DNA of 63,868 nucleotides, the filler included, from Lenisia limosa (Eukaryota > Protista > Breviatea), in NCBI GenBank assembly GCA_001655205.1. It is 14 parts of 14 records of this genome, joined end to end, with 100 filler letters (N's around TTAATTAATTAA, not from the genome) between each part and the next. Parts side by side here need not be neighbours in the genome. Positions count along the whole stretch, not along the records: positions 37,044 to 40,368 come from LPNZ01000366.1; 13 more parts are not named here. One strand, 5' to 3'. This document shows, piece after piece, positions 1 through 63,868 of this stretch (position 1 is its first letter; every line of letters starts with the position of its first letter). The notes beneath the pieces were generated by a model, which was not told where the DNA came from, searched no databases, and saw only the letters and a program-made list of their open reading frames with translations. A program made the position numbers and the translations under genes.

Positions 1-14
1 CCCCCCCCCCCCAG

Positions 15-86
15 GTTCGTGACGAGTACATTAACGGTCATGTCCGTTCCGCCATGTTCGCTGTTCACCCCCCTGAAATCATCTAG
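15..86 (+). CDS. Terminal exon of an unidentified gene (VRDEYINGHVRSAMFAVHPPEII*)
   Basis: Follows a poly-C..CAG acceptor and is open to TAG. No family recognised. Confidence 0.4.
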   Translation, partial: VRDEYINGHVRSAMFAVHPPEII

Positions 87-1447
87 GTCACACTTAGTGT
101 ATAATGTATGGATTATCACTCTCGTTTGTGTCATTTCACTGGCTCATTACCTGATCCTTTGTAGTAATGTTTAAATGAGATGTTTCAGCAACCACAGCAA
201 TATCTTTCATATAATCTGGCTGCTTATTAGATTAATTGTAATTGTAATTCTAAGAAAGCCACAAAGCCATAGCCATTTTCCTAAAGGAGGAGTGGGTAAG
301 AAGTTGAACGTCCCGCCCCGCCTTCAAAAAAAAAGAGGAATAAAAGAGACTCTGGACCCCCTAAAATCTCCCCGTGAGTTCGACACACGTGGAGGGTACA
401 GGGGTGAAAGAGAGAAGGAGCTCCTCAAGTGATTTTTGTTTTGCAAAAGTGAGTGATAGACAGTCACTAGGCAGTTGAAGGAAAAGAACATTGGGAAGGA
501 CCCCCCTCCCCAACACCATCCGTCCAAACTTCTTTGCTTCAACGCTTAAGTCTTCTTTCAGGTTCGGTGAAGGTTTGATGAGAAGATGTGCTTAAACATC
601 GTAAGAGGCAAAAGGGAATAATATTATTAGACTCTTCAGATATTCATTGCTATAACTGTTGCTCTTTGTGGGGAGGTGCCTGTTTATTTTGTTAAAGTGG
701 ATAGATATGAGTAACTTGTATTACCATCACTTCTTTAATATTTGGTATGCGTAGTGGGGGGGAGGGAGCTTTTCATCCAAGTAACGAATAAGAAGAGATG
801 AAAAAATCTCAATTAAAACGTTTTCTTCTGAGTTAATAATCAAGTTGAAGTATTTTGTGATTCAATAGTTTAGCGTTCTCATACATATAAATGATAATGG
901 GTGACCTTTTTTGTAACAACGAAAAGGGGAGTTTTAATGAGGCGTAGTATACTTTTCTGAGAGGTATTGTTACGTATTCATTGTATCTACTGCGTTGATG
1001 TGTATCTGGCAATGGTGAGTTCTATCGTGAGGGTGTGGAGGGCTTCTATCAGACTTGCTTTATTGTTTCTCTTTTCTTCGTTTTGACTTCTTGCTTGGTG
1101 GACCCTTTCTAACCCGAAATTAGATGTCGGGCTCCCAGGACCCCAAATACCTTGCCAAGCTCCAGAGACGAAGAGACAGGCAAATCGAGAAGGATGAAGA
1201 GGAAAAGGTAGGAGGCCTCTGTGGGGGTTCAGAGCAGATGCCCTTGGATGGTGAAGACGAGAAGTATAGTTAAGGAGGGGGTGTGAAGGGTGGAGAGGTG
1301 CAGATGTGCAATAGTGTTGGGTGACATTGCCTCAATGAGGCTTTGAATAAATCCCAAAGTTATGAGATTAAGGCGATGGGGAAATCATGTGAATCATGCC
1401 ATATATGTGAACAGTATGATATGACCCTACTTTATCTTTTTAAAGCA

Positions 1448-2211
1448 CAATTTCTTTACAGCCCCGCTTTTCTGAATCTCTAAACAATTCATTTCTACGC
1501 CGGAGTGATGGGACTGGGCTTTGTGTATTTTGTTGTTATCAACCGTTAGCCAACAGAGTTGATTTTGGGCTTTTGTTTTAAATTTATGTACCTTTACTCC
1601 AATATTCTTCGAAATTTCCTTCGTTTACCCCCCCCCCCCNNNNNNNNNNNNNNNNNNNNNNNNNNNNNNNNNNNNNNNNNNNNNNNNNNNNNNNNNNNNN
1701 NNNNNNNNNNNNNNNNNNNNNNNNNNNNNNNNNNNNNNNCAAAGCCACCACTGACAATGACCAGGTTGGTTGGCTCTTAACTTGGGGTGTTCGCTATGTT
1801 TGAAAAAGACTCATAACATCTGGCGGTGTCCCCTATTGTTTAATATGATCATATGACTGAGTTTAGCTGTGTTTTCCACTGCAAGCATAATCTTCCCTAC
1901 ACGCTCCCAGCTTGATTGTTTTTTTTTTTGAAACCTGATTTATCTCATATGTTCTGCCAGGGGTACCCCACTTGGGCTTTTCCTTCCTCGTGATGATGTC
2001 AATTATCTTTATTATCAATCCTTGTCCTCTCTTGTAATATTCTGTATACTCAAATACATAAGCTTTACTGCCATAAATCCCCTTACCCTTACTTCTTCAT
2101 CGATTTTTTTTGATCTGTCCCCAGCCTGGACGATACCTTTCGCCAAACTCAGTAACAATCAAACAAACTCTTGAAGGCAACACGCTGACATACCGCACTG
2201 CTGGGCCCTGA
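1448..2211 (+). CDS. 3' exons of a hypothetical spliced gene
   Basis: AG-flanked open exons, e.g. GTPLGLFLPRDDVNYLYYQSLSSL (~1961-2033) and PGRYLSPNSVTIKQTLEGNTLTYRTAGP* (~2125-2211). Start boundary approximate. Confidence 0.35.
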
Positions 2212-2495
2212 AAGTCTCACTCACTGTAGTGTCATGGACATTAGAAAGCTTCATAATTGTTACTGTCGCTTCTAGACTCTGTCTTGCTTTTGGAGCCCTG
2301 TCAGCTCTGAAATAGACTCCCATTTGTTTCAATCAATCGTTTCTCCACAAAATTCTGCTGAATCATCCCTGAATACGTTCATCCTCCCACTCTCCTCTCT
2401 CTCTTGCCCCCCCCCCCCCCNNNNNNNNNNNNNNNNNNNNNNNNNNNNNNNNNNNNNNNNNNNNNNNNNNNNNNNNNNNNNNNNNNNNNNNNNNN

Positions 2496-4307
2496 GGGTA
2501 TCAGCGCTTTCAGAATTAGTCGAGGGCAGCACCCTGTCTTTCCCGTGAAGATGGCTGCGAGGTAAAAGATTGTGAACACATAGAATCCTAGACTCTCAAT
2601 GGATTCACAAAATATGGGCTTTTACGAAATGGGGAGCCGAATTGAAATCCAATGAAATATCTGTAAGTTACTGGCATCAAATGCTGCAGATATGATCTAC
2701 GATTATATCAAGGAGTTTTGTCAACATCTCTGAATTGCGCTTTTAATATTAATCAAGGATCATATACAATGACTGTGGTAAGTCTTGACTAAATTATCAA
2801 GACTGTTCACGGTCAGTGTGCGTAATATTTGACTCAAAGTTAAAAGCAGGCCTCTGCCCCCATACATGCATTTGGGATTGGTGCAGCTGTCGCCAAACTT
2901 ACAGCGACCGACTTTATAGGAATTCTGGAGAGTCAAAGGTGGGGGGTACGTTTATATATCGTACGCTTCTGTTACTATTTGAGGGTTTCGCGAGATGTGC
3001 AGAAAAGGGAAACGCCATATATCCCCATTCAGTATATGTTGACATGTCAAACAATAAATGAAGATGAAGATACCCCCCCCCCCNNNNNNNNNNNNNNNNN
3101 NNNNNNNNNNNNNNNNNNNNNNNNNNNNNNNNNNNNNNNNNNNNNNNNNNNNNNNNNNNNNNNNNNNNNNNNNNNNNNNCCATAGCGGCAGATCTGTGAC
3201 TGGCTCCGAGGAAGAGCTGGCGGGGTCAGTTCCAAGATAACGGATTGATACCTTATTGGTCCTTGTATTATAGCCGTTGTTATTCCCTCAATCAATAGAA
3301 GTTCAGACTATTATTAACTTCAAAACCTGGCGATTGGAAAGAAGCCCAATTCGAAGTCCTTTCACTCACATTTTGTATCGCGCACCGGGCTCACTCGAAG
3401 GTCCTGGGGGGGGGGGGGNNNNNNNNNNNNNNNNNNNNNNNNNNNNNNNNNNNNNNNNNNNNNNNNNNNNNNNNNNNNNNNNNNNNNNNNNNNNNNNNNN
3501 NNNNNNNNNNNNNNNNNNNNNNNNNNNNNNNNNNNNNNNNNNNNNNNNNNNNNNNNNNNNNNNNNNNNNNNNNNNNNNNNNNNNNNNNNNNNNNNNNNNN
3601 NNNNNNNNNNNNNNNNNNNNNNNNNNNNNNNNNNNNNNNNNATAAAAAAACTGAATCAACTCTGGTGGCTAAACATTGAAACGAAGGAAATTTTGATGAA
3701 GACCATTAGTCACTGACCGAATAATCTCAAACCCTTGACACACAAAAAAAGCACCCAAAAAGAACCCTAAACACAAAACGCAGACATCAAATCAATTTGA
3801 CACAACCACAACAAAGCGAAACGGTGGAGGTGGAGGTGGATGGTGCTCATGGAATGCGGTTCTGCAACACTTCTCTAACAGGNNNNNNNNNNNNNNNNNN
3901 NNNNNNNNNNNNNNNNNNNNNNNNNNNNNNNNNNNNNNNNNNNNNNNNNNNNNNNNNNNNAACAGAAAACAGCACCCCCTTACGGATTTGCTGAAACTGG
4001 CCCACTCGTCCTGGGAATACGACTGTGCTGAGTTGGGCCTTGGCTGGAACGAAGATGAGGATTGGCTGCTGGAGGGGCGGTATTGGTAGTTGCTGCCACC
4101 GCGCCCCCTTCCACGGCCTCCCCGTCCGCGATATCCGCCTCGCCCTGGAGGTATGAAACAAAAACAAGAAATGGGGTGACCCAATCCGGAGAAATAGATG
4201 CGAAAGAAAAGTTGGGGGAAAGTGTAGAGAAATCCAATCCACGTGTATATTCGGAAATTAAGGATGCACCTACCTCTAGCCTGTACACCTCCACGAGAGC
4301 TCTGAAA
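2496..4307 (-). CDS. RGG-rich RNA-binding protein with Nab2/ZC3H14-type CCCH zinc finger (partial, multi-exon)
   Basis: Exon GRGGYRGRGGRGRGRGGSNYQY (~3985-4147). Splicing ...CKFGDSCTNPKC(I) (~2864-2925) to HLHGKDRV (~2546) gives C-x5-C-x4-C-x3-H. Gaps interrupt the model. Confidence 0.55.
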
Positions 4308-4376
4308 TAGTCAGAATTAGGCAAGAAAATTAAGACAGCACCAAAGACAGACAAACAGCAACAGCCCCCCCCCCCC

Positions 4377-4476
4377 NNNNNNNNNNNNNNNNNNNNNNNN
4401 NNNNNNNNNNNNNNNNNNNNTTAATTAATTAANNNNNNNNNNNNNNNNNNNNNNNNNNNNNNNNNNNNNNNNNNNN
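4377..4476. other. Artificial scaffold-joining spacer (first of 13)
   Basis: Exactly 44 N + TTAATTAATTAA (stops in all six frames) + 44 N. The same 100-nt spacer recurs at 13310, 18427, 20948, 23126, 30614, 34769, 36944, 40369, 48997, 51049, 53069 and 62205, so neighbours across spacers are not linked. Confidence 0.97.
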
Positions 4477-4949
4477 AAAAATGAAAAAGCGTTCGCGTTA
4501 ATGTTTGTGTTCGCGTTCATGTATGGTCACCTATATCATATATCATATACTATACATAATACATATGATATCATATGATATCATATAGTATATATAGCTA
4601 CATACTATATATACTATATATATAGATATATGATATGCATAATATATATATTATATGATATATATATACTATATATGCATAATATATATACTATATGATA
4701 TATACTATATATATGTATATATGATAGTATATAATATAATATGATATACTATATGATATGATATATAGTTGTATGTTTATATCATACTATATACTATATC
4801 ATATGATACACTATATATATCATATACTATATATAATACTATATCATATAATTATACTATATAAAACTAATTCAGCATTACCTAACCAATTTAGGAGAAG
4901 AAATGCTGATGCCTCGAGGTCAATTTTGGAGGACTTCACTTCAAACTGA
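4477..4949 (+). CDS. C-terminal exons of a probable membrane protein, split by a TA-rich low-complexity intron
   Basis: NEKAFALMFVFAFMY spliced to ALPNQFRRRNADASRSILEDFTSN* in one possible phase. The splice choice is ambiguous. Confidence 0.3.
4510..4865. repeat. Degenerate (TA)n/(TATAG/TATGA) low-complexity tract
   Basis: About 350 nt almost entirely alternating T/A. Confidence 0.9.
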
Positions 4950-5689
4950 CGGAAAACTTCTACTATATGTAGTCGTGGGGGGTGCAATGCTGTAACTCGT
5001 TGTCGAACAAGATCCTTCATCCGTCTCCCTCCCTCCTTTTTTTTCTCTATTGCTGAACAAGTTTTCTTTTATTATGTTTATGTCCTTTCACCTTTGGATT
5101 AAAAAATGTGTCACCAGATTGATCTATCACATATGCGTTTTAAATAGTGATTTGAAACGAAAAAAATAATTATGACTGTCACGGTTTATGTCCGGGAGCA
5201 TATGAATATTAATGATTTGAATACAAAGTGCTTTCCTATGATGAATCCTAAATCCTTTGAAGTTAACTGGCCAACCTCGATGCGGACTCGTCCGACTCAG
5301 ACACATTGCATGAGCTAACCAATTAGTCACAAGGGCCCAATTGAAAATAATTATGGGTTTGGGTGGATTAGCAGGAAACAAAACTTGTGCTTGGATATCA
5401 AACAAGACACCCCTCAATCATCCATCCGGAGGGACGTGATCGACGCCACTTTGACCCGGGCGTGAGAAGACACGGTGGCCACTGACGTCACTTTTGAGGA
5501 AGCAGTCTTTTTTGAATGGCATATCTAAAAGTTCATCTAAAAAACACACTCAAATGACATGATAACAAATTGATTTATGGTATCGCTCTGCATCTTTAGA
5601 GATTTAATTGTCGCGTTATCTTGCTTTTAAAACAAAAATCTGAAGCTGTCATTTGCTTGAAAACTACCAGCCCGCTTACAGACGGCAGG

Positions 5690-7356
5690 CCTCAACTCGC
5701 TTCTCCTCTGAGCAAGGTTCTGCGGTGACTTCATCAGGTTCTGAGGGGAAAATCACTGAATCAGTCCAACTACCCTCTGAACTCTCTCGTTTGGCAATCT
5801 CAGCGAAGTGACTGCTTTCAAACTGCATTAAATTGCGACATAAACAGTTACTACCAACTTTCCGACATAATACGACTTAAACCGAGATTGTAATGGTCAG
5901 TGGAGGTAGCGATATAGTATGTTCCTTAAGCAAAATAAAATTGCCCCCAGTGAAATACATTCAGTTGACCTGGAGGAAGAAAGAGAGGGACTTCAAAAGA
6001 AGGCAAGGGAAAGCTATACTGACATATAAACTAGTATCATTTAGTATTGAAGTAAATTGGATTAAGCTTAAGGGACATCGCTCTAAAAGAGAACTAAATC
6101 CTCCAGAATCCAAACTTAATTTATACAAAGCAAGTTCTGCTGCTCTGTTCTTGGCAAGTTTCTGGCGTCTCCTCACAGCTTTGAACTCACTTTGAACTTG
6201 GTATTTATAAGCAAACGATACGCAGACAGGCAGCTACTCTCCTTTTAATCCTAAAATCTAAACTAGAAGTGTTTTGCGGGGGAGAAAAAGCCTTTTGAGG
6301 GCTGATTCTAGACTAAACATTTATTCTAACTGCACTTTTAATCTAATATAGCAAACCATAAGAAAAGCGAAAGGTGGTCAGAGCAGGAACTGGGACACGT
6401 CATAATTAGCCATTCCAATCTCGGTTTAGATAGTTAATTTGTTAATTTACATCATAGAACAAGAAGATCAATAAATCTAACAGTAATGGTTAATTACCAA
6501 ACCAAATTGGCCCAATTTGGTTTGTTGACCCATGTGTCAGTGCACTTCTGCAAAAAAAAAATAATACTCTGATGTTTGATATTCTCCTCCAATAAGTAGA
6601 AGCAAAGAGTTACTCAAACTACAAGAATTATTTCTTCCACCCACCTCACATAGGGATTGGGGCAATCTGGGCTGTGGCCCCGTGTCTCAGTACACTTCGG
6701 CAGACATATTCACCCTCTCCAGTCAGCACTTCCTCGACTGTTGGCATGCATTCTCTGAAAAGGGGTGGGCTTCCTCTCAGCAGCTCGCTTACCTTGAAGG
6801 GACATCCAGTGTCTGCAATACCCTTAAAATGCACAAGAAGAGGTAATATCCCCTTATCACCCTAAACACCAAAAATACACTGGTGTCCAAAAGCAAACCA
6901 ATTGGTCCAATTCATACTTATTCTCACAAGTATTGGGAGCTATCTGTTGACACGATAACAAATAAAATACTGTCCTGTTTTCTCAGTCTGGGTGCACGCA
7001 GCCTGAAAGTGTAAGCTTGGGGAACTATTTGAAGAAACTGGTGATTTCACCATGCCCCATTACTGTAACTAATGACTTTCCCTCCCGCCGAGCCCACGCC
7101 GGCTCTCTTCACTTGTCCGAGACAGCTCTGTGAACGATACGAGAGTCTCGACTGTGATGACAGAGTCTAGCTTCGTCAGGAAAACACCTAAACCAAAAAA
7201 ATGGGTAAAAACAAACAGTTGAATACCGGTCATAAAGTAAAGCAGATTGGGTGCCCCACTCACTCCATCGGAGTCAACAATGACGAAGCTCTTTCCGTCG
7301 CACTCGCGGAGAGCTCGGGACCCGAGGACTGTGCCCTCCGCGACGCCTGAGCTCAT
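5690..7356 (-). CDS. Hypothetical multi-exon gene; one segment resembles a dsRNA-binding-motif helix
   Basis: Open, splice-flanked segments include MSSGVAEGTVLGSRALRECDGKSFVIVDSDG, GIADTGCPFK and FAYKYQVQSEFKAVRRRQKLAKNRAAELALYKL. KLAKNRAAELAL is like the dsRBD KKxAxxxAAxxAL helix. The model is not resolved. Confidence 0.3.
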
Positions 7357-8455
7357 GATTCTGCTCGGTTAATAATATCTGTAATCCGAAGCACTTCACA
7401 AATCCACTATATATTATCGTATAGTGTTGGTGTTATTCCGAAAAGTTTATTCACTCCTACCATGACTTGATGTTTTAATTCACTCCTGCCATGATTTGAT
7501 ATTTTTTCATCTCAGTGAGATAGATTTGTCTTGATACTCATTCTAGAGGAAACGATAAAAGATAACGTCAAGCAGATCTGAGTGGAAATATACCCAAGAT
7601 CCAGGGCTAACTTATAAGAAAGACCTCTTTACGTTTCACATTGGCGGATTCCTCCCTGGTCGGGTAACCCGAACTTGAATGAACGACCCTAAAAACTGTC
7701 ATTACAATATCAATAGTGAAAACAAATACCAAGATCACGAAAGTGAGATTGACTCATCAGAAGAAAGTGATGATACTTTTCATGAATTTAAATATGTGCT
7801 ACGGCAACAACTTGTCAATTGGGGTAGCGAACTTGGGGTCAATGACCTGTGTCTGTAGGTGGGGTCTTTAGGTCTGCAAAGCCGAGGTTCCCTTCGTACG
7901 AATCCAATACGGCGGCATACGAATGGCTCTGATGCAGCCGCATTTCACAGTACACTAAAAGCGTTAGTTGGTGAGAGATAATAAAGAAACAGATGGAATA
8001 GAAACACCAACTTCGCCGAGATTTGTTGGGCTGTATTATGTTGTATCGCTTGGTTCATTTTCTTAATCTTCGTATCCCAGGCAAATAAGAGAGTAGTATG
8101 TCAGCTCGACGTGATATGTTCGGTTACATTCGAAGTGAATGAAAACAAAAATAATTTTGAGCTTTTTGTATCAAAATGACAAAACAAAAACATCGTTGAA
8201 TTACAGTTCATAGCAAGAGGCTATGTTAAATGACATAGTAGATATGGCCTTCCCGATAGTGACACACTCGGACTGTCCAGTGTGGTGGTGGGTGGCTCGC
8301 CTTACAGATTTAGTACCTTAAAAAAAGTATCTACACAATCACATACTGGAATGAACGAGGTCAATTCGCCACGTTGTGGTTGGACCTAAAGTCAATTACA
8401 GAAGTATATCCTGAAATTCATTTAGAGTTTTTCTGTAATAATAAACATTGTCTAA

Positions 8456-8708
8456 AAACAATCTCCAACTAACATGGGGAACACCATTCCGCGCAGGAAC
8501 GTGATGCCCTGCGTGACCAAGTCTAGGATCGACTTTCGGGTCACCGCGCTTTGGAAGAGTAGGCTCTAAATCATTACTTTTGTCAAACAACAATCTCCAA
8601 CTAACATGGGGAAGACCGTTCCGCACAGGAACGCAATGCCCTGGGTGGTCGAGTCAAGGACCGATATTCGGGTCATCGCGCTTTGGAAGAGTAGGCTCTA
8701 AATCATTA
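8456..8708. repeat. Tandem duplication, 132-bp period, 2 diverged copies
   Basis: ATCTCCAACTAACATGGGGAA at 8461 and 8593; GTAGGCTCTAAATCATTA at about 8559 and 8691. Confidence 0.9.
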
Positions 8709-9808
8709 ATTGAGGCAATAAAGAAGATAGAGGAGAAAACTACAGCTGAGGCGCTCCGTAAGTTTTCACCCCATAAAAAGAAGAATGTTGGTCGATATTC
8801 CCATAACTTGAGCTTACTTTCCAACAAAAGCCTTCATAGCTTTTGCGACAACAAACGCGGCGGGTGGTTTGGAATCTTTGGGGGCTTTACCTTCCAGGCC
8901 TCGGGACTTTAGATGGCTGGGGCCAATACCAGAATCGAGGGCTTCGAGAAGCTGTGATGGTTGAATAACATGAACGCACCAAATCGTGGGAATAGAGTGA
9001 AGTACAATTGTGGATATTTTTAGACTGCACAACGACGGGCTGTAAAATGTACCATAATTTATTTTTTTAACTTAACTTTTTTCTGTTGTGGTTTTCATTT
9101 TTATGCTTCAAAATGTGTACTGTAACTGACCAGTATCCCTCTGACTCTTTAGTCACACAGTTTTTCTCCTCCCAAAGGGTTTGAAGCGAGAATCGGCAAG
9201 AGGCCATTGATCAACGAACTGATGCTTGTTTTTTATTATTATTTTGAAATACAGGTTGATTATTATATTTTTTGGTAATATTATTATAATAAGCTGATGG
9301 GCAAAGCTGTTTCAAGATTGCTTTCGAGTGAAAAAGTTTGGATGAACACACAGGGACAACAGGGGATTTTCCTGATGTCGAACCTTGTCATTCTCTTGGC
9401 TTGTTTCTTCCAACTTGAAAAAATGAATAAAAAGGGATTTTTGGTTGTTGGGGGGTGGACTGGAGAGAAGAATGGACAGTCAGTTATCCTTATCCATCAT
9501 CTCTACACCTCTGACCGGAAAACAATATTTCTAACATGGTCACTTATTTGCTGTTAGTAAAACAACATTCATAGACAAATTTGAACACTGTGTTTGAAGA
9601 TGCTGCACTTGAAAAACCCCGAAGTTCCTACTTGAGTTCCAATTCAGGTAAGGAAATCTAGTCTGTCCTAGTTCAGAGGGGCGGGGGGGGGGGGNNNNNN
9701 NNNNNNNNNNNNNNNNNNNNNNNNNNNNNNNNNNNNNNNNNNNNNNNNNNNNNNNNNNNNNNNNNNNNNNNNNNNNNNNNNNNNNNNNNNNNNNNNNNNN
9801 NNNNNNNN

Positions 9809-12800
9809 CTAAATTCCCGTGTGGAGAGTATCTTCCGTGTCTGGTAAGTCCTCCATTTCAAATCCCTTGGGGCTTGGCTTTTTGCTTTGATGATGAGAAG
9901 TCATTACAACGAAGTGACTATTCCATTGATCATTATATTATACCTAGAAAAGAGACAAATATCCTAATCGATACCATCCATACTACTCATCATATAATAT
10001 ATTATAATAATATGCTTACCTTCCGCCTTTACAGAGAAGAGCCACGGCCACACACGATCCAAAAAGGGCAAGAGCTCCCACAACGCCAACTGCAACCACA
10101 ACCGGTCCAATACTGTCTTCATCCGTGGTATTGTCCAAAGGTAGCTCCTTTTGAGGGACGGGCTTAAGATCAAATGATTGCGTAGCGCGCATGTTATTGG
10201 CGTTAATAATGACGTATACCCTTGCCGGGAGAAGAGGCTTGGGATCCCCGATGGAGCTTGATGAAGAGGATGACGAGATTTCGAAGGTGTTGTCTGTCTT
10301 GTAATAGAGTGCAAGAGAAAGCTTGACCTTGGAAGTCGGGGTGGCTGTGATCAGGTCGTTTTCCCTGAAAACAGCAATATCGTAAGAGGAGAGTTCTGAT
10401 TTTTGGGCATCAACCACAGGGGTAGAATAATCAGTTGACGCAGCGTAGCAGGAAGCAAGGGAGGAACAGAATCCATGCGGCTGGAGAGCTGGTGCTGGGG
10501 TGATGCTAGGGGTTGAGATATCCAAGTAAGCACCAATGGGGTCAAAGTAGACCTTCAGTACAATGTTCTTTGACGAGACTGAGACAAGGCTAGGCTTCTC
10601 TTGGAAGGTGGAATGGCTGGATTGCCGGGGGACAAGAGAGCTTTCTTCTTGGAATGTCGCATTGAAACTCACTTCTTGAGTGCCTATGGGGGCTTCTTTG
10701 CTGACAACCTGGTACCCAGATCGTGCTTCAACCTCAATCATTGATGTGGCATAGTCGGCGTTGGTGACAAGGAACTCGGATGTGACATTTGTGAGGTAGA
10801 CAAACTGAAGCGGAGTGTCGAGGCTGATGGCTGAGAGTAAGGAGGTTGTAGAGGTCACGTGCCTAGTGCTGAACAGTACTGCGCGGTATGGGTCTCGAAC
10901 AAGCGATTCCGCCTGCCACTCCCATTCGCCAGCAGAAACGTAGTTGAAGGACACCGTTTGCCACGTATCACGTGATGCTGCAAGGGGGAGAGCCATGGTG
11001 TATTTCTGACTGGTTCCGGAGGCAAGGCAGGAGACACTTGGGGTTGACTTGAAGCAAATTGTGATGTTAGTGGCCTGATTGCCCTTAACAGCCATCATGA
11101 GGGTCGGAGCAAGAGCAAACAGAATTCCGGATGTCTTGGTTCCATCAGACAAAAAGCTGCCTCCTTCAAGTTGAACAATTCCATGAGGAGCTTCGCGGCT
11201 CTGAATCAATGTTGGCCCTGGAATAGCAACTTCCATATCGGGATTGTCGATGTCGGAAGTTAGGAGCTGGCCGCGATCACCAGTAGCAAAAAGGGGGGCT
11301 GTGGAGCCATAGATTCCCAACCCAGGCTGGGTGGAGGTGGTGGATGGTGTGCTGGAGTAGAAGTAGCGGAACTGATCGCCGAAATGCGGAGAGTCCGAGG
11401 TAAACATGAGGCGGAGGAACGTGGAGTTGCCTTGAGTAAAGGTTTCAGCATGGTGTGGGATGCTCGAGGTAGTAAGTGTAGTAGTGCAAGGAGATTCGTT
11501 GGTAGCACAGCGGACAGAGTCACCATAACGGCCCAAAAGAGAACCAGAGTTGAGGTTCAGGTCATAGGCGTTGAGTTGAAGAGTGGACAAGTTGATGAGT
11601 GCGATGCATGGTTGCGAGGGAGCTCCCTCGAGTGCGCTGACGGTGAAGTCAAACCATTTCTGAGGCTCAACAACGTAGATTGAAAAGGTGTCACTAAACG
11701 AGAACACAACACTGGGTTCACTTGAGGAGAAGGAAACAGAGAGGAAGTGGGAGCCTAGGCCAAGAAGAACTGAAGGAATCTTAGTACTGATAGTGACGTA
11801 AGAACGCGATCTTGGGAGGATGATCTTCTTCGATAATACGGTTGTGCCACCCTTTGATATTACCATATTAATAGAGGTGTCTTTGGAAAGACCAACGTAC
11901 TCAATGGCGTAATTGACCGTTGAAGTAGCCATCATTTCAACAATGGGATTAACAAGGTCTTGAAAAACTATTCGTGAGGCGAACCGCTCAAGCCGGAACT
12001 GAACAGTTGGTGCTCCTAAAACAATCTTGCATCTTCCTTCAAATTCCTCCACGGAGACTTCAGCAACGTGCTTAGCATTCAGCTTATTAAAGACCATGGC
12101 GTTGGTACAGTCCTGGTGAGGTACGGTGGCCACCATATATCTTTCATATGGGGGGTTAGACTCCAAAGGAAGCCCGGAATTTTTCTCTGATATAGTTACT
12201 TCAGCAACAGGCCCCATAGAAGTGTAGCTCATTGAGCCCTCTTGGCTGAGAGTTAAGAACAAAGGCAGCTTCGAACAGCCTGAAACACTGCATGCTCCTT
12301 CATTGCGAAGAGTAACGTGAGTTCCTGACGAAAAGGAGACCGCAAAATTGAGAGACTCTTCAAGGTCAATCCACGTTTCCTTCTGATAGGCATTTACGGT
12401 AGCCTGATCTGTGTAAGTCACCACCACGATATCCGCATTGGTTTCAATATTGATACCCCAAACTCCCATTGAACAAATCTCCCAGTCGTTATCCGTAGAT
12501 AAGTTGATGGCGGTGCGATAGAGGGTTAAGGACTGACTATGGTCACTTGTGACAAATATACCCTTCATCGAACACCCAAAGTTAATATCGGTATTAACCG
12601 TGACCTTATCGTCACTAAACCTTCGGGTGGCATCAAGGATGGTCAGAATGTTATGCGTGCTATTCAAGTCCGTTGGTCCATAGTCCATACGGTTGCTATC
12701 GTCCCCAAGAAACTGTGGGAGAATCTTTTTATCCCAGTTATACCCAGCGCCAGCGTCAAGAAGAGACATTGCCACAAAAGACTGGTTGAAATGGGCGTCC

Positions 12801-13062
12801 ATCGGACTGCCATCAAGGTCTTTGATCTTGGCAGAAAGTACCCGAGTCTCGTCAATTCCGGTTTGATACCATTCAGAAGAAAAGATAACTCGATCTTCCG
12901 GTGGTGTAATCACGGAGCCTTCCTTGAACGCATTCCAAGAGTTAAGGACGCAGCGAGTTTTGAGGGGAATCTGTCCTTTCACCCGGTCCAGGAGGAGAAG
13001 GGTTCCTGGGGTAATGAAGCGGCCATCGATCGTAGTCGGCGCACCAGTTGGCCACTTGCCTC
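9809..13062 (-). CDS. Large type I membrane/surface protein (>1000 aa) with a CUB-like domain; predicted exons 10020-13062 and 9809-9917, 5' exon(s) missing
   Basis: 1036-aa ORF with a hydrophobic C-terminal helix VVVAVGVVGALALFGSCVAVALLC. An AG|GTAAGC donor at 10019 splices in frame to the tail SHFVVMTSHHQSKKPSPKGFEMEDLPDTEDTLHTGI*. CUB-like motifs are YDLNLNSGSLLGRYG and STFLRLMFTSDSPHFGDQFRYFYSS. No signal peptide at the ORF Met; a TTTTCACAG acceptor lies at 13063. Confidence 0.75.
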
Positions 13063-13409
13063 CTGTGAAAATAAGCTGCTTGTTTTCAGGAGTAAAGCCA
13101 TATTTACAGCATATATGTATATGCAAGCTGCTATTGTCATAATATATCCTAATAATATATAATATATTATATCATATATACATATATATATATACTATAT
13201 ATATCATATGCGTCAGTTCGAAATTCCGGTTTTTTTGCAAGATCCGGTTTTTTTTTTTTCTTTTTCTTTTTTTCTTCTTTTTAAGGTTTTTTTTCTTCTT
13301 CTATTTCTCNNNNNNNNNNNNNNNNNNNNNNNNNNNNNNNNNNNNNNNNNNNNTTAATTAATTAANNNNNNNNNNNNNNNNNNNNNNNNNNNNNNNNNNN
13401 NNNNNNNNN

Positions 13410-13581
13410 TGCATCTTGTCTTGACGTAGAACTCCAATTAACAATGCATCTTGTCTTGACGTAGAACTCTAATTAACAATGCATCTTGTCTTGACGTAGA
13501 ACTCCAATTAACAATGCATCTTGTCTTGACGTAGAACTCCAATTAACAATGCATCTTGTCTTGACGTAGAACTCCAATTAA
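13410..13581. repeat. 35-bp minisatellite, 5 near-identical copies
   Basis: GCATCTTGTCTTGACGTAGAACTCCAATTAACAAT at 13411, 13446, 13481, 13516, 13551, with no spacers. It ends just before an acceptor. Confidence 0.95.
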
Positions 13582-13589
13582 TAACGCAG

Positions 13590-14719
13590 CTGTCAGTGGG
13601 GCTTCGAGCGTCCGGCACTCTCGGGTTCCACCAGGAGGTTGAGAAGGAAAGCTTCATCCACTCCAAAGAGGACATTAATCAAAAGTGAGCTGGAATTGTT
13701 TTTTTTTGTGAGATTCTGTGTTTTGTTTTTATTATTTCATAAATTTTCCATTTTCACTCCCCCCCCCCCCCNNNNNNNNNNNNNNNNNNNNNNNNNNNNN
13801 NNNNNNNNNNNNNNNNNNNNNNNNNNNNNNNNNNNNNNNNNNNNNNNNNNNNNNNNNNNNCAGAATTACGATGCTGCTGTCAGGACGCGAAGCTGAACGC
13901 ATTAAATTCGGAACTATCTCATCAACAGCATCAGTGGGCCTGGGTCTGTCTTTTCTCATAAGGCTCAGACTTGGATTCCCATGGAATATATCTGGGAATC
14001 CTATATTATATTTCTTCTGATTTCCATATATCATCGTATCCACAAATCATATCTATCCGAAGGATCTGGGAATCCTATATTATTTCTTCTGATTTCCATA
14101 TATCATTGTATCCACAAATCATATCTATCCGAAGGCATTCACCCCTTCAAGTTTACTTATAATTAATAACGTATGATATCATATGATAACAGTTATTGAC
14201 TTTATAGGATGACCTTCTCCGAGCCACGGAATTGGCGTACAACCTTGTTTCCGTCTACGGCCTTGGTGATATCGAAGTTAGCAGCTACGCAACCTTTTTT
14301 TTTTATCATTATCATTTTTTTTTTTTTTTTTTTTTTNNNNNNNNNNNNNNNNNNNNNNNNNNNNNNNNNNNNNNNNNNNNNNNNNNNNNNNNNNNNNNNN
14401 NNNNCAGCTTCTTTTCCCAGCCATCTAGCGAAAGAACCACAAACATTTTCTTTCATTATCCCTTTTTGTTTCAGCCGAATACCCCCTCATACCTTTTTGT
14501 GGGTTTTGTTTTTTAAATTATCAATTTCTGATTAAGAACACCCAACCTCTTCCATCTTTCTTTTGACACCTCCTTTTTTCAATCGTCTTGTGCAATCCTA
14601 ACCACCCAGCCACTTTCCTTTACAGACCCGGGTCCCGACGATCTCGTGATNNNNNNNNNNACCTTCTTGTTGAGCGTGAAGATGCGCTGCTGCGCGTTGC
14701 GTCCGCGCTGAAAGACCAG
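13590..14719 (+). CDS. FtsH/AFG3/YME1-family AAA protease, peptidase M41 domain (partial)
   Basis: Spliced: LSVGLRASGTLGFHQEVEKESFIHSKEDINQKITMLLSGREAERIKFGTISSTASDDLLRATELAYNLVSVYGLGD...LLVEREDALLRVASALKDQ. This matches the M41 GGRxAE...TGAxDD...L..LAEAL pattern. Confidence 0.8.
13685..13863 (+). mobile_element. Repeat family E, internally deleted, spanning an FtsH intron
   Basis: GTGAGCTGGA...TTTCATAAATTTTCCATTTTCACTCCCCCC[gap]CAG. Confidence 0.6.
13991..14135. repeat. Intronic tandem duplication, ~74-bp period, 2 copies
   Basis: TCTGGGAATCCTATATT...ATATCTATCCGAAGG at 13991 and 14065. Confidence 0.85.
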
Positions 14720-15534
14720 GTATGAGAATATATGTGTTAGAGTATAGTATATATCATTTTTATATAGTAATATACCATATCATATACTAATAGTATATCA
14801 TAACGTAGTGTGCACAGTTTGAATTTTTCCAACAGAAGTGAAGCCCTACTTAAAACACTCTAGACTAACCCCCTCTCTCCCCTCCTCAGGGGGGGGTTGG
14901 AGTTGGGAGGAGGGAGGAGGGCAAGCATCCATTACAGTATCACCCCCATTGCACTATTCTCTTCATTGTGTGTAACCCGTCTCATTAACTTTTGTTGTTT
15001 TCAACCCTTGTGTGTTGTCAGCCAACAAAGTTGATTTAGGCGTTTTTGTTTCATATATTTTTCAGTTTTACTCCCCCCCCCCCCNNNNNNNNNNNNNNNN
15101 NNNNNNNNNNNNNNNNNNNNNNNNNNNNNNNNNNNNNNNNNNNNNNNNNNNNNNNNNNNNNNNNNNNNNNNNNNNNNNNNNNNNNNNNNNNNNNNNNNNN
15201 NNNNNNNNNNNNNNNNNNNNNNNNNNNNNNNNNNNNNNNNNNNNNNNNNNNNNNNNNNNNNNNNNNNNNNNNNNNNNNNNNNNNNNNNNNNNNNNNNNNN
15301 NNNNNNNNNNGTAGAAAATCTCCTGGTCACTGGATGATATAATTGGCATCATACAATAACCTCAGAAGATTGGGATATTTTGACGGTTTAGTAGATTAAT
15401 ATGATATAATATGCTGATACGGTACATTGATCGTAGAATGTTGTCTGGGATTAATCTTGGTTCACAAAAGGTTACTACGAGGGCTATAGCACATCAGCTC
15501 CTTCCCCCTCCCTATGTATTTATATAGTTCCCAG

Positions 15535-15971
15535 ATATTTAATCTTGTTCAAACAATACCGTGACGCATCAAGGTTCTCAGAAGAAGCCAAGAAGAAGCG
15601 ACAGGAGCTTGAGAGGGAGGAGAAGGACAAAGACGCCCTCCGTCTTCGTGAAGCTAATGAGGCACATAAACAGCGCTTGATTGATCAGGAAGCTGAAGTT
15701 GAAGAGTGTCCGGTTGGCTGCGTGGTACATAAATAATATGATATCATGTTTAGTATTTTGTGTTTTGCGTAGTCTAGAATTATTGTTTCAGACCAAGAAA
15801 ATACAGAAATTTTTGAGGAAATTCGTAATAATAAAAAAAAAACCTATATTATTTCAGTTTCGGCTTGACGCTGCGAAACTCTAATTTCCCCAGGAGCTTG
15901 AAGATGATGAAGAGTCAGTAATGGACCGAATACGTACAGTGCTCCAGGACTATTTGCCTTTTGAACGATAG
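15535..15971 (+). CDS. Charged coiled-coil terminal exons, probably the C-terminal extension of the FtsH-like gene
   Basis: FKQYRDASRFSEEAKKKRQELEREEKDKDALRLRE...EECP | ELEDDEESVMDRIRTVLQDYLPFER*. Same strand and scaffold, but linkage crosses a gap. Confidence 0.5.
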
Positions 15972-16579
15972 ATGGTTATTTTTGTCTTTTCTTTTGTCTG
16001 TTTCTTTATTTTTATGGTTTACTTTTTATTGTGTTTTAATTGTATGTTTGTTTCTGTTGTATCATTAATCTCTGTGGAGGAATTGGGCTTAAGATCAAGA
16101 TAACATTTTTTAGTTGGATGTGGTTAGAGAACCGACTTTCAAACCTCTGGTAAATCCCATGGTTTCATAATAACATTTTTGATGGATTCGAAATTCCTTG
16201 GGGTGACTGTTTTGTATTTTGAACAAAGGTTAGCTAACCCGACATTTTCTCATTTTGAAAAAGATCCTGTCTTTTCGGTCCTTGGGAGTTTCTCATTATT
16301 AATTGTTTGTCGTAGTATTGTAGACTGCCCTTACTCCCATCTTGTTGAGACTAATAAAACAACAATGAAGAAAACAAAAAAAACACCCAATACTCCACAT
16401 AGTGCTAGAAATAAAACAGTTCTGGCCTAAGCCCGCACCATCACGCTTATAAGAGAGAGTGGATTAAAAAAAAATAAGGTTAGCAATATGATATTATCTT
16501 TTTTTTATATGCAATTCACTACACCAAATGATAATGATAGTTGTTCTGACGCAGCCAATGCATTAGAATAGGGGGGGTT

Positions 16580-18092
16580 TTATGATGAGGACGCGGAGAG
16601 CAGTTCGTTCTTCTTACAGGCCTATGAGGGGGGACACAATTAAAAGTGAGGGGTGGGGGGTAAATTAGCCCACCATCACGCTTATAATTCACCCAATCAT
16701 TTGCCTTACAACTCGTGTTACATTATAGCAATGAGAAATAAAAAATAATATTATATCTATAAGAGTCAAGCCCCCAATATTCCAGCATCAAGCCCACATC
16801 TTGGAATGCCTTGACTGTGGAGTAGTAAAGACGTTCCTTCTCCTGAAGTTTCAAGAAACGCTCGGAGAGCTCATTACGCTCTTCTCTCTCAATTTGGAGT
16901 TTGGCTTGGGCCTGGTAGGGTTGTAAGAAGAGGCGAAAAAAATCAAGGCGGTATCAAGCTAAAACCACGAAATGGTTGTCTTATTAATTCACCCAATCAT
17001 TTGTCTTAACCCCAACCTGAGCAAGCATACAATCAGTCATATAGTCTAATACCCCCCCCCCCCNNNNNNNNNNNNNNNNNNNNNNNNNNNNNNNNNNNNN
17101 NNNNNNNNNNNNNNNNNNNNNNNNNNNNNNNNNNNTGAATCGCTCCTGGGATATATGTAAGTATAAAATACAAAACCGTTCATGGGACATGAACAGATAC
17201 AATTTGGGCTTCACTTCGGTAAGAAAAAGACCGGTAAAATATCGATAGCGTTCGAGGATTTTAAAAAAATTCCGTCTTTTTTTGAACCGAAGTGAAGCCC
17301 CTATACAAGGCAAATTATAAATATATACTATGTACAGTGATCAGGGTAAGCCTTGACCGATTTGCTAGATGAATTTCCAAGGAAAACCGGCCAGGGAAAA
17401 ATGCCCAAAATATTACAGGGTAACTTTAAACTCATCAAACCAGATGTTTCTTCAGGAAAATCGTTCAAGACTAATACAGCCAGTGTACACACAGTACATA
17501 TATACACCCAGATAAACGACCCCATCCAACCTGAGAAGAGGAGTTTTTCAGTGACAAGGAGAAGTTGTCCTTGATACTCTGCATCATTCGAAGCTCCTTG
17601 CTGCAAAAAGTCAGAAATGATGGTTTTCGTGAGAATATTAGGAGAAGAATCAAGTTAACTTGGACGTAAAATCAGAAAAACTTGATACTGACGTGATAGG
17701 TCTTAACTGATTTTGCTTAGGGTATCACATTGGTCAGTATCACCCCTCCCCCGCAGCAAGCGTGAAATAGCACTTCACAACTAGGGGTTCACTTCGGTTC
17801 GAAAAATACCGGTAAAATATCAATAATTTTTCAGGATTTATCGAGAATTTCAGTCTTTTTTCGAATCAAAGTGAAGCCCTATTCCCAACTCTCTCCCCCC
17901 TCTGCATCTGCATCATTCGAAGCTCCTCCCCCAAAGAAAGTTACTCGGGAACATTGGGTGAAAATTTATTATTAAGGCCGTAATATAAATACAATTATTC
18001 CAAGACCCCACCCACTTAATGTAGCCTAGGGAGTCGTCCAAATTGTTATATGTGGAGTAATACTTTCGAGTTTCGACCAATTTGCGCTCAAC
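16580..18092 (-). CDS. CCDC93: CCDC93 (CCC/Commander complex), C-terminal exons
   Basis: VERKLVETRKYYSTYNNLDDSLGYIN | KELRMMQSIKDNFSLSL... | AQAKLQIEREERNELSERFLKLQEKERLYYSTVKAFQD | ACKKNELLSASSS*. This parallels the recalled CCDC93 C-terminus (YNTLDD, KEISLLNSI.ENF, EKQRLYFKTVKEF, KNE). Confidence 0.8.
17206..17300. mobile_element. MITE family A copy
   Basis: GGGCTTCACTTCGGT...AACCGAAGTGAAGCCC in a CCDC93 intron. Confidence 0.88.
17784..17879. mobile_element. MITE family A copy
   Basis: TA-flanked on both sides, in a CCDC93 intron. Confidence 0.88.
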
Positions 18093-18270
18093 CTAAAGGC
18101 TTCGGTTAGTCTCTAAATATATAGCAATGAGAAATAAAAAAAGCCGAAGCCGTCCACNNNNNNNNNNNNNNNNNNNNNNNNNNNNNNNNNNNNNNNNNNT
18201 CAAGGGTTGGCTCTTGAATAATTGCTTAATATTATTAAATCTCTAGGTTCTTATTCGTGAAGGGTAATTT

Positions 18271-18409
18271 CACTACGGCGCATCGACTTGTGAAAAAGTT
18301 GAAATTCCCGTATTTTACATGGGAATCCCATGAAAATTTTTTGGTAATTCGAAGAAATTGTTGAGATTCCCAGAAAATAATAACAAGGAAAAGTCAATGC
18401 GTCGTAGTG
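18271..18409. mobile_element. CACTA/CMC-type non-autonomous element, family C (short copy)
   Basis: TIR CACTACGGCGCATCGACT...AGTCAATGCGTCGTAGTG; 2-bp flank TT/TT. Confidence 0.8.
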
Positions 18410-18526
18410 TTACTCTCAAAACAGACNNNNNNNNNNNNNNNNNNNNNNNNNNNNNNNNNNNNNNNNNNNNTTAATTAATTAANNNNNNNNNNNNNNNNNN
18501 NNNNNNNNNNNNNNNNNNNNNNNNNN

Positions 18527-20918
18527 TCACGGTCTCCGCTCTTTCCGGCTCTGAGAAATGGTACGCTAATATGCTTGGTGTAGTGTTGGGTCAGACTAGG
18601 CTATAATATGCTGGGGCCATATAACAAGGGCTTCACTTTGGTTCGAAAAAGTCTGGGAAAATATCGATATTTATCGAAGATTTATCGAGATTCTTTTTTG
18701 GAACTGAAGTGAAGCCCTACCATGTATATAGCACACCGTCCAGCAATATGTGAATTTTAGATATGTGTGAAAAATGTTTAAATTCTTGTTTTCATGATTT
18801 TTCTATACATCTGACACTATTTGCGTTGTTCTTTGTATGTCATGTAGTTTTTTTATTCTGAAAAAAAGCCAAACACTTTGTCACATATTGAAAAAAACAT
18901 GTAAAGTTATCCTTCAAAATTGTCAAAAACTACGTAAAAATCCCTTTTACATATTGCATTCTTCGCATAGCTAGATAATGTGAACGATAAGGTGAACATA
19001 CCAATTGGGGGCCAAGTACGATCACGTGGACTCTCAGACGCCATTCTTTTATTTTTAGAAAAGCTGTTTTTGGTTCAAAATAAAGAAAAAATGGGCCAAA
19101 TTTCACATAGCTATATCTAAAATTTCACATATTTCTGGACGGTGTGATATACATGTATATACATGTATAGCTATATATATAATTATGTATATATATCTTG
19201 ACTACTGTGCCATGTGTAGGGCATCCCAACGCTCCCCCTGATAAAATCTTGGTAAAACCTCGATAAAACCTTGATAAAACCCGTGTGGTACTGCAGAAGC
19301 GACTGGTCCGGCCTTGGTTTGTTTTGTTGTTATCAACCCTCGTGTATTGTCAGACAACAGAGGTGATTGTGTTTTTTTATTCCAATTTTACGGTTTGTTT
19401 TGTTNNNNNNNNNNNNNNNNNNNNNNNNNNNNNNNNNNNNNNNNNNNNNNNNNNNNNNNNNNNNNNNNNNNNNNNNNNNNNNNNNNNNNNNNNNNNNNNN
19501 NNNNNNNNNNNNNNNNNNNNNNNNNNNNNNNNNNNNNNNCTTATGATCCTCTACTCACAAGGCTCGGAATTTGGCCCCGGTGGGAGGGGGTCAAAATAGA
19601 AGAAGTGGCGAAGTCATGAAATGGTTGTGATATTACATTTTGGCTTCGGCTGGATACACACTTGTTTGATTTCACGTCTCGCTACATAGAGTGACATTTT
19701 GCCTACCATATGAGGCAAGCTTACTTACCGTATTAGGCAAATAGACTTACCACATTAGGCAAGCTGATGGAGTCCATGAGCAATGGCGATTGTGTCGACA
19801 ATTCAGGCACGGTCGAATGCTTTTGCTACGATGGTGTTGGTGATGACTGTTCACTTAGTAGGGGGGTGACTGCTTATTTACTGGTTTTTTTTGTGTATAA
19901 CTGCGGTGCTGCAGAAGCGACTGGCTTGTGCTTTGTTGGAGTGATGGGATGTGGGAAGCGACTGGCTTGGGCTTANNNNNNNNNNNNNNNNNNNNNNNNN
20001 NNNNNNNNNNNNNNNNNNNNNNNNNNNNNNNNNNNNNNNNNNNNNNNNNNNNNNNNNNNNNNNNNNNNNNNNNNNNNNNNNNNNNNNNNNNNNNNNNNNT
20101 ATTACTCCTCCTAACCAACCCCCCCTCCCAGCACCTATTGACGAAATCACGCACGACATCTACGCAGTGCCTGGAACGTCCTCTTACACTTCCGACCAAA
20201 TTTCCTACCAGTCGTGCACGGACTACTTTGATGTAGGCGGTTGTGGGAGCACACTTGGATAGCATACATAGATATTACGATTTATGCAGTCTTTGTTGGG
20301 AACATCTAGCGACCGGGATAAGTCTTGCTGTGTGATTGATTTCCCATGGAAAATTGAACAAGACTTTTCCCGGTCGCGAAATATATGACCTATCATACCC
20401 TTTGGCCACTTTTACTAATCCCACAGAAATCCATGATTATATCCATCCTTCGTACAGGGAAAATCCCACAGACATCTTACTATGTTCCTTCATATAACTA
20501 AACTTACAGAAATAATGTATTTTATATATCTCCATCCAACAAAACTTGGAGAAAAAAATGTAATTTTTATTTCTCCATATAACTAAACTTGAGAAATTAT
20601 ATGTACTATATTTCTCCAGATAACTAATCCGCAGAAATCATGTGTCACTGGAGAGGTGTTCTTACTGGGAGGTTTCCCGACCTCGTTTGGTTCAGTCTAT
20701 CACGAGGGGAACCAACTGTATAAGGTATGGAGGGTGATTAGGCTTCCCTTCGGTTCGAAAAAAGACTGAAATGCTCGATTAATCCTCGAGAACTATCGAT
20801 ATTTTACCCGGCCTTTTTCGAACCAAAGGTTAGCCCAAGGGGTGATGTATGTATAAGATGTGAGTGTGTATGGGGGTGGGGGGTGGAGAGCAAATGGCTT
20901 CATGAATTCTAATTTTAC
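18527..20918 (+). CDS. Secreted/surface protein with an EGF-like module (partial, multi-exon)
   Basis: Exon SNGDCVDNSGTVECFCYDGVGDDCS (19748-19859) has EGF-like Cys spacing. Other splice-flanked exons lie at ~18527-18570, 19541-19579, 20131-20233 and 20635-20724. Confidence 0.55.
18628..18717. mobile_element. MITE family A copy
   Basis: Both TIRs present; right flank TA. Confidence 0.85.
18732..19146. mobile_element. MITE-like element H with ~35-bp TIR
   Basis: CACACCGTCCAGCAATATGTGAATTTTAGATAT at left is the inverted match of ATATCTAAAATTTCACATATTTCTGGACGGTGTG at right. Confidence 0.75.
20741..20836. mobile_element. MITE family A copy (degenerate)
   Basis: TA|GGCTTCCCTTCGGTTCGAAAAAAGACTG...TTCGAACCAAAGGTTAGCCC. 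Confidence 0.8.
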
Positions 20919-21239
20919 GTAAGCTGGAGTGATGGGATGCGGTGCTGNNNNNNNNNNNNNNNNNNNNNNNNNNNNNNNNNNNNNNNNNNNNTTAATTAAT
21001 TAANNNNNNNNNNNNNNNNNNNNNNNNNNNNNNNNNNNNNNNNNNNNGATTCAACTGGTATTATAAGAAGACGGAACTTTAACATTTTGTAGATTTGTAG
21101 TTTTAAAGCATAAAAAATAGATCATGATCTTAGCTTAAACAAATATAAATTTAATAAACGCAATATCCGGCCGAATACGTCCATCTAATCTTCTCATGTA
21201 TACATGACTTTCATGTAGATGTAGAAAAATCACAAACCT

Positions 21240-22464
21240 GCAATCATTTTGTCATCATCAGAGTCGTCTTCTACGGAATATTATCGAAAAGTAAGGAAAA
21301 TAAAAAAAAAGATGGTTACAAAGTAAAAGAGAAGAGAAGTCGAGAATACGAACCAGGNNNNNNNNNNNNNNNNNNNNNNNNNNNNNNNNNNNNNNNNNNN
21401 NNNNNNNNGTATAACCGGATCTGTATGATACTAGTTTCAATAGAGACTTTACTGCAAATGATAGAAGGTAAATTTAAACTACGGCATCTCTGTAACAAAA
21501 AAAAAGAGTGAATTCTCGATTAATCTACGATAATCGATCGATATTATGCTGATCTTATTTGGGATTGGAGTGAATCCTTAATTAAGGAGAAAGATATTAT
21601 GAATAAGAAACTGTGAATATGCTAATTCTGACCAAATTCGACCTAAAAAAAAAACACTTTTTAGAAATGAGGAGCATAAAGCAGGCCACAAGATCACATT
21701 ACGAGAACTTATCAATAATAAAGAGAAGTGAGACTTATGCCATTTGATCTAAACAGAATATAACGTTCACTTTTCCTATTTTACCATTATTTATAAAAAA
21801 AACTGCGCATGTTTAAAGCAAAAGAGAAGAAGCAAACGTCTTAGTTGGGTGGCAAAGAGGGATATCAGAACATTTCAGGTTTTAAGTCAGATATTTAGTA
21901 AGAAGACTGAAAGTAGAAGGACAGAGATCTCCGCTTCATGAAAAGGATAATCTCAAAAACTGGCAATTCTCACAAAGATTAAAAAGATTGTTCCCATGAC
22001 GCCACATCAAACAGTCACACGCCAACCAATTTCAGAATCATGCGCCTCATCGTCACTGTCTTCTTCTCCAGCCTTGTAGCCTCTACACAGTCAAAGACGC
22101 TCTTCATTTTCCCAATTACCTGTGCTTGAGCTTCGCGCGTTTGATCTTCTCATCGATAGTTGTGCCGAACTGAAGAATAAGACGAGTTTGTGACCAAGTG
22201 AAAACCCACGTCATGACCCTTTCCCTTTTTCAAAGCAGAGGTAAGATCCCATGGCGATTGTGTGTCCTTAGAAGGGGCTGAGAAGAGCTCAAAATCCTCA
22301 GCAATTCCAAGATCTTCATCACTTTCTTCTTCTGAGGAACTAGATTCGGGTTCCGGCCGTTTGAGAACTGTCTTTTTCTGCTTTACTTCCTTTTTGGGCT
22401 GAGCTTCAGCACCAGACTCTTCTCCAGAGGAGAAGATCGTCATTACCAGATCGTCAGCTCCCAT
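21240..22464 (-). CDS. DDX27: DEAD-box helicase DDX27/DRS1-like, N-terminal region only
   Basis: MGADDLVMTIFSSGEE...EDFELFS...SPWDLTSAL (22210-22464) | FGTTIDEKIKRAKLKH (22120-22169) fits the DDX27/Drs1 N-terminus (DF.F...W...TTLDEKI). The helicase core is not visible. Confidence 0.65.
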
Positions 22465-22675
22465 TTTGACCAACTATTTAGGTATTTATCAATGAATAAA
22501 TCAATAAATCAGGAAACTACGACTAAATAAAAGGAAACGTTCAAAATAAAATTTGGACATATAAATCCCGACCCGGGTTACTGGCCTTTATTGCAAACAA
22601 GCTCCACGATAGCTCCTTTCATGCCATACATAACATAAGCTAACTATATAAAAGAAGAAATTAGGCCTGAGTGAA
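22465..22675. promoter_or_regulatory. Short head-to-head intergenic region (candidate bidirectional promoter), DDX27-like / APC-TPR-like
   Basis: Divergent predicted starts about 210 nt apart, AT-rich. The APC-side start is uncertain. Confidence 0.4.
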
Positions 22676-22987
22676 ATGAAGTCCTCGGCATTCGAAACGG
22701 CCTTGGAGAACTTCCATAGGGGGAACTTCCCATCAGCCGCCTTCTTTGCATCCCAGGCCGTGGCTATAGACCCAAGTTGGTTGATGACTATTAACATTGA
22801 TGATTTTTTTTGGGCTCTTAGACTGAGGAAGCGTTTTGGATACTTTCCTTTTATTGCTGATTATTCAGAATGCCAAGACTCGGTCTTGTTGTTGGCGAAG
22901 GCATTTCTTGCCCAGGGCCTGCCGCAAAGGGCCCTTTCATGTTTGGTTGCTGACTCAATTGCACCACCTTCTATCCCAGCTACCCAG
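22676..22987 (+). CDS. APC/C TPR subunit-like (CDC16/APC6 or CDC27-type) N-terminus, partial
   Basis: FETALENFHRGNFPSAAFFASQAVAIDP | KCQDSVLLLAKAFLAQGLPQRALSCL resembles the SA.F.A.K...D...LA.....G...RA...L N-terminal TPR of APC3/APC6. Confidence 0.55.
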
Positions 22988-23442
22988 GTTGGTGAATAAT
23001 GATAGTTAAAAAAGCTAATGTAATCAATATTGTGTTACTATCTATGTCAGAAAGCTGTGAGTTGTAAGGCAAATGATTGGGTGATTTAATATGATACTAT
23101 AATTCAATATCTCTTATAAGCGTGANNNNNNNNNNNNNNNNNNNNNNNNNNNNNNNNNNNNNNNNNNNNTTAATTAATTAANNNNNNNNNNNNNNNNNNN
23201 NNNNNNNNNNNNNNNNNNNNNNNNNCTTTCTCCAACAACAAAGTCTTCTAAACTGGTTGTCTCTTTGAATTGACTAATAAAGCCCTAAAACGATCAATTA
23301 GTTGTCTTTGAACCGACTCATTTGTCTTTCAACTAAGTGATAATGCCCTGAAACTATAAAGCCTCCAAACTAATCTGTGTAAAGAAGTTTTGTTTTTCAT
23401 ATCCTTTTATTATACTGTTATATAAACAGCACACCACCCAAC

Positions 23443-26400
23443 CTGTGAAATGACGGTGAGGGCGGAGGCGTACTGAGGAGAGGTGGCCCCCCAGATTGCG
23501 GCAATATTCTCCTTCATTGTCATCACTTCTTCGCGCCACGTCTGGAATGGCGTGCCTGAATAGTGTGAAAAGTGAGGAATAGAATCAAGAGCGAAACTTC
23601 CACCCCTTGAACAGTTCCCCCCCCCCATTAGGATAAATCCTCGAAACTTATCGATATTGTCCCGTTATTTTTCGAACCAAAGTGAAGCCCTGCCCCCCCA
23701 CACCCAACCTTTCGCCAGGTCCATGGAGGCATGAAGGAAGGTTCCCTGGATATCCGACGCCTTTGCTGAAACTTCCAGGCCAGGCGCCTCCTCAAACTGC
23801 AGTAGGGGGGGGGGGCAAGAATAAACACTCTAACTGCGGAAAAACAGTGACCGAAATAGGTCTTGACCGATTTGCTCTATGATTTCCCAAGAAAAATCGG
23901 TCAAGACTTGTCCCGGTCACCGTTTTTATTAGCACCAATGTAGTGTATACAGACAAATATTCGGATCAAAAATAGTAGAAAAATGATATGATAATTGTCA
24001 AAAAATTGGACTGGGCCCGTTGCCACCTTAGAACTGAAGCCGAATTATCGATATTTATCGAGGATTTATTTTAAAAATTCAGTTTTTTTTCGGACCGAAG
24101 TGAAGCTCTGTAGAAAATGGGCTACCCGACGGTGAAAGCTTCTCATCCACCACCAACCAGGGGGAAATGGGTCAATTGAGTAAACTGCTCCAGCGCCGTC
24201 TAAAGAATCAAGCGCGAGGGAGTAAAATGGGAAAAGATGGGGGAAAGCGTTATTTTTAAGACAAGCCGAAAAAGGAGAGGTCACGAACCGAAATGGCTTC
24301 GTAGGACTTCACATGATCGTTTTTGAGGAAGAGGTACACTGCCTCCTGTTGTGTTTGCTTCGCGGAGAGAAAAGCTGAAAAGTTAAGAGGAAGCGGCTGA
24401 TGGTTTTAATCAGAGCTTTTGATAAGGTTCTGATTGTCTCTCATCCACCATTGTCAAGGGGCTTATTACTAGGGCTTCACTCCGGTTCGGAAAAAAACTG
24501 GTAAAATATCGATAGTTTTCGAGGATTTATCGAGAAAGTCTTTTTTCAAACCGAAGTGAAGCCCTACTTATTACCCATCATATGACTCAATCGTTACAAG
24601 GGTTTCTGATAACTCAATTTTTACAGGGTATAACGCCCCAATTTTCAAGTGGTGTACCATTCATACAGAATCCGATGACAGCTATATTCGCACCCCTTCC
24701 CCCAATTAGCCCACCATTTTCAAGGGGCTCGTAAGGCTCCGAGTCGGACCAAACTGCAGTCAGGTACTCTAAACTGTCAAAGCTGAAGAAACTAAGGATG
24801 CGAATAAGGATGTGAAGTAGAACAGAGGTGATGAAGAAGTGTAATCCTTAAAAATATCAATGTTAAACGCCAAAAACCAAGAGCAGAATCTGAGAACTCT
24901 GGTGGAAGCAAAGTTGCGAACGCTTCTGGCTTGTAGTCTACAAAATTAGGCATCAAATGTAACGCTGTGAGTTGCTTATAATCTAAAAAACAGTGTCATT
25001 GTTAGGGCTTCATTTCGGTTCAAAAAAGACTTTCTCTATAAATCCTCAAACACTATCGCTATTTCACGTTCTATTGACCAAAGTGAAGCCCTAGTTATAT
25101 AAGACTATCATGATGAATGTTCACACTCGTTTGGAAGACATGACCGACTTTGGAAATACGACAAAGATCGGGAAACTATCAAAATATATCAAGGATTTAT
25201 CGAGAAATTCAGTCATTTTCCGGATCAGAGTGCCTAGTAATGACGTCAGCATCAAGGCTCTCTAGCTCCAGACATTAGCCAACCCTTTTTAATAGCTGGC
25301 TCGGTTACTGCCGCGACTTCCGACAGCATTATGAGGGACAAGGCGTCGGCTTCTCCAGCATGCATCCCGGCCTGGGCTGAGTAAAAGACGGATTTTGAAA
25401 AGCATCTGGAAGTCAGGGGATTCAGGCTTAGAACAATACATTCATTACCTCGCACCTTTTGCCCATGCTTCAACGCAGCATCCAAAAGTCGATGTAGGTG
25501 TTCTCCCTAAATAAGGGGTTATAATGAGGATCAATTGCCCTATCAATTTCCCTAAATAAGATCAATTTTGCACTATGAGATGGTACTATGACTTGTGGAT
25601 ATGGGTTATCATATCACTTTTTGGGTCATTTTACACGTGTGAACATAATATCATATATAAAATGTATAAAACACGTACTATGATATGAGTTATATCGCCG
25701 TGGCAGCCCCCAACCTTTCCTTGTCTGGCATCAACGTAGGATTTGTAGTGAAGAAGTCGGAACAAACTCGGGTCTTCTGCACCCTCTGCCTGATATGTAA
25801 GTAGGGCTTCACTCTGGTCCGAAAAATATCGGTAAACTATCGAAATAATATATCGATGATTGGTCGAGAAATATGGTTATTTTCTGGAAAGGAAAGTGAC
25901 TGAAGTGTTGGTCGCTGGTTTAGAAATGCTGCAACCGAAAAGTTCGACAACTCCGCCTCAAGAAATGGTGTTAAATGAAGCTGATTGAATAAAACAGTCC
26001 ACCAGATCATGTAGTTAAATCGGATTTTACTATGTGAACTCTGCAAATAATAATATCCCCAACCATTTGACTGTAGAGGGAAATGCCGTGGTCAACAATG
26101 TCTGCCGTCTAAACCTGTGAAAATGCTGGAAATGAGGGTGATTACACTGTAAATTGCGTATAAAGTACAAAAACACAAGGAATAAAGGCGGTGTATCGAA
26201 GACAACATCAGAAACATATGTCTGAACTAGTCACTATAGAGCACGATACCCATCCACGTTTTAGTTCGGCAGTCGTATTTCATAAAATTGGAAACCGTTT
26301 CAGCTATTTTGGACTTTCCTTTATTGCTAGTTTTAGATGTAAATAATTTTAAACCATTTTAGCTTTTGGAGTCTCCTTAACTGGCAGTTTTAGATGTTAG

Positions 26401-27008
26401 TACTGTCACATTTTGGCTGTCTTATGTGGGAGAAAGAAATCTGAAATCTAGAATATGGCATTTTATAAATATCTGAAAACAGAGGAGTTTTTTTATTTTC
26501 CTTCATCCCAATTGATACGTTTTCTATTTGCTCTTCAGATATGATGTTATTTATTAAGAATACCTGGAGCATTGATAAAACATCATAAATCATTATCTGG
26601 AATTTCTGGAACAAGACAACAAAAACAAATAAAATATGGATTATCAACCCAAATTTCCAGATTTCAGATTTCTTCTCTTTGGGTAGCTTTCTTGTTTCCA
26701 TCCATCATTCCTTCAATATTGAACAACTCATTTTGTAGAAAAATATAGGTAAGAGAAGTTTATTTGAACTAAACGCGATTAGTCCTGACACGATTGACTC
26801 AAGACAAAGCTCAATATCCGTGTCATAACATCGCGAGCAGTGGGTAATGATGATGATGATGATAGCGACAGCGATTATTCACAAACCTGGGAGGATTCAG
26901 GAGAACTCTTGACATAGTTCAACAGCTGAATTGTCTGTGACAACAATCCTTGCGAAGACTTCGACGCAGCTGAAGAAGACAAATGTCTGACTAAGGAGGA
27001 AAAGAGCA
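23443..27008 (-). CDS. Hypothetical multi-exon protein with a mitochondrial-type presequence and TPR-like segment
   Basis: ATG at 27008 gives MLFSSLVRHLSSSAASKSSQGLL (R/S/L-rich, no acids). Later exons include AAIWGATSPQYASALTVISQ (KLC-type TPR-like). All exons may not belong to one gene. Confidence 0.4.
24472..24564. mobile_element. MITE family A (best copy): ~27-bp TIR GGGCTTCACTTCGGTTCGAAAAAAGAC, TA target duplication
   Basis: TA|GGGCTTCACTCCGGTTCGG...AAACCGAAGTGAAGCCC|TA. Non-coding, ~93 bp. Confidence 0.9.
25005..25091. mobile_element. MITE family A copy
   Basis: TA-flanked on both sides. Confidence 0.85.
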
Positions 27009-27826
27009 TCTTGCCGCAGTTGCTGTTTCGGGGATATCGGAGGGGGACTCTCTCCCTTGGAGTGCTTGGAGGTTTACGTTATATAATTATAATTAAAGGT
27101 GTTTTGGTGATGTTGGTGGCTTGGGTGGGTGGGTTGGTGGGCTAGAGCTGGAAAAGGGATTCCTTTTACACTAAGTTACATTTGTTACATCAGTTCCTTT
27201 TACTCCTTCTCTCCTCTCCTTTACCAATGAAAATGAACTAAAGAACTAAATAAAAAATAGGGTTCAGTTGAGATAATTAACGATCGTTTATGACGAAGCT
27301 CCCATACCCATATTGAGTTCGAGACTTGAGAACACCACCTAAGGCGGCCTTACCACCACCAATCACCACACGTAACCGGTGTTTTGAAGTTCGAATTCAA
27401 ATCCCCCTTGTTTTCCTCCTCCTATCAACTCCTTTCAGCAACACCCTGGTAGGACAGTTTCTGCTGATCATTGGTTTTCCCATGTGTGTATTGCGTTATA
27501 ATGGTATCCCTTGTGTCTTTTTTCTTCCACTTCATTTTCTTTATTTCCCACCTTGTTTTATTTCTCGTTTTGTGCAAATAGGAACTCAAAATCAAATCTC
27601 TCTATTTTTGGACCGCAAGCAAAGCCTCAAATAATGTTCTGTTTCTAATGATACTGGCGACATTGCATGCTCTTTATCTGTTTCATAATATTTATTGTCG
27701 TCTCATCTTACCAAAAATATAATATGCATATTGTCAATTTTGTCAAAACCATTTTTCTTATCATCATACGTATTATCGTCACATGATGGGCTGAGTTAAC
27801 TTCTCAGGCTCCTTGAAGTCACAGAA

Positions 27827-30541
27827 ATGTTGACCTTGGGGAGAGCGTTCCTTCGGTCCGCAGCTCCTTTGACGGGTTCTGTTCGTCTCTTATCAACAAG
27901 AGTGACCCCACGATGTCCGATTTCTAAAAGTGACTGGCAGCAGCACCACGAGAACTTCTCACAGCGTTTTACGGAGGCGGTGCTTGAGGGGCAAACACTG
28001 AATGGCATGCGGAAGATCCTGCCTCCTTCGTTGGTCGAGTATGTTGTTGATGTTGGTGGGGATGATGCTGATAAAGTGCAGTTAATTCAAAAATAAATTT
28101 CCGTATTTAAATTGGGACATGTTCAATTTATTATCAAATAGCCTCAAAAATGTGATTGTAAGGAGTACCATGAGAATCCTGATATTTACCTAATTTAGAT
28201 GATTCAAGAGACTTCTCTTGGGGGCAAAACGCTGCGAGGCATTACTACCGCTGCGTTAGCTGCCCAAGCAACCAGTATTGATTCGGTAGGTACAGTTCAA
28301 AAAAGACTGAATTCATCGATAAATCATCGAAAACTATCGATATTTTACCGGTCTTTTTTGATCCGAAGTGAAGCCTAGGTAGGTACTGTTGAGGGTCAGA
28401 GGTTGGTCTTCACTCCAGTCCGAAAAAGACTGGTAAAATATCGATATTTATCGAGGAATTTTCAAAAAGTCTGTCTTTTTTTTGGACCGAAGAGAGGGTT
28501 GGATATATCATATGGATTACATCCAATATCTCTTATTAGCATGCCAGATACAAACCTTATTTTTTTATTTCTCATTGCTATATAGTATATCAGATGTATA
28601 TTAATACATTGCTTTTCTCATTTTGCTACACGTAGACTTGTAAGTACGGAATTGTTATCACTATCCCGTTATAGGCAATCTTTGATGGTATTATTCTAAA
28701 TTTTGACCCCTTCTTATTTTGACCATTCTTAGGAGTCCTACACCATGGGATGCGATTTTGGATGGGCAGTTGAGCTGGTATGTTCGGGGTGTTGAGCCAG
28801 TATGTTATATGAGTGTTATGTAGGCCTTCACTTCGATCTGGAAAATTTCCTAATGTCTCGATAAATCCTCGATATGTTTGATTGTTTACTGAGACCAGAA
28901 TGAAGCCCTAATGTCACATTGAACAATTTAATAAAAACTTACAATTAATTTTTAGAGAAATTATTTAACTCCCTTGTCGAGTATGACTCTACGCACTAAC
29001 TTTTAACCCTTTTAACCTCCATCAGCTCCAAGCTCACTTCCTTGTCGAAGATGACATTATGGACGCCGCCGATACGCGTCGAGGCAAACCGGCCTGGTAT
29101 AAAGAGGTGGGGGTGTATAAGAAGTGANNNNNNNNNNNNNNNNNNNNNNNNNNNNNNNNNNNNNNNNNNNNNNNNNNNNNNNNNNNNNNNNNNNNNNNNN
29201 NNNNNNNNNNNNNTAGAATGGTATTGTAAGTGTGTTAATGTATTATAACGGTATTGTAACGGTTTAGGTCGGCCTGAAAGCAATCAATGACGGTCTTCTC
29301 CTGCAGCAAGTAGCATATCGCCTTATTCGCGCTGGCGTGCATGGCGTGCCCACCGACCCCGCACGCATTGCAGGCGCCGGCCATATTGCTTATGTAAGGG
29401 GGTGTTATTGTTTTTTTCGAGGTGGGGGTGACAATCCTTAGATCTTAGATCAAATATGGCTATCCTTAGATCTTAGATTAAATATGGCTATCCTTAGATC
29501 TTAGATTAAATATGACTATCCTTAGATATTAGATTAAATATGACAATGCTTAGATCAACTACTTGACAGCCCTGGGTGAACTGCTTGACACGTCACCGCC
29601 CGCGGCTATGTCGGATGAATTCAACCCTGTCACGTGGGGGGGGGGGGAGTTAAGGCAGGGTTTCAAATGAGAAATTTGTCTCGGATAGCAGTTTAATTAT
29701 CGAAAAATAGGCCTTCTTTAGAGTGATTTTTGTATTTCTGTTGATAATGACTCTTAAGTCGATTTTAAGAAAGGAGTAAAAGAGGCAAAAGTGCGTGATT
29801 CACGTTTAATATGACAACTTTCCCATTTGAAACCTTGCTTTACAGCAGGTTATAATTCCTGAAAATTGCCACGGATATCGAACACAAACCTCTTTTTATA
29901 ATCGTCCCTCCCCAGACATTCGTAAATATTCTCCATTTTCAATCCTTGTCTGTTGCAAGCCAATTTTGGGCTTTTTTTGTTACACAATTTCCCCCTTAGA
30001 ATACTAGGATTTTACCCAAATAGGTACCGCAACATTTGTGTCAACAAAACTGGGCACTATACCTTCCATCTTCCCATCTCCCTCGGCATCTACGCGGCTT
30101 TGTCGACTATTGCCCCCCACTATTCGCCTCAGGAAATGCGGGTATGTGCTTATTTTTCTTTGGCAGTCATATCAGATCATATCAAATGATATGCATGTAC
30201 ATATAGCTATGTATATGCATATCATATACCAGCTATATAGATTATGCTAGTCAATTAATATTATACTCTAATCCAATATCTCTGATGTGGACAGCTTCGG
30301 CCAGGTACAACCTTGTTTTATTTCTCGTTATATGAGAAGTAGTGTCCAAAACACAGGGGGTAGGGTCGACCTTTTTTGACCTTCCTAGGCATGTGCGGAT
30401 CAAGTTGAAGAACTCTGTAATAAGTTCGGCCATTTGTATCAGATCCAAGATGACGTCCTCGACGTCTATGGTGATCCCGAAGTAACGGGAAAGTACGGTA
30501 CTGACATTTACGACCGAAAATGCTCCTGGCTTGCCATGATG
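27827..30541 (+). CDS. FDPS: Farnesyl/short-chain trans-prenyl diphosphate synthase with mitochondrial-type presequence (3' end missing)
   Basis: Eight phase-consistent exons: 27827-28043, 28199-28285, 28733-28777, 29026-29106, 29268-29393, 29554-29633, 30024-30141, 30389-30541. Motifs are [27 protein letters not shown] (FARM), [16 protein letters not shown] and [25 protein letters not shown] (SARM). Confidence 0.93.
28295..28495. mobile_element. Two adjacent MITE family A copies (28295-28375, 28404-28495)
   Basis: Internal AAAAGACTG/AATATCGAT/TTATCGAG core and GAAGTGAAGCC end, in FPPS intron 2. Confidence 0.8.
28823..28908. mobile_element. MITE family A copy (degenerate)
   Basis: TA|GGCCTTCACTTCG...TGAAGCCC|TA. 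Confidence 0.8.
29431..29556. repeat. 28-bp minisatellite (~4.5 copies) ending at the FPPS exon-6 acceptor
   Basis: TATCCTTAGATCTTAGATTAAATATGGC units. The last unit supplies TTAG|ATC at 29553/29554. Confidence 0.9.
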
Positions 30542-30850
30542 GTTGGGGGGGAGTAAAGCGAAGGAAATTTCAAGAATACTGGCGTTAAGGTTTTAATACG
30601 ATTCGAATAATCANNNNNNNNNNNNNNNNNNNNNNNNNNNNNNNNNNNNNNNNNNNNTTAATTAATTAANNNNNNNNNNNNNNNNNNNNNNNNNNNNNNN
30701 NNNNNNNNNNNNNGTTGTCGGCAAAAATATCATTAACCAAATACTGTAAGGGGAGGGGGCTGTCATATCATATGATAACAAAGCAAATGAAGGACCTTGA
30801 GTCCCAAAACAGTGAAATTCCAATCCTCATGACGTCCTGACGTCACCTAC

Positions 30851-33800
30851 CAAATTGGCTCGTTCAGCTTCCAGGATTCTCTTGGCCGAGGTGTGGGGGA
30901 GAATGAGGCTCAAAATGCCTAATTTGGCCTTTTTGTCCCAGGTCATGGCCGNNNNNNNNNNNNNNNNNNNNNNNNNNNNNNNNNNNNNNNNNNNNNNNNN
31001 NNNNNNNNNNNNNAAGCAGAAACCACAAAAAGACTGGTGAAATGCCGCAACTTCAATGCAGCTAAGGACCGAAGGAAGCCCTATGGGAATATACCAACAG
31101 GGCTTAAAAGACCGTTTAAATATCGATATTTATCGAGGATTTATCAAGAGATTCAGTCTTACATACCAATAAACTGATCGAAAGTGTGTTTGGCGGCAGT
31201 GGTGAGTTTGATGGCGGCCTTCATCACCTCGTGTGTCTGAAATGTCAACAGAGCTTATCTGGCTTATCCAATAAACCATTAGTGAAGACGCTATTATATG
31301 ATAATTTGTAATGTGGGAAACTGTCAACACACCAACATAATTGTAATGTGGGAAACTGTCAACACACCCACATAATTGAAGAGGCTTATTATATGATAAT
31401 TTTAATGGCAGCAACAACAATCATGAATTCATGCCAGTATATTATAAGGTCACGATGAAGAAACAAAATAATAAAATGTTTCACGCACCTCCACGTCCAC
31501 GCCTGAGTAGGAGTCTTCCCAACAGTCCCGGGCCTACATCATCAGGAAGAAGGGGGGGGGGGGGGNNNNNNNNNNNNNNNNNNNNNNNNNNNNNNNNNNN
31601 NNNNNNNNNNNNNNNNNNNNNNNNNNNNNNNNNNNNNNNNNNNNNNNNNNNNNNNNNNCTTCATGGGAGAGATATGGTTGTGTTGGGTAAAGACATGTCA
31701 TACATCAAGTTGATGATTGTCTACAGTACCCTGGGCTTCACTTCGGTTCGAAAAAAGACTGAATTTCCCAATAAATCCTCGAAAATTGTCGATGTTTTAC
31801 AGGGGTTTTTTTTTAACCGAAGTGAAGCCAATATAGCAAATCCAATCCAATCCCTTAGTTTCCTTATTCAAACCACCCCAACCCACCACATCAATAGACT
31901 CTTTGTTGAGGAACTGGACTATTTCGGTGGTGATCAGGCCAGGCTTCTTCTACTCCAGTAAGAGGGAATTAGTATCTTCAATCTGAAACCAATATACACA
32001 AAAAAAATGAAACAGTTATATTATATATTATATTATATAATAATATCTCTCATACCATATGCATATATATGGTATCTTGGCTAATATACATTTCAAGAAT
32101 CCACCCATAACAAACTCTTCCCCACCTTGATAGTTTTAGTGATGGACGAGAAGACGGCCTGGATGGCCTGAAGCGCAGTGATACGAACCGCTCCGTCCAC
32201 TGATGACTGGAACAACTCCATCAGCCGACCGTATATCAAACGCAACAGGGAGGCTGTGGGGGGTGAAAAGGGGAAATTTATGAAACAAAAAAAACCCAAA
32301 ATCAACTCTGTTGGCTGACAGCACACGANNNNNNNNNNNNNNNNNNNNNNNNNNNNNNNNNNNNNNNNNNNNNNNNNNNNNNNNNNNNNNNNNNNNNNNN
32401 NNNNNNNNNNNNNNNNNNNNNNNNNNNNNNNNNNNNNNNNNNNNNNNNNNNNNNNNNNNNNNNNNNNNNNNNNNNNNNNNNNNNNNNNNNNNNNNNNNNN
32501 NNNNAAGGTCATTTAGAAAACTGCACACACAGTTCCACTTTATTTGCCAAAACAAAACAGCGTCTGAACCACCATAACCCATTGGCGTAACCCTCCATCA
32601 CTCACCATCATTGGCGAGAAGGGTCTCAACAAAGCATGCGCGTGAGATACCAAGGAGCATACAGATACTGCCAAGGGGCTGAGGGGGGGGGGGGNNNNNN
32701 NNNNNNNNNNNNNNNNNNNNNNNNNNNNNNNNNNNNNNNNNNNNNNNNNNNNNNNNNNNNNNNNNNNNNNNNNNNNNNNNNNNNNNNNNNNNNNNNNNNN
32801 NNNNNNNNNNNNNNNNNNNNNNNNNNNNNNNNNNNNNNNNNNNNNNNNNNNNNNNNNNNNNNNNNNNNNNNNNNNCGATTACCAGGATTTGGGTTGAGAA
32901 GGGGGAATCGGGCTGCAGTTTATTACTCAGCCCCGGGAAAGGAAGGGAAAACTGTGGAAAAGTGTACCGTCACCATTGAACATTGCCCTCCTCCCACTGT
33001 GAACATTGCCCTCCTCCCACTGTGAATATTGCCCTCCTCCCACTGTGAACTCTCTGATGTTGTAGTACAAACGGTGGCCGACTGAGAAGCTGTTTTTGAA
33101 GACTTCAGCATCCTCGAAAGTCTGAACAACATGAGGTGCAACTTATGATGAACATCGCGTGAGGGGGGGGGGGGGNNNNNNNNNNNNNNNNNNNNNNNNN
33201 NNNNNNNNNNNNNNNNNNNNNNNNNNNNNNNNNNNNNNNNNNNNNNNNNNNNNNNNNNNNNNNNNNNNNNNNNNNNNNNNNNNNNNNNNNNNNNNNNNNN
33301 NNNNNNNNNNNNNNNNCATTTTTATTAAATAATGCGTCGTTTTGTCACCACAGATCCCAATTATATGTTTTTATACATATTTTCCAAAAAATGAACTGAA
33401 CTGAACTTTTTAATTCAGGAAATTTTAGAATTTCGTACCTGTTTTGAGCATATGTTTATAAATGTCTTCGAATGAACAAGAAAGGTCATCAAAATAACAC
33501 GGAAATCGATTGTTATTATGTGGTAGAACCTCCATTAGCACGAATAAGAAGTCCCAAAAATAGGTACGAAATAAATATAGTGAAGATAGGCTCGAAAACA
33601 AATGCAAGACATTCCTGAAGCTATTGACCTGGAGCACTGTACCTATCAGGATATGGGCCTATCCTCAAACCTTGCTGTCGATAAGAGCTCTTAAAGTGGC
33701 GTCAACCTTATCGGGGGTGACAAGCAAGGTACAGGCTCGGACAACTTGAAGGATCACGAATGGGTCATGAGAACCCCAAGCCCATGAAATGTTAACCAAT

Positions 33801-34517
33801 ATCCACGAGTGATATGATCATATGACCAAATTTCGAGTCGAAATGATGAACGAAGATAACACGAGGGTTAATCCCGGGTGTATCAGAGTATCATTGAGAC
33901 TTGTCGGTCAATATCACACGAGTGGAAAGGGGTATCATATCACTGCGTTGAAAATGATAGTTCACACCGTGAAAATGATTCGAAAAGTGATATGATATAC
34001 TATATAAGTAATATATTCTATTATTTCAGAAGGGTGTTTTTGCCGTTTATGATTTTGATGACAGGTTATAATTTATGGTGCAAGATTGATTGCGACAACG
34101 GCCAGCATACACACAAGCCCAGCAGTTTTGAAGGAAACAGTCGAGAAACTGAGGCTCTTCAGAATCCTGGATCATAAGATCGTCTGCTGCCATAAAGAAG
34201 AGAGCTGATTATTATCACACCCTACTATCCACCTATTATCATTAACCGAAAAAGGACGAATGCAAGACCCAACCAACTCGGAGGTGTAGTGCGCACAACC
34301 GGCCATGACTTTGATGGTGTCCTTGGTACCAGCCTCAACGGTGAATCGGATCAGGAAGAAGAAGTTAAATGTTAACAATTATATACAGCACCCCCCGGTC
34401 GCGCACCTCGAGAAACTCAGCAGTCTCGACCACGGTCTTGCACACGCGGTCAACCTGAGCGAGCGTGTTCGCGACTGAGGCGTCACCATTCGGCGTCTTA
34501 AGCTCCGACTCAAGCGT
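30851..34517 (-). CDS. HEAT/ARM-repeat protein, THADA/Trm732-like (partial)
   Basis: Exons DCWEDSYSGVDVE | THEVMKAAIKL and MTWDKKAKLGILSLILPHTSAKRILE resemble recalled THADA segments (WE.P.D.(V/L)..Q.K..F; PW..KGKY..L..L......IL). Also amphipathic HEAT-like exons. Confidence 0.5.
31733..31829. mobile_element. MITE family A copy
   Basis: Both TIRs present. Confidence 0.87.
32254..32605 (-). mobile_element. Repeat family E spanning an intron of the THADA-like gene
   Basis: GTGAGTGATGG...[gap]TCGTGTGCTGTCAGCCAACAGAGTTGATTTTGGG..TTTCATAAATTTCCCCTTTTCACCCCCCACAG. Other E pieces: 1499-1639(+), 14985-15084(+), 19284-19404(+), 19900-19975(+), 20919-20947(+), 35171-35300(-), 51149-51177(-), 56491-56804(-), 62380-62429(-), 63585-63660(-). 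Confidence 0.65.
32977..33050. repeat. 23-bp minisatellite, 3 copies, at an exon-intron boundary
   Basis: TGAACATTGCCCTCCTCCCACTG x3. Confidence 0.9.
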
Positions 34518-35556
34518 CTGGGGGTGAGGGTTGCAGAAAGGAGCAAAGATGTTGAATTCTTTTTTTTTTATACTGCGGTGCTTTTAAGATCTTAAATGCA
34601 GCAAAATATTATTCACTGCTTCTCAATAAAATAACTATCCAAATGAGCCTATTTAATATGAACTCTTCTACTATACACAGTGCAATCGTATGCTATCTAC
34701 AAGTTTGTAAATATACGTGGCTATATGCAGAGCAATGAGAAATAAAATTTAAGGTTGTATCTGGCCGANNNNNNNNNNNNNNNNNNNNNNNNNNNNNNNN
34801 NNNNNNNNNNNNTTAATTAATTAANNNNNNNNNNNNNNNNNNNNNNNNNNNNNNNNNNNNNNNNNNNNTTGAACGTAAGAGTTACATCATATTAATAAAT
34901 TATGACAAAATACATATGATCGATAACTGCATATCATATCATATTCATAAATGATGCCAGAATATCAGTTATAAATTATAACTATTCATTGTGTGAGCGA
35001 GCTCGAGATGATACATATTGACTGCAGATAAGAATCTCTACTCTATTTTATCTGGGACTTTGCTTTATCAATATGATAATACCCATTAAAATGACATATA
35101 TCCCCCCCCCCCCCNNNNNNNNNNNNNNNNNNNNNNNNNNNNNNNNNNNNNNNNNNNNNNNNNNNNNNNNTCTGGGTGGTAAAAAGAAGGAAATCTATGA
35201 AAAAAAAGCCCACTATGAAAAAAAACAAAAACAACTCTGACAACACACAAGGGGGTTGATAACAACAAAACAAACAACGACCAAAACGAAGGAAATTTTC
35301 ATGAAGAATATTTGTGTCAAGGTACTTATCACGAACCCAATAATCTGAATCTCCAAACAAAAAACAAAAACAAAAAAGCAGACAAAAAACCAGAGGAGTG
35401 GTGATTGAGAATATTGGAGTAAAGATACCGAAATATGAGTGAAAATTTTAAATTAATGAACTAGATAGAGATGTGAAGTAAAATATATTTGTGCCTGGCC
35501 GACTAATAGGAGATATTGGATTAGAGTACAATATTTATCCACCCAATCATTATTAC

Positions 35557-36204
35557 TTCCTGTGTGCCTCCTTAGCATCAAGAAATATGATCTGTAAAAG
35601 AAAAAAACACAAAAGGCCTTTAAGAAATGAGGGGAACGCCTTTAAATAAGAGAGCAAAAGGAAGAGAAAAGCCACACGAAGGGGAGAGAATAGAAAAAAA
35701 ATAACGGGAAAAGTGACACCATGTCCACAACCAGAACACAAACACACCCGCGTTACCAACTGGTGCTCAACTTAAGAAGCCGTGCTCACCTTCTCCATGG
35801 TGTTGTAGTTGAAGACGCGAATGCACATGTCGTCTGAAGCAACCGCGATCCACTCTTTCCTGGCAATGAACTTGGCCGCGCGAACTGCAAGGAAAGCGGT
35901 TAAGTTTCTGTCAAACATGTTAAAATCATATAAATCAATATTTTACGGTCGGAAGGCTACGAGAGGGGGACTATGTTCGACATTCAAACCTGGAAGGTGG
36001 GTAACATCGAAGGTATTGAGGGAAACTTTATTTTCAGTGTCCCATATTTGGACTTTTCCTGTGTAAGATGCAACCAAGAGCCAAGGCTCGCGAGGATGCC
36101 AGTCTAAGGCTTTGATCCGGTCACAATGGACCGTCATACGCTTGTCGATCTGTAGGTCACTCTAAAACGTTACTATCTAGTTCAAAATATCCAACACCCA
36201 CCAT
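35557..36204 (-). CDS. COPB2: Coatomer subunit beta' (WD40), N-terminal exons
   Basis: ATG (36202-36204) | [41 protein letters not shown]...HLP (35990-36161) | [32 protein letters not shown] (35790-35884). This is a hallmark SEC27/COPB2 N-terminus. Confidence 0.92.
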
Positions 36205-36448
36205 TTTGATCGTTTTATGGCTTTTTGTTATTAAAACCCAAAAAACAAAGTCAGAAGATCTAGTGATCAATCCCTCACCTATATTTCGTTTTTTCGCAGT
36301 TTGTCTATCTCTCACACTATTCTCTGTGTTAAAAAGTATGTTTGTTGTGTGGTGATGGTGTGGTGGTGTCTGCAGGAAGTGTCTGTGGCTGGTTGTCAAA
36401 ATTGTCCTTGGGGACAATTTGGGATAAATTAATCTCATCATCTTTTAG
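36205..36448. promoter_or_regulatory. Short head-to-head intergenic region (candidate bidirectional promoter), COPB2 / secreted protein
   Basis: Divergent ATGs at 36204(-) and 36449(+), 244 nt apart. Confidence 0.5.
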
Positions 36449-36549
36449 ATGAAGCTTCTTGTTCTCGTCCTCTGCCTCCTGATCAGCCTTGTTGCTGCCG
36501 AAGACGGCGTGTGCACCAATGCGTCCGAGGATACGTGTCTTGACGGAAG
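36449..36549 (+). CDS. First exon of a secreted Cys-containing protein
   Basis: MKLLVLVLCLLISLVAA-EDGVCTNASEDTCLDG is a classic signal peptide followed by an AG|GTATGT donor. Confidence 0.7.
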
Positions 36550-37043
36550 GTATGTGCATGTATATTGCCCCTCTCTCCCACTCTGACTCAGATTGAATCG
36601 TAGCGAACATTCTTCTTTTCTTCACGCATCAATTACCCTTTTAACCCATTTACACCACCACATCGCTTCATAAAAGTAGCATTTCTCTCAGATTAAGCGG
36701 AAAAGAACATGATGTACTCCATCCTCTCATCCCAAAACTCAATATTGGCTCTGGTCCTGTCATTTGGGACCTATTTAAAATAGGGTGCCATCTAAGAAAT
36801 GGGCTTGAAAAAAATCATTAGTATAACCGAAAGCGAGCGTAACTTGTGTGACTTGTGTTTAGTGTAATAAAAGCAATTATTTGATGGAAGAAAGAAAATG
36901 TTGTACATAATAACCATTTTCATAAATTTTCAAATTCACTCAANNNNNNNNNNNNNNNNNNNNNNNNNNNNNNNNNNNNNNNNNNNNTTAATTAATTAAN
37001 NNNNNNNNNNNNNNNNNNNNNNNNNNNNNNNNNNNNNNNNNNN

Positions 37044-39712
37044 ACCCATGCCACAAGCATCTGAAATGCAAGACAACCTCCTGCAGTCTATGCTCAGGTA
37101 TTCATCGTATGATTTGTTTGATTTGTTTGAGAAATGAACTATCCCCCCCCCCCTCCCCTATAGAGTATGAGATATATCATATATGTACATGTATATGATA
37201 TATTCCGAGTTAATTTGATCCAATACTCTCATTAAGGTCATCAAACTATTTAGTCGGAGAACGACTGCCCTGGATGATGGAGCCGACTCGGACAGCGACT
37301 GGGATAGTGACGAGGATGCCTGGGATGACGATTCAGATGGCGGCGGAGGCGGTGAGGGTGACGTCGTGCCTTCATGTCAAGTGCTTTAGAGATCAGCTAA
37401 TTTCAATTCTATAGGAGGACGTCCGGTTGACTTCTCAAAGTTAGCGCCGCAGTCTTTTGCAGTAGATGAGCCAGATTTTGCCCTGAACACACAAATGGAA
37501 TCGTCGCAGCCTCTTCTCTTGTCTGAAGAGACGGTGGGAGTTTATCAGTATTTTATTCTAGTCCTATCATTGATGCTCCCCAATCCCTCTGATTTCTTCC
37601 CACGATCACAGGTAGAGGACAGAGCATTGGACTTGGGGCCCGGGGGGGTGGCACCCCAGTATGAGACGTCGGAGCTTGATGGACTGGATGAGAAGTTAAT
37701 GAAGGAGGAGGAGGAAGAGGAACAGGAAGAGGAACAGGAAGAGGAAGAAGAGAAAGTGTCAAAAAGAGACGCGAAACTAGCAGCGAAACCAGTCTCCTCT
37801 AAAGCAAAATCTCTCGCGGTTGGTATTCATAATCCTCCCAATTTTAAATTGTTAATACCCCCCTATTTGATATTCAGAAGCCACCACCACGCCCAGCGCG
37901 TCCCTCTGTTTGTAAGCGGCGATCACATGATATTCTTATTCTTTGGTGTCTCGGTTTCAATTGTGATGATTTGTGTACTCATCCCTCAGCTCGTAGTTCC
38001 GGGCAAACAGCCGCGCCCAAGAAGAAGAAGAAGGGCTTTGGAGGAGGAGGAAAGCGTAAAAAGGTTGGAACTTCGGATTTGTCCCTGTTCAAATGGCTTT
38101 TTGACATTTTTTTAGAGTGCACCAGCCAGTATGATGGGACAATCAGGCAAGTAGGACAATTCTTATGATATATTGCCCCATATCCACTAGTTTGATATGA
38201 TCATCGTATAAAGTGATGTGAATATAATTCAAAAAGTGATATGATAGATGCGGGATGGAATTCTGACCTTCAGGGCCCATGCGGTCTGTCGGAGACATTC
38301 AGAAGGAAATGATGGGACTGGAGTCTCATGGCGGGCTTTTTGTTGAGGTTTGTCCTGTATTGATATGTAGTACTATGATATCATATGATGTAGTTTCTCG
38401 ATATATGTAACTCTATATCATATATATAATATGTTCTATGTATGTGAACATAGATTTTCATTTCTGCATGGACACTGAATATGACCCAACACTGATGTGG
38501 TTTCTTTCAGAAATACGACCCGACAATTGAAGACTCATATCGCAAACAGCAGTTAATTGACGGAGAGGTAAGTCCCTTTCCATCCTTTCGTCCACAAACA
38601 TTTCTTTTAGCTTATCATTGCTGGTATGCCAATTGATTCCTATGGTGTTACAATGCAATCTACTTCTATCCCTGATTTTATTGTAATGTCTTGCTATAAC
38701 AAAGCTAGGAGTTTTATCACACACCTTCAACATTCCAGTTTAAAACATTATCATCACCCTTCTGAATTAACTGTTCAGATGGTGATGGCTGAGTTTCTCG
38801 ATACTGCTGGTCAGGTACGATGGTTAAGCTCGGGTTTGAGCATACGACAAATGACAAATCATTGGTTCACTCTCTCCAGGAGGAGTTCTCTGCTCTCCGG
38901 GACTTGTATTTCAGAAGTCAACATGCGTCTATTTTGGTCTACGATATCACAGTGAGCAGCGATGTGTTGAGATGGATCATGCGAAGATACTGAGTAGCGG
39001 TAGTGGATTGGCTAATCTATTCAGAGCATGCGGTCGTTCCTTGAACTTGACGAGTTTTATGAAAACATGAAAAGGTGAAAAGGCTTTTGTCGGCAATGAG
39101 TAATGCTTCAGAGTAAAGGATGAGGACTTCCCCCTTGCAGTTCTTGTCGGAAACAAAACTGATCTTGACGAACGAAGAGAAGTCACCTATGAAATGGTTC
39201 GAAATAACAGGAGACGCTGCTCACACTACTTCGTTGATCTAATTGCCCCAGGGAGAGATCTTTGCCATTGAGCGCGATATGATGTTCTTTGAGACTTCAG
39301 CTAAACTCGGGCACAACGTGGGATGGACTGGTTTTAGGTCTTTGTTCCTGAAATGACTGGAGTAATATATACGACTCAATAATGTATTTACTCATAAGAT
39401 ATATTACAAGCCTGCTCTCTTAAAATGTAGTGTGCACTCCCATTTATGGCTGCCTCTAAGTTGGCCCTGACTTTTGCCGACTGGTGGGTTGTCAGATCTC
39501 CATCGTTACTATTGTAATATCGCAATAGAATCCTTTTGTGCTTCCTCTAATACTAACTATGTTAACTATTTGTGAAATAACAACTTCATCTAGTATCTTC
39601 ATAAGCGTCTTCCTACTCTGACCAGTCAGTGACCCCCACGATATGAAGATTACTACAGTCGGACCTGGGGGAGTGGGCAAGTCTGCCCTCACCATTTCAT
39701 ACGTGCAAGGAG
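37044..39712 (+). CDS. Large protein with acidic/low-complexity N-part and a Ras-family GTPase domain in G2-G3-G4-G5-(G1) order (partial at both ends)
   Basis: Phase-consistent exon chain from 37044 through KYDPTIEDSYRKQ (38511-38567), LDTAGQ (38779-38814), EEFSALRDLY..VYDIT (38880-38951), 39025-39074, LVGNKTDL (39112-39196) and FFETSAK (39252-39317). The P-loop MKITTVGPGGVGKSALTISYVQG lies downstream at 39643-39712. Confidence 0.8.
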
Positions 39713-39740
39713 GTATGTTGGTGGTTATGGGTTGATATTA

Positions 39741-40087
39741 GAGCTCCTGGCAATAAAGATGATAATATATATACGTATGTAGTAACCAAATATTAATATA
39801 AAATTTCTTGAAGCAAAAACAGTCATATTAATATTAATAAAATATTAATAAAATATTAATTATACTATTAATACATATTAATACAAAATAAAAGGAGTAT
39901 TAATAAAAATAATACTGAAGAAACAGAAAAAACAGAAAACGGAAGAACAAAAAAAATACGGAACAAACAACGAACAAAAAAAAAATATTGTAAAAAAAAA
40001 ATATCATATCATATACAATATTAACAAGAATATGAACAAAATAATACATATATTACTATTAATATTTATATTAATTGCCTGGAGCTC
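39741..40087. mobile_element. AT-rich MITE-like element F with 14-bp TIR
   Basis: TA|GAGCTCCTGGCAAT...ATTGCCTGGAGCTC|TA (13/14 match). One copy in the window. Confidence 0.7.
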
Positions 40088-40468
40088 TAGTTGTTATGTA
40101 CGTATTTTATGGAGCTTCTAACAAATTCCAACAACCATAAGAGCATTTTTCATGTGGTAGGCGCTAGTATTTCAACGAAAGCTCCAACCAAGACAAAATG
40201 CAAAGAGTCCAACATTCCCAAAGTATGGATGGGATGTAATACGCGTGCAGAATATGTTAGCTCTATTATAGATTACATTCTGGTAGTGATAATCTATGTA
40301 TAAAACCTGTTTATCTTCCACAGATGCCTATTCCTCCAAAGAAAAGGGTCCCTCCTCCAAACCCCCTGNNNNNNNNNNNNNNNNNNNNNNNNNNNNNNNN
40401 NNNNNNNNNNNNTTAATTAATTAANNNNNNNNNNNNNNNNNNNNNNNNNNNNNNNNNNNNNNNNNNNN

Positions 40469-43118
40469 GCCCTCGGGACTGGCGCCAACATTCCGAAGTT
40501 CCTCCGAGCCAGTGGGTCTATTAAAAACCTCCGCTACACCAAGAAAGACACTGAGGTGTGTTGGCAGTGGGGACGGACTAAATTTGGTGTGTTGGCAGTG
40601 GGGATGGACTAAATTTGGTGTGTTGGTAGTAGGGAAAAGGACTAAATTTGTTTCTCATTTCGCACAATTTAATTAAACAATTATGATGGGGCAGACAGGT
40701 TATTGACAGGGGGGGAGGAGTATGTAGCGAAAGCTTCTTTGATAATTATTGTTAAATAACCAATTTCCCGTTCTCTTTTTCTGGACTGAAGAAAATCCTT
40801 GTAGTTAGCTGCTATACAATTATCATTTGTCCAATTATTGTAAGGAAATGGTGCAATTTCCTTGTAATAATTGGACAGGTAATAATTGATAATAATGATT
40901 TGGCGGAATTTTTATCATTTACCAGGTTTTCTGATAACCCCCTCTTAGGATTTGGTCAAGAAAGTCTGGAAAGCAAAGAAGGCACACGACCATTCACGGG
41001 AGAGAAAGGAGGCTCTACCTACCTTCTTGCATATCTACCTCGGAAACCTCCATTCCACACAGGTTTGCGTGGATTAGAAAACTTTCAATAGCAACAACTT
41101 ACCAGTTCTGTTATTATTTCGCATTGCGAGATATAACAAGTTCTATAATCAAAAAAATAGTTTCATTTGGCCAATCGCAAAAATATGTTCTTCCAAAAAC
41201 GATCCCCTTTTACGGCTTAGACTGCCATAGCCGAAGTGGGCTATAATTTCGTTGATGCATTGGAGCGCTTTGTTTATGATGCCGACTGTGAACTCTTTCT
41301 TAAGGTCTGTACGCTATGCGATTTTAGGAGATTGATACAATACCTGTGAACAGCTTCGGGCAGATTCTCTTTTATCCTCTCTCATTTCTGCATTTCTAGA
41401 TGATATTATCTTGAAACATATAAAAGGTAACATTTTCATCTTGACACAGCCTTCCATTGATTGACACTTCTTCCTCATGGTAGAATCAGGTTTAATTTCA
41501 CAGGTTCTTCGGGGAGATCTTTACGAGGATGTGTATCATGACCAGGTATGCTGTGTAGTATCATATGCCATTACAATCTAAATGGCATGACCAGGTAGTA
41601 TATGAATTAACATTGATTTCCTTTTATATTATGATGATGACTGGACTGTATTCTCCATAAAAAGGATTGTTAACTTCAATCCAGCGTCTTCTTATGATCC
41701 AGATGACCATGGTTGACTCGCTGCAAGACCTCTTCCATCGTATCGACGTTATCAAATCGAAGGATAATAAGGTGAGAAAAGGATAATAAAGTGAGAAAAG
41801 GATAATAAAGTATGCAACCATCATAAAGCTTCACATCTGCCTCTCAAAAAAAGACTGAATTTTTCGATAAATCCTCGAAAATTATCGATTTTTAACGGTA
41901 TTTTTCGAACCGAAATGAAGCCCTACTCTTCACCCTCACCACTCCTCTAGCCCACAGGAAAGTTCTCGAAGAAGTCTCTCATGGTGGCTCTCCGCAAGTT
42001 CTTCCCAACCAAGAGTGACGAGCGCTTTGAGCGCCTCAAAGTCGGCAATGGGAGGGGGACTGCTAGTGAAATAAATTAGTCATTATTTTGTTGAGCAGTT
42101 ATCAGACCCTGAATCACGACACAGGTTGCACTGTCACGTGATCAACCCGGCAACAGCATTCTCTACGCGAAACTTTTCATGGAAGATGCGGAAGGAAACC
42201 AGGTTGGCGCCTCTTCTGTAACTCTAGGTTTTACTTAATCTGTTTTCTTGCTCATAAAATGTTGTATTAAAAACAAAAAGAGGGGCTGTTTCGCGGTTCG
42301 GATGTTTATTTATTGAAAAGCGACGATGGAGTAGGTTGATTGCTAGCGTATATGCATGAGCTTTTATAGAGCAATGAGTTGACAGTTTCGAACATATCTT
42401 CACCCTGATTATTGTAACTCCCATCCCTCCTTAACGTTCTTTAGGGCTACTTTGCTGAGGAGGTTCGAGATCAGCATGTTAACGAGCGTGAGGACTATAT
42501 CGAGGAAATAGAGGTGCAGGGGACTATATTGAGGAAATAGAGGTGCGGGGGAGGGTCTTTTTTTAAAGGCAAAGAGGCGTGGTGGAAGTTGAGGTGTTTC
42601 TTTCTTTGTATTTTGAAAATATTCTAGGTGTGGGAATTTGCTTTTCTTCTCACATTATTGAATAATGCAGTGTTTTGGGGGTTTGTTTTTTGGCGTATTT
42701 ACGATAAAGGAGGCCATCCGAGAGTTTGACACGGACCGTACTGGAGAAGCCCCGGTTTCGGACATCAGGAAGGCCATGACCAGCATCGACCCCAAAAAGC
42801 CGGAACAGGTGCTGATGCTTTTTGGCTTTTTGGGGGGAACATTCTGAGTGTGAAGACTTCGTACTCTTCCTTTTTTTTCATTGTCCATTTCTCCCAACAT
42901 GAATTAATCAAGTGTCTTTTAGTTGTATAGAATAGTCTCACCACGTGTTACATTTTACCAATCAGGAGATTAACCTTTACATTGCCCGAGGAGTAGGCAC
43001 AACGGTATCGGAGATCAAGGAGAACAGAGTTACCAGAATATCGACGTTTATCAAAAAGCTTTCAATGGGCATTGTGAAGCGCTCAACTAAAGTGGGTACA
43101 CAATCGCTTTGGAAATGA
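40469..43118 (+). CDS. TSNAXIP1 (translin-associated factor X-interacting protein 1)-like, C-terminal half
   Basis: AEVGYNFVDALERFVYDADCELFLK | VLRGDLYEDVYHDQ | ...LRKFFPTKS..RF..L | LYAKLFMEDAEGNQ | GYFAEEVRDQ match the recalled family motifs YNL.DAL.RY..DADC.LFL, FFP.K and LF.ED..G.Q..F.E..R.Q. Followed by an EF-hand-like FDTDRTG. Confidence 0.65.
41825..41923. mobile_element. MITE family A copy
   Basis: Degenerate left end; intact right end TGAAGCCC|TA. Confidence 0.8.
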
Positions 43119-44070
43119 TGTGTCCCTGTTTTGCTTCAACGTGATCTTTTTCATGAAATTCAATATGCTCGCCTGCCACAATTTGAGTGGCAACTATTGC
43201 CTTACCTGCTTCTCCATAATCTGAATAATTTGAGTTTTTCATCAATATCAATTAGATTCAATAGATCATTTCGTTCACGATTTTTGTCCCCAATCTAAGT
43301 TGTCCCCAATTTTAATTGCTGTAGCCCGTGAGTCGAGAAGACATTGGTCCAAGTCAAATCTCAAAACGCTCTTCGTCATTATCAGTCCAAGAGTCCTAGG
43401 ATATTGTGTATTATGTTTTTGTAGGTTATTATGTCCAACTGTATACTATGGTAGAGGAACTTGAAATGGAAGACCATTTTGTCCAAACTTGTGTTTTTTT
43501 AGATGATCAAATCACTAACTCCTCGGCTTCGCATGCTCAGCTGTGAACCACAGGTCGGCTCAGAGCGGCTTATATAGTATTCACCGAAGTTGTTGGATCC
43601 AAAGTTGCTCATTTTACTTAACTTCATTAAACAAAGCAGCTATAACCTGATCTTGCTGCACGGCAATGACGTAGTTTTGATTACCAATATTCACTACAGT
43701 GTTATTGTCGCAGGATGTCATTAACAGACCATAAACAGAGACCTATAAAAAGACAACAGGAATTAAACAGATGATATCCATCATGCCTTCATTCACGATG
43801 AAAGGTTGTGTGAAAACAAAACGTGTATGCGTTGATAAATACTATACACACACCCAGATTAACAGCACCCCCACTGTACACAAAATAAAAGGGGATCTAA
43901 AAGGGGTGGCAGCATCTGTAGTTAAAAAATAAAAGGTGATAAATTGGTATTTTTATGAAAAATAATTAAAACAAAAGGTTAAGCTTTGCAACTACAGACG
44001 TTTTTAGCGCCACCACATTTTTAGACAAGCCATAATAAAGGAGTCCCCCGTACCGGTTATTCTTCTAAAG

Positions 44071-45391
44071 CCGTCATCATTAGCGTGCTGAAGAAGAACC
44101 CGGGCCTCCCTAGCCATTGTGAAAAGAGCCTCGTGCACCTCTGGCTTGCCCACCAGCTCTCCGTGGACCTGGATGGTGACTGTGTAACACGCTAGATCTC
44201 AAGATGAATACAATGATTAAGGTGATGAGTTGTGAGGTTCTTGAGTGATTGGTGAACCTTTGAACAGGGGAAGAAGGTTGGATGTAGAACAAGAGCCCCC
44301 CCCCCCTATCCTGGGCATCTTTCGATTTCTCCATAAATAACAATATTTTGAGGTGTTTCACCATAATTTCTCAATCAGGTTTTGCTAGTGCTACCCAAAT
44401 TCGGTGAAACCATCTTATTCTGCCCACTAAAGCCTGGTGTATATGATATAAATACTTCATCCTCATAAATTCCTTTCCTTCATTTACATAGTTATCCTGT
44501 ATGTAAAAAAAGTGTCTATTTAAACAGGGATCTGGTGGTATATGTACATAATACATATGTAGAAATGGGAAACAAAACAACAAAGAACCTCGCCACACCA
44601 TTCCGCTGTTTAGAGACACTGATTAATTATTAGTCGTGTGGTTTGAAGCTATTCCATTTGAGTATAGTAGATGACATTTAAATAAACTCTTGAAAATATC
44701 GTACTATACAAAGGAACATCCCAACAAACTACCTACCTCTGACTTATGCTATTAAACGCCAACACTACAGCCCAAACAAACTACCTACCTCTGCAACCTT
44801 CCCTGACTTCATTGTCACATATCCGAGAGCATTGGGAAGAAGACCCTCCTAAATAGTCAGAATTGTGTACGAGATCCTTTATAAGTAAGATTGCGATGGC
44901 AGCTTTGAGCAACAGTTCAAGTCAACTTGATCTTGGAAAAAAAAAGTGGGGAGTGGAGAGTTCAATCGTTTCCAAACTTGAACAATTTCCCACTCACCAT
45001 TATTAGGATCGTATGCGGAAAGGCTGGGGCAAGAAGGCCTGTATACTCTGGTTGGATTTAATCTATCTGCTTGTCGCTTGTTCTGGCTCTGGATTGGTTA
45101 TTCGAGACGCACACTGTTAATTGTGATATTATAACCCTTGATTTCTTCCCTTTTCCACTTATATACTCCTTTGTTAGTTTCAACCCCCGAGTTCCGAATG
45201 TGTGAAACCAAAATCGGGATTTTCTTTCCTCCCTTTCCCTCTTCTCTTTCCCTTCTCCCAATTAAAAATCGTAAAAAAAATAACCTTACAATAAAAATAG
45301 GGAGCTGAAGCTATTAACCTCCATTCTTCCAAAATCCTGAAAGATCATGTTTCTGAAGTCAGTTTCACAGAAGTTAATACCTCAGGCTCTT
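44071..45391 (+). CDS. Unassigned exons upstream of the glyoxalase II domain
   Basis: Splice-flanked open segments AVIISVLKKNPGLPSHCEKSLVHLWLAHQLSVDLD and GAEAINLHSSKILKDHVSEVSF. These may be an N-terminal extension or a separate gene. Confidence 0.3.
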
Positions 45392-45692
45392 GGTGGGTGG
45401 GAATTGTGTTTCTTCTTTAATCACTTAATATTTGGACCTGTTGGGTGTCGAATACATGTCATATTTTGTCTTCTCAGGGCTGCTTAAGATTGGTGAAGCT
45501 GTTTTATGAACTTGTAGTTGCTAAGCCACTCGATTTCACTTTATTTGACAAAAAAAAAATTGTGCAAAATACCACTTTCACAGTCTTTTGGTCCAGAAAA
45601 ATCATGACTCTATATTATGAATTATTACTGGTACAATCTAAAAACTGTCACGTAAAGCGAGTCATCAGCGACACGTGTTTTTGATTCCTCAG

Positions 45693-48111
45693 CGCTCGCG
45701 TCAGGTTCTTCAGCTGCATTCAATGTTAGACCCATCCAAATGTTCCATGATAATTACGCCTTTCTCGTCACAGATACCAAGGTGGGGTGATTGGATGATA
45801 GCAAGGTGGATACAATCAGTACTGTTATTGTGCTATAATAGTTTTTTCAAATATACAGTGACCGGAATGTCTTGACTGATTTTCCTTGGGAAATCATAGG
45901 CAAATCGGTCAGAACTTATCGCGGTCACTCCACCTAGCTCTAAATGGTCTTATGTTTTTGTTCCGAGAGAAAACCATATTTTCTCAGCATTTAGTCGAAC
46001 CACTCTGCCTTGGTTGATGGCGGCGAGCTTGCCCCCTGTAAAGCCGTATTAGAGAATGCTAATGTCAGCTTGAAGTTACTGTTAAACACTCACCATCATA
46101 AGGTTTGCGATTGGGTTTTTTTGACAATAAAATAAAAATAATAATTTATTTAAAAGTTAGAAAAGTAAAAAATCATTTTGAGATGAGAAGAATGCTCATG
46201 GGAGTTTGAGTCTTGAATTACTGGTACATCTCATTGAGACCAATAAGGTGGTTAGCTTGAAACCATCCTGTTTTATCGCAGATGCGAATGTGATAGTCCA
46301 GGACCACATAGGTGGGGTACCTGACCTGCAACTGTCGTATCCATCTGCGAAAATTATTGGGGGCGATGCAAGAATTCCGGGAGCTGAAGTACTGCAGCAT
46401 AATGCTAAACTGAAGGTTGGTGATGTCTTGATTTGTCATTTCATTCATTTGGCTTAAAAATGCGCATGCGTGTGAAACACATAGAGTATATCACAATAAG
46501 AGAGATAAGAGAGTGAAATACATGAGTGTAATATGATTAGTGAGAAGCAGCATACTATTTGGAAAAACTCATTCACAACACTTTAAAAGTGCTCATCTAT
46601 TTGTAGCTGGGAAGTTCTATCGTAACCGCTCTCTCCACCCCATGCCACACAAAAGGACATATGGCCTTTCTTGTGGAAGGGAATGAGGGGACTTCTGCCC
46701 TTTTCTCTGGAGACACATTATTTGTTGCCGGGTGCGGCAGATTCTTTGAGGTGAGTTGAGTAATATCCATCGGTTCGAAAAACTGAATTTATCGATAAAT
46801 CCTCTAAAACTATCGATATTTTACTGGTTTTTTTCGACCGAAGTGAAGCCCTGGGTATGAGAGATATCAAAGTCATAAATGCTGAGTGCAAACACCAAGT
46901 GGTTTTCTGAGTTCATAATGGCTTCCAGATTTATCGAACCCAGAGGAAATAGAGACGTTAAGTTAGTTTGTACCACACTCACTTTAACAGGGCGATGCAA
47001 ATGATATGGCACTTTCTGTTGACCGGATAGCTGAACTGAATGATAATACCCTTGTATGGGGGGGGGGGGCAAGAGCAGTGGAATCTTTTCATCACTTTCA
47101 ACCTCANNNNNNNNNNNNNNNNNNNNNNNNNNNNNNNNNNNNNNNNNNNTATAGTAGATAATATATTTGTCATGTAATTTGGGCAGGTTTCAATGCTTTA
47201 TTGCAAATATTTATATATCATGAATATCTCATGAATTTGAACAAGTTATATATATGCATATAATTACCTACTCTGACCGCGATATGTCCTGACACGATTG
47301 TCAACCAAAGATAAACCTCAATAACCGTGTCAGGACGTATCACCGTCCAAAGCTCTATATTTGAACAATCCACAATTTTCAAACTATTAATGTCCCGTAT
47401 TTTGCCAAGAACCGAAAATACAGTAGTTTATTTCATTTCCAGCTCTACTGTGCGCATGAGTACACTCGATCCAATCTTCAGTTTGCTCATTACATTGAGA
47501 AAGATAACGGCGACATTCAGGAAATGCTGTCCAAGGCACTGGAAACCGATATCACTGTGAGTGGTGCTTGTTTCTCAATTGTTTTTATGGGTCTACAGAT
47601 GTTTTCAGGGCTCTGTGCAATTAATTCAAAGAAATAAAAGCGCGTTATATTGTAAACTCAATTTTTTCAGACATTCTAATGTGAATTCCTTCAAAAAAGG
47701 CATGGGATCCTTGTAATACATTATCTTGGTGCCTTACGGGGTTTAAAATGGGAATACAAGAAATACGGCGACATAATACTTTCTTGATGTCAGATAACCA
47801 AGTGCTCATTACACTTTTTAGTCAGCATTCATGTCTTTTAGATTCCGTCAACTATCGGACAGGAGAAGCGTATCAACCCTTTTATGCGCTTCAGAACAGA
47901 CACAGTGAGAGGAAAGTCGTGACTGTTGCAAGCTTTTCCTTCAAGAAAGATTTTGAAGAAATGTGCCATAAGCTGAAGTTCGATTTATTGTTGACTAACC
48001 CACCCACCCCTCCAGGTACGACATTCTGTGATTGAAAAGTCAATGTTGTCAACCAGAGCCACGGATGCCGAAGTCCTCAAAGCGCTCCGCTCACTCAAGG
48101 ACCAGTTTTAG
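45693..48111 (+). CDS. HAGH: Hydroxyacylglutathione hydrolase (glyoxalase II, metallo-beta-lactamase fold)
   Basis: FHDNYAFLV | ...LLNTHHHK | DHIGG... | TPCHTKGH...[17 protein letters not shown] | GDANDM | [15 protein letters not shown] | [16 protein letters not shown] | ...LRSLKDQF*. Confidence 0.93.
46770..46851. mobile_element. MITE family A copy (left tip missing)
   Basis: TCGGTTCGAAAAACTG...CCGAAGTGAAGCCC in a glyoxalase II intron. Confidence 0.8.
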
Positions 48112-49147
48112 GGGGGGGGGGGTAATGGAAGTGAGGAAGAATTGAATTGAAAGGTGAGGAAGATGGAGTGAAAGTTGAAGGATGAAGAGATGAAGAGAAA
48201 TCTCGAATAGTGGCTCCATCCGCATAACCTCGCCCCTGCTTCTAGGTCAACAACGAAGGTCAACAACGAATTCCCCTCTCCCTCCCGATAACCGTTTCGA
48301 TTTGATATAGAGCTCCCATTGCAAAGTGAAACGATGGACATCATTATCACATTAAGCTCTGACATTTGTGGTTTGCTTTATAATACTATTTGAGAGAGAG
48401 AGGGATGGAGGGTTGTACGACTCTATCAAGTAGAAGAAGAGCATGCTTTGTTCTGTTTGAAAATCCGGACAATACCCGAAGGCGGACTCATACTTGAAAA
48501 GGCATATGTAACCCTCCAACAACAGCCAACAAAAACAAGGGGGGGGGGGTCAAGAATCNNNNNNNNNNNNNNNNNNNNNNNNNNNNNNNNNNNNNNNNNN
48601 NNNNNNNNNNNNNNNNNNNNNNNNNNNNNNNNNNNNNNNNNNNNNNNNNNNNNNNNNNNNNNNNNNNNNNNNNNNNNNNNNNNNNNNNNNNNNNNNNNNN
48701 NNNNNNNNNNNNNNNNNNNNNNNNNNNNNNNNNNNNNNNNNNNNNNNNNNNNNNNNNNNNNNNNNNNNNNNNNNNNNNNNNNNNNNNNNNNNNNNNNNNN
48801 NNNNNNNNNNNNNNNNNNNNNNNNGCCAGGCAATAGGATTATGAATGCCAAAACAATTAAAAAATTAAACCACAAGCAGCAGTCCCTACAAACATAGTAG
48901 AAATGGGTCTGCCTTGAATAACGCTAAAGTTGAGGTGGCAGCAAGCGAGCCAGCTGTCCTCAACAGAATCGAAACTGGCGACGGCAATGCGGCCGANNNN
49001 NNNNNNNNNNNNNNNNNNNNNNNNNNNNNNNNNNNNNNNNTTAATTAATTAANNNNNNNNNNNNNNNNNNNNNNNNNNNNNNNNNNNNNNNNNNNNGGGG
49101 GGTATCAATTATCTGGGAACAGTGAAGTGATAAGTTAAGAAGATTAC

Positions 49148-49399
49148 ATGATTCCATGGGAGCATATTGCCCATAATTATCGATTTCGCGTATGCTAGAG
49201 AGATGAGGTGCAGTGCTGCGGAAGCAACCTCATTTTATTGTTTTCTACCCTTAAGTATCATTGTTATTTTTGGAATTATTTTTAGTTTCATAAATTTCCA
49301 TTTTACCTCGGGGGGTCGAATCCTTGGTACGTTAATAAGTCGGATTTTTTAACATTTCCCTTACTTTTTAACGCCTTACAGGTTCGTTTGGGTAATTGA
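49148..49399 (+). CDS. Terminal exons of an unidentified gene (EDYMIPWEHIAHNYRFR|VRLGN*)
   Basis: Open across the intron 49190-49381, with a stop six codons after the acceptor. Confidence 0.4.
49190..49381 (+). mobile_element. Repeat family E occupying a whole predicted intron (introner-like)
   Basis: Starts at the donor GTATGCTAGAGAGATGAGGTGCAGTGCTGCGGAAGC, contains TTTCATAAATTTCCATTTTAC and ends TTACAG. Confidence 0.6.
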
Positions 49400-49679
49400 G
49401 CGGTGATGGGACTCTTATGGTCTTGTTTTTGTGTTTTTGCCATCTGGTTTTTGTCTAATTTTAGCGTTGGGTGCTCGTGTTTGTTATTGTTTGTTTTTGT
49501 TTTTTTGTTGTTGTTTTTGTTTTTTTGGAGTTACGTTCGTGATTAGTACCTATGCGCCAATATTCTTCATCNNNNNNNNNNNNNNNNNNNNNNNNNNNNN
49601 NNNNNNNNNNNNNNNNNNNNNNNNNNNNNNNNNNNNNNNNNNNNNNNNNNNNNNNNNNNNNNNNNNNNNNNNNNNNNNN

Positions 49680-50920
49680 TCACGAAAGTACAAGGAGCAC
49701 ATGTACCGCTTGCAGGTTGGTCCCTCTTACCCCATCCCCCTTCCATGCTTCCCCTCTTGCAATTAGATCAGTATGGTCATTTCAAGAAGCCAACCTTTCC
49801 TACCCATCTCACTATTAGTGCATCAAAGCCGGTCAAGTCCCGAAGAAAGCTCGAGAAAGTGAGTCCAAAGTCCCGACGTGGCTCCAATCGGCTCGCGATG
49901 CACAGAAGGCCAAAGATGCTAAAAACGTGCGATTGTTCCTATTTTTCTGCTTCCTGGTGTTCAATATTTGCAATAGATCGGTTTTGCTATTGTTTTCTTC
50001 TCATCTCTTCCCATGTCCCAACCATCCACTTTCCCTCAATCATATATGCATCTCACCTGACCCACCTCAGCTGGACGGAGTGAACAGCGGTGACGGGTCA
50101 GCCGCCTTCATGAGGTATCGCCGCGTGCCCCTCGGAATCTCAATCGTGGGGGGTATACATATACACGCATTTCATCCACTATCTCTTGTGTTTTAACGAA
50201 GTTGATTTCAGCAGTCCAAGTTACCCTGTATTTTGGCATATTTTCTGTATTAACCCGATTCAGGAGGCCGAGGCGTCCTCAACTCCCCAACAGATCATGG
50301 AAGAAGTTGCAGTGATTAGACAGGTTGGCTATTTACGATATTTTTTGGCTTGACCCGCACCCCTTCTTTTTCTCACATTTACATACATAAAAATGTCCAT
50401 CTTCTCACGGCTCATTAGGATGCGGAAAAGTTCACGTCATCTCTCATTGAACAGAAGAACCGCTTTAGTCAAGAGGCTAAGTGAGATGTTGTTTTTTGTC
50501 ATAATAAGGTGAATATTAATGCAGGAGTATCCTCCCTGATTGCCCACTTGTGTTTCCTTTGTGAATTTCTCAAACAACCCGTTTTGAATGATGGAGTTCT
50601 TGCTAACATGGTAGGGAGTTTGATCAGATGCGCGCCGATAGTGACCGGTCTATTTCGAGACATGTCGAGAACAAGCATCGCGCATCGAAGGTCTGAAGCA
50701 ATTTCTTCTCTCGAAGACCTTATACTTTTTCCCCTTTCATATTCAGATGAGATGAGGTGACCCAAGAATTTATTGTGCATGGAGTCAAATGTCAAAGCAA
50801 ATAAACACCAGACCCCCTTTGTGACATTTCAGCGCCAAGGCTCTTTGCGTGCTGCCTCTCATATCGATGCCCTTTTACGCCAACCTTCCTTGAAAGGGAA
50901 CTCAACTGTTTTGGTGGGGG
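49680..50920 (+). CDS. Hypothetical multi-exon charged protein
   Basis: SRKYKEHMYRLQ | CIKAGQVPKKARESESKVPTWLQSARDAQKAK.. | ..QIMEEVAVIRQ | DAEKFTSSLIEQKNRF, each with GT-AG flanks. Confidence 0.35.
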
Positions 50921-51177
50921 AGGTATAGTACGATATTGTTTGATCTGATATGATGTATACCTTATGAAGCATATCAAACATAATCAATGATATGCCACTC
51001 CGCCATGTTAACACCCCATGTTTCCAAATAAGGCAACCCAATTACCTTNNNNNNNNNNNNNNNNNNNNNNNNNNNNNNNNNNNNNNNNNNNNTTAATTAA
51101 TTAANNNNNNNNNNNNNNNNNNNNNNNNNNNNNNNNNNNNNNNNNNNNTTCTGCAGTACCGCATCCCATCCCAATAC

Positions 51178-53053
51178 CTTGAGTTATGATCAATATAGAA
51201 CACACGACCTCGACCGTCAACAGATTCCTCCCAGCCTTCAGGCAGCGTAGACCGCCGCACCGTCCTCCTAAAACCGAGTAAGTTTTCCTCTGAAAATCTT
51301 CTTCAGAATGTTTTGTTCCTTTGAAGTATCCCCGCACACATATAATATCAGCCTTCATAATTATTTCTAAGGCTCCGTGTAATTAATTGTAAAATTAATT
51401 GCACGGAGCCTTAATTATCAGGGCTTGAAAAAGGCCGGTATAGTATTATCGGGGTTTGTCGAGTTTTTATCAAGAAATTAAGTCTTTTTTGCCATCGTAG
51501 GGAATCCCAATGCATAATATACAGTGACCGTAATAAGTCTTGAGAGATTTGCTATGTGATTTCTTAAGGAAAATAGGTCAAGACTTATCCATGTTACTGT
51601 AGATATCGATTTGTAAATGATGTACATAATACACCCCCACAAACATGGAGGGTCTATGCCAGGTGGTGGAGCGGTTAGCATGGTTGAGGTAGAAGTAACG
51701 GTTTTGATCGTCCTTGCGTTCCTCCCATCCTACACCAAGTAAAACAACTCGGAATTACGGATTCGCTGCGCCCTGATAACTACAAGTTACAAAAAGGGGC
51801 ATTTCCCCTTGGAAACGCAACGTCTAATTACTGTAATTAGGGCTTCACTCGGTTCAAAAAAGGAATGAAGTTCTCGATAAATCCTCGATAAATCCTCGAT
51901 ATTTTACAGGTCTTTTTCGGACCGAAGTGAAGCCTACCAGTAATATATAGAGAAATATTACTGGTACATGCACATGAATGAATATTACATAGTATATCGA
52001 TGTAGTATACTATATAGCAATGAGAAATAAAATAAGGATGTATCTGGCCGAAGCCGTCAACCTATCACACATATCAGAGGTATTGTTATAGTATAATAGT
52101 AATTCACCCAATCATTTGCCTCTCTGTACACACAGCTTTCTGCGAGCCTCCCCTCCCCAGCATATAATATATCATTGCTATAACAAATCCTTACATATGA
52201 TAAGTACATACACATGAATATTACATAAACATTCACCGGACCCCCTACCAGTGGGAAGTTCACGCCCATCATGCGCCATAAACACGGTTGTGGCTGCGTC
52301 AGCAGTATTTGTCGTTCTAGTGGAGGTGAATGGAAGAGGAGTGAAAAGATAGGAGAAAAAAAGAGAGGTGAAACGTTTGTTTACACCTATGGTTACACCT
52401 ATGTTTACTCCTATGTTTGCACCTAGCACCTTTCTGTCGAGTTATTCTCCGTTTGCGAGAGGGGGGAAGCTGAGGGGACTGGAGTATCAGGTACCCGGGT
52501 ATTGCTAACACCAGAGGAGAGTACTACCATATCATCTTCTTCTTCGTCTTCCTACGGGAGTATAAAAATGGGTAAAAATAGGAATAATAATAATAAAAAC
52601 AATTGTAAATAAAAAAAAATATAGCTAAAAAGTTCCAACATTCTTTTTACATTCTATTCTATCCCCCACTCTCCTCACGTTCTGCTGGCCTGATGGTTCG
52701 CTACTTTGCTGTTTCTCCTTCGACGCTTTGCAAAGGTCAATACCAGGATGCACTTGTGAAGCCTTGATTGTCAGACCTCATCATATTCTCAGAGTGTTTA
52801 TCAGATTCTTTACCAGATTTCTTTATCATATCACTTTTGGATCATTTTCACACTTGTAAACTATCCTTTCCTACGCAGTGATATGACACCTCATATCCAC
52901 TCGTCATCTTATCAGATTTCTTCATATTTATCTAATATAATACTACAGCAACATCATGACCCGCCTACAGCAACATCATGACCCCACGCCAAACGGACGT
53001 GCACACGGCCTTGTGTAGATTTGTCTGACGACTTGTTGCGCTCTAACGTCAGC
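51178..53053 (-). CDS. C2 + tandem WW domain protein, NEDD4/Rsp5-like E3 ligase N-terminal part
   Basis: C2-end-like [25 protein letters not shown]1 is LPTG|[26 protein letters not shown] and WW2 is [23 protein letters not shown]. The HECT domain would lie beyond the scaffold end and is not seen. Confidence 0.7.
51370..51411. mobile_element. 42-bp hairpin mini-element G flanked by TA
   Basis: TA|AGGCTCCGTGTAATTAATT-GTAA-AATTAATTGCACGGAGCCT|TA. Confidence 0.55.
51522..51599. mobile_element. MITE family B (~78 bp, CAGTGACCG..GTCTTGACCGATTT TIR, TA-flanked, Tc1-like CAGT end)
   Basis: TA|CAGTGACCG...GTTACTG|TA. Other copies at 23845-23922, 45856-45929, 17335-17395 (truncated) and 20311-20377 (degenerate). 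Confidence 0.82.
51840..51934. mobile_element. MITE family A copy
   Basis: TA-flanked on both sides. Confidence 0.87.
52013..52182. mobile_element. MITE family D (~170 bp, TATAGCAATGA inverted ends)
   Basis: TATAGCAATGAGAAATAAAA..GTATCTGGCCGAAGCCGTC..AATTCACCCAATCATTTGCC..TCATTGCTATA. Fragments at ~16433, 16668-16745, 16985, 18118-18157, 23040-23125, 28560, 30262-30335, 34725-34768 and 35470-35550. Several contig breaks fall inside it. Confidence 0.75.
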
Positions 53054-53224
53054 CTGGGGGGGGGGGGGNNNNNNNNNNNNNNNNNNNNNNNNNNNNNNNN
53101 NNNNNNNNNNNNTTAATTAATTAANNNNNNNNNNNNNNNNNNNNNNNNNNNNNNNNNNNNNNNNNNNNGCTTGTGAACCCCTCCCTGATTGCAGGGCAGC
53201 TTAGTCGTCCAATAAAAGCAATCA

Positions 53225-54441
53225 GATAACGAATATCACCGGGAGAAGGGGCGTAGCAAAGAGTGTCGGGGGCATACACCTAAATCCAACAAACCCTGTT
53301 AAATAGGAACTAAGCTTATAGGCGAGCGCTCGTCGTACGACCGACATGATGACAGAGGTTTGTTGATAGGCCATGCACAGTCTAGTCTGTTACTTTCTAC
53401 TCTTCCCATACGCCGGATCATATTAATTCTTAAAAGCGGCACAATGGGAGAAGGGGATAGCCAAGTCTGACCAATAGCATAACCCAACCTAAACGCATAT
53501 AGGAGACCGCTCGTATGATAGGCGCGACGACAGAGGTTTGTTGATAAGTGGCCTTAGTAGTAAGTACATCAATATTTGTATTGTGCATAGGTCATAAATA
53601 AAATCACCATGATAGTTCAATAAAAGCACGCAACCGAACCAAACCCTTGGTTAGTCTTGTCCGCGTTTATTTAAGACCGGTGTTATTCTTCTTCAATGAA
53701 GGCCAAATCCGGTCTTCCAACTAACCCGTCAGGCGGTGGAGGATACAACCGTGGCAGTGATCGTGGCGGNNNNNNNNNNNNNNNNNNNNNNNNNNNNNNN
53801 NNNNNNNNNNNNNNNNNNNNNNNNNNNNNNNNNNNNNNNNNNNNNNNNNNNNNNNNNNNNNNNNNNNNNNNNNNNNNNNNNNNNNNNAGCCTTGGTTCTG
53901 CAAAAATACAACTGTTTCTGGTAGCTCGTCACTCCTCTTTTCTTAATTCTCTTTCCATATCACCGAACTGACATTAGCAGCGGATATCCCAGCTCTGCGT
54001 CTTCTTACGGCCCTCCCTCGGGTGGTGGTGACAGGTGGGCAAGATGACGAATAATGGTCTCAAATATGATAGACATTGATGATGGTGATGATGATGTGAT
54101 TGGCAGAGTGACGATCATAAGAGAATCAAAACAGTTTCTCATTTCTACACATTAGTATTACATAATTTGCCTTTTCACCCTGCAGCAGATCTTATGATCG
54201 TGGATACGACCAAGGACCAAGCTCAGCTCCCCCCATGGCTGCCTCCAGTGGGGGGGGGGGGGNNNNNNNNNNNNNNNNNNNNNNNNNNNNNNNNNNNNNN
54301 NNNNNNNNNNNNNNNNNNNNNNNNNNNNNNNNNNNNNNNNNNNNNNNNNNNNNNNNNNNNNNNNNNNNNNNNNNNNNNNNNNNNNNNNNNNNNNNNNNNN
54401 NNNNNNNNNNGACACTCCAGGCACTCACGACGAGTTCGGAC
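53225..54441 (+). CDS. RD/RG/GY-rich low-complexity protein, probably RNA-binding (partial)
   Basis: Exons GERSSYDRHDDR, GDRSYDRRDDR, GGGGYNRGSDRG, GYPSSASSYGPPSGGGDR and SYDRGYDQGP. Confidence 0.45.
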
Positions 54442-54625
54442 GTGAGAGGAGATAGATGTTTGGATTATGGTGCCTCTTTATGGATTTATTGTACTTTTAT
54501 GACCAATGTCTCTGTTAATCATATGCCCCTCTCTCGTGTTAATCATACATCCATCGTCACAATACATAAGACACCGCCAAACATCAAACATGGAAAAATA
54601 TTCAACAAAGACCAAGCAAAGGGCT

Positions 54626-57600
54626 CTACCACAGTTTCCTTTCCTTCGGCTTCCTTGACATCAAGAAGCCAGCAAGAGAGGCGTCTTCGTCTTCAAATGA
54701 TGTTGACTGGCCTGGGGGGATCAGAAAAATAACTATTTCATCTTTTTGAATTCCAAATAGTATGATAGATAGTATTCAAAACCCGACATGACCGCTACTT
54801 CCATATCAATACGGCGCATCGACTTGGGATTCTTGAGAAAGCGTTGGAATGGGTACCTCAGAGTAAGGGTTATTTTTTTTGATTGTCGAACTTTTTTTCG
54901 AACATTCTAGAAGCTTTTGAACAAAAAAGTCCAAAAGCTTCTAGACCATTCGAAAAAAATCGAATTTCCTTATGCTTGAGGCTGGCTTGAGGTACCCATT
55001 CCCATACTTTTACATGGAATCCCATGGATTTTATGGAAATTTGAAGAAATTTATAGGATTCCCAAATAATATAAGGGAGTCCCCAGTCGATGCGCCGTAG
55101 TGATGATTTTATCTTACACAAGGCCAAATCCTACATTTGCCCCCACCAACCCTCGTGTGTTGTCAGCCAATCATCCTCAAGTGGTGCAGGGCTTCGGCGC
55201 TTCAACGGCAGCACGGCGGAGTCCTGAAGGGTTATTCCATTGTACGGCGGAGTCCTGAAGGGTTATTCCATTGTACGGCGGAGTCCTGAAGGATTATTCC
55301 ATTGTACGGCGGAGTCCTGAAGGATTATTCCATTGTACGGCGGAGTCCTGAAGAATTATTCCATTGTACGGCGGAGTCCTGAATGGTTATTCCATTGTAC
55401 GGCGGAGTTCCACAAGTAGTACGCACCATATTTGCTTGGGACTGTAGGGAGTCCATCACCTCGAGTCTCGGGGGGCTCTCCAGCCCAATATCGTCACCGT
55501 ACAGAGCCTCGACAATGGGCTGTGGTCTGAGATGGATGAAAAAGGCAAAATGGAAGTTGAAATAAAAAAAATAAAAAAAATAGAAAACAGGCCACCTCCC
55601 TCCACCTCAAAACAGGCCATCTCCCTCCACCTCAAAACAGGCCATCTCCCTCCACCTCAAAATTATCCAAAAAAAACCCTCCACAAAAAAACAACAATTG
55701 CCCCTCCAACAGTATGGTCTCCCTAGCCACGCTCTGGCTGCGCGACCTTGCCCTCGACTGTGACCGAATGGATTCGAGAAGTTGGCTCGCGGCCTGGCTC
55801 TTCTTAGGCTTCAGCAGCTAAGGGGGTGAGGAGGTGGGCGTATTTATTGATGATAAATTATATCATATACATATAATATAATATACTATATAAAACCCAT
55901 GCGAATTGATTCAGTGATCTACTGATTAAAGCTCCATTTATAAGGCGATAGCAGGGACTATATTTTTAAATAGTCCCTTGTTAACTTCTCCACCCACGTT
56001 TCTGCCTTGTTTCGACTTCAGTTGTGAGGCCTGGGGGGGGGGGGGNNNNNNNNNNNNNNNNNNNNNNNNNNNNNNNNNNNNNNNNNNNNNNNNNNNNNNN
56101 NNNNNNNNNNNNNNNNNNNNNNNNNNNNNNNNNNNNNNNNNNNNNNNNNNNNNNNNNNNNNNNNNNNTGCCTGAAACGTAAACAGGAAACCTCCAAAAAT
56201 AAATATGCCTATTATTCGGGGGGAAAACAAGAGGCAATAAAGGGGATATATGACGAGGGGCAATAAAGGGGACATATGACGAGGGGGGCTATTTGTGGAA
56301 TTATTGAGGTTTTCTCAAGACAGGGCGTACCCTGGCTTGAGACGCTGAGCGATTCTGATGAAGGGACCCGAGCGGCTGCGACGTGGCCTGGTGTTTTGCC
56401 TGTTGCGATAGGTTGACAGTCACATTATGATGGGGTTGCGAGGAGCCGTAGAAAACACTCGAGGACACAGGTGGACGCAGAGCCAAGGGCCTGGGGGTGG
56501 GAGGTGAAAAGGGATAAAACAAACCCAAAATAAACTCAACTGATTAAGCTTTTAAGAAATACATCAAGTTGAAAACAAAATACTACCGCGTGAAAAAGGT
56601 TTTTGTTTTCAAGAACAAAAAACTCAAAATACACCATAATAAGAACCCACAAGGGTGGTAAACGGAGTAAAATAAGACGACAGAAGGATGCTGAATGAAT
56701 GATGGTGTTGTATCAGGCGGCTAACAACAAAACAAGCCCCTCAGACTTTTCAGGCGGCTGGGACCCCGGAGCCCTCTGAGAGTACCGCAGATCAGGCTCC
56801 TGACTTGGGCCACTGTGTAGGTCAATTCCCATACGGTGGCGCGGCTGGCTGTTGTAGGCCTGTAGCTGCTGGTTCTTGATCCTGCCTGCGCGTGTTCGCG
56901 ATGAGCGGCGTAATGGGCATTCCTTGGGGTAAATGTCAGATTGTATGTAATGAATTTGGAGTTTCAGTGGGAATTGCGAGGGAAAGTCTACAACCAATAT
57001 CATATATAAATGATACAAATATATTATTTTGACAGACACACGATAATATACTTCTAAAGACGGCCAAAAGGCAGTCTACCCACCTGCGACCCCAAACTCG
57101 CAGTCGCACGAGCCAAAGACGGGAACCTTGGCTGTGACTGTGATTTTTGGCTCCTTGGTTGGCTATGTGGTTGACTACGTGGTTGGCTCTGGCTGCGAGG
57201 CTGCGAGAGGGATCCCTGGCTGACCTGAGACTGTGTGTTTCTCTGCGAGGTAAGTTATTTTGTACTGTGGTTGAATAGCTTAAAAGATTGGGACTTCTTG
57301 GATGACGATTGTAGGCTTACTAGTGGTTCTCTGCCTCTACTTGAAGATCGCTGGACCTATGTGTGTTATTGGCAACCGCTGCGTTATTGTGAGTATGAGG
57401 CCTTTATGATATTCAAAATCGAGCGTATTTCTTCAAAACCACAGGACTGTGTATGTCTCTCCTGCAACATACCATAGGGCTCATGCTGTGGAGAGAGCCG
57501 TTCAAAGACCGTGCAGGGGACTGACTGTGCGAATCCGACCGGAAGGGTGCTGGCGACATGGAGGCCTAAGGGGTGATGGAAGGAAGGAGAGGGCCTAAGG

Positions 57601-60600
57601 AGTTATCTCTCATTGCACTCAATGTCCCTTGTTTAGTATTATCTGCCCCCGTACCTCCGGTCTGTACACAGGACGCGGCCCAAGACGAGACTGTGGGATA
57701 GAAGGGCGGAAGGGGATGGCAGGGCTTTGCGACACTGAAACGTCAAAAGACATTCAATGTCTCCACTTGCAGGTGGTGATGTGATAATAATATGACGCTT
57801 TCGAGTCGAAATGTGATCCTGGTAGTGGTATGCTTGTCGAGTCATTAGGAAGAACAATCACGCGTTCAAAACAAAACAAGCAGAATCAAACCCCGGGGAG
57901 GGGCGAACCGTTTGGAAGGAGTCGTTGGCTCATTGCATAGCCAGGAAGGGGCGTGTCGCTAGTTACCGAGGAAAACCTATTACGTGAGGGTCATCGTCAC
58001 CCTTATTATTATAATTATAATAATGGTATAATATAGATAACATTACTATTTTTGATCGAGAGGCCAACAAATGATAGTAAATTTTGGTTATGCTACATAC
58101 ACTTACATAATTTCTTCATTATTTCTTGCACCACCTGGATTATTTCTTGTTCTCATCAAGATTCTGTCACTATCACACTATTAGACTATGCCACACCGCC
58201 AACCTTGGAGCCGGGCTGACACTCGGAGAGACGGACTGAGACATTGCAAAACCATGGGCAAACGCCTGCATTGTGGATAAATATATCCTATCATAATAGT
58301 GAAAATGCTACAAATATAGAGAGGAATAAATGAAACTGAAAAATAATTTGTGAATGAGAAGAACAATAATTCCCCAACAAGAGTGCAGCAAAAGCACTGA
58401 TGGGATTGGTTGTGAAATTAACAGGAAATGCTGAATAGAGAAACGTGAAATGCTGAATAGAGAAACGTGAAATAAAAAGGAGTGATAGGCAGAGGCCAGA
58501 GTAGGTATTAGGCAAGTCGAAGCCAGCCCAAAGAGATTCCACTTTATACCTCCAGTCAGCTGCACTTACCTGGGACGCCTGGGATTGGAAGTCTTGGGTC
58601 TCATGGACAGCCTAGATCGGATGAGAATGGTTCGAAACATGAAATATCGAGCTGAATGTTAATTGAAAGTCATTTTGGACATAGGAAAGACATTACCAAT
58701 CAAACTGTGAAATACAGCAGCATCTTTGTACCATAATACAGTATGCTTTCTACCGAATGATCCAGAATGGAGAACTCATTGGATGGTTGGCCCCCCTTAC
58801 TTGAACATCCCAATAAGACAAATCACCAAAAACGTTAAAACTGTCTTCACAAGACGTTACATTTATTGATTGTTTGTTGTATATCAATCTTTGGGCTTTA
58901 CAGCACAGTATTATATCCGAACCTGGGTAGCATAAGGAACTTCTGGCGGGAGAAGACTAAGTTGAGTGCTTTCTGACACCTCTACTTTCTTGGAGGCTAA
59001 GGAAATGAGGCAGGTTCATCTCAAGACAACCATGTAAAAATCAGTGGAAAATAGACATAAAAGTCAAATAGCACTATTTCGTATTACCCCCTCCCCTCGA
59101 AGCCACCCCTTTAAGCGTGTTTCAAAGAGTAGTGGAGGATCCTTGTTATTTTTCACTCTCAAAAATATACACATATTGGCATTCCCATTTACCGGATGTG
59201 ATGATGGGGCAAGCCTCGACAAGAAGGTTTTTCAGAACCGCGTCAAGATCCTGGAGGGATTACAACGACAATGTTGCCGAGAATGAATAAAATGTAGGAG
59301 GGGAATAGATGTTGAGAATAGGAAAAATAAAGGTGCAGAGAAAGAGCGGCCTTATCTCGGTCAAGGTCTCAATGAAAGCCCCCACCTGCTGCTCAGGGTC
59401 TGTAACCGCTTGTCCTGGAAAGACAAGGCCCAAACAGTGCTTCTTGAATCTAGGTTGAAATAACGAACAAGGAATAAGGGACGAGGGAGGGGGTGAGAAG
59501 TCGCATTATAAAACATCAAAACATTAACGGGCTGTGAACTGTTGACAAATAACCGGCGCGTACACAGGATTGGCGGAGTTGTTGATTATGGACGAAAGGG
59601 CCTGGACCATTCCCGGCACAGACTCTTGGATTTTCTTTTGTCTCTGGGGGGTCAAAATACTGCTGCATAAATATGCAGTTGCTAATCCAGATCATGTTTA
59701 CGTTTACGTTTCTTGTGTCTGCAATCTCGCCAAAACGTGTCCCACTTGAAGCATCAAATACCATCACAATACAGCCCGGAGCGAACCTCAGCCATGGCCT
59801 CGGGAAGGAACAGAATAATGGCATTCTTCTTGGCCTCCCTATTGGCCACTCCCATCAGTCGGCCAATAGCAAGGCGGATTTTGACGGAGAGAGCACTGAG
59901 GAACTGCGGCGTTTGGGGAGTCTGTCTGGTGACGATCTTGGTATTCTTATATGATATATTATAGGTCGTAAAGAAGACTAGCCACTTCCTTGACACCACT
60001 CTATCTTTGATGCCACTCTATCCTTGACCCCACTCTATCCTTGACGCCGGCAATGGAGGCTCTCAAAAGGGTTCGAACAACAGGCCAGTCAGGCTTCGAT
60101 TCTGTTAACGGTCACATGGTAATACTACTACCATGAAAATACTCCTCACGATAACTAAAACTCATTTATGTTCAACAAAGTGCATCAAGTATATCTCATG
60201 TTCAACTAAAACCAGCTAAGTACATTTCATTTCCAAGAACCATCCCCTCACGGTAGCTTTTGAATGTGAATGTTAGGAAGATGGTAGTAATGCCTTTTCG
60301 CCACTTTTTGGCTTTGATAAGCAAGCAGGGATCGGCGGAATCTGAAATTGTGACGGGCTTTCTGCTCATCTGTCGAGAGTGCAAATGGCAAACATCTCTG
60401 ACACCCAAAAATGAATACCACAAACTAATCTGAAGCCACTTAGGACAGTGCCCCACCTTCATCACCCTCCCACCTGCATTAGGCAGTTCGCTGCGTACGG
60501 AGTCCACCATATCAAACTCCACACCAAATCGCTTCCTAGAGGTGAATGTGAGGTGGAGGTAATGTGGGAACAAAAGCCAGGTTGATAGATTTGCATTACC

Positions 60601-61430
60601 CGAATTGCCCAATAGTTTGGGTAATGCCAAGTAAAATATGATTGATTACCAAGTAAAATATGGTAGTTCTTTTTGTAGTAGGCTCATATAATATTAGAAC
60701 TAGGTACCACAATGCCAGGTAAAGGTGACCAAGTAAAAGGGGTGTTTTGGATTAGAGATTATAGCCTTTAGTTCCCCCACCAAATGAGTTTCTCCACAGC
60801 AGACAAGGGGGCCGACATTTCTGGGGGTGAGTCCAGGTATAATAACCACAGGAGCTAATGAGAAAAGCTACACAGTTAGCAGCCTACCTGGATTTCTACT
60901 GAGGATTCTTGTTTTCCCGTTGAGGATTACTCGAATCTAAACTGATGAACGCTTTTGAATGAAAACATAACATACGGTACAGATATTATACATAAGAAAT
61001 TTAAGCTGTTTAAACAAGTAACACAATAGTTGAGACATTTATCCAACTTACAATAATTGAAGCAGGCTGGCCGTTTTGAGGTTGGGCTTCCAACAGGTCC
61101 TTTCCTTTTTCCATTTGACCTGTCCTATCACTGTCTTCGGACCCCTTGTCTTTTTTGTTTTCATCCTTATTAGAAAGGGCTGGTTCACTGGGTGGAACTT
61201 GGGGCCCTTGAAGTTGACTCGATTCTTCTTGAGGCTTTTTCTGCTCATTGAAGAAAGATCAGAGATACCTAATGTCCTACTATGATACCATATTCATACT
61301 AAGATATTGTCTTTTTCCAATTAATTCCCATGGAGAGAGATACGATCCAACTCCTTTTCAGTGTCTCTTACAAGGAGGCGTCCACATCCATCACTGCGAG
61401 AACACTTGTCTGAAATGGCCCACTAACCTC
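54626..61430 (-). CDS. Hypothetical multi-exon protein(s) with a long SQ/TQ-rich low-complexity C-terminal region
   Basis: Phase-consistent 3' exons PQPIVEALYGDD.. | DSAVLPLKRRSPAPLEDDWLTTHE | GQSTSFEDEDASLAGFLMSRKPKERKLW*, plus SQPRSQSQPRSQPHSQPRSQ upstream. The 5' limit is uncertain and could be more than one gene. Confidence 0.45.
54807..55102. mobile_element. CACTA/CMC-type non-autonomous element, family C (long copy)
   Basis: CAATACGGCGCATCGACT...AGTCGATGCGCCGTAGTG; 2-bp flank AT/AT. Shares the internal TTTTACATGG(G)AATCCCATG core with 18271-18409. Confidence 0.82.
55213..55407. repeat. 31-bp minisatellite, 6 full copies plus a partial, built from a splice acceptor
   Basis: ACGGCGGAGTCCTGAAGGGTTATTCCATTGT at 55213, 55244, 55275, 55306, 55337, 55368, with a partial copy at 55399. 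Confidence 0.95.
55584..55660. repeat. 25-bp minisatellite, ~3 copies
   Basis: AAAACAGGCCAYCTCCCTCCACCTC units. Confidence 0.85.
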
Positions 61431-62304
61431 AGCATTTTTGAATGAGGGAGGCAGCACTTTAGCCGATACCGAAGTCTGTGGGGTGAATTCCTTTCCCGTT
61501 GTTTTGGTATGGAACGTATGTGATTTAAAAAGGTTGGAGATCATAAACAAGACACAGTGTTCACTTTTGTATGATACAACGGACACTATTGTTTGAGAGA
61601 AAACTTCATGTATTGAAGGGGTAATACATCTCAAATCTCCATTCAAAAAGCATCTGAGAGAATATGTATACATATCGNNNNNNNNNNNNNNNNNNNNNNN
61701 NNNNNNNNNNNNNNNNNNNNNNNNNNNNNNNNNNNNNNNNNNNNNNNNNNNNNNNNNNNNNNNNNNNNNNNNNNNNNNNNNNNNNNNNNNNNNNNNNNNN
61801 NNNNNNNNNNNNNNNNNNNNNNNNNNNNNNNNNNNNNNNNNNNNNNNNAATATTAATAAGAGGAAAACAATTTATGAAATAATCTCAAATTCAGAGGAAA
61901 CAAAGCAGCCAGAAGATGAAGGAAGTCATAAGTAGGTTTAGTTCATCATTCTGAACATTGTCATTAACTCTTTCATCCCTCAACTTTCAATGCTCTGGTT
62001 GCGAAATTAGTAGCAAAAAGAAAAATAATGTTGTCTCATGACCCATCTCCCTTCATCCCTACCTCAAAATAATTGGAAATGTCAATTTTGCTGATGCCTG
62101 ATACTGCCTTGTACGACTTCTTCCACTCTTCTTTTCCTGAGAGTGTTACGTTTTGGTTAGAGCATTACCAAATACAGATGGAAGCTAATTATATTATATT
62201 ACAANNNNNNNNNNNNNNNNNNNNNNNNNNNNNNNNNNNNNNNNNNNNTTAATTAATTAANNNNNNNNNNNNNNNNNNNNNNNNNNNNNNNNNNNNNNNN
62301 NNNN

Positions 62305-62358
62305 CACATCACACCCATGCACACATCACACCCATGCACACATCACACCCATGCACAC
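62305..62358. repeat. 17-bp minisatellite, 3 copies at scaffold start
   Basis: CACATCACACCCATGCA x3. Confidence 0.9.
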
Positions 62359-62429
62359 AGAGTGGTATAGAGGGATCAGAATAACAAAGAAAAGCCAAGG
62401 ATAGTTGATTCTGCAGCACCACATCTTAC

Positions 62430-63833
62430 TCCAAAGGGAACGTATGAAAACAAGAACCACACACACTCCGCCATGGAAAAGAACATACAATATCGACTAT
62501 TTGTTGGGGGGGAGGGGTGGGGCGTTACATTAGTGTGATGAATCAACAGACAATCGGCCCGGTTACCGAGGGACGGCTCGTTCAATACCATGCGAGGGGG
62601 TGGCGGGGGGNNNNNNNNNNNNNNNNNNNNNNNNNNNNNNNNNNNNNNNNNNNNNNNNNNNNNNNNNNNNNNNNNNNNNNNNNNNNNNNNNNNNNNNNNN
62701 NNNNNNNNNNNNNNNNNNNNNNNNNGAAGTGATTTTTTCATTTGAAGAGATATCAATGACTCGAAAATAGAGACCGTACTGTCAGGTATTGAGTCTATTT
62801 GGACGAATGACGGCACTATTGGAATCCAGCATATATCCCAAATAGCCGACAAAGCACCAAGTGCTTCGAAGTTCAGAGCAAAACATTTAGAATTATGTTA
62901 CTGCCAAATTCATCCACACCCCTCCACATGAAGAATGCTGCCGTCGAGCTTGAGGCCGTCCATGCTGACAACCGCCTTATACGCTGACATGGCATGGTTG
63001 AACTGGGCCGTGCAGTAGCCGCGAGAAACGCCTAGTATATTATGTCAAAAAAAAAAGGGGGGGGNNNNNNNNNNNNNNNNNNNNNNNNNNNNNNNNNNNN
63101 NNNNNNNNNNNNNNNNNNNNNNNNNNNNNNNNNNNNNNNNNNNNNNNNNNNNNAGAGCATGTATCATTTGGGCTCACTTCAGTTCAAAAAAAGACTGATA
63201 AAATATCGATATTTATCGAGAAATTTAGTCTTTTTTTGAACCGAAGTGAAGCCCTATGTATCATCATACATTTCAACACATTGTAGTCCAAAATAGCCGA
63301 TTCCTTCAACCCAAGAGACAATAACCCTACCTGATATGGGGTCTTTTTCGAGGACCATGGTGTGGAGGCTGCCAAATACCTGGTGTATCAGTGACTTCCA
63401 AGAGGAATCACCACACTGACAATTGGAGAAAACCCGGGATATCAGGAAGAAACCCTTCATATTGATAATAAGGGGCCGGGAGAGGAGCACTGCTTACTTC
63501 AAGGAGTCTTCTGAGCTCCTCTTCGGCAACATGGGGCGAGACGTTGTTGATGTGCACACGAGTTTGAGGGTCTGAGAGAAGGCCCTGGTGAGGTGTAAAA
63601 TGAAACATTTATGAAAAATAAAAAAAAAACAAAAAACAATCCAAAATCGACTCTAAAATATGACAAACCCATAAGATTTGGATGAAGAAAGATTTTGACA
63701 CAAAAACACAAACAAACAGTGTGACACAGGGACATTCAATATATATGATGATGATCGATAAGCTAATACATACTCCCTCCCCCCCAACCTTCTTAGCCTT
63801 GTCCTCGAAAGAGAGGCCTTCATAGGCAATCTG
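62430..63833 (-). CDS. RRM-domain RNA-binding protein (partial)
   Basis: RVHINNVSPHVAEEELRRLLE (63498-63584) | ..VFGSLHTMVLEKDPISG | VSRGYCTAQFNHAMSAYKAVVSMDGLKLDGSILHVE, containing RNP2- and RNP1-like motifs. Confidence 0.75.
63170..63254. mobile_element. MITE family A copy
   Basis: GGGCTCACTTCAGTTCAAAAAAAGACTG...CCGAAGTGAAGCCC|TA. Further fragments lie at ~14821-14846, 23633-23690, 24046-24106, 25164-25230, 25804-25870, 31105-31160 and 51421-51490. Confidence 0.87.
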
Positions 63834-63868
63834 TGTCAGATCAGTTCCGTTTACTCCGACGGGTTTGT

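Follow-up and report, generated by a model that had tools for sequence, protein, structure and literature searches.

The locus described here raises the question of whether a Ras-type GTPase gene can carry its nucleotide-binding loop behind the remainder of the domain and, if so, whether the displaced pieces are united in a single protein. Within a window of 63,868 nucleotides from Lenisia limosa (assembly GCA_001655205.1; 14 joined parts, filler included), the piece at positions 37,044 to 40,368 (LPNZ01000366.1) carries on its plus strand the genomic motif order G2-G3-G4-G5-G1. It is confirmed that the P-loop exon of a Ras-type GTPase gene is located after the rest of the domain in the DNA: seven GT-AG-bounded exons, here lettered A to G (38274-39317), encode a Ras/Rap-like G2-to-G5 set that starts at the Phe28 position, and the sole β1/P-loop/α1 exon (39643-39712) lies 325 nt 3' of the G5 exon on the same strand. 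The peptides quoted in the preliminary description were all located on the plus strand at the positions it gave, including the β1/P-loop/α1 sequence downstream of G2-G5, and its observation that no switch-I exon follows on the remaining scaffold holds up to the contig end, with no YDPT-like exon in the visible 675 nt 3' of the P-loop exon. The features of the piece, with exon limits set by homology and GT-AG boundaries, are collected in Table 1.

Table 1. Coding and other features of the Lenisia limosa piece, in window coordinates (a slash marks a splice boundary).
Feature	Coordinates	Strand	Remarks
Upstream coding exon	37045-37097	+	cut at the edge of the piece; ends ...LLQSML; donor CAG/GTATTC
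RRTTALDD exon	37254-37351	+	then an acidic stretch containing two Trp (DSDW, DAWDDD)
Exon GGRPVDFSKL...LLLSEET	37415-37533	+	CTAAT before its acceptor
LGPGGVAPQ exon	37612-37818	+	possible decayed P-loop; then Glu-rich run, SSKAKSLA
Short Pro-rich exon KPPPRPARPSV	37878-37911	+	
Lys/Gly-rich exon (…KKKKKGFGGGGKRKK)	37990-38063	+	GxxxxGK-like; Arg in place of the required Ser/Thr
Micro-exon SAPASMMGQS	38116-38146	+	coding score +2.8; other frames -3.1 and -2.4
Exon A	38274-38347	+	GPMRSVGD...ESHG (20-residue non-P-loop stretch), then GLFVE; coding score 7.4 (held-out)
Exon B	38511-38567	+	switch I / G2, YDPTIEDSY (KYDPTIEDSYRKQ...)
Exon C	38779-38814	+	G3, DTAGQ
Exon D	38880-38951	+	switch II / α2-β4; Ras profile match
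Exon E	39025-39074	+	α3; followed by a 37-nt intron, 39075-39111
Exon F	39112-39196	+	β5 and G4 (NKTD); Ras profile match
Exon G	39252-39317	+	G5 (ETSAK); donor AAC/GTGGGA at 39317, 5.3 bits
Exon H, candidate α5 (CALPFMAASKLALTFAD)	39431-39483	+	Phe at N+5; internal donor CTG/GTGGGT at 39483
Candidate intron, exon H to P-loop exon	39484-39629	+	146 nt, typical length; joins in frame
P-loop exon	39630-39712	+	linker (C)DPHD, ATG 39643, β1, G1 (GPGGVGKS), α1 (ALTISYVQG); coding score 6.4
MITE-like insertion	39739-40089		AT-rich, about 350 bp; 16-nt terminal inverted repeats, TA on both flanks
Exon with acceptor CCACAG/ATG	40324-40368	+	8.8 bits, 96th percentile

The assignment to the Ras family rests on motifs, profiles and structures alike. 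GPGGVGKS, YDPTIEDSY, DTAGQ, NKTD and ETSAK are all present, in an order that departs in genomic DNA from the collinear G1-G2-G3-G4-G5 of the family, and the occurrence of an exact GGVGKSALT within 3.3 kb means that the P-loop match is not due to chance. When the exons were searched separately, the Pfam profile PF00071 was matched at positions 1-22 by the P-loop exon, 58-84 by exon D, 101-143 by exon F and 126-149 by exon G, and the best solved-structure matches were Rap1b residues 5-26 for the P-loop exon, R-Ras2 104-130 for exon F and Rab22/Rab21/Rap1b 62-85 for exon D. Exons B to G retain T35, DTAGQ, NKTD and SAK, with six internal introns, all of them GT-AG, and the core is without a G1 of its own although G2-G5 are intact. 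The exon 5' to the YDPTIEDSY exon, exon A, contains no P-loop and bears the Phe28 region at its end; its acceptor is of phase 1 and scores 5.5 bits (92nd percentile), with CTGAC 8 nt 5'. The equivalents of F28, T35 and Q61, proposed earlier to be retained, were recovered as the Phe28 region, T35 and a Gln at position 61. Identity to an R-Ras2-like protein amounts to 52% for the core and 62% for the P-loop exon, and, judged by sequence, both halves are about equally conserved and neither appears decayed.

The extent of the contig bears directly on where a missing G1 might be sought. The ENA metagenome contig NODE_868 (16,498 bp; SPAdes, about 32x) is identical over all 3,325 bases of the piece, and the recovery of flanking sequence, which had been suggested as a check, succeeded on one side, adding 13.1 kb without a Ras exon upstream and gaining only 20 nt downstream, where NODE_868 ends. 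The preliminary description had named a P-loop exon upstream of 37044, combined with a YDPTIED exon downstream of 40368, as the arrangement that would speak for two normally ordered Ras genes; neither GxxxxGK[ST] nor a Ras-like exon was found anywhere in the 13.1 kb 5' of the piece in NODE_868, which removes the upstream half of that scenario. One DNA-like sequencing run contains 99-100% of the words of the piece (Logan, 0.99-1.00), exact-ORF look-ups all return the same ENA contig, and an exact DNA scan of JGI metagenomes gave no match to the piece.

The embedding of the domain in a larger protein, as proposed earlier, agrees with a stop-free model of 352 codons (37045-39317), in which at least seven upstream exons are in frame with the Ras exons. 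The first of these, cut at 37045, continues a Pro-rich exon visible in NODE_868, while the micro-exon at 38116-38146 runs in frame into exon A only via a GC-AG intron (CAG/GCAAGT) or the GT donor 38128 and, if left unspliced, meets a stop at 38152-38154. The acidic, Trp-containing stretch of the exon at 37254-37351 presumably recalls the C+A motif of WASP/WAVE, a likeness that found no support in Pfam or PDB searches, and a Pfam search that covered 47 long open stretches along the contig as well as the upstream exons found no domain. The reading of LGPGGVAPQ as a decayed G1 was rejected, since the protein comparison is weak (p about 0.04; 41/1000 shuffles equal the local alignment to the P-loop exon) and the DNA comparison not significant, and exon A was likewise not supported as a decayed P-loop exon. 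No homology was detected between the flanks of the P-loop exon and the flanks of exon A. Separately, the intron between exons A and B holds a decayed copy of the Phe28-Ile36 stretch, so local rearrangement debris exists at the locus.

The P-loop exon itself has the features of a first exon. It begins exactly at the canonical Met, with an in-frame stop 24 nt upstream, and its donor, GAG/GTATGT at 39712/39713, is of phase 1, scores 7.7 bits (95th percentile) and falls at the usual α1/switch-I intron position; read-through past this donor reaches a stop at 39733-39735. Further downstream, the exon at 40324 is open in all three frames to the contig end, 20 nt further in NODE_868, and could be paired either with the donor at 39712, giving DAYSSKEKGPSSKPP..., or with a strong donor at 40156. 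These features count against permutation, inasmuch as an exon with its own ATG, an upstream stop, a strong donor and a strong acceptor 3' of it is what would be expected where another gene or Ras unit begins.

For the joining of exon G to the P-loop exon, a path had been put forward from donor 39317 through 39431-39483 to the acceptor at 39630. This path does exist in frame, but it is one of 38 in-frame GT-AG paths between the two exons, so that an open path alone is no evidence of joining. The splice and coding signals along it were scored with weight matrices built on only 12 introns and a codon model of about 340 codons. In the required frame, which donor 39317 sets, and in no other, exon H resembles coding sequence, scoring 6.2-7.1 there and -9 in the other frames, a score of at least 6.2 being reached by about 8% of stop-free non-coding windows as against 48% of held-out coding windows, and the score drops past donor 39483. 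The splice signals of the path are of uneven quality. The donor of exon H scores 7.1 bits (94th percentile), and the second intron, 39484-39629, looks real in having a CTGAC whose branch A precedes the acceptor by 9 nt, a signal found at 6 of 13 accepted acceptors as against 4.9% of all AG, with a weight-matrix score for the acceptor at 39630 of only -1.5; the acceptor of exon H, on the other hand, is poor, at -4.3 bits and without a branch point, below all 12 training acceptors. The complete joined model, of 405 or 419 codons, contains no stop.

Exon H is a candidate α5. No Pfam or PDB match and no detectable similarity to Ras α5 were found for it; profile positions 150-162 are covered neither by exon H nor by a read-through of exon G, and neither of the two matches a PDB chain. 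The placement of its Phe at the NVxxxF position does not stand as worded, since a splice at 39317 leaves the Val of 'NV' unencoded. With donor 39483 unused, the frame of exon H stays open as far as ...SLLL, after which the stop at 39515-39517 closes it. The extension of exon G past its donor, which adds VGWTGFRSLFLK up to a stop at 39354-39356, was rejected as an α5 because its alignment ends at NVG and its coding score is negative (-4.0). The only RNA run of the study, a poly(A) metatranscriptome, does not contain the locus, and the reads compared with the locus yielded only fragments and a different, canonical Ras. Taken together, the sequence signals allow joining without proving it.

It is possible, and is proposed here tentatively, that splicing unites the pieces in a single circularly permuted protein with the order G2-G3-G4-G5-G1; what is inferred is that the pieces are spliced, that the product folds and that the restored site binds nucleotide. 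The fuller account, conceivable if doubtful, is that of a third natural permutation of the P-loop GTPase fold, arisen via duplication and complementary loss in a Rap/R-Ras-like gene, with strand 1, P-loop and helix 1 placed behind helix 5, embedded in a larger low-complexity protein and with fossils of its origin retained. The simplest route would be an old tandem duplication of a Rap/R-Ras-like GTPase gene followed by complementary loss, which would leave the first exon (start codon, β1, P-loop, α1) 3' of the switch I-to-α5 exons. A single transcript would then lead from at least seven low-complexity exons into exon A, which would contribute the 20-residue linker and the Phe28 region, and on through exons B-G, exon H as α5, the 146-nt intron and a 5-residue linker to the P-loop exon. 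The chain would be cut between α1 and switch I, the old termini would be connected by about seven residues, and the end of the chain would lie either at the stop 7 codons past α1 (39733-39735) or onward in the exon at 40324. Putative fossils would include the CAAX-like ...SLLL with its stop just past the new donor, inside the new intron, the old ATG retained as an internal Met, and the old exon-1 donor followed by a stop. Permutation by duplication would be expected to leave fossils of this kind (PMC3320104), and to that extent they would support the permutation. Its prior is low, because successful GTPase permutations are very rare.

The search for relatives was conducted with single exons as queries, and in the protein and contig collections covered, none sharing the permuted order was found. 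A protein search with a 241-residue open stretch returned only itself, a scan of JGI metagenomes with exon A yielded no relative, and a word search around exon C yielded no candidate. A HMMER scan of 1.84 billion representative proteins with exon F gave four weak matches, two of them multi-Ras-domain proteins and one an R-Ras2 gene model with an internal duplication; the cadherin among the four was dismissed as spurious.

Several other explanations have to be weighed against a single permuted protein. That the pieces are unjoined remnants of an old duplication or rearrangement, comprising a Ras-like gene without a P-loop and an orphan P-loop exon, with no permuted protein, is considered rather unlikely. 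The upstream gene would in that case end in exon H, at the stop following ...SLLL (39515-39517), or at 39354, the P-loop exon would be a relic or else would open a short or chimeric transcript of its own, and the Ras-like part would be a young pseudo-domain or a nucleotide-free module. The P-loop exon's retention of its own ATG (purine at -3), upstream in-frame stop and exon-1 donor agrees with such remnants, as do the debris in intron A/B and the weight-matrix weakness of the acceptors required for joining; the CAAX-like end of exon H, with Ser instead of Cys, resembles decay, and broken duplicates are far commoner than successful permutations. Long-dead pieces would nevertheless not be expected to keep G2-G5, the splice sites and the P-loop exon intact and equally conserved, whereas a recent break requires a near-identical parent copy and the contig assembles straight through; the strong in-frame donor and branch point of intron 39484-39629 and the drop in coding score after 39483 also point away from unjoined remnants.

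An arrangement of tandem Ras units, each with a low-complexity insert between α1 and switch I, would make the P-loop exon the G1 of a second unit (a gene of its own or another domain of one and the same protein) whose insert starts at the exon at 40324 and whose G2-G5 lie past the contig end, the G1 of the first unit having decayed. The phase-1 donor of the P-loop exon does open, through the acceptor at 40324, a frame (DAYSSKEKGPSSKPP...) that resembles in composition the stretch before exon A and is the best of three in coding score, yet at only +0.3 to +0.9, and the strong donor at 40156 competes for that acceptor, whose exon starts with ATG. The acceptor of exon A shares phase 1 with the P-loop donor, multi-Ras-domain proteins exist, as two of the exon F matches illustrate, and LGPGGVAPQ followed by SSKAKSLAKPPP is collinear with GPGGVGKS followed by SSKEKGPSSKPP (86/2000 shuffles as good), but this likeness to a decayed P-loop is weak and absent in DNA. 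A long-dead G1 beside a perfect G2-G5 is unexpected, a second YDPT exon is absent from the visible 675 nt, a paralogous exon F was not found among the 1.84 billion representative proteins, and tandem units are accordingly judged improbable. Still less probable, and indeed very unlikely, is an mRNA of canonical order made from non-collinear DNA, in which trans-splicing, back-splicing or an unseen upstream exon copy connects donor 39712 with the acceptor of exon A at 38274, to give an ordinary Ras of order G1-G5 that has 20 residues inserted after α1. Donor and acceptor are both strong (7.7 and 5.5 bits) and of phase 1, and the junction is in frame (...SYVQG/GPMRSV...GLFVE/KYDPT), with a canonical Met start and an end in exon H; phase agreement, however, has a chance of 1 in 3, exon A is also in frame with same-strand upstream exons, no upstream exon copy exists in 13.1 kb, and genic trans-splicing is rare, with no pointer to it at the locus. 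A related scheme of SL trans-splicing or an operon, suggested by acceptors just 5' of three ATGs, was considered and is weakened by the fungal-type branch points. Most unlikely of all is a misjoin of the P-loop segment 3' of the gene in this metagenome-derived assembly: three assemblies (that of the window, SPAdes NODE_868 and the Logan words) agree base for base and no misjoin-prone repeat lies at the junction of exon H and the P-loop exon, even though the contigs are short, both assemblies break off in a Pro-rich exon at points no more than 20 nt apart, and the agreement is not independent, the same reads probably underlying all.

If the permuted protein is real, it would be the third permutation of the fold, with the chain opened between helix 1 and switch I; the P-loop could then be delivered from the C-terminal end and switch I would stand at a free N-terminal boundary, with a bearing on effector and GAP recognition. 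The locus would then also count among the rare ones whose DNA still records the genomic intermediates that permutation by duplication passes through (PMC3320104). If the pieces are unjoined, the locus would be a clean example of such an intermediate before or without fusion, which is of modest interest.

With the canonical Ras family (Rap1, R-Ras/R-Ras2; PF00071), the locus shares the five G motifs and the effector loop YDPTIEDSY. It differs in that G1 is encoded after G5, a 20-residue non-Ras-like stretch precedes Phe28, the CAAX Cys is absent, and the domain stands behind at least 230 residues of low-complexity sequence; position 61 is Gln, as in Ras and unlike Rap. In G-alpha proteins, a helical domain is inserted between α1 and switch I, which breaks the chain at the structural point proposed here as well; that case is an insertion with the motif order G1-G5 unchanged, whereas the present one would be a permutation.

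Only two circular permutations of the GTPase fold have been described, the ancient YRG type and the eukaryotic cpRAS (PMC2430557). The cpRAS order given in the preliminary description, G3-G4-G5-G1-G2 with β1-α1-β2 moved behind α5, is borne out by that source (Elias and Novotny 2008, PMC2430557), and the break point between α1 and the Phe28/switch I region does differ, as claimed, from those of both cpRAS and YRG (G4-G5-G1-G2-G3). Found in scattered eukaryotes, cpRAS has in common with the proposed protein a permuted Ras-family domain within a larger protein; its cut lies between β2 and β3, moving strand 1, helix 1 and strand 2, whereas here only strand 1 and helix 1 would move, G2 (exon B) preceding G3 (exon C). 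The partner of cpRAS is a VWA / Sec23-24 trunk domain or a COG2373-like region, none of which was seen in the contig or the upstream exons. The YRG proteins (YlqF/YawG) are ancient TRAFAC ribosome-assembly GTPases whose sequence is not Ras-like, and in contrast to their order, G2 and G3 stand before G4 at the present locus; what they would share with the proposed protein is a G1 placed after G5 and a short linker that connects the native N and C termini.

The piece at 37044-40368 is intron-rich eukaryotic DNA carrying a single gene-like series of exons on the plus strand, in which the Ras-like exons were delimited by homology and GT-AG boundaries. The preliminary description had reported Ras G2-G5 exons with a P-loop exon (P exon) downstream, an observation that is correct and not attributable to chance, as demonstrated by the Pfam placements and solved-structure matches listed in the table. 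Identity to an R-Ras2-like protein is 52% for the G2-G5 core and 62% for the P exon, and the nucleotide-contacting motifs and splice sites of the core are all intact. Its sequence marks the domain as an ordinary member of the Ras family near Rap and R-Ras, and neither the core nor the P exon has the appearance of being abandoned. The introns of the locus are short (37-211 nt), the shortest, at 39075-39111, being fixed by homology (…NMK R|VKD…). A decayed copy of Phe28-Ile36, still in frame (HFCMDTEYDPTLM; 38462-38500), is found in the intron between exons A and B, 36 nt ahead of exon B; it matches the beginning of exon B at about 13/17 nt and is debris of a local duplication.

Coordinates, motifs and matches of the Ras-like exons and the neighbouring insertion
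Feature	Position	Strand	Content	Pfam Ras profile	Best solved-structure match
Exon A	38274-38347	+	20 residues without P-loop, then GLFVE		
Exon B	38511-38567	+	YDPTIEDSY		
Exon C	38779-38814	+	DTAGQ		
Exon D	38880-38951	+		58-84	Rab22/Rab21/Rap1b 62-85
Exon E	39025-39074	+	from homology and GT-AG boundaries		
Exon F	39112-39196	+	NKTD	101-143	R-Ras2 104-130
Exon G	39252-39317	+	ETSAK	126-149	
P exon	ATG 39643; donor 39712/39713	+	separate, downstream of exon G; GPGGVGKSALTISYVQG; donor GAG|GTATGT	1-22	Rap1b 5-26
MITE-like insertion	39739-40089		~350 bp, AT-rich; 26 nt past P-exon donor; TA on both flanks		

A look-up with a 206-residue open frame retrieved an ENA metagenome contig, ERZ3820729 NODE_868 (L001; 16,498 bp), which is identical to the piece across all 3,325 bases and reaches 13.1 kb upstream and only 20 nt downstream. 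No other P-loop or Ras exon was detected in the whole of NODE_868 by a GxxxxGK[ST] scan and tblastn with every Ras exon, and 99-100% of the sampled words of the locus are present in a DNA-like run (X1). The genomic order G2-G3-G4-G5-G1 is therefore real in the reads, and a P-loop exon before 37044, which had been raised as one half of a scenario opposing the permuted order, is excluded for 13 kb. The other half, a YDPT exon after 40368, would belong to the region in which both assemblies break off, inside the Pro-rich exon starting at 40324. Searches for the locus elsewhere turned up no further contig, no JGI metagenome record and no Logan gene call. The core itself lacks a G1, and the sole upstream candidates, LGPGGVAPQ (37630-37660) and GFGGGGKRK (38030-38060), miss the Ser/Thr that should follow Lys, or the Lys as well; both are weakly similar to the P exon and may represent a decayed original G1 or just low-complexity sequence.

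The in-frame path previously proposed from exon G through a candidate alpha5 exon (exon H, 39431-39483) to the P exon is indeed open, but it is one of 38 stop-free GT-AG paths that connect exon G with the P-loop using no more than two introns, so that openness alone means little. The sites were therefore scored with weight matrices derived from the locus's own 12 introns, a very small number of sites, together with a branch-point rule and a codon model. Joining is favored by donors 39317 (5.3 bits) and 39483 (7.1 bits, 94th percentile), and disfavored by the exon H acceptor (-4.3 bits, without a branch point and below every training acceptor), by the weight-matrix score of the 39630 acceptor (-1.5), and by the lack of detectable similarity between exon H and Ras helix 5. 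On the favorable side, a pyrimidine-rich stretch leads up to the 39630 acceptor, along with CTGAC whose branch A lies 9 nt ahead of the exon, nearly matching the exon A layout; CTRAY 8-20 nt upstream occurs at 6/13 accepted acceptors versus 4.9% of all AG sites. Also in favor, exon H has a coding score of 6.2-7.1 in the required frame versus about -9 in the other two, with 6.2 being reached by ~8% of stop-free non-coding windows versus 48% of held-out coding windows. The coding score drops past 39483, and read-through of exon G scores -4.0, with Ras alignment only to NVG. The candidate intron between exon H and the P exon spans 146 nt and keeps the frame, and the full model yields 405 open codons to a stop at 39733-39735 when the P donor is unused, or 419 open codons to the contig end when it is spliced to 40324.

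From its sequence, the P exon still resembles a first exon: it opens on the canonical Met, position -3 is a purine, and a stop in the same frame lies 24 nt upstream. The donor of this exon (7.7 bits) is located at the alpha1/switch-I intron position, exactly the boundary from which P0004, an R-Ras2 gene model with an internal duplication retrieved by protein search with exon F, repeats. The donor phase also matches the exon A acceptor, so that splicing of one to the other, should it ever take place, would preserve the frame and give a product in canonical order bearing a 20-residue insert. The insertion beyond this donor, which looks like a Stowaway or Tc1-mariner-type MITE, carries 16-nt near-perfect terminal inverted repeats (TAGAGCTCC[T/A]GGCAAT) and AATAAA at 39752. 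The 40324 acceptor is very strong (8.8 bits, CCACAG|ATG), and its possible partners are the P exon donor and a strong donor at 40156 (GTG|GTAGGC, 7.9 bits), 167 nt before it; the latter, together with 40324-40368, could belong to an independent gene downstream whose 5'UTR holds an intron and whose start lies at 40324 (MPIPPKKRVPPPNPL...).

The Ras domain is likely embedded in a larger protein, as suggested in the preliminary description: seven exons 5' of exon A can be linked to it without loss of frame, giving 352 stop-free codons (37045 to 39317), and the non-Ras 5' part of exon A, held out of the training set, has a coding score of 7.4. The exon A acceptor is good (5.5 bits, 92nd percentile; CTGAC 8 nt upstream), but the last link to it is the weakest step, requiring either a 31-nt exon and a GC-AG intron (candidate 38147-38273, CAG|GCAAGT) or a 13-nt exon. 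No known domains were found upstream of exon A. Positions 37045-37351 and NODE_868 9100-9606 carry proline-rich exons of RG and PPGMP type. After these come ...LLQSMLS|RRTTALDD and an acidic stretch containing two Trp (DSDW, DAWDDD), which may resemble the central-acidic tail of Arp2/3 activators of the WASP/WAVE type, a likeness unsupported by Pfam and PDB searches. Farther upstream, an open stretch (NODE_868 649-1135) contains RING-finger-like Cys patterns (CPLCQQ…, CPVCFEDY…CGHTFCNGC) and probably belongs to an unrelated neighbouring gene.

Ras transcripts are detectable in the poly(A) RNA run of the same sample (X2), whereas transcripts of this locus are not. X1 and X2 also contain a different, canonical Ras (…FIQNHFVEE|YDPTIEDSYRKQ|CTIS…) that matches 38514-38549, being 35/36 nt identical to exon B and spliced in appearance in X2.

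Among the possible readings, a permuted single chain G2-G3-G4-G5-G1 ranks first, if tentatively and at less than even chances, because the motifs and splice sites are intact, the core has no G1, the assembly shows no sign of a parent copy, and the layout fits duplication. Permutation by duplication predicts such a layout (PMC3320104): the first copy would remain without its 5' exon and the second would be reduced to that exon alone, while the former CAAX-like end with its stop would now fall barely within the new intron and the former start Met would be internal. What counts against permutation is that such events have a low prior and that neither transcripts nor comparisons back it, the comparative searches being weak because they were run exon by exon. 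That the core and the P exon are unjoined remnants ranks second and is somewhat less likely, given that both are intact, that a young broken duplicate would need a near-identical parent copy, of which the assembly shows no sign, and that the non-coding flanks share no similarity. It is improbable that the P exon opens another, insert-bearing Ras unit that runs on beyond the contig end. Non-collinear splicing, with which the phase of the P exon donor is compatible, or a distant upstream exon would be a still less probable explanation, and an assembly artefact is the least probable of those named; the remainder falls to other readings.

In known permuted GTPases, cpRAS proteins, which occur with VWA or COG2373-like regions, have the order G3-G4-G5-G1-G2, and YRG proteins G4-G5-G1-G2-G3 (PMC2430557), both as given in the preliminary description. 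The string G2-G3-G4-G5-G1 did not occur in the searched literature. An unjoined chain would mean a rearranged gene of modest interest, while a joined chain would constitute a GTPase permutation differing from cpRAS and YRG in order and cut, the locus being cut between helix 1 and Phe28-switch I. The helical domain of G-alpha sits between helix 1 and switch I, and the cut point of the locus coincides with that site.
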